A stretch of 64,000 nt of DNA from Mustelus asterias (taxonomy: Eukaryota): the NCBI RefSeq assembly GCF_964213995.1, contig NC_135802.1, forward strand, positions 150,474,001-150,538,000, in the 5' to 3' direction. The notes below the pieces were generated by a model. The model worked only from the letters and a program-made list of their open reading frames with translations, had not been told where the DNA came from and made no database searches. Of the stretch, positions 1-64,000 are shown piece by piece. The translations under genes and the position numbers were made by a program. The first letter of the stretch is position 1. The number at the start of each line of letters is the position of its first letter.

Positions 1-39
1 TATTCTAACCCCTCTTCCTATTCTTGCTATTCTGACTAC

Positions 40-290
40 TTCATCCATTGGATATCTTCAAATTTAAAGATCACATTCTAGTCTTTAAAACCCTTCAAGG
101 TCTTGCCAATTTCTACTTCCGTAACCACCTCCAACTCCAACATTACCCTTCAACTCCCCACTCACAGACTCGATTTTCACATCCACATTTCCAACCTCTT
201 TGCCTTATCATTGGAGGCTGTGCTTTCAGCCTCTCAAGCTTGCGCACTGGAATTCCCTTGCTAAAATACTTTGTATCTCCAATTCCTTCT
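40..290 (+). mobile_element. Old L2-like LINE 3' fragment
   Basis: Degenerate FK..ILVFKTLQGLA and IGGCAFS...WNS motifs typical of the L2 ORF2 C-terminus; similar text at 38215-38555 and 46570-46915. Confidence 0.55.
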
Positions 291-475
291 TGAATAGGCC
301 GTTGATTCTCTCCTTAACCTCTGGCTTGCAGTTCCTTTTTTTTGTTCCCTATCCGTCTTGAGGACTCTTGACATTTTGTTGCAACTGTCCGTGAACATTG
401 GAGGCAGAACTAAACGTATTTATTAAAGGGTAGGAAATTATATGCAGTAAATTCTGCAGAGTGAACAAAGAAAAT

Positions 476-1375
476 GGGCAGAACCTTTTCAAAAAATGGC
501 AAAGTGTCAGGATTGTTTTTCTCCGGAGAGACGAGGCAGATTTCTCCAAATCTGGCAATTTGTCAAAAAACAACAATGTGGGGGGGGAGGAGGAGGAGGA
601 GGAGGGAGGGAGGGTGTGTTTCACACCATCATTTTGAGTGGTGGGGCCTAAGCACGCCGGCAAAGCCTGGCTGCACTGAGATTGGAAAGTCCCCCACCTT
701 GCCACCCCGTCAGAGGAAAAATAATCTCCTCCACGGAGGTCTCGGGAGCTCCCTCCCATCCCCCACCCCTGCGATTAACACCCGCATCTCCTCCCCTCTC
801 CACCCGCCCTCCCCCACCAACAGTCATCACCAGCATCTCCTCCCCCAACCCCACCCCTGTCACTACACACATATGCCTCCCCAACCCTCTTCCACCCCCA
901 AATGAGGTTGCCAATAGGACCTGCCTCTGGCCCAGGTTGGCACCATCAGGTTGGCAGGTTGCCATGTGGTGCCAGGGGTCAGTGCCCAAGCCTGTCCCTC
1001 TCCCCAGGAGGGCTGTACTCACCTTTATCTCCCCGGGGAGATCCCCACGACCGGTTCGCATCTGGGTGAACCTGTTGTTAACTGCGCTGACGTGACGCCA
1101 TATTGGCGAAGTTTGGGAGTACAGCTTGGGCGTGAGCTATGGTGGGGGGGGGGCTGTTAATTATATTAATTTATTAATATAAATTTATTAAAATGCATCC
1201 AAATCCGGTTCTTGCCTTTACTCGGTGTGATCCTTGTCACGTTACCAGTGAGGAGTGGGGAAAATTGTAGAACGCCATCACTCTGGAGGGAATCGCGTTC
1301 CCCCCAATTCTCTCCAGGTTTAAAGCCTGGGTCACCATTCTCCCTGACTGTAAACGCAGGCTGAAAATCACCCCC
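476..1375. mobile_element. GC-rich non-autonomous TIR element (MITE-like, possibly PIF/Harbinger)
   Basis: Ends gggcagaacctt... and ...gaaaatcaccccc resemble the termini at 6599 and 40282-40610; flanks aat/agt. Confidence 0.5.
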
Positions 1376-2122
1376 AGTCACTAATGAACAATTGTCATGC
1401 CTCATGTTCTGATCTCCTGATTCTGAGAAGACAAATTTACCACGAAGGAGCTTGAGTGTCTTGTTCAGGGGGGAGATATTCAGGGGAGTCAATACTGATG
1501 ATAAAATAGAATGTCCAATATTATTACTGGCACTAAGACATGTATAGATTGCAATGGTCTCCAAGTGTCAGTATTTGGAACAAGGTGCATTATTTTCAAG
1601 AAGAGTGCAATGTACCTACATAATCACTTGAAACTTTTGTGTTTAAAATCTTCACAAATAACATTGATAAAATGTCAAGTTGAATTTGCAAACTGATGGC
1701 TTCTTGGGTACCTACAGATGGGATCTCTTTGCATCAGGTATTCAATCTCGAGGACTCTGCTCCAATGTTGTACATTGTCTGTGGTCTTTTGCCCCAGCCT
1801 TTGTTCTTGGGATGTGCTACAAGATATATCAAAGCTGCTTAATCAGTGAGGTATTCTCGATGAATTAAAAACAATCCAGCCTTTGTAATCTACGCACTAG
1901 CCAGATTTATTGCAACAAACTATTTGGTTCAGGAGGTAATATGTTTACAGTAGCCATTCATTGGGATTATAACAAAGTTAAGTCAAAGAAACAACTTTTG
2001 GTTTCTTGCTAGTAAGGGAGCCACGTCATGATTTTAGAATCTAAAAAAAAACTCATTCACTGTAAGTGGGAAATTCGTTGGGTCTGTCTGTACATAGCTT
2101 CATTCATCTGCTTGTTCCACAG

Positions 2123-2257
2123 GCCAGTGCTGGGAGGTCTTCTTTCCTCATCTTACCGACAGCATCAGGAGTCACTGGCAGCAGAGCGAGAGAAACGGCG
2201 TCAGGAGAGAGAGGAACGACTGCAACGGATAGAGCGGGAAGAAAGAAACAGATTCAA
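2123..2257 (+). CDS. FHOD3: FHOD3 exon (135 nt), E/R-rich coiled coil PVLGGLLSSSYRQHQESLAAEREKRRQEREERLQRIEREERNRF
   Basis: Acceptor ttccacag|G, donor AA|gtaaga, phase 2-2; lies within ORF 2028..2261. Confidence 0.95.
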
Positions 2258-2539
2258 GTAAGATGCTGTGATTGGGGGGGATATCAGTGAGAGAGAGAGA
2301 GACACTCACAAAGGAACTCGGAATCACTGCACACGGCTTTATTTCTCGAGTGCTATAAAGTCCCATAATTTGCAAATTTATGATCGATTTGCTGTAAAGT
2401 GGCACCAGGGCACCACACTTCCCTTCCTGAAATCCCATCCACAGCTGAGTCTGATGTTGGCCTTTGTTCAGGTGGGGAGTTGTTGGTCTCAGCTAGGTTT
2501 TGAACCAAGATAAAGTGGCGAGCTTATGGGAAGAAGGAA

Positions 2540-2885
2540 CAATTGGCTGGGATTTTATGTGAAGAATGCACTTTACACAGACAAATGGAAAGGAAAGTGG
2601 AAATCCAGCAGATTATATAAAGTGCCATAAAAGACAACGAGGAACACAAGGAAGGTATTAAGAGCTGCAAGAAGGGAATATGATGAAGACTTGAAAGGGA
2701 TATCAAGTTGTACAGTAAAAGTTTTTATAAATTATATTAAGAGAAGGAAAGCGGCTAAGGGAAACATGAACCCATTAAGAAAAGATACAGGTGACATTGG
2801 CGTCAACAATGGCCGGCTTGTTAACTGAGGACTTGCATATGTCTTCACAGTAGAGGAAGAGAGCAAACAACCAACAGCACAAGGG
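2540..2885 (+). mobile_element. Degraded CR1 ORF2 fragment
   Basis: Purine-rich text paralleling 11390-11610 of the young CR1 (…ttttataaattatattaagagaagg…, tgtcttcacagtagagga). Confidence 0.55.
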
Positions 2886-3175
2886 AAATCATAGAATCCC
2901 TACAACACAGAAAGAGGCCATTCGGCCCATCGAGTCTGTACCGACCACAATCCCAATAAGATTTGATTGAGTGGCAGAATAGACTCTCGGGGCTGAATAG
3001 CTTATTCCTGTTCTTGTGGGCCTAGCATTCTTAATTCTTATTCCTCCCCGATGGCAGAATTTTGTTCATGGAGACCATTAAAATCCTGTAGTTATCCAAT
3101 TATTTTATGGTCAGTCAAAGGATGTACAGCCCAGAAGGAGAAAGAAGTGAATAGGGATGACATAACTATTATTCT

Positions 3176-3335
3176 TTGATTTGATTTATTCTTGTCACAT
3201 ATGAAAAGTATTGTTCTTTCATGCTATACAGACAAAACATACCGTTCATAGAGTACATAGGGGAAAAGGAAAGGAGAGAGTGCAGAATGTAGTGTTACAG
3301 TGATAGCTTGGGTGTAGAGAAAGATCAACTTAATT
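3176..3335 (-). mobile_element. Rex/Babar-like LINE 3' UTR fragment
   Basis: gatttgatttatt...gaaaagtattgtt...aaagatcaacttaat, same as the 3' end of the element at 44930-46090. Confidence 0.75.
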
Positions 3336-4163
3336 GAGCGACCTATGCATCACATGACTAACGAGAGACCAAGGATTGAAAAGATGATTTTGTTACAACC
3401 TTTGAATGGATAAGCAGTCTAATGGTATGATGACCTGTTTATTTTGTATTCTGTTTGACCATTAACTCGGGCTGTTTTCCCCACAACGTCTTCGATCCAC
3501 CTCCAGAATGTTTCCCACCCGTTGCAGGCCTTCATCTGACAGTTCGATTGACTTCTCCATCTTTCACGAGCATCGACCATTTCAAAATGCGACCCAGTTT
3601 GCTTTGTCGCTCACACCTACCAGTCTGTCAAGCTTGATTGGCCCCCTGTTCGTGACAAAATCAGCCAATGTTCTAGTTCTCAGCTCCCACCATATAGTTT
3701 TGCTGTAGCTTATCTCGGTGACTTTCTTCAGCGCCTCTCTGCATTAACATCCCAGTTCCTCTGATTTGTTCCTGCTCAGCAATTCTAACCAATGGCTGAT
3801 ATTTGTCACTACAGCCTTGAGAATTCTTTCCGAAAACCTTGCGGCCTTGCTAACTCCAGCCTTGTCCTCTACGTCTGCCTCAAAACTCTTTTCCTGACCC
3901 CTTCTGCTTACCTTCCATCTTTTGCCTTATGGCTCCATGTGAAATGTTTTATTTAACTTAAAGAAACATTGTACGAAAGTGAGTCTGAACGCTGATGAAG
4001 ATAAAGATCTGTGTCATTTTGGAACTAATTTGCTGCATTTGAGGACATTAGTGCTTTTGTTGCAAATTCGGAAATGACGATCTGCTGACCTCATGCCACT
4101 GTCTTTTCTAACTTTCTTTCTGATCTCTCTTTCCTTCCTTTCTTTATCTGTTCTGTCTTTTAG

Positions 4164-4214
4164 TCGGGGCTATGTAGAAAAACGAGAAGAACAAAGACTG
4201 GCAAGAGAAGAAAG
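4164..4214 (+). CDS. FHOD3: FHOD3 51-nt small exon (N)RGYVEKREEQRLAREE(R)
   Basis: Long pyrimidine tract 4100-4160, tttag|T acceptor, AG|gtttgc donor, phase 2-2; resembles human SRDYLDKREEQRQAREER. Confidence 0.9.
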
Positions 4215-4389
4215 GTTTGCTTATTCTGCTACAAGTGCAATCAAACTGTTTATTGATTTGGAAAGTAGTTATTTATTTTAGTGACGCTAATCTACATTAG
4301 AAGAGGCTAGCATTATTCCACAATCATTATGTTGCTTTCCAAGCGCAGGTGTCATTCCAGATCTGACTCCTTGGGATTCCTTTAGAAGA

Positions 4390-4582
4390 ATCATAGAATC
4401 CCTACAGTGCATAAGGAGGCCATTCGGCCCATTGAGTCTGCACCAACAACAATCCCACCCAGGTCCTATCCCTGTAACCCCACATATTTACTGTGCTAAT
4501 CCCTCTAACCTGTGCATGCCGGGACACTAAGGGGCAATTTAGCACGGCCAATCAGCCTAACCTGCACATTTTTGGACTGCAA
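4390..4582 (-). mobile_element. HE1-type V-SINE, 3' part
   Basis: Tail atagaatccctacagtgc...ggccattcggccc. Confidence 0.85.
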
Positions 4583-5067
4583 AGGATTGCAAAACTAGGG
4601 CAAATCTATCTTGGATTATATACCTTCTAATTCCTTTGAAGTGGAAATCATAATTGTACAGAATCAATTTTGTATCTCTTCTGATTGCGTCTTCCATAGA
4701 ATTGATTAAGACTCAAAATTTATCTCCAAAGTGATAATGGGCTTTCCACTGCATTTGTGCTAAGATGTGGGACAAGATTTAAGAAAATTCCCAGCTGGTG
4801 TACTTTGGTAACGTGCTTGTATCGGAACCGTGAACTTTTCCCTCTTCTGGAGTGCTGAGGAGGGACCATAGTGCCTCTCTCACCTTCAGACAAACTGAAC
4901 GTCCCACTTCTCACAGTCTATATTCATAATGATCTCTCTCATACACAGACTAAGACTGCATCCACACACTCCACACAAAGATACACCAGTGCACGCAAAT
5001 TGTTGCTATGGTCTCCATAGAAACGGAGATTCATCACTTTTAAAAAAGAGATTCGAACTTCCGGTTA

Positions 5068-5358
5068 ATAGAATCCCTACAGTGCAGAAGGAGGCCATTC
5101 AGCCCATCGAGTCAGCATCGACCACAATCCCACCCAGGCCCTACTCCCGCAACTCCACATATCTACCCTGCCAATCCCCTGGCACTAGGATCATCTTAGC
5201 ATGGCCAATCCACCTAATCCGCACATCTTTGGTCTGTGGGAGGAAACCGGAACACCCGGAGGAAACCCACGCAGACCCAGGGAGAATGTGCAAAGTCCAC
5301 ACAGACAGTGACCCAAGGCTGGAATTGAACCCGGGTCCCTGGCACTGTGAGGCAGCAG
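5068..5358 (-). mobile_element. HE1-type V-SINE
   Basis: tRNA-like head, V-domain (ggaggaaaccgg..cacccggaggaaacccacgcagac) and CR1-like tail. Confidence 0.9.
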
Positions 5359-6598
5359 AAGGGATGAGACAATTTTGTCTTTTAAAACCTTTACTGTAAC
5401 AAATGACTGAGGAAACACTGTTGGTGAACACTTTGTTTTGTAGACAACTTAAAGTGACATTCCTCTTGTGTAATAATTCTTGTTCACTAGTTAAGGAAAA
5501 AAATAATAACACCTTTATTTACTGGCAAAGGCTATACAGAGGCTTGCAACCTCTGTCTGCAGCCAACTCCCAAAAAGGTTCTGAAACAAACCCATGCTGA
5601 TCAGGGCGATTTCCCCCACCCTGCTCCCCAGCGGTTCCCCAGGTCATGTGACCCCTTACTCTGCTGATTGATCCTTAAAGGGACAATCAGCACATCTTGT
5701 ATACTTATCACCCATCGCACCCTCCATGGAATTACAGTAGGTTTAGCAAACAGTTCACAGTTGCTGCCGGCTTCTAATGGGTTCCAATGTCCCCATTTCG
5801 CCGAGTAGGAGCTTCAATCGAAAGCTTCCAGGTACTTCCCTTATTTTTCAACAGTTTCTTAAATCCACTACCCGTAGGAAACCACCTCCTTCTTCCCAGC
5901 CCTATCAGAACAAATTTCCTGGAATCCATTGAAGACTGCAGGATCTCTTTGATCAGAGACTACGGGCAGGATTTTCTGGCTATGCTCGCCCCAAAATTAG
6001 AAAATCAATGGATGTTTGCATGGTCCCCCACCTACCGTCTGCTGCGATTCCCATGGAGGGTGGGATGAGAAAATTCCCACCCATTTCCCTGGCCTGGCTG
6101 AAGTAGCTCAGAAGAATCAAGCGGCTTTTTCTCTCTTCCTGACCACACAGATCTCCTGTCGGTTGGAAATATTCAAAGATTTGTAGGGAAGCTTGTAACC
6201 TGATCTCAAAAATGGCTTCCTCTTTTCTCTTCCCACCACAACATGAAACATACAACCCTGTATTCAGGTAGAAATGCTAATCAGCTATTTGGGAGTTCAA
6301 CTCTCTTTCATCTTGGAAGTAACTGGACCATTTACAGCCCAATTGTTTACAACTGTTAACTTCAACACCTTGCTGGGAATTTGGGAGACTCAGTGTACTC
6401 ATTGCAAACCCAGAGACTTTTGTCAGTGTCTCTAAGCAGAGACATTACACCACCTTCTCAGTAAGACAAACCATGCCTTTCTTTGATTTAGAACAGGCTT
6501 ACCATCAGGCAGACTGCAGGACAGGTCACATCAACCCCCCTCTCATTTACCCTAAATTTAAGCAACATTCCAAAATATAATAATCTTATAAACATCAT

Positions 6599-7552
6599 GG
6601 GGGTGATTCTCCCAAAAAAATCATAAGTGTCGAATCTGCGTAAAAATTGCAGTAAATCATGCTGGTTTTTTTCACGGAAGTTTCAAAATGAATCTCCCAC
6701 GTTCTGTGCACTGCTGAGTGCACTAATGTAAATCAGTCCAAAAATCACAGGTTGTGGCCTATTCTCGCTGGAGAAGCCGGCAGCATAGTGCTGAGCGGGT
6801 CACAACTGATCTGTCAGCACCGGGATCGCGCATGCACAGTGGCACCTTGTGCCGGCCTCCCGATTGCTGGTCAGCTCGATCGTTGGCCGGCCTCGCGACC
6901 CCCACATCGCCAGCCGTGCAAACCCCCAACTGCACAATCGCTGGCCCCTCCGTGTCTGGGTCCAGCTCCAACCCCCCCCCCCCCCCCCCCCGCCTCCCAG
7001 CCCACCTCAATCTCCCGCAGCCCCAACCCCTCCAACAAGCTGCACACCCACTTCCCGCCATCCTGCTGGCCAGCCCCGATCACTTGGCTCCCTCACTCTG
7101 TCACTCAGCCTGGGTGCAGAGTGGCAGCGGGACCCCACCCCCACCAATCGCCCCCCTGTAGCCCTTCCCCCACTAGGTCCTGCCCCTTTACACTGCCCTA
7201 TGTCCGATGGACAGTGCCAAGATGCCCCCTGGATATTGGTACTTTGCCCCTTGGTCAGTGCCAGGGGGCCCAAGCTGGCACTGTCAAAGTGTCAATGGGG
7301 TAGGGCGCACCCCGCCGGTGCCTGACTCTCTGGGGAGGCATTGATTGCCCCTCCTTGACTCTAGTGGGGTCGGGCCACCAGCTCCCCGCGAGTAGGGAGC
7401 TATAGTAAACCCGATGCTGGAAATCCAGTGCTCGGAGACCTACGGAGGCTGTGGCGCGCAGCGGTGGGCTCACAAAATGGCCTCTGCTAGAAATATGCAT
7501 AACTAAAGGTTGTATATTTGTTGCAGTAAAAGTTGCATAAGGAGAATAGCGC
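6599..7552. mobile_element. GC-rich TIR/MITE-like element related to 40282-40610
   Basis: First ~120 bp (gggggtgattctcccaaaaaaatcataagtgtc...) is the reverse complement of 40490-40610; poly-C at 6972-6991; right end ggagaatagcgc is approximate. Confidence 0.55.
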
Positions 7553-7850
7553 AGCTTCCTCAATGCCAGGCAGCCAGATTCGATTCTGGCCTTGAGTCAC
7601 TGTCTGTGTGGAGTTTGCACATTCTCCCCGTGTCTCCATGGGTTTCCTCCCAGGTGCTCCAGTTCTCTCCCACACTCCAAAGATGTGCTGGTTAGGTGGA
7701 TTGGCCATGCTAAATTGCCCTTTAGTGTCCAAAGATGTAGATTAGGTGGATTAATCATCTTAAATGTGTGGGGTTACACGGATAGGGCAAGGAGGTGGGT
7801 AATATGCTCTTTTGGAGTCGATGCAGACTCGATGGGTCAAATGGCCTGTG
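7553..7850 (+). mobile_element. HE1-type V-SINE
   Basis: gtcactgtctgtgtggagtttgcacattctccccgtgt V-domain and tail. Confidence 0.85.
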
Positions 7851-7989
7851 CTTCTCCGGATTCTAAAGCAGGAAAGACTAAACAAGCTGGGACTCTTTCA
7901 TTGAATCATAAAATGGTCACAACACAGGAGGCGACTATTCGGTTCACTGTGTCTGTGCCAGCACTCTGCAAGAGCAATTCAGCTAATGT

Positions 7990-8345
7990 GGGGGAGGCGA
8001 TGGCCTAGTGGTATTATCGCTATTATTAATCCAGAAACTCAGCTAATGTTCTGAGGACCCGGGTTCGAATCCCACCACGGCAGATGGTGGAATTTGATTT
8101 CGATAAAAATACCTGGAATTAAGAATCTACTGATGATCATGAAACCATTGTCGGTTGTCGGAAAAATCCATCTGGTTCACTAATGTCCTTTAGGGAAGGA
8201 AATCTGCCATCCTTACCTGGTCTGGCCTACATGTGACTCCAGAACCACAGCAATGTGATTAACTCTCAACTGCAGGGCAACTGGGGATGGGCAATAAATG
8301 CTGGCCAGCCAGCAACGCCCACATCCCACGAATTAATAAAAAGAA
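7990..8345 (+). mobile_element. tRNA-derived SINE, family 2 (tail shared with a CR1-superfamily LINE)
   Basis: A-box tggcctagtgg, B-box ggttcgaatcc, core ccatctggttcactaatgtcctttagggaaggaaat, tail gggcaataaatgctggcc...aaaaa. Confidence 0.85.
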
Positions 8346-8635
8346 ATCCGATATGCACCATGCTAACTTATATATGGGCATCAACATGCGCAATGAAACA
8401 GCTCAGTTGATTAATATCTGAGGTTTATCATTCAGGAAGCAAAATGGAACTAACTCTTCAACGTATTGGCCAAGCTGGTGTGAGGCCTCTACTCTTTCCC
8501 ATACTACCACCCCCCCACCGTTTTCCATTAGATACATGCTATCCCCCAGTTACACCCCAATTCCCAACCCCAGGCAGATCTGCAGAATGTGTGCTTGTTT
8601 CTAACGTGTAATTTTCTCCATCAATGGGATTTTAT

Positions 8636-9035
8636 TTTTCTTTATTCCTTTATGGGGTGTGGACATTGTTGGCAAGGCCAGCATTTGTTGTCCATCCCTA
8701 ATTGCCCTTCAACTTAGTGGCTCGCTAGGCCGTTTCAGAGAGCTTTGAAGAATCAACCACATTGCCAGGGATCGGAGGCACATGCAGGCCGGACCGGGTA
8801 AGGACAGCAGGTTTCCTTCCCTAAAGGACATTAGTGAACCAGATGGGTTTTTATGACAAGCGACAATGGTTTCATGGCCACCATTACTGAGAATGGGCTT
8901 TTATTAATTCCAGATTTTTCTCTCATTAATTGAATTCAATTCCACCATCTGCAAAGGTGGGATTTGTACCTGACACCCCAGAGCATTATCTTGGAGCTCT
9001 GCATTATCAGTCCAATGACATTACCACTGTGCCAC
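8636..9035 (-). mobile_element. tRNA-derived SINE, family 2 (inverted relative to 7990-8345)
   Basis: ttccttccctaaaggacattagtgaaccagatggg core on the reverse strand. Confidence 0.82.
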
Positions 9036-9544
9036 CATTTCCCCAGAGATGGTGCCATAACAAAAGCAAATGCCGTGGGGCAAATGGCCTCCTGCACTGT
9101 AAGGATTCTATGATCCTATGACTGGCAGTGCAGTGACAGCCAATGCTTCTTACCTCAAGGTGCAACTCCCAATTGCCCCGACGATGGAGAACGATTGTTC
9201 CCTCATGCTTGTTCTCTTTTTTTTGGGAATGTGGACATCCAGATCCAAAGTACCACAACATCATCCATTTCATGAATTAATATGTGCCACTGTATTTTGG
9301 AGTTTGTTCGTGCTGTTCTCCATCACTCCCCATCACTAGTGCCATAGATGTTTTATTTCTGAACTGGTTTTAAAATTGACTGAACCCAAACAAAGTTAAA
9401 CATTTCAAACAATGAATCTATTTGCATTTTTTATTTCAATGGGCCCATATTGTATAGTTGTGACCTTTTGGATCTCTTTACGTATCGGAATATAATATCA
9501 AAATCAATGGGGTCACCACCTATATTCACTCATCATGGAGCATA

Positions 9545-9890
9545 TAGCATAGAACCCTACAGTGCAAAAGGAGGCCATTCAGCCCATTGAGTCTGCACCG
9601 ACTCTCTGACACAGTATTGTACCCAGGCTCTCACCCTCCCCTGCCCTATCCCTCTAACCCCACACATTTATCACGGCTAATCCATCTAACCTACACATCT
9701 TGGGACACTAAGGGGCAACTTAGCATGGCCAATCCATCTAACCTGCACATCTCCGGACAAACCAGAGCACCCGGAGGAAACGCACACAGACATGGGGAGA
9801 ATATGCAAACTCCACACAGGCAGGCTGGAATTGAACCTGGATCCCTGGCGCTGTGAGGCAGCAGTGCTAACCACTGTGCCACCATGCTGT
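9545..9890 (-). mobile_element. HE1-type V-SINE
   Basis: Full head-to-tail match to other copies. Confidence 0.88.
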
Positions 9891-10061
9891 CTCATCTTCC
9901 TCCTCTTCCTGTCTGTAATATCCTATTGTAGATTTAAAAAACTGCCAAAGCTAAATGTGATTCTTGAAATAGAGGAAAGAAAAGTGGGTGAAAATGTATC
10001 TAGTTTTGAGGGCAAGTATATTTGCTTGACAGATATGAAGATATTGTGCTGAGAATTCCTG

Positions 10062-10370
10062 GACGGCACGGTGGCACAGTGGTTAGCAGCACCAGGGATC
10101 CGGGTTTGATTCACAGCTCAGGTCACTGTCTGTGTGGACTTTGCACCTTCTCCCCATGTCTGTGTGGGTTTCTTCCAGATGCTCCGGTTTCCTCCCACAG
10201 TCTAAAGATGTGCGGGTTAGGTGGATTGGCCATGCTAAATTGACCCTACTGTCAGGGGGACTAGCTAGGGTAAATGGGTTATGGGGATAGGGTATGGGTG
10301 GGATTGTGGTCAGTACAGACTCGATGGGCCGAATGACCTCCTTCTGCACTGTACGATTCTGTGATTCTAT
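10062..10370 (+). mobile_element. HE1-type V-SINE
   Basis: cggcacggtggcacagtggttagca head; gattctgtgattctat tail. Confidence 0.88.
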
Positions 10371-10669
10371 AATTGTGAATCTTTCCCATTAGATTCAGGG
10401 CCGGCACTCCCAGAATCGGACTACTGTCCCTTTGCAGTGCAATCCTTTCTTGCACAGTTTTGGCCTTCCTGCAATGTTGTCCCACTATCACCTTGGCCTA
10501 TCCAAATGAGAATTCCAATTGTGGGGTCATTTTGGGATGAAACGTTTTGATAACTCCTAACATAAATTTTGGCATGAGGGTATAGAGAATTTTTTTTATT
10601 TTGTACCTGTCCAAACATTTTTAGTGAGATTATCAACGAACGAAATTTCACCTCCCATGGCTAGCCAAA

Positions 10670-10846
10670 CTTGATTTGATTTATTATTCTCACATGTATT
10701 GGGACACAGTGAAAAGTATTGTTTCTTGCACACTGTGCAGGCAAAGCATACCATTCATAGAGTACATAGGGGAGAAGGAAAGGAGAGGGTGCAGAATGTA
10801 GTGTTACAGTCACAGCTAGGGTGTAGCGAAAGATCAACTTAATATA
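10670..10846 (-). mobile_element. Rex/Babar-like 3' fragment interrupted by the CR1 (continues 13267-13307)
   Basis: Joining 10846 to 13267 restores aacttaatata-aggtaggtccattcaaaagtctg as seen uninterrupted at 22177-22210. Confidence 0.85.
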
Positions 10847-13266
10847 GATTGGAATATCCCTAGGGCTAGGGGTTTGGATGGAGAGGAGTTTGTTAGGTGT
10901 GTCCAGGAGAGTTTCCTGACACAGTATGTGGATAAGCCTACTAGAGGAGAGGCTGTACTTGATCTGGTGCTGGCTAATGAACCTGGACAGGTGGAGGATC
11001 TCTCGGTGGGTGAGCATCTTGGGGATAGCGATCATAATTCTATCTCCTTCACGATAGCATTGGAAAGAGATAGGATCAGGCAGGCTAGGAAAGTGTTTCT
11101 CTGGAGTAAAGGGAAATACAGTGTCATCAGGGAGGAAATTAGACGGGTAAATTGGAAGGAGGCATTCTTGGGGAAAAGTACCGAAGGAAAGTGGAGGATT
11201 TTCAAGGAATGTTTGTCTGGAGCTCTGCATGACAACGTTCCGATGAGACAGGGGGGTGTTGGTAGGGTACGGGAACCGTGGTGCACGAAGGTTGTGATGA
11301 ACCTGGTGAATAAAAAAAGAGAGGCGTACAGAAGGTTCAGAGAGCTAGGAGGTGTTAAGGATTTAGAGGAGTATACGGGATGTAGGAAGGAGCTTAAGAA
11401 GGAAATTAGGAGAGCGAGAAGGGGTCATGAGAAGACCTTGGCGGGTAAGATTAAGGAGAATCCCAAGGCTTTCTACAAATATGTCAAGAGTAAAAGGATG
11501 AGATGTGAAGGCATAGGACCCTTGAAAGGTGAAGGGGGAAAAGTTTGTGCGGAACCGTTAGAAATGGCGGAGGTGCTTAATGAATACTTTACCTCGGTAT
11601 TCACGGTGGAAAGGGATCTGGGTGGTTGTACTGCTGGTTTGCGGTGGACAGAAAGGATCGAGCATGTGGACATAAAGAAAGAGGATGTGTTGGAACTATT
11701 GAATGGCATCAAGGTTGGTAAGACGCCGGGGCCGGATGGGATGTACCCCAGGTTACTGTGGGAGGCGAGGGAGGAGATTGCGGAGCCTTTGGCGATGATC
11801 TTTGCATCGTCGATGGAGACGGGAGAGGTTCCGGAGGATTGGAGGATTGCAGATGTGGTCCCTATATTCAAGAAAGGGAACAGGGACAGCCCGGGAAATT
11901 ACCGACCGGTGAGTCTAACCTCAGTGGTTGGTAAGTTGATGGAGAGGATCCTGAGAGACAGGATTTATGATCATCTAGAGAAGTTTAGTATGATCAAAAG
12001 TAGTCAGCACGGCTTTGTCAAGGGCAGGTCGTGCCTTACGAGCCTGGTTGAGTTCTTTGAAAATGTGACCAAACACATTGACGAAGGAAGAGCGGTGGAT
12101 GTGGTCTATATGGACTTCAGCAAGGCGTTCGATAAGGTCCCCCATGCAAGACTTCTTGAGAAAGTGAGAGGGCATGGGATCCAAGGGGCTGTTGCCTTGT
12201 GGATCCAGAACTGGCTTGCCTGCAGAAGGCAGAGAGTGGCTGTGGAGGGGTCTTTCTCTGCATGGAGGTCAGTGACCAGTGGAGTGCCCCAGGGATCTGT
12301 TCTGGGACCCTTGCTGTTTGTCATTTTCATAAATGACCTGGATGAGGAAGTGGAGGGATGGGTTGGTAAGTTTGCTGACGACACCAAGGTAGGTGGTGTT
12401 GTGGATAGTTTGGAGGGATGTCAGAAGTTGCAGCGAGACATAGATAGAATGCAAGACTGGGCGGAGAAGTGGCAGATGGACTTCAACCCGGATAAGTGTG
12501 TAGTGATCCATTTTAGCAGATCCAATGGGATGAAGCAGCAGTATAATATGAAGGGTACCATTCTTAGCAGTGTAGAGGATCAGAAGGACCTTGGGGTCCG
12601 GGTCCATAGGACTCTTAAATCGGCCTCGCAGGTGGAGGATGCGGTCAAGAAGGCGTACGGCGTACTAGCCTTCATTAATCGAGGGATTGAGTTTAGGAGT
12701 CGGGAGATAATGCTGCAGCTTTATAGGACCCTGGTTAGACCCCACTTGGAGTACTGCGCGCAGTTCTGGTCACCTCATTACAGGAAAGATGTTGAAGCCA
12801 TTGAAAGGGTGCAGAGGAGATTTACAAGGATGTTGCCTGGATTGGGGGGCATGCCTTATGAGGATAGGTTGAGGGAGCTTGGTCTCTTCTCCCTGGAGAG
12901 ACGAAGGATGAGAGGTGACCTGATAGAGGTTTACAAGATGTTGAGAGGTCTGGATAGGGTAGACTCTGAGGCTATTTCCAAGGGCTGAAATGGTTGCTAC
13001 GAGAGGACACAGGTTTAAGGTGCTGGGGAGTAGGTACAGAGGAGATGTCAGGGGTAAGTTTTTCACTCAGAGGGTGGTGGGTGAGTGGAATCGGCTGACG
13101 TCGGTGGTGGTGGAGGCAAACTCGTTGGGGTCTTTTAAGAGACTTCTGGATGAGTACATGGGATTTAATGGAATTGAGGGCTATAGAAAGGCCTAGAGGT
13201 GGGGATATGATCGGCGCAACTTGTGGGCCGAAGGGCCTGTTTGTGCTGTGGCTTTCTATGTTCTAT
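10847..13266 (+). mobile_element. Young 5'-truncated CR1 LINE: ORF2 reverse transcriptase, one frameshift, 3' UTR and (TTCTATG)n tail
   Basis: 704-aa ORF 10874..12988 with PGPDG, YMDFSKAFDKV, GVPQGSVLGPLLF and FADD motifs; C-terminus continues in ORF 12990..13196 (TRGHRFK...FFTQRVV..WN); tail tttctatgttctata. Confidence 0.96.
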
Positions 13267-13312
13267 AAGGTAGGTCCATTCAAAAGTCTGAAGGCAGCAG
13301 GGAAGAATCTCT

Positions 13313-13539
13313 AAGATAAAAGCAAAATACTGCGGATGCTGGAATCTGAAACAAAAACAGAAAATTCTGGAAAATCTCAGCAGGTCTGACAGCATCTGCG
13401 GGGAGAGAATAGAGCCAACATTTTGAGTCTGGCTGGCACTTCGCCAGAGGGTCGTCCAGACTTGAAACGTTGGCTCTATTCTCTGCCCACCGATGCTGTC
13501 AGACCTGCTGAGATTTTCCAACATTTTCTGTGTTTGTTT
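13313..13539. mobile_element. Palindromic Penelope-like element, family B
   Basis: Inverted arms (cagaaaattctggaaaatctcagcaggtctgacagcatc vs gatgctgtcagacctgctgagattttccaacattttctg), one-sided ~35-bp extension, degenerate hammerhead core with GAAACGTT at 13464. Confidence 0.7.
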
Positions 13540-14257
13540 AATACAAGGTAGGTTGATTTTAAGAACCTGTCAGCTGTCAAAAGGGGTGAAGCTCCTTCAC
13601 CCCATCTGTCGGGGCTGAATTTAAGGCTGTACTGTAGAGGACATAGCTCTCCAAGAGTCCTTGTGTTGACATTCGTGGTCCTTTTGTGTTGATGTGTTTT
13701 TTCCAGCACTGTCGGTTATACCCAACCTGTTTTACAGAAAGGCATTTAATTTTAGTCCCATGCAAATAGTTTTTGGAAAACATTCTGAGCAAAAATAAAT
13801 CTCAAGATGTTTGGCGGGGAGCAGCCAGGACGGAGAGTTATTTTAATGACAATGTTTTGAAGTACGAGGAGTATGATTGGTAGCACGCAGTAATAAACAG
13901 TTCAGAAGCACTGTCCATGCAAATGCAAAACAGATGTATTTTTCTTCTCCCAAGCAGCTTTTGATGACTAGACCCAACATGACGTAAAGTTCCACATTGT
14001 TGGAATAGATGCAGGTTTAGAGGGGCGAGGCGATGTTTAGAAGGTGCTGAAAGCCTCGGTGTCACTCTGCATCAAGGATCGGGAAGGAATGGAAAAGGTC
14101 CCACTGATAAATGTCTTTCATAAAGCATTAATGTCTTTTAAGCTTTCTTGCAGTCCGTCTGCAGGTAAACCCGAGCTGCAGCTATTTCATCTTTCCTTAG
14201 ATTTTCTCTCACTGTGGTTTGGTCGTTTATTTTGGCTGTATTTTTGGCTCAGGTTGT

Positions 14258-14280
14258 GTGAGAGAGAGAGAGAGAGTGAG
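14258..14280 (+). repeat. (GA)n microsatellite
   Basis: gagagagagagagagagtgag about 60 nt upstream of the exon at 14340. Confidence 0.8.
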
Positions 14281-14339
14281 TCTGCATTGTAAGGCATGCG
14301 ATGCACTGCTTGCTGAAGCTTATGTGGGCTTCTTTTCAG

Positions 14340-14551
14340 ATACAAGTACCTGGAAAAATTAGCAGCGGAAGAGTATGAGAAGGAAGCCAGGAATCGGGTG
14401 CCGCGGGCACGGAGCGACCTTTCTCTCAGCCTGACTTCGCCCGCCGCCCCATCGTCCCCCGTCCCAAGTTGTGGGAGTCTGTCACCTGCAAAGCCTCTGG
14501 AGCAGTCCAAAACTCCAGCTGCAACGTGTGAATCACCGCAGCCTGTAGAAC
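14340..14551 (+). CDS. FHOD3: FHOD3 exon (212 nt) YKYLEKLAAEEYEKEARNRVPRARSDLSLSLTSPAAP...
   Basis: Acceptor ttttcag|A, donor C|gtgagt, phase 2-1; resembles human YKYLEQLAAEEHEKE...DLSLDLTSPAAP. Confidence 0.93.
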
Positions 14552-14589
14552 GTGAGTACCAAGGGAAAAGCAGATGTGTGTGTTTTTAA

Positions 14590-14898
14590 TTTAAGTTTAT
14601 TTATTCGTGTCACAAGTGAGGCTTACATTAACACTGCAATGAAGTTACTGTGAAAATCCCCTAGTCGCCACACTGCGGCCTCTCTTCGGGTACACTGAGG
14701 GAGAATTTAGCATGGCCAATGCACCTAACCAGCACGTCTTTCAGACGGTGGGAGGAAACCGGAGCACCCGGAGGAAACCCACGCAGACACAGGGAGAATG
14801 TGCAAACTCCACACAGACAGTGACCCAAGCCGGGAATTGAACCCAGCTCCCTGGCGCTGTGAGGCAGCAGTGCTAACCACTGTGCCACCGTGCCGCCA
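14590..14898 (-). mobile_element. V-SINE, alternative-tail subfamily
   Basis: HE1 head and V-domain, but tail ...gcgactaggggattttcacagtaacttcattgcagtgttaatgtaagcc...aataaataaac. Confidence 0.88.
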
Positions 14899-15659
14899 TG
14901 TGTGTAATTGGGTTTGCAGCACACCAAGGATCCTCCAGATGACGGTGAATGAGAGTGTGCATATCTATTAGAGATTGTCGAGTGCCCTGTTAATCAGTGC
15001 AGCCGGTAGAGAGAGCGCAGAGGCTGTATGTTTATTGATTAGAATCTCAGCTTTGTCAATTTTCAGGGGGGTTTTTTTAAGCACCGTCTGAACATGTTTG
15101 CAGTAATAAACAGGCAAACAACAAATGAGATAACGACAGCTGTAAATGTGTAAATGGGGAACTTATGTTGTGCAAATGACCCCTTCCACTGGTGAGCTTT
15201 GCGCAATGCCAACACCTAGTGAGAATGTGGCAAATCCACGTGAACCATCCGATTCTAATGGAGGAAACCAGGATTCTGGTTGTTCCCTTTCCCCGGTGAG
15301 GCTCTGTGCTGAAATTTGTGATTGATCCAATTGACCTCTGCATTAGAATGCACCAACCAGAGCGCTCAAAATCACGCCGGGGAAAGTGTAACATCCGAGA
15401 ATTGATTGACGTGTTTCTATTGCTCCTGTTCTTTCTATGCATCCTAGTTCCCAGAGAAGGTAGTTGTTATTGGTGTGCCATTTCATGCTCGCTGACTGTG
15501 CATGCCTTGGCAGAGCTTGCCACTGGTGATTCTATGGTGAAGGGCATTGCAGCTCACTCAGCCTAACTTTAGCTTTCTCAACATGCGTACACACCACGCG
15601 TGTGCACACACACCATCCATGCATACACGCACACACTCTGGGATTCCTGCACATGTTTG

Positions 15660-15820
15660 TAATCCAGAGATAGATTCTTGATCAATAAGGGGATCAAGGG
15701 TTATGGGGGAGAAGGCAGGAGAATGGGGATGAGAATCATATCAACTATGATTGAATGGCGGAGCAGACTCAATGGGCCGAATGGCCTAATTCTGCTCCTA
15801 TTTCTTACAGTCTTATGGAT
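15660..15820 (+). mobile_element. CR1 3' end fragment
   Basis: gagatagattcttgatcaataagggg...gggccgaatggcctaattctgctccta; near-identical to 42355-42490. Confidence 0.8.
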
Positions 15821-15879
15821 CAAATGACATTTTCATTCAATTAAAATTGAAAGACCGGTCTCATCATTTTTGTTTGTCC

Positions 15880-16926
15880 CCTTCACCCCTCATGAGGGAG
15901 CCTGTTCCTCGATTCAATCACCTTTCGTCCGAGCCCATCACCTGTGAGCCCCCCGTGCCCCGCTTGGAGCTGTACCCCACCCCCACATCTGGGGTCTTTA
16001 TTCATCCCCTTCCAGTACAAAATGTGGTATCCCATTGACCCCCTTATTTATGAGCTTTTCATGCAGCTTTGTCAGGGTTCAGCTTCCCTCCCCTTGGTCT
16101 TTCCTCTATCTTCCATTGTTCTTCATCCTCCCCAACATTCCTGCCCCGTGCGTGCCATCGTGAGTCATCGCCTTTTACCCTGCCCCTTGCAAAGCCCTCC
16201 TTCCACGTTGCCCCCCCCCCTCCTCCTCCCCTCCCCCCCCCCCCTTGGTCTTTGTCAGGTCAATCCCCCCATTCCGCCAACCTCACCTCGCACTCTACCC
16301 TCCACCCCAGTCGAAGTCAGACCTTTGTGGTGGTGGCATCATGAATCTCACAGCAGAGTGCTGTCCAGAGAGACATTAGCATGTGGCATATGGAGGGAAG
16401 GAGACCCCTGTACACCCCGACCCCAGGCACAGTACTAATCTGAGTCGGTAACACTGGAGGGTCCATGGGTCCAGCAGTCCGGTGCTCTCAATGAAGACCA
16501 GCTGGGCATGGAGGGCAGGAACCAGTCTGCCCCAACAGAGTGGTGAATAGCACACCAGGAGCAGTGCAGCGCCATGGCAGGAAGTTCTTGCTCTCCCCCT
16601 GAAGTCTCTGACAAACTAAGGACTGGCTTCTGCACCCCACTCTTTAGCAATCGAGTTTTACGCCAACATCATTTCCCGTTGGCTTGATGCAAGATAGAAA
16701 GGCCTGATGGGATGTTGGTGGGCAGCTATTTTAATGAATATTCATGAGATGCAAAAGAATGCAAATGGAGATTTGTGCCATGTGCTAGTTGCGACCCACT
16801 ATAAACCCGCCACCATTGGGAAAATTGCAACAGCATTTTGCACCAGTGGGTTTCCGGTTTTTTTTTCAGGCTGCCACCAAATTCACCACAACCACCTGCC
16901 GTGGGCAGGTTGGGAGAATTCAGCCC
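15880..16926. mobile_element. Degraded GC-rich TIR-element remnant
   Basis: Right end gggagaattcagccc matches the termini of the other MITE-like elements; left end not resolved. Confidence 0.35.
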
Positions 16927-17096
16927 ATCAGAACTGAGGAAATAGGATTTGTAATATAATAATAGGGTTTGAGTAAGGAGAAGGAGAATGAACCAAAGGG
17001 AGGGTCTGAGATAGGGTGGAGGGCAGAATGGATGAAATGACGACCTTGGGTAATGGGTAGATAAAGATGTGTCTAGGTGAGTGTGATTGGCACGAT

Positions 17097-17663
17097 ATTT
17101 GATTTATTGTCACATGTATTAGTATAAAGTGAAAAGTATTGTTTGTTGCATGCGATATAGATAAAGCATACCGTACACAGGGAAGGAAAAGAAAGAGTGC
17201 AGAATGTAGTGTTACAGTCATAGCGAGGATGTAGAGAAAGATTAACTTAATGCAAGTTAAGTCCATTCAAAGATCTGACAGCAGCAGGGAAGAAGCTGTT
17301 CTTGAGTCAGTTGGTACGTGACCCTCAGACCTTTGTATCTTTTTCCCGACAGAAGAAGGTGGAAGAGAGAATGTCCAGGGTGCGTGGGGTCCTTGATTAT
17401 GCTGGCTGCTTTGCCAAGGCAGCGGGGAGTGTAGACAGAGTCAATGGATGAGAGGCTGGTTTGTGTGATGGATTGGGCTACATTTGTGACCTTTTGTAGT
17501 TCCTTATGGTCTTGGGCAGAGCAGGAGCCATACCAAGCTGTGATACAACCAGAAAGAATGCTTTCTATGGTGCATCTGTGAAAGTTGGTGAGAGGCATAG
17601 CTGACATGCCAAATTTCCTTAGTCTTCTGAGAAAGTAGAGGCGTTGGTGGGCTTTCTTAACTA
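17097..17663 (-). mobile_element. Rex/Babar-like LINE 3' portion
   Basis: ORF 17257..17676: KKAHQRLYFLRRLRKFGMS...RCTIESILSGCITAWYG. Confidence 0.88.
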
Positions 17664-17679
17664 TCTCCTGCAACATTTA

Positions 17680-17870
17680 TAGAAATCATAGAAACCCTAC
17701 AGTACAGAAAGAGGCCATTCAGCCCATCGAGTCTGCACTGACCACAATCCCACCCAGGCCCTACCCCCATATCCCCACATATTTACCCACTAATCCCTCC
17801 AACCTACGCATCTCAGGACACTAAGGGCAATTTTTAGCACGGCCAATCAACCTAACCCGCACATCTTTGG
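17680..17870 (-). mobile_element. HE1-type V-SINE, 3' part
   Basis: atagaaatcatagaaaccctacagtacag tail. Confidence 0.85.
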
Positions 17871-17887
17871 ATAAATGGCACTCCCTT

Positions 17888-18229
17888 CACATGTTATGGA
17901 CTGTGCAGAAATGAGATCAGCTGAAGTGTCTTGCAAGTATTCACAGTATATGGCCTATCCAGTTTGAATGAAGGTCAAGGAAGGCACTGTCTGGATGAAT
18001 TTCTTTTTGTCCATTTATTCAATAGATTGCCTTCTTCATTTCTGGATATGGTTTCCTTAGACTTCGGACTCGGTGAGAACCTGTGCAGTGTGAGCTAGAC
18101 TGTGAAACACAACAGACTTATTTATAACTTGGCTTGAAATATAGTACCGGCAATCTGGATATACCAGATACTGTGATTACTTGCAAGACACTTCAGCTGA
18201 TCTCATTTCTGCACAGTCCATAACATGTG
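17888..18229. repeat. Inverted repeat with 52-bp perfect arms (17888-17939 / 18178-18229)
   Basis: cacatgttatggactgtgcagaaatgagatcagctgaagtgtcttgcaagta is the exact reverse complement of 18178-18229. Confidence 0.95.
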
Positions 18230-18629
18230 CGATTTGTCTTCACAAATTTAAAGTCCTCGCCTGGACTGCAAATGCACAGCAAGCTGTTTTAGACGACCGT
18301 GGTGGATAATTTATTTGCAACGTTGCAGGAGATAGTTTTCCTCAAAATGAGATGTCAAGACTTGAAATATATTTTGCACAATGGTAGCGCTTGCTCGTAA
18401 AATGTCATAATCGAAGCAATACAATTTCTAACTGCAGTGAATTACAGATAATGGATGGCCCATATTCTCAGCTTTAAGAAAAACACATGGTCAAAACCCA
18501 CAGGAACTGCAGTAACAGATAAATAACAGGAAAAATTTAAACTTCAGCAGAATGGCTAGCCCCAACCTTTCAGTTTGCAAGATGCGGATGCACATTTTTA
18601 GAATTTTGTCTATTTTCTCAATTCAAAGC

Positions 18630-18902
18630 AAAGTATATTTATTACAAGAAAGGCTTACATTAACACTGCAATGAAGTTACTGTGAAATTCTCCCAGTCAC
18701 CACACTCCGGCGCCTATTTGGGTCAATGCACCTAACCCGCACGTCTTTCGGATTGAGAGGACACCGGAACACCCGGAGGAAACCCACGCAGACACGGGGA
18801 GAATGTGCAAACTCCACACAGACAGTGACCTAAGCTGGGAATTGAACCCGGGTCCCTGGCGCTGTGAGGCAGCAGTGCTAATCACTGTGCCATCGTGCCG
18901 CC
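18630..18902 (-). mobile_element. V-SINE, alternative-tail subfamily
   Basis: ggcttacattaacactgcaatgaagttactgtgaaa tail plus HE1 head. Confidence 0.85.
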
Positions 18903-19029
18903 CTCAATTCTTCCTTACTACATTGGTCAACCGGCAGGAAAAAAATATTTGCGCAGGGTTGAAAGATTGAAAGAAGTTATATATCCTGCAAGCTAAAATA
19001 ATGTTTGAGCATTCAAAGGCTCAATAAAA

Positions 19030-19830
19030 TGCCAGATGGTTGTGGTTGTGGGAGGCTGCAGTTCGTCAGAGGAGAATTCTTGCCCCAACAATCTTCAGCA
19101 GTTTTATCAATGATTGTCCCTTGATCGGAAGGAGAGAAGCAGAGTTGTTCGTTGATAATTGCATAGTGTTTGGCTCTATTCACAACTCCAATTAAGCAGT
19201 CCATGCCAGTGTTCAATAAGGCCGGCCAATCTCCAAGCTTGAGCTAGCCTTTGTGCCACACAATGACCATCTCCATCAAGATGGAGGCTAACCATCAGTT
19301 TTTTTAAGTTCATTCATGGGACATGGGCGCCACTGCCTGGCCAGCATTTATTGCCCATCCCGAGTTGCCCTTGGAGAGCAGTTGAGAGTCAACCACATTG
19401 CTGTGGCTCTGGAGTCACATGTAGGCCAGACCGGGTAAGGATGGCAAATTTCCTTCCCTAAAGGACATTAGTGAACCAGATGGGCTTCTTCCAACAATCG
19501 GTCATGGTTTCATGGTCATCAGTAAATTCTTAATTCCAGATATAGTCCTTGAGACATAAGGACATTGTCATTGCTGGATCCCCTACTGCCATCATCCTAG
19601 CGATTGCCATGAACCATAAACTCAACTGGATCCACTGCCACTTGTGGCTCCAAGAACAGGTTGGGTATTCCATACTGAGTGACTGATCACCTGACTCCCC
19701 AGATTCCCTCCATCACCTACAAGGCACAAGACAGGAATGCGTTGCAAAATTGTCTGCTTTCTTAGATGGGTCTGAGCCCAACAGTACTAATGAAGTGTCA
19801 AAGACAAAGTCTGCTTGATTGACACCCCAT
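19030..19830 (+). mobile_element. Old + strand fragment of the second CR1-superfamily LINE, interrupted by a family-2 SINE (19305-19540, -)
   Basis: gatggttgtggttgtgggagg...ccccaacaatcttcagc mirrors 20950-21090 reversed; SINE core at 19450-19490. Confidence 0.6.
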
Positions 19831-19834
19831 CCTT

Positions 19835-21238
19835 TTTAATTCATTTACTGGATGTTGATGTTGCTGGCTAGGCCAGCATTTATTGCCCATCCCTAGTTGC
19901 CCTTCAGAAGGTGGTGGTGAGCTACCTTCTTGAACCGCTACAGTCCCTGAGGTGTAGGTACACAGTAAGAGTTTTAACAACACCAGGTTAAAGTCCAACA
20001 GGTTTATTTGGTAGCAAATACCATTAGCTTTCGGAGCGCTGCTCCTTCGTCAGATCTGATGTCCATCTGACGAAGGAGCAGCACTCCGAAAGCTAACGGT
20101 ATTCGCTACCAAATAAACCTGTTGGACTTTAACCTGGTGTTGTTAAAACTCTTACTGTGTTCACCCCAGTCCAACGCCGGCATCTCCACATCATGACTAC
20201 CGTGTAGGTACACCCACAGTGCTGTTCGGGATGGAATTTCAGGATTTTGACCCAATGACAATGGAGGAATTTTGAAGTCAGAATGGTGAGTTACTTGGAG
20301 GGGAATCTTCAGGTGGTGGTATTCCCAGTATCTGCTGCTCTTGTTCTTCGAGATTGTAGTGATCATGGGTTTGGAAGGTGCTGTCGAAGGAGCCTTGGTG
20401 AGTTCCTGCAGTGCATCTTGTGGATGTTATACACTGCTGCCACAGTTGGTCGGAGGGATTGCACATTTGTGGAAGAGGTAGCAATCAAATGGGTTGCTTT
20501 GTCCTGGATGGTGTGGAGTTTTCTGAGTGTTGTTGGAGCCACACTCAATCAGTCAAGTGGAGAGTATTTCATTACACTCCTGACTCGTGCCTTGTAGATG
20601 CTGGACAGGCTTTGTGGGGTCAGGAGGCGAGTTACTCACCACCTGATTCCCAGCCTTTGACCTGCTCTGGTAGCCACAGTATTTATATGGCTAGACCAAT
20701 TCAGTTTCTATTCAATGGTAAATCCCAAGATGTTGATAGTGGGGAATTCCGTGATGGTAATGCCATTGAATACAGAGGGGCAATCCTTCGATCCTCTCTT
20801 GCTGGAGATGGTTATAGCCTGGCATTTGTGTGGCGTGAATGTTATTTGCTGCTTGTCAGCCCAAGCCTGGATATAGTCCCGATCTTGGGCATGGGCTTCT
20901 TCAGTATCTGAGGAGTCACGAATGGTGCTGAACATTGTGCAATTATCTGCAAACATCCCCACTTCTGATCTGATGATGGAAAGAAGGTTATTGATGAAGC
21001 AGCTAAAGATGGTTGGGCCTAGGACACTCCCCTGAGGAATTCCTGCAGTGATGTCCTGGAGCTGAGATGATTGGCCTCCAACCACCACAGCCAGCTTCCT
21101 TTACACGAGGTATGAGTCCAACCAGCGGAGATTCCCACTCCCCTGATACTCATTGACTCCAGTTTTGCTAAGGTTCCTTGATGCCACACTCAGTCAAATG
21201 CTGCGTTGATGTCAAGGGCAGTCACTCCCACCTCACCT
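19835..21238 (-). mobile_element. CR1/L2-superfamily LINE, second family: RT C-terminal part and 3' tail
   Basis: ORF 20708..21088: ITAGIPQGSVLGPTIFSCFIN...GMFADNCT...WADKQQITF; tail shared with the family-2 SINE; interrupted at 19964-20201. Confidence 0.88.
19964..20201. mobile_element. Palindromic Penelope-like element, family A, 12-bp TSD
   Basis: TSD gtgtaggtacac at 19952-19963 and 20202-20213; about 90-bp inverted arms; hammerhead core ctgacga...gaaagcta at 20067-20095. Confidence 0.85.
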
Positions 21239-21411
21239 TAACTGTACACTCCGTTCACTATTATGGTTGGAAACCAAAGGTTGCTTGCAGTAATGAATCA
21301 AAGATTCTTCAACAACATCTTCCAAACTCCCAGCGCTGACACCTAGAAGGTAAGGGTAGAGGATGATTGGGCGCAAATTCCCCTCAAGTCTCACACCAAA
21401 CTGACTTGCTT

Positions 21412-21695
21412 ATAGAATCCCTACAGTGCAGAAGGAGGCCATTCGGCCCATCAAGTCTGTACCAACCACAATCCCACCCAGACCCTATCCCCATTATCCT
21501 ACTAACACTTGAGGAGCAATTAGCATGACCAATCAACCCACCTCACACATATTTGAACTATAGGTGGAAACCAGAGCACCCGGAGGAAACCCTCGCAGAC
21601 ACAGGGAGAACGTGCAAACTCCACACAGACAGTGACCCAAGCCAGGAATCGAACCCGGGTCCCTGGCACTGTGAGGCAGCAGTGTTAATCACTTG
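21412..21695 (-). mobile_element. HE1-type V-SINE
   Basis: Head, V-domain and tail as in other copies. Confidence 0.88.
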
Positions 21696-22029
21696 TGTCA
21701 TTGTTCTATTACCTACCTAACAGCATTGTTGGAGTACCTTCACAAAGATGCAGCTTTGAAAATGGAAAGCTCAGCACCTTCTCCAGGACGTCACGGGATG
21801 AACAATGATTACTGACCCTGCCAACAATCCTTAAACCCCGATCGTTTTTTTTTTAAAGCAAGATTAAGCTGCGGCTCAACTCATAGGGCAACGGAAACAA
21901 TAAACAGCTTGTTTACACATGGTAACCCAGGCTGATTTGGGGTGGTAAAGATGAAGAAGCTATGGGACTGAGTGGCTAAATTTGAATCTCCCCAGAGCTC
22001 AGCAGAATCGCAAAATTCTTGGCAATATT

Positions 22030-22335
22030 TGACTTATCATTGTCGCATGTATTAGTATACAGTGAAAAGTATTGTTTCTTGCACGTTATACAAACAAAGC
22101 ATACCACACATAGAGAAGGAAAGGAGAGAGTGCAGAATGTAATGTTGCAGTCATAGCTGGGGTGTAGAGAACGATCAACTTAATATAAGGTAGGTCCATT
22201 CAAAAGTCTGATGGCAGCAGGGAAGAAGCTGTTCTTGAGTCAGTTGGTACGTGTCCTCAGATTTTTGTATCTTTTTCCCGACGGAAGAAGGTGCAAGAGA
22301 GTATGTCTGGGGTGCATGGGGTCTTTGATTAGGAC
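22030..22335 (-). mobile_element. Rex/Babar-like 3' fragment
   Basis: Same text as 44940-45235. Confidence 0.85.
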
Positions 22336-22804
22336 TGATAATGCCATTGAAAGCTGGCGGCTTTTCCAAGCTGTGAGGGGAACCAGATAGGACTGGTCTT
22401 GCCCTGATGTGGTACAGCGCTGTCGGCTTACCAACCTTGGCCAATATTTTTCCCATCTTCCCATTTTCCTCTCTTATCTTGAAGGTGCTAACTCCTGCTG
22501 AGGGATTCAGCAGCTATTTGCAACTTTGTCCAATTGATCATTGGCAACTTATTCCAATATAGAAGGTATCGATGCACAGAACAGTAGTTAATATGTTTCT
22601 ACTGAAGCATTATTAATTTTAAAATAATTAAAGTGCCTTAATTTGAATCTTATGTATCCGGCATGTCAATGTGATAGAATAGAAAACATTTCAAATGTTT
22701 TTGATCTCAATTACTTCCCAAATGGGCTTATCCTGTATTATATTTAAAGCATAAATCTCACTCTTCAATTCCTTAATAATGTGCCTCAATCATTCTCAGG
22801 AATT

Positions 22805-22960
22805 ATAGAATCCTACAGTGCAGAAGGAAGGAGGCCAATCGGCCCATTGAGTCCGCACCGATCACAATCCCACCCAGGCCCTATCCTCATAATCCTATGC
22901 ATTTACACTAGCTAGCCCCCTTTACACTAAGGGACAAGCCACCTAACCCTCACATTTTAG
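22805..22960 (-). mobile_element. HE1 3' fragment
   Basis: tagaatcctacagtgcagaagg tail. Confidence 0.8.
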
Positions 22961-23254
22961 GAGCATGTCCCAGCTACACAATTCCATTCCATACACCAGC
23001 CATCTTTTATGGTCTGACTGACTGAGATTACCAGTTTAAAGTTAAATTAATTTCCTCCTTGAAATAGGAGCCGCATTTGAAGCGGGCATAAGTTAAAGAT
23101 AGGACTACAACGTGTGCTTCTCTTAAGACATTATCACTTGATTTACCCCATTGTACCAAATTAAGGTTTAGGTTTGTGCTGGGAACTGCACTCTAAGCTA
23201 GGATAAGCCTGTTCAAACAAGTTTTACGTACGGCCATTTTAGATGAGAACAGCG

Positions 23255-23595
23255 GGAGGCACGCTGGGTGGCACAATGGTTAGCAGTGCTGCCAGGGATT
23301 CGGGTTCAATTCCAGTGTTGGGTAACCATCTGAGTGGAGTTTGCACATTCTCCCCCTGCCTGTGTGGGTGCTCCAGTTTCCCCCCTCACTGCAAAGATAT
23401 ATGGATTAGGTGGATGGGCCATGCTAAATTGCCCCTTAGTGTCCCAAGATGTGTAGGTTGGATGGATTCGCCATGGTAAATGCGTGGGGTTACAGGGATA
23501 GGGTGGAGGTGGGCCTGGGCAAGAGGCTCTTGTCAGCGAGTTGGTGCAGACTCAATGGGCCGAATGGCCTCCTTCTGCACTGTAGGGTTTCTACG
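23255..23595 (+). mobile_element. HE1-type V-SINE
   Basis: Head, V-domain and gggccgaatggcctccttctgcactgtaggg tail. Confidence 0.85.
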
Positions 23596-23602
23596 ATCAG
23601 CA

Positions 23603-24597
23603 TCCCTTTGGAGAGTGCGCGGCTCTTCAGAGCGCAAGGGATGGGTTGCAGGAGGGGGGGGGAAAGAGGAGTGCAAACCCCAGTCTGTCACAATAAGACA
23701 GTTTGGCTGGAGCAACTGGCCTTTTCCTTGGTTTCACTTTTTTTGATATTCAGCTATCAAGGTGAGCGTGCGAGTAATGCAAGGGTGGCAGTGTCACATT
23801 GGATCCTAGCGAGTCTCAAAATATGCATTCTGCAGGGTAGAAAGAGCATCAATCTGGGTTGAATATAAATTTAGGGTCCAGTGTGTACCCTTACCCCATG
23901 TGCAATCCAGTTCCAGTCAGGCAGCGTATTGGACGAATTCTATAGAATCACAGAATCCCTACAGTGCAGCAAGAGGCCATTTGGCCCATTGAGTCTGCAC
24001 CGACTACAATCCCACCCAGACCCTATTGTCGTAACCCAACACATTTACCCTGCTAATCCCCCTGACACTAGGGTTAATTTAGCATGGCCAATCAACCTAA
24101 CCCACACAAGTTTGGACTGTGGGAGGAAACCAGAGCACCCGGAGGAAACCCACGCAGACACGGAGAACATGCAGAGTCCACACAGACAAATATATTTTTA
24201 TGATGTACCGTATTAAATATCATTATTATCTTTAGTCAAAGCGTTGTGCTCATTATGGGTTCTTTGGCAGTTTCTAATCTAGATTAGCTGATGATAATGT
24301 TCATAAATTGAACAGGTCTTTGCTCTTTCTACCCGCAGAATGCATATATCGAGAGTCTCGTGATGATCCCTATGCAACTCTGCCACCCTTGCGTCACTCA
24401 CACATTCACTCCGATAGCTGAAATTAAAGAAAAATGAAATCCGGGAAAAGGCCAGTTGTTCCCAGCCAGTCTGTCCTAACATGACAGCCTGAGGTTTGCA
24501 CGCAAAGGCCCCCTCTTCTGCGCCCCCTCTTCTGCACCCCCTCCACCCCCGAAGCCCATCCCCTACCCTCTAAAGAGCTGCACACTCTCCCAAGGGG
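23603..24597. repeat. Diverged inverted duplication (arms about 23603-23870 and 24298-24597)
   Basis: atatgcattctgcagggtagaaagagca pairs with tgctctttctacccgcagaatgcatat; caactggccttttcc pairs with ggaaaaggccagttg. Confidence 0.85.
23942..24188 (-). mobile_element. 5'-truncated HE1-type V-SINE
   Basis: Tail at 23942; truncated at cacagacaaata. Confidence 0.88.
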
Positions 24598-24930
24598 AGA
24601 CATTAAAAACACAGGAAATTGTTAGATCGACTTAGAAAGATACGGACTGAAATTATTTGCTGGAAAATCTGACCAGACATTCAACAGGCTAAAAGAATTA
24701 CTCAAATTTATTAGAAAATCAAATGGAGCTATAACATGCAATAACCCTGATTGATAGAAATCTTGTTCTGAGTTTTCCTGGAGCTTACAACAGTCATTAT
24801 CTAGTATTTGGAGCAACCCCAGAATTTCTCTGCATCGTATCCTTCCAACAGGCACCTCTCTCCCCCCCCCCCCCCCCCCAGAACTGTTTGGTCTGGGCAG
24901 TGCCCACCCCACCACTGCCCCCTCCATGTA

Positions 24931-25008
24931 CCTGTTGGACTCTAATCTGGTGTTGTTAGACTCCTTACTGTATTTACCCCAGTCCAACGCTGGCATCTCC
25001 ACATCATG
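24931..25008 (+). mobile_element. Tail-only Penelope-like family A insertion, 11-bp TSD
   Basis: TSD ccctccatgta at 24920-24930 and 25009-25019; body cctgttggac...ccagtccaacgctggcatctccacatcatg. Confidence 0.82.
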
Positions 25009-25136
25009 CCCTCCATGTATCGACAGTCTGTGGCCATTTTGGCCCCTGCTAAATGTCCAGACTGCTTATATTGTTGCGCTGCCTTCATTTGGTTGTTGTT
25101 GTCTCAACCATTTTTCTTCAAGTTGGGAAATCACTG

Positions 25137-25750
25137 AGGGAGGCAATTGCCTAGTGGTACTATCATTAAGACTATTAATCCAGAAACTCAGCTAATCTTC
25201 TGGGGACCTGGATTCGAATCCCGCCATGGGCAGATGGTGGAATTTGAATTCAGTGAAAAAATCTGGAATTCAAAGTCTAATCCCGGCTTGGGTCATCGTC
25301 TGTGTGGAGTTTGCACATTCTCCCCATGTCTGCATGGGTTTCCTCCGGGTGCTCCGGTTTCCTCCCACAGTCCAAAGATGTGCGGGTTAGGTGGATTGGC
25401 CATGCTAAATTGCCCTTTAGTGTCAAGGGGACTAGCTAGGATAAATGTATGGGGATAGGGCCTGGGTGGGATTGTGGTCGGTGCAGACTCGATGGGCCTA
25501 ATAGTCACCTTGTGCACTAGAGGATTCTATGATTCTAATGATGTCCACAAAACCATTGTCGATTGTCGGAAAAATCCATCTGGTTCACTAATGTCCTTTG
25601 GGGAAGGAAATCTGCAGTCCTTACCTGGTCTGGCCTACATGTGACTCCAGATCCACAGCAATGTGGTTGACTCTCAACTGCCCTTGGGCAACTAGGAATG
25701 AGCAATAAATGCTGGCCAGCCAGCGATGCCCATGTCCCCCAAATGAATAC
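25137..25750 (+). mobile_element. Family-2 tRNA SINE with nested HE1 (about 25281-25537)
   Basis: SINE head at 25137, HE1 flanked by tctaat repeats, SINE core resumes at 25540. Confidence 0.85.
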
Positions 25751-25935
25751 AAAAACCAGTCTGAATCAAATCTGCCTTTGATCATCTTGTTCATTGAACT
25801 TGTTTGACAAAGGGAAAGGAGTTATCTGTAATGAGATTACTAAACAAAGGTTTGATGGGATCCACTTCACAGTCTCAGGGCACCTCCCAGCAATGTTATC
25901 TATTTGCCTTACTTACTGTACGACAACAGCAAAAC

Positions 25936-26190
25936 AGGGGAGGCGGTGGCCTAGTGGTATTATCACTAAATTATTAACCCAGAAATTCAGCTAATGTTCT
26001 GGGGGACCTGGGTTCGAACCCCGCCACGGCAGGTGGTGGAATTTGAATTCAATAAAAAAAATATCTGGAATTAAGAATCTGCTGATGACCATGAAACCAT
26101 TGTCGGAAAAGCCCATCTGGTTCACTAATGTCCTTTAGGGAAGGAAATCTGCCAGTCAGCGATGCCCCTGAGCCATGAATGAATAAAAAA
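25936..26190 (+). mobile_element. Family-2 tRNA SINE with internal deletion
   Basis: ggggaggcggtggcctagtgg head; tail catgaatgaataaaaaaa. Confidence 0.85.
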
Positions 26191-27526
26191 AACCTACCAT
26201 TTATTTTCTGATTCTTACACAATGCAAAAATTTAAAGCATTTCTGCTTAATCTATATCATGGATTATCATACAGACTGGTACAAAAATGGCACAAGCAGG
26301 AACATACAAGTATATGCAGCATCGACTGGAATTTCTAGCCTATAATCTAATGTTTTAAGATGTATATCTAAAAAAAAAAATCAAGTTGCCATAATGAACT
26401 CCAGATTCCAGTCACAGAACTGGTAGCTAGCCTTAGTCATGACTCCAGAACGGTGATGAATTTTAACACTCGGTTGTGTTCAAATAGCCAGGGGTAAAGA
26501 GTTATCAGGTGGGTGAATGAAATGACTTTGAAGGCTTGTCAAGTGTTGCTGAGCTAGAGTTCACTGGTGCGGCTGTGCACTTCTAACGTGGCTTGCTGCA
26601 GGTTACCGGTGTGCCAGGGAATCGAATTCTCCAGCTTTTTTTCATATCCAGCTCATTGGAATGGTGTTTTCTTTCTTCTTTCTCTTTGTATCACGGGGAC
26701 TGTATGTGAAGCAGACTTCGCGTCTGCCCCGACTCAAAGAGGGAATCTGTTTTCACTTAAGTCTGAAATTAATGCAGGCAATTTAATATGTGTACGGGTC
26801 AGCTTATAAAATAGATCAAGTTGAACACTGGCCATCAGACATAATTACCTGATGAAGAGATTAATAAATTCTGCTGCTGGGCATTCGTGCCAGAAACTCC
26901 AGTTTTTGGAAGTGTACAAAAGGATTGGAATTGTTGGGAGTCTGCTGGGGACAGGTATCCTGGTGGCACATTTCCTGTATTCTAGTCGCGATCTGTACCT
27001 ATCAACAGAAGCTTCTGTGTTCAGTTCTCTTGTGGTTTTCAGAGGTCCACTTGTTTGTATGGTAAGATCATTAACCACTTGCCGCGCAGTCTCCTCTCAC
27101 TTAACTAGCTCATGTAGTCATTTTCAATGCCTTCAGAATCTTTTTAAAAGACAGTTCACTCCCCCCCCCTTCCCTTCCCACTCCCTTACTACAGCTGAAC
27201 CTTGAATGCAGATTACAAAAGTTAAGAACTATTAAAGAACAACAGTCTTCCTTTATGAAATCTCTTTCATTGGTAAATGGTGCAAGTGTGTAAGTATGAG
27301 TGCGCACATGTGAACAGAAATGTATGTAATTAGTTAGTGAGGAACACCAGGCAGTTACACAGCCAAAGAGTTCCAGATGATACCAACTACAAGCACTTGA
27401 GTGATGTGTGGGTGCAATCTTAAATGTTTTAACTCCCCTGTTTCATGTTTAATATGTTCTGCCCAATTATACTTGTTGTTTATAGATTGTGTTCATTTGG
27501 AACTGCTTTGCGACCCTGTGAAGCAT

Positions 27527-27832
27527 CTAGAATCCCTACAATGCAGAAGGAGGCAAATTCGGCCCAACGAGCCTGTATCACGAACCATCCCACCCAGGCC
27601 CTATCCCCATAACCCGACGTATTTACCCTGCTAATCCCCCTGACATGGTCAATTTAGCATGGCCAATCAACCTGACCCACACTTCTTTGGACTGTGGGAG
27701 GGAACTGGAGCACCCGGAGGAAACCCACGCAGACACGGGCAGAATGTGCAAACTCCACACAAACAGTGATTCAAGCCAGGAATTGAACCTGGGTCCCTGG
27801 CGCTGTGAGGCAGCAGTGCTAACCACTGTGCC
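27527..27832 (-). mobile_element. HE1-type V-SINE
   Basis: Full-length match. Confidence 0.88.
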
Positions 27833-28836
27833 GGTTTGCTGCTTCAAGTGTTATGATGCAAGGAATGAGATGGGTAGGACTGGGATATATCCATGCTGTC
27901 AAATATCTGTGTTGCAGGGTATCTATTCTTTGGCTTCCCAAGCACCCGGATGATTCAGTAAGAAAAAGTGAAAGGCTTGAGCATGTTCCTTTTGTTTGCA
28001 GGATACAAGTTCCTGCATAATGATTGATGTCACTTCTAGCCAGTGTGAATGAGCCACATTGAGCTAGGGCAACCCATAGTTCTCCATTGCTTTCTCCAAT
28101 TCAGCTAATCAGAGTGAACTTGACACCCAATCAGCATTGGGTTTTTTTACCTGCAGTATAGATTGTTGTGATTGTTTGAAATTTGGAATTCTTGCATCTG
28201 TCCTGATAAGACAAAAAGCAGCATGTCTCTTTTCAGCCATATTCACGTTCTACATGACTACATTATCAGTTGTATTACTTCAGCCATGATTCAACATCTC
28301 CCTGTTCAGCCATTGACTTGATATTTATTACAGGGCTCCTGAACACCAGGTTGTTTCCGAGCCTGACTGTAAAATGTCATGAAAGTTGACATTTTTGGGA
28401 CAATTCCTTGGCTCATTGTGTTGGGCAGCTGTTGGTTAATGAAGTCTTTACAAGGTTTTGCAAAACTGGGCCCATTAGGTTTGATGTGTCCACATTGCAA
28501 GAATAGATTATCTCAAGAACTACCACATAAAAGTTGGCGTTAGTTATCAACATTTGAGGGAGGGGGAGTTACTGATTGTTTATCTATGTATTTATTGAGA
28601 AGAAACAGTGAGGGGTTATGTAGAGGTGTGCCCAGACTCCCTGATGCCACCATCATCAGCTTTCCTTCTCTGGTGTTCTGTCTCTGGTATAAAAGTATGC
28701 AAGGCAAGAATAATAAGGTCTAATATTTTTCCAACTGAAATATTTTAAAGGACTATGCAATGTGTAGCTGAGCCGTGTGGAGCAAGAAGATCTTGGCTTT
28801 AATCCCTCACCTTTGCAGCAGTACCTCATCCACAGA

Positions 28837-29195
28837 GGCAGCACGGTAGCACAGTGGTGGTTAGCACTGCTGCCTCACAATGCCAGGGACCCAGGTTTGA
28901 TTCCTGGCTTGGGTCACTGTCTGTGCAGAGTCTGCACGTTCTCCCCATGTCTGCATGGGTTTCCTCTGGGTGCTCCGGTTTCCTCCCACAGTCTGAAAGA
29001 CCTGCTGGTTAGGTGCATTGGTCATGCTAAATTGCTCAGTGTACACTAATGACACTAAACTAATGTACATAAACTAATGCCACTAAAATGCTCAGTGTAC
29101 CCGAACAGGCACCGGAATGTGGCGACTAGGGGATTTTTACAGTAACTTCATTGCAGTGTTAATGTAAGCCTACTTGTGACACCAATAAATAAACC
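28837..29195 (+). mobile_element. V-SINE, alternative-tail subfamily, with internal duplication
   Basis: Head ggcagcacggtagcacagtgg; tail cagtaacttcattgcagtgttaatgtaagcctacttgtgacaccaataaataaac. Confidence 0.88.
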
Positions 29196-30676
29196 CTAAA
29201 AGAAAAACGTTAAATTATAGGGATGTGAGTTTTGCTCCTTCAAACCAGTTAAGGTTTCTGGCCCGATTGGGATCTCTGCGTATCTGTGGGAATTGAGTGA
29301 ACATCTTGAGGTTAGGATGAGGGACGAGAAAAGAAAAAGATTTTTTTTAGCAGAGAACTTCTTTAACAGAATTCCAATGATGTCTGAGAGAGTCGTCCCT
29401 TGACAGAAATTAACAGATTACCTAGTTACGCACAGAGGGGAATAAACACATCTGCAGTGTGAACTCCATCCATTCCTGTAGTCTTTTAGATTGAAACTAA
29501 AACCCAATGTGTAGCCCTTGCAGTGCACAGTGAAAAGATATGGGCGTGCAAATTCTTTGGCTACAATCTCAACAGTCATGGCAGGAGTCCAGCAGAAGGA
29601 GCAGCCAGTGATATTCCTGCTCCCAGATCTCGACCATCGTTATTCCAGTTGGGAAGAGTAATAAGAGCGACTGACGGGTCCAGTCCCCATAAGAGTCAGA
29701 GTTGGTAAATCTCGTGTGTGGAATAATGGTCGCACTTCACCCGGCTGACTGCGTAAGGCACTGGAGAATCATTGTGTCAGTCTTGCACATAGAATTGGGA
29801 CTTAACACAAAAAAAATTATCAGATGTAATGAAGCAAAAGTTGTTCATTTCTCACCTCTATCAGCCACAGTAGCAAAACCATTTCTGCTGTCCTTGATAA
29901 GAGCCTTCATCGGCTAAACTGTGCCAGTTTATAAAAAATTGTATCCATCACATGTGCAACATTCATCCGGTAATACAGCCACGAGTGCAACAAGGTTAGC
30001 TGACACAAGCGTTTCATTGCACTGTGCGCAGATAGCAAAGTGTTGAAGGTCTGTGCCACGATCACCGTGCGGGGTGGATTTACAACCTTGGGCACCCACT
30101 GGAGACAAAAGTCAAAGGGGTTGGTGACTGGTGGTCAGATAATATCGAATGAGATCCGGCAGCTGGATCACAGCAGGCCCCGGAACATTTTAAAGAAAAA
30201 AACACCAGGAAACTCCAAATTCTAAAAAGACGGAAAAGCTCATTCATGGTAACAGGAAAGTAAGTGACGAGAAATTTTGTGTGATCAAGATGCAGGACTG
30301 TCGGCACTCATGTTACGAAACAAGACTTATGATAAAACGAGCAGGGCAGGTTGTAATCTCATTTGAAGGGATAGATCTATTTTGCATGTTTAAGTAAGAT
30401 GCATTAAAATAGGTTGCCTTTCTCAGCTATTTGAGTTGGTCTCATTCCCAAAAGGTGAGCCTCGAAAGGTCCAAGTGTTTTTGTTTTAGGAGGTTAATAT
30501 TTGCAGTTGATTATAAAATACCTTTTAAAGAGCTTTCCTGCACTTGCAGAGAAAAACTGAGGACTTTTGCTCCTCCGTAACAGTAAAACAGATGCGGAAA
30601 CAGTACAAAACTAGCACTGTGAAGTAATGTGACTTGGACAGTATCTAAGAATCCCTCCTCCTTCTGTTCCCGTTAG

Positions 30677-30952
30677 TCTCTGCCAGGGAGCAAGAGCCTG
30701 AGCCCGAGCCAGAGCCTGAATCAGAAGCTGAACGAGAAACAGAGGTGGTCACTGAGGCAGGACCTGCGGAGCTGGAGGCTGAGCAGGGGCCGGACCGGGA
30801 GCCCGAAGAAAATGTCATCCTGAGTGAGAAGGAGAGGCAGAATGAAGAAGTGAACGAGAAAGATAACTGCTCAGCTTCCAGCATCTCGTCGGCCAGCAGC
30901 ACTTTAGAAAGGGAAGAAAGAGAAGACAAAGTAACCAGCGACAATGAAACTG
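30677..30952 (+). CDS. FHOD3: FHOD3 exon (276 nt), acidic EP-repeat region, LSEKERQNEEVNEKDNCSASSISSASSTLEREE
   Basis: Acceptor cccgttag|TC keeps frame with ORF 30745..31011; donor G|gtaact; phase 1-1. Confidence 0.92.
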
Positions 30953-31349
30953 GTAACTACCACATTTTCTCTGTGTCTCTCTCTCATAATACAGCACTGT
31001 GTGTTAAATAGCTCCGGGCAGCAATTAGTAATTGCAGGTTGTCGTGTTGTACCAAAATAGATGCTTTACTGTGCTGAATCATACAGAATATACTTCAACA
31101 TAATTATATGCCAGCTTTCATTGGATTGGATTAGTAGATGTGAGTAACACGCAAGTTTAATATGCAGAATAAACATCATCTGAAGGAAACCTGTCACAAT
31201 ATTAAGGGATTTTCTTTGCACTGATCTCTGTGATCAGATCTTACCCTTGTGCTAGGGGTGTGCTTACTATGACAAATTAACAGGCTAAGTGTCATAAATG
31301 ATTACTCTGAACAACTTTTAATCTTGATTAAAACATGCATGTATCGAAC

Positions 31350-31752
31350 TACTATACAAACATTGGCATAGTATCTGGCGATATAGTGGGTGAAAGGGAA
31401 GCGTACGGCTTTCAACCTGGGTTATGGTAGGACGAATTGAGAAGGCTGTTAAACAGACTGACAGGATCCTTGGCTTGTCAAGGCACAAAGTACAAAAAAG
31501 CAAAGGGGTTCAGCTAAGCCTTTAATAAACATTAGTTAGACCCCAACTGGGGGCATTGCTTCTAATTCTGTGCACCATATTTTATGAAAGCAAACTCTGG
31601 GTTAGGGTGGATTGGCCATGCTAAATTGCCCCTTAGTGTCGGGCAATAAATAGTAAATGCATGGGGTTATGAGGACAGGGCCAGGGTGGGAATGTGGTCG
31701 GTGCAGACTCGATGGGCCGAATGGCCTCCTTCTGCATTGTAGGATTCTATGA
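31350..31752 (+). mobile_element. Degraded CR1 fragment followed by HE1 3' part (31598-31752)
   Basis: ttagttagaccccaactgg...ttctgtgcaccatatttta parallels CR1 LVRPHLEY..FWSPHY; HE1 tail follows. Confidence 0.65.
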
Positions 31753-31804
31753 AGGATGTGAAGGAATTAAGTTTCGTTTAAAGTTTTTTAATGTTTTTTT
31801 TAAA

Positions 31805-32087
31805 AGCTTATTTATCAGTGTCACAAGTAGGCTGACATTAACACTGCAATGAAGTTGTGAAAATCCCCTAGTCGCCACACCTGTTCGGGAGCACTGAGGG
31901 AGAATTTAGCATGGCCAATGCATCTAATCAGCATATCTTTCAGACTGTGGGAGGAAACCGGAGCACCCAAGGGGAAACCCACGCGGACACGGGGAAAACA
32001 TGCAGACTCTGACCCAAGCCAGGAATCGAAGCCGGGTCCCTGGCGCTGTGGGGCAGCAGTGCTAACCTACTCTGCCACCATGTTGCC
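31805..32087 (-). mobile_element. V-SINE, alternative-tail subfamily
   Basis: gtcacaagtaggctgacattaacactgcaatgaag tail plus head. Confidence 0.85.
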
Positions 32088-32397
32088 GTTTGTCATAATT
32101 TATCATAGTAAGCGCATCCTTAGCAAGTGCATTTGGGTAAGATCTGATCACAGAGATCAGTGCAAAGAAAATCTCTTAATATTGTGACAGGTTTCCTTCA
32201 GATAATGTTTATTCTGCATATTAAACTCGCATGTTACACGCATCTACGAATCCAATCCAATGAAAGCTGGCATATAATTACGTTGAAGCATATTCTGTAT
32301 GGTGCAGCATATCTATGTTGGTACAGCGCAGCAACCTTCAATTACTAATTACAAAGGGTGCAGAGAAGATTTGCCATAATGAAACCAGGGATCACCG

Positions 32398-32548
32398 TGG
32401 CAGCAGGATGGCACAGTGGTTAGCACTGCTGCCTCACAGCGCCAGGGACCCGGGTTCAATTCTGGCCTTGGGTGACTGTCTGTGTGGAGTTTGCACGTTC
32501 CTCCCGTGTCTGCGTGGGTTTCCTCCGGGTGCTCCTGTTGCCTCCCAC
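32398..32548 (+). mobile_element. V-SINE 5' half
   Basis: Head and V-domain ending abruptly at cctcccaca. Confidence 0.85.
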
Positions 32549-32912
32549 AAAGAGTAAAGACCATTTCAGTTTATGAAAATTGTCATCAGCTAATCTAGAT
32601 TAGAAACTGCCAAAGAACGCATAACGAGCACAATGCTTTAACTAAAGATAATAGTTAATGATATTTGGTATGAAACATTATAAAAAGTATTTGTCTGTGT
32701 GGAGTTTGCATGTTCCCACCGTGTGTGCGTGGATTTTGTCCGGTTTCCTCCCACAGTCCAAAAATGTGCAGGTTTAGTTGTTTGGCCATGCTGAATTGCC
32801 CTCTAATGGCAGAGACACGAGCATGGTAAATACGTGGGGTTACGGGGATAGGACCTAGGTGGGATTGCTGTTAGTTCAGGCTCGAAGGGTTGAATGTAGG
32901 GATTCTATGGTC
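32549..32912. repeat. Inverted copy of 23945-24328 (unique-looking segment plus the same truncated HE1 junction)
   Basis: tcatcagctaatctagattagaaactgccaaagaac is the reverse complement of gttctttggcagtttctaatctagattagctgatga at about 24259-24294. Confidence 0.9.
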
Positions 32913-33347
32913 TGACACTCCTGTTAGAGAGAGAGATTGGAGATATTGGAACTGATCTCTATGAGATGGGAGGCTTGATAAGAGGTGTTCAAAAGCTTAC
33001 AGAATTTCATCCCCAGTATAGCTTCAGCACATGGATAACTGATTCTCATTAGCTGCAGTCGTGCCAGTTTGTTGCGACTGTCACCACAGTCTCTGACCTC
33101 CTTCATCTCTCTAGTAAATGAGGCTGTCTTTGAAATGGACAGTCGGCGACTGCCAGTTATTGTGGTTCGTGTGTATGCGCCTTATTCTGTCTACATACTT
33201 TTAGACTCCCTGCGAGCCGTGTAAGTCACTGGTGGAGCCAGGAAATCTGCAAGGAGCGTGAGAACATCCTGGTTTACCCCTCCTCACTAAGGGGCTAGGC
33301 CTCATTCCAACACTCTGTAATATCAGTAACATTGCAGCAGGTAAACT

Positions 33348-33720
33348 TTTATTCATTCATGGGACATGGGCGTCGCTGGCTGGGCCAGCATTTATTGCCC
33401 ATTCCTAGTTGCCTTTGAACTGAGTGGCTTGCTTGGCCATTTCAGAGAGAGCAGTTGAGAGTCAGCCACATTGCTGTGGCTCTGGAGTCACATGTAGGCC
33501 AGACCAGGTAAGGATGGCAGATTTCCTTCCCTAAAAGACATTAGTGAACCAGATGGGTTTTTTCGACAATGGTTTCATCAGTAGGTTCTTAATTCCAGAT
33601 ATTTTTTTATTAAATTCAAATTCCACCGTCTGCCATGGTAGGATTCGAACATGGGTCCCCGGAACACTAGCTGAGTTTCTGGATTAATATAAGCTATTTA
33701 TACCACTAGGCTATCGCATG
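33348..33720 (-). mobile_element. Family-2 tRNA SINE
   Basis: Full-length reverse copy. Confidence 0.88.
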
Positions 33721-33747
33721 CCTGGCACATTTGGTGCAATCCAGCAG

Positions 33748-34078
33748 TAGAATCATAGAATAGATATCATAGAATCCCTACAGTGCAGAAGGAGGCCATT
33801 CGGCCCATCGAGTCTGCACTGACTCCAATCCCACCCAGGCCCTATTCCCGTAACTCCAAATATTTAACCTGCTAATCCCCTGACATGAGGGTCAATTTAG
33901 CATGGCCAGTCAACCTGACCTGCACATCTTTGGAGTATGGGAGGAAACCGGAACACCTGGAGGAAACCCATGCAGACATAGGGAGAATGTGCAAACTCCA
34001 CACACACAGCGACCCGAGGCTGGAATTGAACCTGGGTCCCTGACACTGTGAGGCAGCACTTTGCCACCGTGCTGCCCC
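33748..34078 (-). mobile_element. HE1-type V-SINE
   Basis: Full-length match. Confidence 0.88.
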
Positions 34079-34557
34079 AGTAGCTTGTGTGGGTCAAAAC
34101 GACATGATTGAACAGCCACAGCATGGAGTCCATTCCATTAAACATTTGGTGCTTGAGGAGCAGAGCTGAAAGTAGAGGAGGCCAGTGAAGAGTTTGTGAT
34201 AGCTGATGGAAGAAGAATCTGCAGTTTTAGTGGCTAAGAAGACCCATTTATTTCCCTCCGAAAATAAGTTAATGAAATTAATTATTTCAGCGACAGACTT
34301 GACAATAATCCTTGCATCTTTACGTCAGTTATAAACTCTACATTTCTCATGCCAACCACCTTGTAGCTTGTCAGATGGAAAACGTGGCATCTTCTCATTC
34401 CACATTGTATGTTGTCCAGTTCTGTGGTGTCCTATTTAATCGGAGCAGTGTTAAAATTGCCCAAACATATTGACTGTAATGCTTCAGCACAGAACATAAA
34501 GAATTCTGCTGGCCTGAAACAGAGGTTCCCATAGGCAGAGGAGGTGGGTTAGGGTTT

Positions 34558-34895
34558 CATAGAATCTTAGAATCCCTACAGTGCAGAAGGAGGCCATTTG
34601 GCCCATTGGGTCTCCATCAACTCTCTGACAGAGTATCTTACCCAGGCCCTCTCTCCCTGTAACCCCACATATTTACCATGGCTAATCCATCTAACCGAGA
34701 CATCTCGGAGCACTAAGGGACAATTTAGCATGGGCAGTCCGCCCAACCTGCACATCCTTGCACATCTTTGGAGGAAACCCATTCAGACAAGGGGAGAATG
34801 TGCAAACTCCACACAGACTGTCACCCAAGGTGGGAATGGAACCCAGGTCCCTGAAACTGTGTGGCAGCAGTGCTGACTTCTGTTCCACCATGCCG
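34558..34895 (-). mobile_element. HE1-type V-SINE
   Basis: Full-length, diverged copy. Confidence 0.85.
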
Positions 34896-35129
34896 TGATA
34901 GCATCACCCACATGCTCAACATGTAAAATAGTTGATGTAGCCACTGATTTCTTTCTGACTGATGGTACTGATGTGTTGCTCACATTGGTGTGTATCGGTG
35001 CAATGGGTAGCCTTCTAAAAGGTCCAAGAAGCATTTTGAAATGATAAATGCAAGCTTTTTTTTATGTATGTAAAAAGAGCAGGTGATTTCAAGCAACTTA
35101 CAATGTGGAATGTTCTCACACAAGACACT

Positions 35130-35655
35130 TGCTAGACTCCAGTTGGAAATTGTGTATCGTTTTGGGCGCTGCACCATAGGAAGGATGTGAATGCATTGGA
35201 TAGAGTGAGACGAAGTTTACAAAAATGGTTTCAGGCAATAGAAACTTCAGTAATGAGGATAGATTGGAGAAGTTGGGACTGTTCTTCATGGAGCGCAGAA
35301 GGCAAAGAAGAGATTTGATAGAGATGTTCAAAATCACGAGGAACCTGGACAGAGAGATGGGGAGAAACTGTTGCCGCTGGTAAAAGGAACAAGAACAAGA
35401 GGGCACAAATAGAAAGAAACAAGTGTGATCTGAGAGAAAACGTTTTCGCACATGAATGGTTTGGGTCAGGAATGCACAGCTTTGGGAGTGTTGTGGAGGC
35501 AGATTCAATCAAGGCATTCAAGTGAGCATTGGATGATTACTTGAATAGAAGCAATGAGCAGGGGAATGGCATTAAGTCAAAATGCTCATTTGGAGAGCCG
35601 GTGCAGACGGGATGGGCCAAATGGCCTCCTTTCTGTGCTGTAACAATTCTGTGAC
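35130..35655 (+). mobile_element. Degraded CR1 3' portion
   Basis: gaggatagattggagaagttgggactgttc...gatttgatagagatgttcaaa parallels 12860-12940; CR1 tail. Confidence 0.8.
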
Positions 35656-35884
35656 TTGTGATACAATGTTTTCCATACTGGCACACAAAACCCAGAGTGT
35701 TTTTCTGTACTATTCAGCGTAATAGCAACTTAAATCATACACTTTATTTGCAACAGTATGCAACCACATTAACATTAAAGGAGAGCGATGCTAAAATCGA
35801 AGTCAGAAATCATTTGCCACCCACGCTGCTGGAAAAAGCTTATCTTCAATTTATATTTTTCTCGTTCTGTTTGTGTTTTATATG

Positions 35885-36313
35885 TCATAGAGTCACGGAC
35901 GTTTCCAGCACGGAAACAGGCCCTTCGGCCCAACTTGTCCATGCCTCCCTTTTTTAACTAAGCTAGTCCCAATTGCCTATGTTTGGCCCATGTATAGCAT
36001 CATAGAATCTCTACAGTGCAGGAGGAGGCCATTCGGACCATCGAGCCTGCACTGACAACAATCCCAACCAGGCCCTATCCCCATAACCCCGTGTGTTTAC
36101 CTTGATAATCCCCCTGACACTAAGGGTTAATTTAGCATGGCCAATCAACCTAACCCGCGTATCTTTGGAGTGTGGGAGAAAATCGGAGCACCCGGAGGAA
36201 ACCCACGCAGATAAGGGGAGAATGTGCAAACTCCACACACACGCACAATCATCCGAGGCCGGAATTGAACCCGGGTCCCTGGCACTGAGGCAGCAGTGCT
36301 AACCACTGTGCCG
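35885..36313 (-). mobile_element. CR1 3' tail fragment followed by HE1 V-SINE (35995-36313)
   Basis: gaaacaggcccttcggccc CR1 stem-loop; HE1 full length. Confidence 0.8.
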
Positions 36314-36764
36314 CTCTATGTATATAATATCTATCTACCTCCAAGCCCACCATTTGGAAACAAGAACTCACAACAGCTGTACTGTCTCACTCTGTCATTG
36401 TGAGGCCACTGTCATAACCTATCATTTTGGGTTTTTTCTTTAAATGGATTTATAATGTTGCTTAAGAAAATGGATCAGACTCCTAAAAAATGACAGGGAC
36501 AAGAATTGTTAAGAAGTCATTGCGTGTTCATTTGAAACAGCTCCAAGGAGTCCACAAAAAGATCAGCCATGATTTTATTGACTGGCGGAGCAGGCTCGAG
36601 GGACCAGATGGCCTACTCCTGCTCCTAGTTCTGTGAAACTAAGACGGTATGTTAGCTTCACATTGGGAATTGCAAGGAGTTGGGAGTTCCAGCTCCGTTT
36701 TAATGGAAAAATCAAAGCCTGCCATATTCTAACGCATGTGACTTTTCTTTTTTTTGGATAACAG

Positions 36765-37645
36765 GTAAATGGACGCAAAGCATTAAGGAGGTCAGTGTAA
36801 ATGAGCAGTGTAGCAACATCCTCAACAACAAACGGTTCATGCTGGACATGTTGTATGCGCAGAACAAAAAGGCAGATGATGGTGAGGAGACAGAGCTCGA
36901 GAAAAAAGAGGAGGAAAAACAGGAGTCCCTTGCCAGTCTGGCTAGCCGCATCAGCATTCTGCAGGCCAGCAAGCAGGCTTGTGAGGACAAAGTGAAAAAA
37001 ATGGAGATCGACCACTTGGAGAACCACGGCAGCGTCAAAGCTTTTACTGACAAATTCAACAGTGGCGAGCTGAGTAAAGGGCCTCCGTTATCTGATTCTG
37101 AAGTGACCACCAAGGCTGTGGACAAAATGACTGCGCAGCCCAAAACGGAATCGGATTATATTTGGGATCAGCTCATGGCCAATCCAAGGGAGCTAAAGAT
37201 CAAAGATATAGACTTCACGGACTTGGAGGAGGAGGATGATGTAGATGTGTTGGACATGGAAAATCTACTTAACTCTGGAGACACAATACTCCCTCCCCCG
37301 CCTCCCCCACTTTCCTTTATGGGCTTGCCTCCCCCTCCTCCACCCCCTACACTGTACTGCCCTCCTCCTCCCCCGGTACCTGGAGTGTCAGTGCCCCCGC
37401 CACCCCCTTTCGGCCTTCAGAAATCCGTGGGGTCACCTCACCTGCCCAGGGGTGAGCCGACATTTATCAAGAAGAAGAAAACCATCCGGCTGTTCTGGAA
37501 CGAAGTCCGACCGATTGATTGGCAGTACAAAAATCACAAGCGATGCAGGGAGCCTCTTTGGACCCGACTGGAGCCTGTAAAGGTTGACATATCCAAGTTG
37601 GAGCATCTCTTCGAATCAAAATCAAAGGAATTGCCAGTCACTAAG
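36765..37645 (+). CDS. FHOD3: FHOD3 large exon (881 nt): FH1 polyproline domain and start of FH2
   Basis: Acceptor ataacag|GT, donor AAG|gtaacg; ORF 36839..37714 with poly-Pro runs and KKKKTIRLFWNEVRP; phase 1-0. Confidence 0.97.
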
Positions 37646-38031
37646 GTAACGAGCAGTGATAAGATAAGGATGCCAGGAAAAGGGTCTCAACAAACTTGTG
37701 GAATGGGTGTATAAGTGGCACATTATAGTATGGATAATGTAAGGTGTTACTTTTAGTAGGAGGAATGAGGAGGTCACCCACTTCCTGGAGAATAAGAGGC
37801 TGTGGAGCAAAGGGATCCAGGCATAAAGACACAAATCATTAAAAGTATTAATGTAGGGTCACAAGACCAAATAAAGTGCAAACCGTTAGTTCTTTCCCAG
37901 AATAGAGTTCAGAAGCAGAGAAGTTGAGTTAAAATTATACCCAACCTTGGTTAGGTCGTACCATAACACCATGTTAAGGAGCACTGAACAAAGTCCAACA
38001 AAAGATTGGAAAGGTGGTACCAGAATCACTG

Positions 38032-38213
38032 GTGACACGGTAGCACAATGATTAGCACTGCTGCCTCACAGCGCCAGGGACCCAGGTTCAATTCCTGCTC
38101 ACCTTTGGAGTGAAGGAGGCATTCGGAGGAAATCCACGCAGACACGAGAAGAACATGCAATCGCCACATAGACAGTTACCCAAGGCTGGATTTGAACCCA
38201 GGTCTCTGGAGCT
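38032..38213. mobile_element. Two opposed V-SINE head fragments
   Basis: + head 38032-38095, then - strand V-domain and head about 38105-38213. Confidence 0.7.
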
Positions 38214-38214
38214 C

Positions 38215-38555
38215 CCTGAGCCCTTGCCCCTTCCCATCTCTGTCACTTCCTCCAACCCTACAATCCTCTGAAATATCCATTAATTCTGGCCTCTTGAGCA
38301 TCCCCGAAAATCATTCCACCATTGGTGGCTGTGCTTTCAGCTGCCTGGACCCTTCGCTGTGAATTCTCTCTCTCAGCCTCTCCGCTATGCTACCTTGTGC
38401 TCCCCCACCAAGATAGTCCCATCTCTTTGACCAGTTTTTTGATCATTTGCCCTAGTATCTTATGTCACTTTGTTTTCTGTTATGATGATCCCTGTGAAGC
38501 CACTTGGGAAGTTTTCTTATATCACAAGCACTATATAAATGCAAGTGTTGCTTCA
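38215..38555 (+). mobile_element. Old L2-like 3' fragment
   Basis: attggtggctgtgctttcagctgcctgg...; tail cactatataaatgcaagtgttg. Confidence 0.65.
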
Positions 38556-38724
38556 GACAGCTTAATGGTGCTCATTGTTCAATACTAATTCACAATAGTC
38601 CACCATTTCCCGGAACAGAGTGTAAGGCTCAAGAGTGCAAAGGGAAATTGAGATACGAATGATCTTTCTCCATTTTTATGCGAGGCCCAAATTTCCTTTT
38701 GCATTCTTTTTTCGTTCCTTGACT

Positions 38725-39065
38725 CTTTCATGGGATGTTGGTATTACTGGCAAGACCAGTATTTGTTCCCCATCCCTAATTGCCCTTGAATTGAGTGGCT
38801 TGCTAGGCCATTTCAGAGGACAGTTAAGAGTCAACCGCATTGCTGTGGGCTTGGACTTGCATGTAGGCCAGTCCAGGTAAGGACGGCAGATTTCCTTTCC
38901 TAAAGGACATCAATATACCAGATAGGTTTTTACAACAATCGACAATTATACTTTTCATTCCAGATTTTTATTGAATTCCGATTCCACCATCCCCGTGGGA
39001 TTCAAACCCGGATTCCCCAGAGCATTATCCTGGGTCTCTGGATTAGTAGTCCAGCGACATTGTAC
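38725..39065 (-). mobile_element. Family-2 tRNA SINE
   Basis: Core and head on the reverse strand. Confidence 0.82.
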
Positions 39066-39684
39066 AACTCCTCCGTGTCCCCAATTGAGTGAAAGCTCCA
39101 CTGAAATTTCTATCATTTAGTTAACGTAGTTAACGCCACATCCCATTTAAACAATCAAAGAATGTGAATTTCCTCCATTTAGAACAGTTCCAGTGGGAGT
39201 ATTTGAATGCTTCATTTTTGAGACACAATCGGACCCAGTTATATTTTTCACATATTAGGGCTTGATTTTCATTATTTTTCCTCGTCGAGACCTATGACAT
39301 ATTTTCTATCTCTTTGAATGCATTTTTATTGTATTACTATGAGTTGCATGAAAAAGGAGTGCATCCATGAATATTTCATAAACATGCTTTGTCTAATGTA
39401 TATAAAGTATTGGTTGATTGCTTCAAGTGAAGAAATTTGGCACATCTTCTTCACACTCATAGGAACTCAGATCTCCATCTCGTGCTAATGAGATGCTCAG
39501 GAGATGCTGGCCAACTTTAAGATTGGTAGAGATTTTGATGCAACTTGTGGTTCATCGTGTTTGAGGACATTACAAGCCATTCACTGGTCCAATAGAGGGA
39601 GGCTGGAGTGGAAAATGGAAACAAATTGTACTTTTAAGATTGGGGTTGAAGCACATGCTTGGACAAAGAGAGGGGGGTTTTGGA

Positions 39685-40005
39685 ACGGCACGGTGGCACA
39701 GTGGTTAGCACTGCTATCTCACAGTGCCAGGGACCCGGGTTCGATTCCCGGCTTGGGTCACTGTGCAGAGTTTGCACGTTCCCCCCGTGTCTGCGTGGGT
39801 TTCCTCTGGGTGCTGCGGTTTCCTCCCACAGTCCAAAGATGTCGGGTTAGGTGGATTGGCCATGATAAATTGCTCCTTAGTGTCATGGGGACTAGCTAGG
39901 GTAAATGCATGGGGTTATGGGGATAGGGCCTGGGTGGGATTGTGGTCGGTGCAGACTCAATGGGCCAAATGGCCTCCTTCTACACTGTAGGATTCTATGA
40001 TTCTA
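39685..40005 (+). mobile_element. HE1-type V-SINE
   Basis: Near-consensus full copy ending gattctatgattcta. Confidence 0.9.
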
Positions 40006-40149
40006 TTATCTGTGTATAACCAATGCTGTTGTCCGATACGAACAGGATGTAGAAGTAAAACTCTATTCTGTGGCATTGACAATTCTAACTAAGCACAATA
40101 ATCGGTCAATTAATTCCAGCTGAGGTTTATTCTGACAGGTTAAAAATTA

Positions 40150-40675
40150 GTACAAAACACTGCGGATGCTGGAAATTTGAAATAAAACAGAAAATACTAG
40201 AAACTAGAGATCAGGCCGCATCTATGGAAAGTGAAACCAAGTTCACAGTGCAGATCTGAATGGTCATCAGTCTGAAGTATTGGCCGTGATTCTCCCATCC
40301 CGCTGCGTTGCGGCGGTCACGGGGCTAACCAGCGATCGGGAGGCTGTCAGTGTGGGACCGCTGCGTATGCACCAATCTCGGCGCTGACAGATCGGCGCAT
40401 GCGCAGTAGCTCACTGAGCGCGTTGATTTCAGCCTCTCCAGTGGCAACATGCCCCGCCCCCTGAAATTTAATGATATTCCCACTGGTGGCCTCTGCAGTG
40501 CACTGAGTATGGGAAATTCTTCTCTGAACTCCCATTGAGAAAAACAGCGTGAATTACTCCAGTTTTCACGCGAACTGGACACTTACAATTTTTTGGGGAG
40601 AGTTGCGCCCATTCACTTTGTTTTTCCTCTCTCCACAGATGTTGCCTGAGCCAGCAAAGCATTTTCTGTTTTTAC
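40150..40675. mobile_element. Old Penelope-like family B palindrome split by a MITE
   Basis: ctgcggatgctggaaatttgaaataaaacagaaaa left arm; ctctccacagatgttgcctg...cattttctgttttt right arm. Confidence 0.6.
40282..40610. mobile_element. MITE with TIRs and 3-bp ATT target duplication (PIF/Harbinger-like)
   Basis: att|ggccgtgattctccc ... gggagagttgcgccc|att. Confidence 0.7.
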
Positions 40676-40691
40676 TTTAAAACATAATTAT

Positions 40692-41030
40692 GGGCGGCGT
40701 GGTGACACAGTAGTTAGCATTGCTGTCTCACAGCTCCAAGGACCTGAGTTCAATTCCCGGCTTTGGGTCACTGTCTGTGAGGAGTTTGCACATTCTCCCT
40801 GTGCCTGCATGGGTTTCCTCCGGATGCTCCCACAGTCCAAAGATGTGCGGGTTAGTTTGATTGGCCATGCAAAATTGCCTCTTAGTGTCTTGGGATGTAT
40901 TGGGTAGAGGGATTAGTGGGATAAATGTGTGGGGTAGTGGGGATAAGGCCTAGGTGGGATCGTTGTCGGTGCAGACTCGATAGGCCGAATGGCCTCCTCC
41001 TGCATTGTAGGGTTTCTATGATTCTATGAG
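40692..41030 (+). mobile_element. HE1-type V-SINE
   Basis: Full-length match. Confidence 0.88.
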
Positions 41031-41614
41031 TCTAATTGACCAGTGACTCCTTCCTAAGTGGGTTACATTTATCCCTCAGGCTGTCACAGTGGGAATGTGG
41101 CTTTGCTGCTGGGATAAATCTAATGTGTAGGAGCATGCTTAGGCTAATTAAGCATAATGGATTCAAGATGGCAACTAACCATTACAGCCTTTCAACTGAA
41201 CCAACCTCAAGACCTTCAATACAAAAGACATGGTTTCGTTGTCTCCAAAAGGAACACTTCTAAATGACCTATTTTGTTCCCCCATCAGCAAAACAAGTTC
41301 AAACTACCCATCAAAGCAAAATATCTTTATAATTATGCTAGTTTTTGAAATTATGGATCAGATTTACTTGAAGCAGGGCATCCCTGGCATGCATGTTGGA
41401 ATTGTTTATATATGCTTAGGTTTTAAAAGGCGAGGCAATAGGACAGTTGGAACTTGGTGAATAATGGTACAAACAAGGAGAACAATCCCACTTCTCTAAT
41501 CTCTCCACATAACTGAAACCCCTACTATTCTATCAGGCCTCCTCTGCACCTATTCCCAATAAGAGTTTTAACAACACCAGGTTAAAGTCCAACAGGTTTA
41601 TTTGGTAGCAAATA

Positions 41615-41651
41615 CCATTAGCTTTCGGAGCGCTGCTCCTTCGTCAGATGG
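41615..41651 (-). ncRNA. Minimal hammerhead ribozyme motif, antisense arm
   Basis: Exact reverse complement of 41687-41723. Confidence 0.72.
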
Positions 41652-41686
41652 AGTGGAAATGACATAGTGGAAGTGACATTTCCACT

Positions 41687-41723
41687 CCATCTGACGAAGG
41701 AGCAGCGCTCCGAAAGCTAATGG
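41687..41723 (+). ncRNA. Minimal type I hammerhead ribozyme motif (sense to FHOD3)
   Basis: CCAT-CTGACGA-A-GGAGC-AGC-GCTCC-GAA-AGCT-A-ATGG: intact CUGANGA/GAAA core, stem II GGAGC/GCTCC, stem I CCAT/ATGG, palindromic AGCT in place of stem III. Confidence 0.75.
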
Positions 41724-42254
41724 TATTTCCTACCAAATAAACCTGTTGGACTTTAACCTGGTGTTGTTAAAACTCTTACTGTGTTCACCCCAGTCCAACG
41801 CCGGCATCTCCACATCATGACTATTCCCAAGGCCATGACATTCTTTCTAAAGTGCGGTGCTCAGAGTTGAACCAGTTATTTAGCATGGACTCCAATTGTT
41901 CAAGGAGGTGACTCACCATCACCTTTCCAAGGGGAACTCCAAGTAGGTAATAAATGCTCACCTGGCTAGCAACACCCATATCTCAATAACGCCTTAACAA
42001 AACCACTTAGTGAGCCACCCTGTTGGGAATCTCCTCAAAGAATTCAAAGCTCGATTGGTAGGACATAAATCACAAATCCATGCTGGGTCTTTCTAGCTGA
42101 AATACACTATGTCCGTGTCCAGTCGCTCTGTCTCTGATAACAGATTCCAGTAACTTTGCTACAATTGACACTAAACTGGCAGGTTTCCTTGATTCTGTTG
42201 TCCCCAATCCCTGTACTTAGCAACATTGTCCTGGAACAGGGATGAGATAAAACA

Positions 42255-42505
42255 GAGGAGGAGGAGGAATTTCTTCAGCCAGAGAGTGATGAATCTGTGG
42301 AGCTCTTTGCTGCAGAGGGCTGTGGAGGCCAGGTCATTGAGTGCCTTTAAGACAGAGATAGATAGGCTCTTGATTCATAAGGAGATCAGGGGTTATGGGG
42401 AAAAGGCAGGAGAATGGGGATGAGAAAAATATCAGCCATTGAATGGTGGAGCAGATTCGATGGGCCGAGTGGCCTAATTCTGCTCCTATGTCTTGGGGTC
42501 TAACA
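42255..42505 (+). mobile_element. CR1 3' end fragment
   Basis: ORF 42226: RRNFFSQRVMNLWSSL...FKTEIDRLL..IRGYG; tail. Confidence 0.85.
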
Positions 42506-43199
42506 GGAATTATGCAAATACACAAACACATTGGGTTAGATGTTGCTGTGAGCAATGAGCAAACAGTGCCAGTTGTGAACTTGTACTTACCCAGAAGCTG
42601 TTTGTGAGCTTTTGTCTGCATGTTACTCTCAACCAAACAGCATGATTCCCTCTACAAGGCATCTGGGATCTATGAACAAGCACGGAGCAGTGTAACATTA
42701 ATGAGCAGTTGAACCGGGAAGTTTAAATCATTAATTCAATGTTGAATTAGGTACAAAAAATAAAACAAAAGGGTAACGAATGCAACATTGGGTTAAGAGA
42801 AAGAAAAGGGGAGTTTTAAAAATGAATTTTTAAAAATCTCCAACAATAATTAAAATGTAAAGGAATGAGACTTTCCATTTGTAAAACAAAATAAATCAGT
42901 GCCAGAGAGGTTGTTTGGCAGTATTCACAACATTTGTTCTGTTGAAAGGACATTTTGAATTTGGTTAATATCTACAATGTCAGGACAGTAATGCATTTGA
43001 ATGGGCAGCCAGGCAATATTATTTCCATCTATCTCAGGCAACAACGTCTGGATTTTCTTGTCTTAACTGCACATCCATGTTGGTTGAAATTATTGTCCAA
43101 TTTGTGTGTAAGTAATGGTGAGCGCTGCTGCCTCACTATTATTTTCACAGCTAGCGATAGCCAATTGTCAATGTTCCATTAAACCTTTCATATTATTTT

Positions 43200-43520
43200 C
43201 ATAGAATCGAAGAATCCCTACAGTGCAGAAGGAGGCCACTCAGCCCATTGAACCTGCACTGACAACAATCCCACCCAGGTTCTATCCCCGCAACCCCATG
43301 TATTTGCCCTGCTAATCTCCCTGACATTAAGTGTCAATTTTAACATGGCCCATCCACCTACCCTGCACATCTTTGGAGTGTGGAAGGAAACTGGAGCACC
43401 CGGAGGGAACCCACACAGGCGCAGGGAGAATGTGCAAACGCCACATGGACAGTGACCCAAGGTTGGGAATTGAACCTGGGTCCCTGGTGCTGTGAGGCAG
43501 CAGTGCTGCCCACTGTACTG
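43200..43520 (-). mobile_element. HE1-type V-SINE
   Basis: Full-length match. Confidence 0.88.
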
Positions 43521-43609
43521 CTTAAAAATCTATTAATGGTTAAGAAGAATGGATGAAATAACCTATGAAACGAAGTGAGGATTCTCATCCTATGGGGAAA
43601 CTACAAAGT

Positions 43610-43990
43610 GTTGTGAATGAAGCCTAGTCCATTACTCAAACCAGCCTCCCATCCACTGACTCTGTCTACACTGCCCGCTACCTCAGAAAAGCAGCCAGCA
43701 TAATTAAGGACCCCACGCACCCCGGACATTCTCTCTTCCATCGGACAAAAGATACAAAAGTCTGATGTCAAGTACCAACCAACTCAAGAACAGCTTCTTC
43801 CCTGCTGCATCAGACTTTTGAATTGACCTACCTTGCATTAAGTTAATCTTTCTCTACACCCTAGCTATGACTGTAACACTACATTCTGCACTCTCTCCTT
43901 TCCTTCTCTATGAACGGTATGCATTGTCTGTATAGCGCGCAAGAAACAACACTTTTCACTGTATATTATTCATGTGACAAATCAAATCAA
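43610..43990 (+). mobile_element. Rex/Babar-like 3' fragment (+)
   Basis: Reverse complement of 44935-45320; ends aatcaaatcaaa. Confidence 0.85.
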
Positions 43991-44729
43991 AGTGCAGTTG
44001 GATAAAGCACCGAGGCAGATGTGACTATCAACCAGGAAGTTTTAAGATCAAATTTTTGGAATTTTGTCGAGCTTTCTTTGTACAGCTGCAACCAATTTCA
44101 TACCAGTAACAACCTTCAACAATGAATTGTACAAATTGTAGTTATAAACATGCCCTTTCACTGCTAACTTTAAAGAGCCCTTTTGTTAAAACAGAACATG
44201 CACACCTATAGCAAATGGCTTTCGAGTGCTTTACTCGTAGCATGGAGTCAACTTCTTTTCCCTATAAATTAATTTTTGTTCAATATTGAATAGGCCAACA
44301 TCTGCATGGCAATTACTGGCATCAGATGTTCCTGTACTCTTGAGAGAGCGAATTTATTGTTCCGCACAAGAGGCACATCCAGAATGATTGCCGACAATAA
44401 AAATGAAGGAACTTTGTTATAGTTTCTACCCACAGCACGGGTTGTTATATAAAATGGTTCCACATGATGTAGGGCAGCAAATGGGGGTTTTTGTTTGTAA
44501 CGCCAAACCATTGTTAGACATGTGTGCGGTGAACACATCCGTTACATTGAAATACTGGCAACAGTTTCAAAGGTGGTTGTAACAAACCGAGCCTTTATGG
44601 CAAAATTCCTGTGGTTTGTTGTCTATAACTCGAACTGGTAAGGTAGTTAAAAGTGAGTTTACCATGAATTTTTCAGTAACTATTTAATTTTGCTTCTTTA
44701 CTCTTGGTGATTCAGCCTTACTAGACAAG

Positions 44730-46090
44730 TTTGACGTATTATTGTCACATGTATTGGGATGCAGTGAAAAGTATTGTTTTTTGCGCACTCTAGAGACAAA
44801 ACATACCATTCATAGGATACATGGGGGAGGAGGAAAGCATAGGGTGCAGAATGTAGTATTGCAGTTACAGATAGGGTGAAGAGAAATATATGATGGGTCC
44901 ATTCAAAAGTCTGATGGCCGCAGGGAAGAATTTGATTTGATTTATTATTGTCACATGTATTAACATACAGTGAAAAGTATTGTTTCTTGCGCGCTATACG
45001 GAGAAAGCATACCGTTCATAGAGAAAGAAAAGAGAGAATGCAGAATGTAGTGATAGTCATAGCTAGGATGTAGAGAAAGATCAACTTAATGCAAGGCAAG
45101 TCCATTCAAAAGTCAGACAGCAGCAGGAAAGAAGCTGTTCTTGAGTCAGTTGGTACGTGACCTCAGACTTTTGTATCTTTTTCCCAAAGGAAGAAGGTGG
45201 AAGAGAAAATGTCTGGGGTGCGTGGGGTCCTTAATTATACTGGTTACTTTGCCGAGGCAGCGGGAAGTGTCGACAGAGTCAGTGGATGGGAGGCTGGTTT
45301 GCGTGATGGATTGGGCTACATTTATGACCTTTTGTAGTTCCTTGCGGTCTTGGGCAGAGCAGGAGCCATACCAAGCTGTAATACAACCAGAAAGAATGCT
45401 TTCTATGGTGCATCTGTAAAAGTTGGTGAGAGTCGTAGCTGACATGCCACATTTCCTTAGTCTTCTGAGAAAGTAGAGGCGTTGGTGGGCTTTCTTAACC
45501 AAAATGTTGGCATGGGGGGACCAGGACAGGTTGGTGACCTGGATAGCTAAAAACTTGAAGCTCTCGACGCTTTCTACTTCATCTGCGTTGATGTAGACAG
45601 AGGCATGTTCTCCTTTATGCTTCCTGAAGTCGATGACAATCGCCTTCATTTTGTTGACATTGAGGGAGAGATTATTTTTGCCACGCCATTTCACCAGATT
45701 CTCTATCCTATTCCTGTACTCTGTCTCATCATTGTTTGAGATCCGACCCACTACGGTGGTGTCGTCAGCAAACTTGAAAATTGAATTGGAGGGGAATTTG
45801 GCCGCACAGTCATAGGTGTATAAGGAGTATAGTTTGGGGCTGAGAACACAGTCTTGTGGGGCACTGGTGTTGAAGATGATCGTGGAGGAGGTGTTGTTGC
45901 CTATCCTTACTGATTGTGGGTCTGTGAGTTAGGAAGTTCAGGATCCAGTCGCAGAGAGAGGTGCTGAGGCCCAGGCCACGGAGTTTGGAGATGAGTTTTG
46001 TGGGAATAATGATGTTGAAGGCTGAGCTGTAGTCAATAAATAGGAGTCTGACATAGGTGCCTTTGTTATCTAGGTGTTCCAGGGTTGAGA
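44730..46090 (-). mobile_element. Rex/Babar-like LINE: RT region and 3' end, with an extra tandem 3' fragment (44730-44928)
   Basis: ORF 45146..45751 preceded by FADDTTVVG; GRISNNDETEYR...KKAHQRLYFLRRL...CTIESILSGCITAWYG. Confidence 0.9.
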
Positions 46091-46127
46091 GCAGGCTGTT
46101 CTTTTGTGAACAAGAAGATGTTCTTTT

Positions 46128-46315
46128 TTATTTTATTCATTCATGGGACATGGGCGTCGCTGGTTGGGCCAGCATTTATTGCCTAGCCCGAGTTGCCCAA
46201 GGGCAGTTGAGAGTCAACCACATTGCTGTGGCTCTGGAGTCACATGTAGGCCAGACCAGGTACGGACAGCAGATTTTCTTCCCTAAAGGACATTAGTGAA
46301 CCAGATGGGTTTTTC
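46128..46315 (-). mobile_element. Family-2 SINE, 3' part
   Basis: Tail and core on the reverse strand. Confidence 0.85.
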
Positions 46316-46325
46316 TGAGTCAGTC

Positions 46326-46409
46326 TCACCTGATGAAGGAGCAGTGCTCCAAAGGCTCGTGATTCTAAATAAACCTGTTGGGCTTTAACCTGGTGTTGTG
46401 AGACTTCTT
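46326..46409 (+). mobile_element. Penelope-like family A single arm with decayed hammerhead
   Basis: tcac-ctgatga-aggagc-agt-gctcc-aaag-gctc-gtga then aaataaacctgttgggctttaacctggtgttgtgagacttctt. Confidence 0.75.
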
Positions 46410-46569
46410 CCTATGTCTTGATAGACACATGAACGGGAGGCAAACAGAGGGATAGAAACCACGTATTGGTGCAGGCCAGGTGGGCTGAAAGGCCTGTTCC
46501 TGTGCTGTTTTGTTCCTTGATCTTATCTCATCACCTCTTCTCATTCACCTGTTATGGCTCAGCAACGAC

Positions 46570-46915
46570 TTAGTTTTAAAATTTTCACATTGTTTTCGAT
46601 TCCCTATGGTCTTGTCCCTTCCCCATTTCTGACAACACCTCTAATCCTACAACCTTCAAAATCTCTTGCGGTCCCTCAATTCTGACCTATTTGTGCATCC
46701 GCGATTTTAATCCCTCCAGTATTTGTGGCAGTGTTTTCTGCTGCCTGGGGCCCAAGCTCAACTCCGCCTCGCTCTCTCTCCTCCTTTTAAGGTGCTCCTT
46801 AAAACCTGCCAAACATTTCTTCTTGTGGCTTGGTGTCAGATTTTGTTTAACACTCCCATGAAGTGCCTTGGGATCTTTACTTCACTAAAGGTACTACATC
46901 AAATACAAGTTGTTG
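46570..46915 (+). mobile_element. Old L2-like 3' fragment
   Basis: ttttaaaattttcacattgttttc...ctgcctggggcccaagct; tail aaatacaagttgttg. Confidence 0.6.
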
Positions 46916-47174
46916 GCTTTTGAGCGAGAGTGTGCGTAATGCATAGCAGACACGAAATTCTGTGCTCAAACAGATGGCTTCTGTCATTGTGATGCCAAAA
47001 TTCCTGTTATCCAGTGCAGTGGGAATATTTAATCTGATGATGTAATGTAGTTTCCCAGATTGTAAATATCGGTTTTTGTTAAATTTGAATCGAGACCCTG
47101 ACAAATCTTTGAACCTGTGTCGGAGAATTACAGCAGGATTGGTGGAAGGAAGGCTATGATCCTGACACAATCCT

Positions 47175-47462
47175 GGCAGAAGAAGACCATTTGGCCCATA
47201 GAGTCTGTGCCGACCCAAAAAGGCCCTATCTCTGTAACCCCACGTATTTACCTTGCTAATCCCCCTGACTCTAAGGGGCAATTGACCATTGCCAATCAAT
47301 CTAATATGCACATTTTTGGAGTCTGGGGGGGAAACTAGAGCGCCCGGAGGAAACCCACCCAGACACGGAGAATGTGCAAACTCTACACAGACAGTCACCC
47401 AAGACCGGAATTGAACCTGGGTCCCTGACACTGTGAGGCAGCTGTGCTAACCACTGTGGCAC
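47175..47462 (-). mobile_element. HE1-type V-SINE
   Basis: Head, V-domain and tail. Confidence 0.85.
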
Positions 47463-47924
47463 AGTTCGGGACATGAAGGTACATTAGAAATATTCTAGTC
47501 TTCAAGTGCAACACTCAGTGAATGACCTCTTCTGAATCACGTTTCCCATACACAGCTCACAGTATCAGGATGCTCTTCTACCCCATTATAAATAACACTA
47601 TTGCCACTACATTAGTTGTTTTATTTTCCTCCAATCTAACTGCTTGCTATTGCCAAGTAAAAAGGCTGTTTAACACAACTGTGATCACTTGTGTCCTTCG
47701 ACAGATTGCTGCCACCTTCAAACACCATTAAAAATCATCAGTAATGAAACCTTATTCAGTCCCAGTGATCTAGTGGCATAGATTACTGTACAATGATGTA
47801 TCAGCCATTCCCATCTTAAAACGTAGAGTAGAACATAGTAGATTTGCTGCATTTGAAGGGTGATTACAAATCTCAAGCCAATAGCTTCAGTACAGCTTCC
47901 AGCCAATCTGGCATGTGAGAATGA

Positions 47925-48080
47925 TTGATTGATTTATTATTGTCACATGTATTGGGAGAGAGTGAAAAGTATTGTTTCCTGCGCGCTGTACAGACAAAGC
48001 ATACCATTCATAAAGTACATAGGGGAGAAGGAAAGGAAAGGGTTCAGAATGTAGTGTTACAGTTACTGCTAAGGTGAGGG
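47925..48080 (-). mobile_element. Rex/Babar-like 3' UTR fragment
   Basis: gattgatttattattgtcacatgtattggg...gaaaagtattgtttc. Confidence 0.8.
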
Positions 48081-48564
48081 TAAAGCTCATCTTATTATTT
48101 CGCATTCTTCGGAAGTTTAAAAGTCTTGGAGTACAGTTTTAAAAGCGTAAAATGAGTAAAAGATTGAATTTGAGGGTATGCTGGAGACAGCTCGCAAGAA
48201 GTTGCCTCACTCTGGCGCCATCTTGAATTTTCTTTTTAAGCCATTTCTTTCATTTCTGCCTATTCCAAGCACGACGTTTGACTTCTTAAGTTGATGGCAG
48301 AAATCTTTTCGATCATCCTCTGATAGGTTGTACTTCATCCTTATGCCTTCTGTTCCCTCTGGATGGACTCTAGACTATAGTGTACCTTGGGTGTCCGCCA
48401 CAGGATCACCTGATGATGGGAACAAATCTCCATAACCATCTCCGTCTCATTATTGCATCCATAGCAAATTAGCGCATCCCCATTGATTTAAATGATAACA
48501 CCAATGACAATCCCAGATTTTTCTTGAACAAGGGCAAGTTTCTTAGGGCAAATGGTTCTATGGG

Positions 48565-48918
48565 ATGGCACGGTGATTAGCACTGCTGCCTCACAGTTCC
48601 AGGGACCCGGGTTCAATTCCGCCCTTGGATGTCTGTATGTGTGGAGTTTGCACATTCTCCCTGTGTCTGCATGGGTTTCCTCCGGGTACTCCGGTTTCCT
48701 CCCACAGTCCGACGATGTGCAGTTTAGGCGAATTGGCCATGCTAATTTGTCCCTTAGTGTCTCAAGGTTGGATGGATTAGCCGTGGTAAATGCTGTGGGG
48801 TTACAGGGATAGGGTGGGGAAGAGGACCTGGGTACGATGTCAGAGAGTCGGTGCAGACTCGATGGGCTGGATGGCCTCTTCTGCATTGTAGGGATTTGAT
48901 GATTCTGTAATTCTATGA
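48565..48918 (+). mobile_element. HE1-type V-SINE
   Basis: Full-length match. Confidence 0.88.
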
Positions 48919-49344
48919 CAGCAGCATTGCTCAGTCTTGTTTAGTGTCTAGATGTACTTTCTTCCTCTTCTAGGTGTTGGAAAAATAAGGGAAGGATCTA
49001 TTTGCATTTCCAGTTTATTAGAGAGCTGACGATTAGCGGGTAACATACTCCCAAGTAGGCCTAGTGATTGACTCTTTCATGCACTTCTCCCTCAGTTACT
49101 GATCCACCTGTGTTGCCAACATTTTCTCCTATTTCCATATTGTCCTTTTGTTGATGTGTACAGCTTTCATTCTGGCACCTTGCGCTTTTATGCTAATAAC
49201 GAATCATTTAATTCTATCCAAGTCGGATATCCAGTGTAGCCATACCATCTATAAACTCTTCCTACAGCTCACTTCTTAGACAATACTTGTGTTTTCTGCA
49301 GCAACTATCAGTCTTCTCATTGCAAACGCAGCACGTGCACTGCA

Positions 49345-49450
49345 GCGTTTCAAGAAGGCAGCTCACCACCACCTTCCCAAGGATAACTAGGGATGAGCAA
49401 TAAATGCTGACCTAGCAAGCGATGCCCATGTCCCATGAATGAATAAAAAA
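49345..49450 (+). mobile_element. 3' tail of the second LINE family
   Basis: ttcaagaaggcagctcaccaccacctt...aataaatgctg...cccatgaatgaataaaaaa. Confidence 0.75.
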
Positions 49451-49577
49451 GAGTCAAGGATACTGCCATAGTTAAGTGGTGTCAATAATGCGGCCTAGGC
49501 CTTGCTTCATTAACAATATTAACCTGTCACTCTCTGTCCTCAAATAGCTCAGAGATTCTTCATATGTCTTTTCTATT

Positions 49578-49865
49578 GGGCAGCACAGTGGTTAGCACTG
49601 CTGCCTCACAGTGTCAGGGACCTGGGTTCAATTCCCAGCTTGGGTCACTGTCCATGCGGAGACTGCACGTTCTCCCCATGTCTGCGTGGGTTTCCTCTGG
49701 GTGCTCCGGTTTCCTCCCACAGTCTGAAAGACATGCTAGTTAGGTGCATTGACCATGCTAAATTCTCCCTCGGCGTACCCGAACAGGCACCGAGTGTGGT
49801 GATTTTCACAGTAACTTCATGGCAGTGTTAATGTAAGCCTACTTGTGACAATAATAAATAAACTA
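49578..49865 (+). mobile_element. V-SINE, alternative-tail subfamily
   Basis: Tail gtgttaatgtaagcctacttgtgacaataataaataaac. Confidence 0.88.
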
Positions 49866-50804
49866 AACCTATCAGATTAATGGTCTTTGATGGAATTCTG
49901 TAGGATCTCCAGATCTTCCAGTGTCCCACACTACGGGCACTCAGAAGCTTATAAAATCATTGAAGTTAAAAGCCATCTTCTGCTGGCATACTAAATCTTT
50001 CTCCACAAGTGCTCCCAAGGTGAAAACAATTATCTGAACACAACTTCCCAGATCAACAGTTGGCCAGTTCTCACTTGGGTTCTTTCATATGAATTTTGCT
50101 TCACAGGAACAGACAATGTCGGCTTAAATAGTTTGTGCCAGTGCTTACTCCAGACAAGCCTCCTTTCATTCTACTTCACCAAGGCCTATCAGAATACCCT
50201 TCTATTCCTGCCATGAATTGTCTGTGTGTCTTCGAATCTACCAAGATGCATTTTTACAAGCTTCTTCAGAGCCAGACCCCATTCACTTTCCTATCATCCG
50301 TCCCGTCCCTCCGTGTTCTGTGGTGCTGCATCTTTAGTTTTACTTTGATTGCCCAAAAAACAAGACGATGGTCACATCCTGGCAGGAATTGTGATTTTGC
50401 ATGCGTGGGTAGAGTTCATTTTGAAACTTAAATATTTGACCTGAGCTGGCGGCCGTGTGTGCATTATATAAACCTTTAAATTAGTTGCAGCTTGGTTTAA
50501 AAAGTCTCCAGGAAGTCCGAGGGAGAGCCATATTGGAGTTGCAATCAGTTGGCCCAAGATATGAGACTGTCCCCTTGTTCTGCTTCATGTGCAGTTGGGT
50601 CATGTCCTGACGCTGTGCTTGTGGTACTTTTGTGCTGTGGAGAATAGCAATCTGTGTAAAGTTTAATGTAGATACACATTGGAGTGCTGTCTTCATTTGT
50701 ACAAGAGTACAATAAAAGCCATCTGTTCAAAATAAGTATAGACTCTGGCATTGACAGCATAGTTACAGAAATGCAAGGGGCATTTCATACTGAGTAGATT
50801 TTAA

Positions 50805-51665
50805 AGTTTTATTCTTTCACAGGATATGGGTGTCATTGGCAAAGCAGCATTTATTGTCCTTCCCTTAGTTGCCCTTGAGGTGGTGAGCCACCTTGTTGAA
50901 CCACTGCAGTCCATATGGTGTAGGTACACCACCATGCTATTAGGGAAGACGTTCCAGGATTTTGACCCAGTGACAGTGAAGGGACAGCGGTATTGTTCGG
51001 GGTCAGGGTAGTGTGTGGCCTGGAGGGGAACTTGCAGGTAGTGGGTGTTCCCATACATCTGTTGCCCTTGTCCTTCATGGTGATAGAGGTTATGAGTTTG
51101 AAAGGTGTTGTTGAAGGAGCAGTGATGAGTTGCTGCATTGCATGTTGTTGATGGTGTACACTGCATCCGTGGTGGAGGGCATTAATGTTGGCCGATGGGA
51201 TGCCAATCAAGCAAGCTGCTTTATCCTGCTTGGTGCTGAGCTTCCTGTGTGTAGTTGGAACTGCACACATCCAGGCAAGTGAAATGAGTTCCACCACACT
51301 CCTGACTCATGCCTTGTAGATGGTGGACAGGCCTTGGGGTGTCAGGCAGTTTTTTTTTTATTCATTCATGGCACATGGGTGTCGCTGGCTGGCCAGCATT
51401 TATTGCCCATCCCTAGTTGCCCTTGAGAAGGTGGTGGTGAGCTGCCTTCTTGAATCGCTGCAGTCCACGTGCTGTGGATTGACCCACAATGCCAGTAGGT
51501 AGGGAATCCCAGGAAGTTGACACAGCAACTGTGAAGGAACAGCGATATATTTCCAAGTCAGGATGGTGAGTGGCTTGGAGGGAAACTTGCAGGTGGCGGC
51601 ATCCCCATGTATCTTCCTCCCTTGTCCTCCTTGATGGAAGTGGTCATGGGTTTGAAAGGTGTGTT
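50805..51665 (-). mobile_element. Two tandem 3' fragments of the second LINE family (50805-51350, 51352-51665)
   Basis: Both parallel 19835-20630 with the Penelope insertion removed. Confidence 0.82.
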
Positions 51666-52087
51666 ATTCACCTCAAAGTTCTCAACCTCTGACTTGCTCT
51701 TGTTGCCACAACATTTATATTCACAGCTGTCCATACCTAAGCATTGTAGTATTGATATATACCTTGGGGGGAATGTAGATCTGGGCTGGACACTTATAGT
51801 GAACTCGACCAAGTAATAGTCTAGGGTTTAATAGTGTTGTCTTCACCTTAACTGTCAGTCTGGCAAATTAAGGTTAGCAGTTCTCTTCCCTACGATAAAT
51901 AAGTTTTGTTTTACAGTTACTATGACTGTTTCTGATTGGGGAAGACAGAGCAGCAAACCTGTTAGTAGCAATAATGTTCCACCTTATAATTAATCAATCA
52001 GCTTCTGCCTGTTACTAATTTGGAACGTCATGACCACTATTTCTATGAGACAATGCTAGTCTTGCTTGAATGAGCAGTATTCATAGC

Positions 52088-52405
52088 ATCATAGAATCCC
52101 TACAGTACAGAGGAGGCCATTTGGCCCATCGAGTCCGTACTGACCACATTCCCACCCTCAGCCTATTCCCTTACCCCCACATATTTACCTTGCTAATCCC
52201 CCTGACACTAGGGTCAATTTACCATGGCCAATCAACCTAACCCGCACATCTTTGGACTGTGGAAAGAAACCAGAGCACCCGGAGGAAACCCACGCAGTAC
52301 TGGGAGAATGTGCAAACTCCACACAGGCAGTGACTGAGGCCGGAATCGAATCCGGATCCCTAGCACTGTGAGGCAGCAGTGCTAACCACTGTGCCACCAT
52401 GCCAC
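52088..52405 (-). mobile_element. HE1-type V-SINE
   Basis: Full-length match. Confidence 0.88.
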
Positions 52406-53314
52406 CCAATGGATGAATTAATTCATGAATAAGAAAAACAAATGTAGCTAGTCCTGTTGTCACTTTCCACATTGACTTCTGATTCATATCGGACCTTCAA
52501 AAGCCTTCTGGATTGAAGCTCCCACAACTCTCGAGCACCGGGGGGATGAGCAGAGAAATTGAAGAGTATAGAATCAACAGCAGTCTCAATGAACCACAAA
52601 ACTTGCAGTCTCCCATCTTAAGTCTTGAAAGACTCCTGCAGCTTTCAAAGGGCAGAGTGTGTTTGCTTTGGTTTTCTTTGCAGAGATTGCTGCAGGAGAG
52701 AAATGAGAGTCTAAGGGGGTTTTGTACATTCCAGCCATTCTACTCCATAATATTCTGCAGGTGGAATTACCAGGAAATCATTCCTACAGATGTTATTTTA
52801 TTGGAAATGCATGTATGTTTTCATTTTTGAAGGCTGTTTTCTTAATAAGTGAATGGTTCCTGTAAGGTCACGGAGATCCTTTGTGTTCATTCATTCGTAA
52901 AGAGCGCACATTCTTCTGCGTTTTCTCTTTGCCTTTCGAGTTGTGTTTCCCCCTTTTAGTTATTTTTGAAACTGTCTCGCTGGGCAATCCACCCAGTGCC
53001 AAACTGAGTTGGCAGGTAGTTGTCCAGCTCGCGGTCTCTTGCCAGTGGCCCAGCATGCCTCCTTCCCACTGCTTCATATTTTCATGAGGCCTCTTTCCAA
53101 TTTTTACTCTCATTCCTTCTAAGTGTCACGTTCATGCCCATTACCTGCTCTTCGCTGGTAGAGAGTTACACCTAGGCTGGAAATTTCCATTCTTCTGACA
53201 AGTGCCGCAGCGGGTGGGAAAACAGTATTGTGGTTTTCTCTACCGTATCGTGAGCGAGATAGTCAGACAAAAAAATGAGCAGGTCCCATGACGAATGAGG
53301 GGGAACCTCTCGGA

Positions 53315-53690
53315 GACTTCTATAAAATTCTAACAGGACCAGACAGGGTAGGTGCAGGGAGAATGTTCCCGATGGTGGGGGGAGTCCAGACCAGGGGTCA
53401 CAGTCTGAGGATTCGGGGTAGACCATTTAGGACGGAGATGAGGAGACATTTCTTCACCCAAAGAGTGGTGAGCCTGTGGAATTCATTACCACAGGAAGTA
53501 GTTGCTGCCAAAACATTGAATGTATTCAAGAGGTGACTAGATATAACACTTGGGGCAAATGGATCAAAGGGTATGGAGAAAAAGCAGGATTAGGCTATTG
53601 AGTTGGACGATCAGTCATGATTGTGATGAATGGCGGAGCAGGCTCGAGGGGCAAAATTCCCTCCTGCTCCTATCTTCTATGTTTCTATGA
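53315..53690 (+). mobile_element. CR1 3' portion
   Basis: ORF 53288: YKILTGPDRV...TRGHSLRIRG...FFTQRVVSLWNSLP; tail ttctatgtttctatg. Confidence 0.88.
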
Positions 53691-54344
53691 TGTATGTTGG
53701 AAGGGTGGGTTCTGTTTGTGCCCACCGCACCAGCAACTGAGTTTTTTGAAGATGTGACGCCATTTTTGTATAAATTCCATTCCCGGTTGGGATTGTGGTC
53801 GATGCAGACACGATGGGCCGAATGGCCTCCTTCTCCACTGTCGGGATTCAATGCAACATGTTCCCCGTGTAAGGAGGAGTTGGTGTGGGGTTGATGGTGG
53901 TGGAGATAGGGTACAGAAATTTCATCTGTTTAGAAGTGGCACATCACACACTCCTGGGGAGTCCTGTACAGTCATGTCTGTGTTATTTTGGTGTGGGGAG
54001 GGTTGGTTCTACTGACCCTCAAGTGATGTTGCCGTGGGAGACCCAACAAGCTGCCATGGACATTCAGGCCTCTGGTTTCCACCAAGTTTGTTCACAGTAG
54101 TAAAAAAATAATGTTGACCTGAAGTGGTGGTGCCCATGGCTGCTTCCCCCTCTCTTTGAGAAGGAATGCAGGCGGGCAATGTACTGATGTAAATACGCAT
54201 TTTCCTTTGCTATTGCACTCCTGTGATGTTTATCAGTGATGTGGTGTGTTCTAAGCATGTTGGCACCATTCTGTGAAATTACAGGTTAGTTTTTCCACAC
54301 AGACTAATTCCAGATGTAACTTCTTTTATCTGTGCTTATCTCAG

Positions 54345-54503
54345 AAAACAGCTGCCGATGGCAAGAGACAGGAAGTCATTGTGTTGGACTCCAAGCGGAG
54401 CAATGCCATTAACATTGGACTGACCGTATTACCTCCTCCAAGAACAATCAAGACTGCAATTCTGAACTTCGATGAGTACGCTTTGAACAAGGAAGGCATA
54501 GAG
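54345..54503 (+). CDS. FHOD3: FHOD3 FH2 exon (159 nt) [36 protein letters not shown]...KEGIE
   Basis: Acceptor tctcag|AAA, donor GAG|gtaggc, phase 0-0. Confidence 0.97.
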
Positions 54504-56788
54504 GTAGGCCTTCCTCTTGATTTGTCTGTGCTTTTCTGTCAGGGGTAGGAGTCTGGGATCAGTCGACCTCGGTTTGAGGCAGTCAAGTAATGCCTCTCAG
54601 CTGGTGTTATTTCTAACGCCAGAGTTAGCATTTTAAAATAAGTGGCAAAGCAGCGTGGTTGAAATAACGTCACTCCTAAAATCTCAGCTTGTGTGTAAGT
54701 AAACCCGCCTGGTCTTGATTTCCAGCACATTCGCCGCACTTCAGTCATGCTGTCAGGGGGCAAAGGTTAAAGCTGCCAGTTCCCACAATTCCCAGTGGAA
54801 TTGTGGGAATTGCGTTACCCTGGGTAACCTGAGGTAAAGGTGAACAGGAAAGAAGATGCATTGACATGCCTACTTATAATATATGTGTAAACAGAATAAT
54901 CCGTCCATTTTACTATGAAATCCTTAATTTAGCCAATGAATTTCATGGGTGGATAATGGAATGTTGTCTTAAATACCGAACACCAGCATCAAATCATATA
55001 CGTCACACAACACCATGTTCTGAAGCTGTGTCCAAATACTACTTCATTTTTATTGATGCACCCAAATTAGCAGCAGTGGTGATTTAAGCATTACAGTTCG
55101 GAGATGTGAGCGATGGCATTTATTATCTATTTTCTTTTAATGGGAGCAGGACACCTGACTTTCAGCATTGGAACTGAGTGCGAACCACACAGTACGGTGA
55201 ATACAGCACACCACCGCTCTTAACCCGACTTCTTATTTCCTTTCCTGAACCCCCCCAGCTCCCTCAACTCCGCAAATAGCGTGAGAGGAATCGTCACGTG
55301 AAGCCAGTTAATATAGTTATGAACTTGCACCTTATCTCAAACAGCAGTGGGGTTCGGCACAGAAAAACTATTGGGAGGGAAGTGCCTTTTTTATTTTCTT
55401 TGCAGCTTATTTATGTCGGTGTTCGGGAGCAAAGACTAAATAGATTCATATGTCGTTGCGATTTGCAAGCAGCTCGTTTAAAAATGTTTGACCCTGATTT
55501 TTTGCGCACCACGTTCTAGGAGAGGGAAGTCATATCTGACCCCAGAGCCACCCCCTAGACTGTCTGATTCTAACAGGCTCCTGCTCCATCTTCCCACTTG
55601 ATTTGATTAACCGATGCTGATAACCTCCCAAGTCAGCGAATCAAAGCTGCATTTTCTTGAGAGTGCCAACCTCGGAGTTGAAATGTTGACCGTTGACTTG
55701 AAAGGAAAGCAGTCGGCATACTTGAACAGTTTTACTGGGTTAAGATTCCTCTGTATGCTCTATAAAACCTGCTTATAAAGTGTTACCATCCCTGTGGAGA
55801 CCGCTAACTTTTAAAAAGAAATTTGAACCCTCCAGTTATTAACTGAACTGATGACGTGACGATTTCCCATTTTAAAATGTTTACCAGAGCAGACTAAAGG
55901 CTGGGAATAGAGGGATAGAAACGGATGGTCTAGTTAGGGACACATGATCGGTGCAGGCTTGGAGGGCCGAGGGGCCTGTTCCTGTGCTGTATTGTTCTTT
56001 GTTATTTATTGAACACTCTTTTTGTAAGGCCGCTTACACTGCAGAACAGAACTTTTAACACAATCAGGTATACTTTACTTTGTCCTTTAAGTGGGCATAC
56101 AATTCTCCTGGACACAGTCGGGAATGATTCATAGCTCCTGAGGATTTGTTTCTGATCCTTCATTTTCCAGCCAGGTAATTGTTAACTCCAGATCTATCTT
56201 TCACAATGCGAGGAGACTTCTCCCTCTAGCCAAAGTTAGGTAAATCTTCCAGCCTCATTTAAACTCTTTGGTCCTTCCAATCTAAGTGCAAGCTCTCACC
56301 TACATTCCTGCACAGTGAGCCACAGAAACCTTTGGCCTCTAGTTGCTCTCTCTTTCTCTCTCCCAGGCCGTGGCACACTACTTGTTTTTGAGTTTCAGTG
56401 ATATCTCAGGAACCCTTACCTTATGAATGCCAATCTCCATGGCAACATGAATCACATCGGCTATGTATCCGGACAGAAATGCCAATTAACTATCCTTGAG
56501 ATCCCAGCTCACTTATTCTTTAAGTAAATGGACACTTCAAAGCACAATTATTACCAACTGAAATTTCCTTTTCTTTGAGACTTTAAAGACTCGCTGTCTA
56601 TCCACTGTTAGCGCACAGGCTGCTGCCATTGTCTCCAAGCGTAAGCACCTTGCATCTTCTTCCCAGTAAAACAATCCGGATCCCATTAATTTTGAACATT
56701 TAAAGCACCAAGGCTTGCTGAGAGGCAGAATTCAGAACAAGGCATATGAGATCCTCCCTTTTACCTTTTCTCTGGTCCCATTTGACAC

Positions 56789-57528
56789 GGGTAAAAATTC
56801 CTCTCGTGAGTGGGCCGTAACGAGATTTGCACTGAGGCGATCTCACAACGAGAACATCCCCACCCCCGCCAATGACGTCAGCAGTTTTCTGTCCAGCGAG
56901 AGCGTGAACCTGAATGCTGTTCATTTGAATATATTTAAATATTCCAAACCGGCTGGACATGGTATCCTCTGGGGATGTTGTATGTTCCCATCCGCCAGTG
57001 TGATGTAACACCAGCAAAAGTTACCCCTGGTCTCCAAAAATAGAGACCAGAGCTCATGACCACTCTGGAGGTCCGGAGGTCAGCGTAGCCTTCAGGTGCC
57101 CAAGGACGTGTCAGAGCAGTATTGCCCACTGCTTGGCACTGCCATGTTGGTATTGCTTATAGGGGGTCAGTCAAGCCTACAGTAGGCGATCCATAGCAGG
57201 AATTTGCTTCACTTTAGGGAAGGGGAGGGCGTGGGTATAGAGGTGCTCTGATGTCCCGAAGACCGGAGATTAGCTGGGGGGAGGGGGGAGACGGCAGGGC
57301 AGGGGCGCGATGCCCTGATGACCTGGTGCCGGCAACGATGGTGGGTTGGAGGGTGTTGTTTCTACTGTAATTTTGGGGATGTGCCCTTTAAAAATAACAC
57401 ACCAATCTCTGTAGAGTTGGCAAAGTGTGGGAGGATCTGGATGGAAAACCTGTCTGTTCCTCTGGGACAACCATGCCAGTTTTCAGCTTCAATCTGACAC
57501 TTGCCATTTTTTGGGGAAAATTCCACCC
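56789..57528. mobile_element. GC-rich TIR/MITE-like element
   Basis: Ends gggtaaaaattcc and gggaaaattccaccc are imperfect inverted repeats; no clean TSD. Confidence 0.45.
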
Positions 57529-57542
57529 ACCATCCCAAAACA

Positions 57543-57752
57543 TGATGTGGAGATGCCGGCGGTGGACTGGGATGGGCACAATAAGAAGTCTCTCAACACC
57601 AGTTTAAAGTCCAACAAGTTTATTTGGAATCTCGAGCTTTCGGAGCACTGCTCCTTTATCAGGTGAGTGCACTTGGTGAAGGAGCAGCGCTCCAAAAGCT
57701 CGTGATTCCAAATAAACCTATCGGACTTTAACCTGGTGTTGTGAGACTTCTT
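57543..57752. mobile_element. Palindromic Penelope-like element, family A variant, tail on left
   Basis: Near-TSD accatcccaaaaca (57529-57542) vs accatctcaaaaca (57753-57766); inverted arms with decayed hammerhead cores. Confidence 0.82.
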
Positions 57753-58954
57753 ACCATCTCAAAACAACAATCTTTAACCTTGTATTTGACCATCCCCTCA
57801 CCCCTACACACAAAGGGTCCATCTTGATGGCATCACAGCGCTTAACCTGTATCAACCAGATACATGTGATAGATAGGATTTTGAATCCACCTTATATCAA
57901 TTTTTAAAGCTCTTTCTCTCACGTATATGAGAATCTTTTTCCCAGCTCATGGTTTCACCTTCTGTCATGCACCATAGTAAACCTCCTTTCTCATGACATT
58001 TAAATTTCACAGCGTTTACATGACCTAGGTTTGACTCTGTATCCTTACTAAGGTCTTCCTTGTCAGGAACAACATTACTGAGCAGGCGACCACTCTGGGG
58101 AGGGAAATATCTCTACAGGGTAGTATTTGGTTATACTCTCAGCAAAGCAGGCAGGGAGGGTACCCTGCCTCCAGGCAGTTGATCTGCTCCTGCAGTCATG
58201 TCAGGAAACTAGACTCTGACTGGAATCAGTTGTATAAATTTTCCATTGGCAAATTTCGTACTGTGCCTAAATGTCTGCCTGCCTTGTGGCAAAAATGGTT
58301 GGTGGTCAGGAATGGTGTCTTGAGGCCAACATGCCACCCGGTACTGTTAATTTGAGAACACTGCCTCCCACCCCAGTGGTCTCCATTCCCAATATCAGGA
58401 GTACTGGGAATGGGAGGAAGCCGATACTGCATTGCCCTGAGCTACTGTTGTATCTAATCTGTTGGCTGATTACCAAAGGCTCAGAAACTGGCATGATTGA
58501 GGGGGGTGGTGCGGGTGCAATGTGGGGCATGGGGTGCCAAAGGTGTGGGAGAAAGTAAATTGAAATTAAACAAAGGTTTCGAAGCAAACAGCTTGGTTCT
58601 TTTGATGCTGCAGACCCTCATTCTTGGAAGCTGTTCGGTAGTTTAGTTTGGCCCTTCGACTTTTATTCGGGTGGTCTGAGGTGCAGATGACCGAAAATGG
58701 ATTGGTGCACGAGGAGGGAGATGTTTCCAGCAACTCCTGCTCATTATTCCTAAAACGAAGCATTGGGGATCTCAAATACGTTTATCATCTTCCACCCTCC
58801 CCATCGCCAATCCCCCTCATAAGCTTGCCAGGAGACAATGCAACCAGCCAGTTTTTTTCCAACCTCTCCTGAACTAAATTACAAGGTTTCTATTTTTATA
58901 TCGTCTTTCATGGACTTCGGATGAACCGTTGTGTTTAACGCCCAATTAAATAAT

Positions 58955-59285
58955 TTTGAGATGTCACGGTCGTGATGTAGGAAACGTGAGCTACCAATAA
59001 ACAGCAATGTGATAGATCATCAGATGTCCTGCTCTGTTGTGGTGTTGGTTGAGGGATAAATAATGGTCAGGACATCTGGGGGATTCTCTCCCCTGCTCCT
59101 GTTTGAAATAAATGCCGACGATCTCTTCTGTCTTACCTGAGAGAGCAGACAGGGCCTTGCTTTAACATTTCATCCCTCCCTTGGCTCTGCACCAGAGCAT
59201 TAACCCTGAATTATATGCTCCAATCTCTGAAGTGTGACTTGAGATCATGACCTTTGAACTCTGACATTGCTAGGACTGAGCCATA
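58955..59285 (-). mobile_element. Deu-domain SINE (SacSINE1/AmnSINE1-like), old
   Basis: tgttggttgagggataaat, ctcccctgctc and cctgagagagcagacagggccttgctttaac match the reverse complement of the recalled DeuSINE central domain. Confidence 0.65.
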
Positions 59286-59619
59286 GTTGACGAAGGATGA
59301 GTCAGAGAGAGAAAGGTCATCTGATCCATTCATCTTTGGCTCCCATATTACATCTAGTTCCATTTTAAATGTCCCTGATGTCGCCCCTAATATTCTATTT
59401 AGCAGATTTTGTTTCCAAATATTATATCTACAATGGAAGCAGATTTCCTCACCTTACAAGATATCTGAAGTCATGTCTGAAAGACATCACTAACTCCTTA
59501 AGTTCAATAGACAGAATCTAATGGACCCAAAGCAGGGCAAAATTGAAATTTTCACTTTATAACAAAGTTTTAATATTTACCTAAGATTTAGTATACTCAA
59601 CACTGAAACATTCACAATT

Positions 59620-60080
59620 CATGCAAAGTTGTCCGGGTTAGGTTCATTGGCCATGCCAGATTGTCCGTTAGTGTCAGGGCGTGGGTAGGGCCTGAGTAGA
59701 ATTGTTGGGGAGGGTTCGATGGGCCAAATGGCCTACTTCTGTTTTTTCATTTATTTATTAGTGTCAAAAGTAGGCTTACATTAACACTGCAATGAAGTTA
59801 CTGTGAAAATCGCCTAGTCACCACACTCCGGCGCCTGTTCGGGTACACTGAGGGAGAATTTAGCATGGCCAATCCACCTAACCAGCACATCTTTCGGACT
59901 GTAGGAGGAAACCGGAGCACCTGGTGGAAACCCACGCAGACACGGGGAGAACATGCAGACTCCGCACAGATGGTGACCCAAGCCGGGAATCGAACCCGGG
60001 TCCCTGACGCTGTGAGGCAGCTAACCACTGTACCACCGTGCCGGCCACACTATAGGGATTCTGCACTGTAGAGATTCTAT
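59620..60080. mobile_element. HE1 3' fragment (+) interrupted by an alternative-tail V-SINE (59750-60045, -)
   Basis: HE1 tail aatggcctacttctg resumes as ctgcactgtagagattctatg at about 60061. Confidence 0.8.
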
Positions 60081-60380
60081 GCAAAATAATTGTACGTCAC
60101 CAGAGCCAGTCTTTGCCCAGAGAGTGTTGTCAGGCAAGTCAACATCTAAGGTTAGACAACAGATGAGGATTGTGTAGCAGGAGCCTTGAGATATAAAATG
60201 TTCAATCAGCAGTGTCACTGGAAAAGAAATGACTCGCCTTTATCAACTGTACAATGAGGGAAATGTCCAATGTGGGAGAATCACTCTGCAATGTGAAGTG
60301 CAAGAACCTGTTGAAAAGATTCCCAATTCCTGCGGATGATTATCAATGAAATGGCTTTTGTGTATCTGATTTCCTTTTAG

Positions 60381-60563
60381 AAAATCCTGACCATGATTCC
60401 CAGTGAAGAGGAAAAGCAGAAGATCCAAGAGGCCCAGCTACTGAATCCCGACATTCCTTTGGGTTCCGCAGAGCAGTTTCTACTAACCCTGTCTTCCATT
60501 AGTGAACTCTCAGCCAGACTCCAACTCTGGGCCTTCAAGCTAGACTATGAGACAGTAGAGAAG
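60381..60563 (+). CDS. FHOD3: FHOD3 FH2 exon (183 nt) [20 protein letters not shown]...[13 protein letters not shown]
   Basis: Acceptor ccttttag|AAA, donor AAG|gtaact, phase 0-0. Confidence 0.97.
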
Positions 60564-61981
60564 GTAACTCCCATCTAGAAACAAAGTAATTTGTTATATG
60601 TACAGCAGTCGGTTAACAGCATGGATTACGATGTCCATTCAGATAGCCAAATCATGTATCATGGGACCCTGAGGACTTTGTTGCTCGTACCATGGATATA
60701 AACAGAAATTATTATTTGTTGCTATCAGTAAGGAATACTAATGGGGCATGATGTTGGTTTCCTCCACTGATAATGAGGTGCAGGATAATTATGTGTAACT
60801 GTACTAATGGAGAAACATGTCAAGAGATGTACATTTGAGCAGGACAATGATTGCAAAGTTGGTTTTAATGTATTCACTTTAACCCCTCACACGTTTATTG
60901 GTTGCTGAGGGAATAGTTAACCTTTAAGGGACAGCATTCTACAATGTCAATAATGGCGACTATAGTTTGTGTCATGAGTTATAAATGTAGTTCCCTGAAA
61001 ATGGCCAGTGTTCACTCTTGAATAGTTGATGGCACAAACTGTGTGAAAATGCTAAACCTTAAGGAATTCCAAATGATGGAGTCGTTTGCGTGGTCTGTCA
61101 GTTTAAGAGTTTGCCGAGGTTATGGGGCAAGGTTTTGTTGAAAATACTTAGGCTGTGTAGGATCCATTCATTCCTCTGAATAGACCGAGGGCACTTGGTA
61201 TGACTTTAAATATTATTTATTGAATATAACTCGAAATTTTAAAAAATTACAGAAAGCAAAAAAGAGAGAGAAGGGGAGGGGGGGCCGGATTACAGACTTG
61301 AATTCAAAACCCCGCGGCATTCGACTGAACAACAACTGACCTACAGATAGCAGTTACCACAATATAGCTTGTTGGTTATCTCCAGTTAGTCTCCAGTTTT
61401 CCAAAAACAATTCACAGCTGTGTCCATGAAAGCTTGTTTATGACAAAAACCATTTCTGTTAAATTGCACTTCCAAATGTAGTCAATTTCTAAGCTAAACT
61501 CAGAATTCCGAGCTGAGTTTTAAAGTGTGGCCAATTTAGCTTTAGTTAGCTTTAAAGCATAGCTTTATTATTATTGAAGGCAGAAATAGCTTAGAATGAA
61601 GTCTTTTAACTAAAGCAAACCATACAGAGGATCCCACAAGCTGGAATGTTAGAGCCATTCCAGCCGGCAGGATTTTCCCAGCCTGCTGCAGTGAACAGAG
61701 ATTTGACAGAGTGCCAGATTCTCTGACTTCTCGGCGGCTGGAGCGTGGCTTGAGTGGCTGGTAAGATCACACCCTTAGCGTATTCCAGCCAGGAAATGAT
61801 ACAAAAAATTCCTTTCACTAGCTTGCTTTTGCAATGAACAGCTGGCGTCTTGCTATAGTCTAGCTTCGGAGACTTCGGTCTATAAATGTTAGCTATATTG
61901 CATGATGATAGATAGATAAATTGTGCAGTACGTCGAATGTTTTGACCTTGGAGGTATGGCATGTTCATGTTCTTCTTACAG

Positions 61982-62101
61982 GAAGTTGCAGAGCCTTTAC
62001 AGGACTTGAAAGAAGGAATGGACCAGTTAGAGAACAATAAAACTTTAAGATATATCCTGGCAACACTACTGGCTATAGGGAACTTCCTAAATGCATCAAA
62101 T
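61982..62101 (+). CDS. FHOD3: FHOD3 FH2 exon (120 nt) [40 protein letters not shown]
   Basis: Acceptor cttacag|GAA, donor AAT|gtaagt; contains the formin GNFLN motif. Confidence 0.97.
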
Positions 62102-62294
62102 GTAAGTTTGAGTGTCGTCTTTTTCTGGTTTATTCCTTATTACTTTATCGTAAGGACATCATAGGAAGAGCCCTTTGATTTCTTGTTAAAAGGCGTTGCA
62201 TTAGCTATCTCGTTACAATTTTAGACACACCAACTGTTGCAAAATAATCTTCCTCCCTGTCACATACCCAATGTTACAAATTAGCTTTCTTTAA

Positions 62295-62680
62295 ATTCAT
62301 TTGTGGCACATGGGCATCGTGGTTGGGCAGCATTTATTGCCCATCCCTAGTTGCCCTTGAATTGAGTGGCTTGCTAGGGCATTTCCGAGGGCAGTTGAGA
62401 GTCACCCACAGTGCTGTGGTCTGGAGTCACATGTAGGCCAGGCCGGGTATGGACGGCAGATTTCCTTCCCTAAAGGACATTAGTGAACCAGATTGGTTTT
62501 TCTGACATTTGACAATTGTTTCGTGGTCATCAGTAGATTCTTAATTCCAGATTTTTTTTTTAAAAATCGAATATGAATTCCACCATCTGCCGTGACGGGA
62601 TTGGAACCCGGGTCCCCAGAACGTTAGCTGAGTTTCTGGATTAATAGTCTAGCGATAATACCGCTAGGCCATCAGTTCCC
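62295..62680 (-). mobile_element. Family-2 tRNA SINE
   Basis: Full-length reverse copy. Confidence 0.88.
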
Positions 62681-63079
62681 CTGTAATTGTTCACAGCACA
62701 GAAGGATGTTTGGTCCCGGATGCCTGTTCTGAAACCTTCTAAGAGCAGACCCTCTCCCCATAGCTACGATTCTTGTTCCAATTCAGTAGTTAATCCAAAT
62801 TTCCCTTGAAGTATAACATGTTGGAATTTTCTCTGAAAGTGAATAAACTCTGCCAGCTATTCATTAGACTAGCAGCTCACCTATAAACTTCTCATGGACT
62901 TTTGCATGGCTAGTTGTCATCAGCTAAATATTCAAACAGTGCAGCTCTGTCAGTGGAGCATCTTAGACCTGTGTGAACAGGATAAGTAGCTGTGTAATCT
63001 CTTAACTAATCAGTTTGAAGAATAGGTAGTAAGCATCACAAAGTCTGAATTAGGAAGCATCAAAGTCAAACCAAGTCAG

Positions 63080-63180
63080 ACAAAAACAGAAAATGCTGGA
63101 AAATCTCAGCCGGTCTGACAGCATCTGTGGAGTGAGAATAGAGCCAATGTTTTGAGTCAGGATGCCCCATCATCAGAGCT
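63080..63180 (-). mobile_element. Penelope-like family B single arm
   Basis: Matches 13350-13445; minus strand reads agct-ctgatga-tggggc-atcct-gactc-aaaacatt-ggct. Confidence 0.7.
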
Positions 63181-63834
63181 AAAAGTGAGATAATGGAGAG
63201 AAGGAGTAAATTTGGAGAGAGAGCGATCAAAAAATAAAGTTAAATCAACAATTAAACTCTGAAGGAATGGGACTCCAAACTTGTAAAAGTTACCTTTTGG
63301 TTCCAGAGAGATGGCAGTAATTAAGACTTGCCACACTGTTAAAAGGGATGGTCCAGAATCTTCATGCTGTACGATACAATTGAATGGACAGCTCAGATTA
63401 TGAGATGTTCGTGCACCTCAAAGAGGAGTGGTGCACCTTAAACCAGAACTTCCATGTCAAACCACTCGTGCACACCGGTGGGCTTACTCTCTGATTGGCA
63501 GATGAATAACGATGAACTCTGCTAACCGTGCGAATATTTTCACTGCAAAGTGCAGTCTATAATACTCCCTACATAATCTGAGAGAGAAAAGCTGCAGAGA
63601 GAGCATAGTGTAAACTCACCAGCACAATTCCCAGGGGAGGGGAGCTATAATAATGAGTTGAACAACTCTTGCTGTAAGACAAAAAGAAACAGATTTATAA
63701 AAATATGAAGTGGTTTGATTGTGTGAAGCGGAAGAGACTATTTTAGTGACGAGCAGTTATCAATGTAATATTCGCACTAACAGAATAAAGAAATTGGATA
63801 GCAATAATTTCTTTGGAGATTGGTAGGATTATAC

Positions 63835-64000
63835 AACACATAAGGAGGACATTTCAGCCCATGGTGCCTGTGCCAGTTCTTTGAAAGAGCTATCTAATTA
63901 GTTCTACTCCCCAGCTCGTTGCCTGTCGCTCTGCAAATATTTCCTTTTCCTGCATTAATCCAATTCCCTCCTAAAAGTTGATATTGAATCTGCTTCCATC
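63835..64000 (-). mobile_element. CR1 3' end fragment
   Basis: ggaggacatttcagcccatgg tail and attgaatctgcttcca, the reverse of the motif at 35495-35510. Confidence 0.55.

Follow-up and report, generated by a model that had tools for sequence, protein, structure and literature searches.

Complex insertions of EN+ Penelope-like elements (PLEs) have been described for Pen2a_Av and its relatives; here and below the published systems are presented as given in the available parts of the cited papers. In these insertions, fragments of the pseudo-LTR (pLTR) lie head-to-head and are heavily truncated at the 5' side, the target-site duplication (TSD) measures 9-10 bp and a tail of 30-40 bp, present on one side only, reaches the start of the ORF (PMC3846280; PMC8557442). 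An insertion in an intron of FHOD3 in the shark Mustelus asterias has the same head-to-head pLTR fragments and 5' truncation, a TSD of 10 bp and a one-sided tail of 42 nt that likewise reaches the ORF start; it differs from the described insertions in that both halves are ~100 nt long and do not contain the ORF body.

Minimal hammerhead ribozymes (min-HHRs) were reported in PLE pLTRs in 2014 (PMC4209133), and the FHOD3 copy shares with them the type I CUGANGA/GAAA/UH core, the extra nucleotide after A9, the G10.1-C11.1 pair, the palindromic tetramer at 15.2-16.2 and the short helix I, whereas its helix II has 5 bp compared to 7-8 bp in the Schistosoma min-HHR. In the same study, pairs of hammerheads on opposite strands were found ~100-700 bp apart, most occurrences being single motifs from truncated PLEs; the two FHOD3 cores are just 44 nt apart, and sharks are unnamed in the available part of that paper.

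In vitro work on PAc, a Poseidon-clade PLE of Anolis, evidenced that both target strands are cut and extended, that RT starts at two sites defining the tail, with no difference in start site between strands, and that the hammerhead is dispensable for insertion (PMC11167929). The two start sites bound the tail where pLTR and ORF join, as in the shark element; conversely, hammerhead and tail are placed inside the ORF in PAc and upstream of the ATG in the shark. The words "microhomology" and "head-to-head" do not occur in the available text of that report. A type I hammerhead in a non-coding, pLTR-related context is also found in the animal non-LTR retrozymes (bioRxiv 10.64898/2026.07.22.740005), although these are defined by head-to-tail tandem units and the FHOD3 insert has head-to-head arms that arise afresh with every insertion. 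Altogether, the inverted 5'-truncated pLTR, the one-sided tail, the TSD and the opposite-strand hammerheads are already in print.

The insertion in the FHOD3 intron and its parent element

In the window, which is the whole stretch of 64,000 nucleotides of M. asterias DNA analysed here, a 261-base hairpin is a genuine insertion, made up of the ribozyme-bearing end of a very abundant Penelope-type element in two copies placed back to back. The insert (261 bp, 41560-41820) is flanked by exact 10-bp direct copies at 41550-41559 and 41821-41830. In a contig of another, related organism (run X7, record 17), position 41549 is followed immediately by 41821; because this site is empty and uninterrupted the 10-bp repeat is a true TSD, and the insertion therefore postdates the split of the two organisms or is polymorphic. 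A repeat search delimited the inverted arms at 41557-41664 and 41674-41781 (108 nt, 97% complementary, with 3 mismatches, one of them within the TSD), and none of 200 shuffled sequences folded as stably as the insert (z = -29.9). The 261-bp insertion with its TSD, ~100-bp inverted arms and one-sided tail, as proposed in an initial annotation made from the letters alone, was thus upheld, as was its location in a FHOD3 intron, since exon blocks at 36761-37669 and 54330-54503 (+) flank it; proteins of Mustelus asterias named FHOD3 by NCBI match the exon frame 36785-37651 with 100% identity. The parts of the locus are the following:

36761..37669, + strand: FHOD3 exon preceding the host intron, delimited approximately by a tblastn block
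41550..41559: left TSD, 10 bp (exact repeat; empty-site contig)
41560..41661, - strand: inverted tail-less pLTR fragment (left arm); of the family's two 3' end sites it stops at the inner one (family template)
41615..41651, - strand: minimal type I hammerhead, C3 at 41647, predicted cut after 41619; its 37-nt string is identical to the + copy
41662..41675: junction filler, 14 nt, resembling short copies of the arm ends, its last letter a non-template G (sequence)
41676..41778, + strand: sense pLTR fragment (right arm), whose start, 15 nt upstream of hammerhead C3, coincides with a frequent 5' stop; 92% identical to the L097 pLTRs
41687..41723, + strand: minimal type I hammerhead, sense to FHOD3, C3 at 41691, H17 = A41719
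41779..41820, + strand: one-sided tail, 42 nt, ending on the start codon of the element's ORF (41817-41819), by the L097 5' pLTR/ORF junction
41821..41830: right TSD, in whose first 3 nt the ORF-start template of the element carries on (microhomology; sequence)
54330..54503, + strand: FHOD3 exon following the host intron, delimited approximately by a tblastn block

Four further ends of the same element are present within the window (19960-20199, 57541-57754, 46327-46416 and 24930-25008), comprising two palindromes, each with one tailed and one tail-less arm, one single arm and one tail fragment. The FHOD3 introns also hold LINE-type RT frames (RVT_1) of 722 and 260 aa at 10820-12988 (+) and 45146-45928 (-), and the right arm contains an AATAAA at 41736-41741, sense to FHOD3, that would be base-paired in the hairpin.

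The right arm with its tail has near-identical copies genome-wide (888 candidates, 40 of them scored). A 38-nt pattern from the upstream part of one copy's longer inverted arm gave 2,181 exact matches in the genome, and the loci bearing it lead upstream into RT and GIY-YIG frames, which are the young subfamily's own upstream sequence. In the full-length copy L097, a 5' pLTR (3192-3323) and a 3' pLTR (6201-6338), both 92% identical to the insert, flank in partial tandem an ORF of 892 aa that begins at the ATG where the insert's tail ends; the same arrangement is seen in L098 and L110. This ORF matches RVT_1 (E 6.7e-10) and, in its last 172 aa, GIY-YIG (E 2.7e-4; 21.6 bits, just below the Pfam cut-off of 22.6), PF01541 being carried by many of its homologues; a PDB search with the 892-aa sequence returned 0 matches. 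The Penelope origin and the RT plus GIY-YIG partner foreseen in the initial annotation were therefore found, and the linkage to a DNA transposase, named there as the outcome that would speak against them, is not the case. A C-x4-C-x2-C linker at residue 754 stands ahead of GIY-YIG motifs at 791 and 805, and a CX2-5CxxC motif between RT and EN marks the Neptune and Nematis clades (PMC8557442); based on this linker and on Neptune being the vertebrate clade, the element appears to be Neptune-type. A single ORF with RT and C-terminal GIY-YIG, the pLTRs, and an inverted 5'-truncated copy with one-sided tail and TSD are all present, and by these tested features of its sequence the insert is classed as an EN+ PLE insertion.

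Two observations concern the ORF in other contexts. Gene models annotated as NOXP20-like in Mustelus asterias and as zinc-finger proteins in turtle include pieces of the PLE ORF (P0156, P0147-P0149), probably by annotation read-through, and at L102 (C19, 27.05 Mb) an open frame of 1,918 aa links a tandem repeat to the PLE ORF that follows it in frame.

Outer ends and the origin of the palindrome

The family was sampled in a grid of 100 stretches of 10 kb (L117-L216), which gave 107 arms in 67 insertions, the arms being called against one reference so that old copies were missed. The outer 3' ends of these arms fall at two fixed sites ~40 nt apart (49 at the tail site, 43 tail-less and 15 other). 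Adjacent head-to-head pairs combine the two types almost without exception: 21 were tail/tail-less, 1 tail/tail and none tail-less/tail-less, the remaining 9 having an unclassified end (p = 1.1e-5). A second set of 147 loci chosen by internal patterns represents 130 distinct insertions, 86 of them head-to-head, and here all 64 classifiable pairs were mixed (22 were unclassifiable). Tail/tail exceptions are L020, from the top matches, and L184, from the grid sample. A TSD was called in 46 of the 64 mixed pairs, mostly of 10-17 nt counting microhomology, and target and template overlap by at least 2 nt at the tail end in 25/46 and at the other end in 28/46, compared to 17% in simulation; this estimate follows a maximal-extension rule, drops the 18/64 pairs without a called TSD and includes two 12-nt values that are probably miscalls.

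The reading that we favor, to which a probability of about 0.7 is assigned, is that the FHOD3 copy is one short, 5'-truncated EN+ Penelope-like insertion, whose mirror half likely derives from two RT events primed on both nicked strands and whose hammerheads are both predicted to be inactive in the hairpin. According to this model, the GIY-YIG domain would make a staggered cut of ~10-14 nt in the target, and each target 3'-OH would pair by 1-3 nt with the ORF-bearing element RNA, one primer at the tail site and the other ~40 nt upstream. Both cDNAs would stop just upstream of the hammerhead, possibly at the 5' end of the RNA, and would then be joined with microhomology or filler; the hammerhead would be selected in master elements and a passenger in the FHOD3 copy. 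Twin priming is the simplest model because one arm is tailed and the other tail-less, because microhomology is found at both ends and because of the in vitro results obtained with the anole PLE; dual priming is inferred here from the end products.

The strongest competitor retains the same element, but in it a single cDNA, or an antisense template, would fold back and prime itself to give the inverted arm, the endonuclease resolving the intermediate into the tail. In Adineta elements, palindromes seen where copies join in inverted orientation had led to the proposal of such an origin (PMC3846280), with the tail attributed to EN-mediated resolution (PMC8557442); perfectly symmetric centres are present among the shark copies, and the one-tail asymmetry would follow naturally, given asymmetric resolution. 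However, the two arms often begin at widely separate template positions (e.g., 2518/2862 and 2954/2434), filler is found at centres and microhomology is enriched at both outer ends, as expected of two primers, so that fold-back is considered unlikely, at well under an even chance.

The rule of one tail per pair and the two-ended microhomology, quantified here for the shark copies, were not found in the available parts of PMC3846280 and PMC8557442, and no account of shark PLE palindromes or of Penelope twin priming was found in the literature searched, subscription papers such as Arkhipova 2006 lying outside it. The pairing of end sites may already be shown in Fig. S2 of PMC11167929; the fresher part of the present observations is the near-constant pairing of tailed and tail-less arms together with microhomology at both target ends.

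Size range, inner ends and abundance

From the grid sample ~250,000 insertions are estimated genome-wide (190,000-310,000, Poisson only), the family representing ~3.3% of the sampled bases, and the check on genome-wide copy number suggested by the initial annotation thus revealed a very abundant element. Head-to-head pairs occur at 24 per Mb, equivalent to ~88,000 near-perfect hairpins of at least 100 bp (57,000-131,000, Poisson only), and 13 of 24 simple pairs include the hammerhead on both arms, or ~48,000 double-hammerhead palindromes in the genome. An adjacent inverted arm is missing in 36/67 insertions of the grid sample and in 44/130 of the second set. Arm length is continuous from <100 bp to >2 kb and reaches into the ORF; at the long end of the series, L111 (C3, 73.33 Mb) is a head-to-head palindrome with two ~2.4-kb arms, each carrying an open frame of 788 aa.

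The centres of the palindromes vary as well. Among the best 30 matches, 25 have an adjacent inverted arm and these show 19 different centre types (counted by eye, with a query that favoured arms with the same start position); the insert's 14-nt filler is absent, by eye, from the 24 other palindromic top matches, and some centre junctions recur, one of them common to 4 copies. At the opposite extreme of the arms, tail ends track the ORF-start template beyond the ATG in 8/46 pairs and in the FHOD3 copy. Because of the variable centres, the continuous size series and the tail matching the ORF start, the stub is best read as a truncated product of an ORF-bearing RNA.

Concerning the inner ends, the start of the right arm (41676 type) is a frequent stop, used by 296/9,761 arms (3.0%) vs 28/12,423 (0.23%) at an upstream control. 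Of the first 100 of these 296 rows, 58 have a G just before this start, as do 51/93 after removal of duplicates, both counted by eye; a scripted count gave 16 of the first 30 rows vs 5/28 at the upstream control. A frequent stop behind a non-template G would fit run-off at a capped 5' end, a reading confounded by a G that precedes a start 8 nt downstream just as often (53/98 by eye, where the opposite arm is G-rich) and by the breadth of the stop zone, since 102 arms stop two nt earlier, 296 at the site itself and 339 one nt later, which describes no spike. Penelope of D. virilis carries an internal promoter, and an intron of 75 bp lies 46 bp past its start (PMC2377424). In the shark copy, a 71-nt GT...AG stretch at 41723-41793 opens 47 nt past the frequent 5' stop, its end lying 23 nt upstream of the ATG; it is a possible 5' UTR intron, a candidate whose GT varies across subfamilies, and no GT-AG joint was seen among 15 of 100 joints between L097 and contigs of four runs whose nature is unknown or guessed.

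These data bear on the proposal of the initial annotation that the insert is a non-coding Penelope derivative mobilised in trans, read here as a discrete mini-element (SINE- or retrozyme-like) whose palindrome would be transcribed and moved as one unit. Its attraction is that many palindromes are short and have both their inner ends close to the hammerhead (~9/19 simple pairs), that stops concentrate at the insert's start site relative to the upstream control, and that non-autonomous retrozymes derived from PLEs have been reported (bioRxiv 10.64898/2026.07.22.740005). However, a unit copied whole should have a fixed structure and the copies have no common centre, their sizes continue into the ORF, their tails match the template past the ATG and head-to-tail tandems are absent; furthermore, a 100-bp hairpin would presumably be a poor RT template. 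The length of short arms in diverged subfamilies may be underestimated, since BLAST alignment to a single reference breaks off at the hammerhead. The proposal of a family mobilised as a unit is accordingly not supported and the chance that it is right is judged to be small, although a minor fraction of copies may be mobilised in trans. As for other classes, a non-LTR retrozyme was rejected given that arms are only head-to-head and tandem hammerhead units are lacking, and a MITE or DNA transposon given the one-sided tail and a partner with RT and GIY-YIG instead of a transposase.

The hammerhead in the family and in the FHOD3 copy

As anticipated in the initial annotation, the hammerhead string is exact on both strands (+ 41687-41723 and - 41651-41615) and is of the minimal type I with a predicted cut at 41719: the + copy has a stem I of 4 bp, a stem II of 5 bp, an extra A between A9 and G10.1, a palindromic tetramer at 41715-41718 and H17 at 41719, in agreement in core letters, tetramer and H17 = A41719. 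The library scan it recommended was negative, no hammerhead being among the 9 Rfam matches at E<=10, so that the ribozyme is identified from its motif, its fold and comparison within the family.

Among 98 anchored arms, 59 match the core, with H17 being U in 24, A in 21, C in 14 and G in none of these 59; N7 shows all four letters and loop II varies, and the tetramer is constant in 59/59. Pair 2.1-1.1 is C-G in 27 and U-A in 15 of 46 distinct rows chosen for an intact core, a switch that probably represents one evolutionary event; stem covariation was reached in 0/500 shuffles for cells changed on both sides and in 157/500 for the number of such pairs. Compared across subfamilies, these sequences vary in the way expected of a hammerhead that selection maintains in master elements. 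Core conservation, whose lack among genomic copies had been set beforehand as an argument against the ribozyme, is therefore supported at the subfamily level, in the constraint on the core across arms, and not at the level of copies: in 53 young copies 20/689 core letters vs 72/3431 non-core letters were changed (2.9% vs 2.1%, p = 0.20), and all 13 core letters were kept in 35/53. After insertion, the core decays neutrally like its neighbours.

Arms starting at the predicted cut number 422/36,094, with 248, 347, 78 (stricter filter) and 140 at positions -2, -1, +1 and +2; after correction for spill-over, ~950 arms start at the cut vs 215-306 at its neighbours, which is 3.8-fold over the four-neighbour mean and ~2.6% of young arms. 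The preceding letter at the cut is G in 10 of the first 100 of the 422 rows (by eye). A site 5 nt downstream scores higher than the cut (1,544 at +5, with 372 at +10), both counts being inflated by other subfamilies and AT palindromes. The cut-site peak is confounded by the self-complementary words and stem I, which provide built-in microhomology, and it is not seen in the first 30 of 502 rows of the older C-G subfamily, where 4 arms start at the cut, 6 at +1 and 7 at +2. In L309, L313, L317, L319/320, L322, L324, L326/327 and L330/331 both arms end <=2 nt from the predicted cut; such palindromes fit two cDNAs of one cleaved RNA, and their centre word is self-complementary.

A wider reading may be drawn from these ends, namely that the palindromes record twin priming on one RNA, with one RT start site per nick, and that the inner ends map RNA 5' ends, namely a capped start just upstream of the hammerhead, marked by the extra G, as well as the cut made by the hammerhead in 2-3% of young arms. 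This wider reading is tentative and more doubtful than not, and twin priming by itself has a higher probability than the whole with recorded RNA ends.

With regard to the FHOD3 transcript, whichever strand is transcribed, the antisense arm precedes the ribozyme-sense arm and has been synthesised before the ribozyme appears. In the isolated 37-mer, stems I and II form with a predicted probability of 0.95-1.0; in the full context this falls to <1e-18, and imposing the hammerhead fold on the hairpin would cost ~69 kcal/mol, in equilibrium predictions that ignore proteins, the anole hammerhead being protein-assisted. A second same-sense hammerhead to form a dimer is absent from the insert, and min-HHR monomers did not cleave in vitro while dimers were weak (PMC4209133). 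Because the antisense arm is made first, the hammerhead fold is costly and monomers are inert in vitro, cleavage of the FHOD3 pre-mRNA at 41719 is unlikely, both ribozymes being, according to the folding model, locked in the hairpin. Thus, the earlier suggestion that the complementary arm silences the ribozyme agrees with the predicted folding energies, but transcription of either strand is not expected to yield a working ribozyme. That the sense hammerhead is nonetheless active in FHOD3 pre-mRNA and affects its processing is hardly to be expected: its core letters are complete, it is in sense orientation and it folds in isolation, but the same site is empty in a related organism and copies of the family decay neutrally, in addition to the order of the arms and the missing dimer partner. 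The preferred reading of the FHOD3 copy as a truncated insertion with inactive hammerheads is kept.

The single locus matters little, as one of ~50,000 double-hammerhead palindromes that is predicted to be inert as a ribozyme, and the family is of modest importance, for the question of how PLEs make inverted repeats and one-sided tails. The near-absolute pairing of tailed with tail-less arms is a sharp constraint that can be tested in the existing in vitro PLE system. If the inner ends do record RNA ends, they would constitute genomic evidence of a minimal hammerhead cleaving in living cells. The ~88,000 long hairpins could also supply sharks with large amounts of intronic double-stranded RNA.
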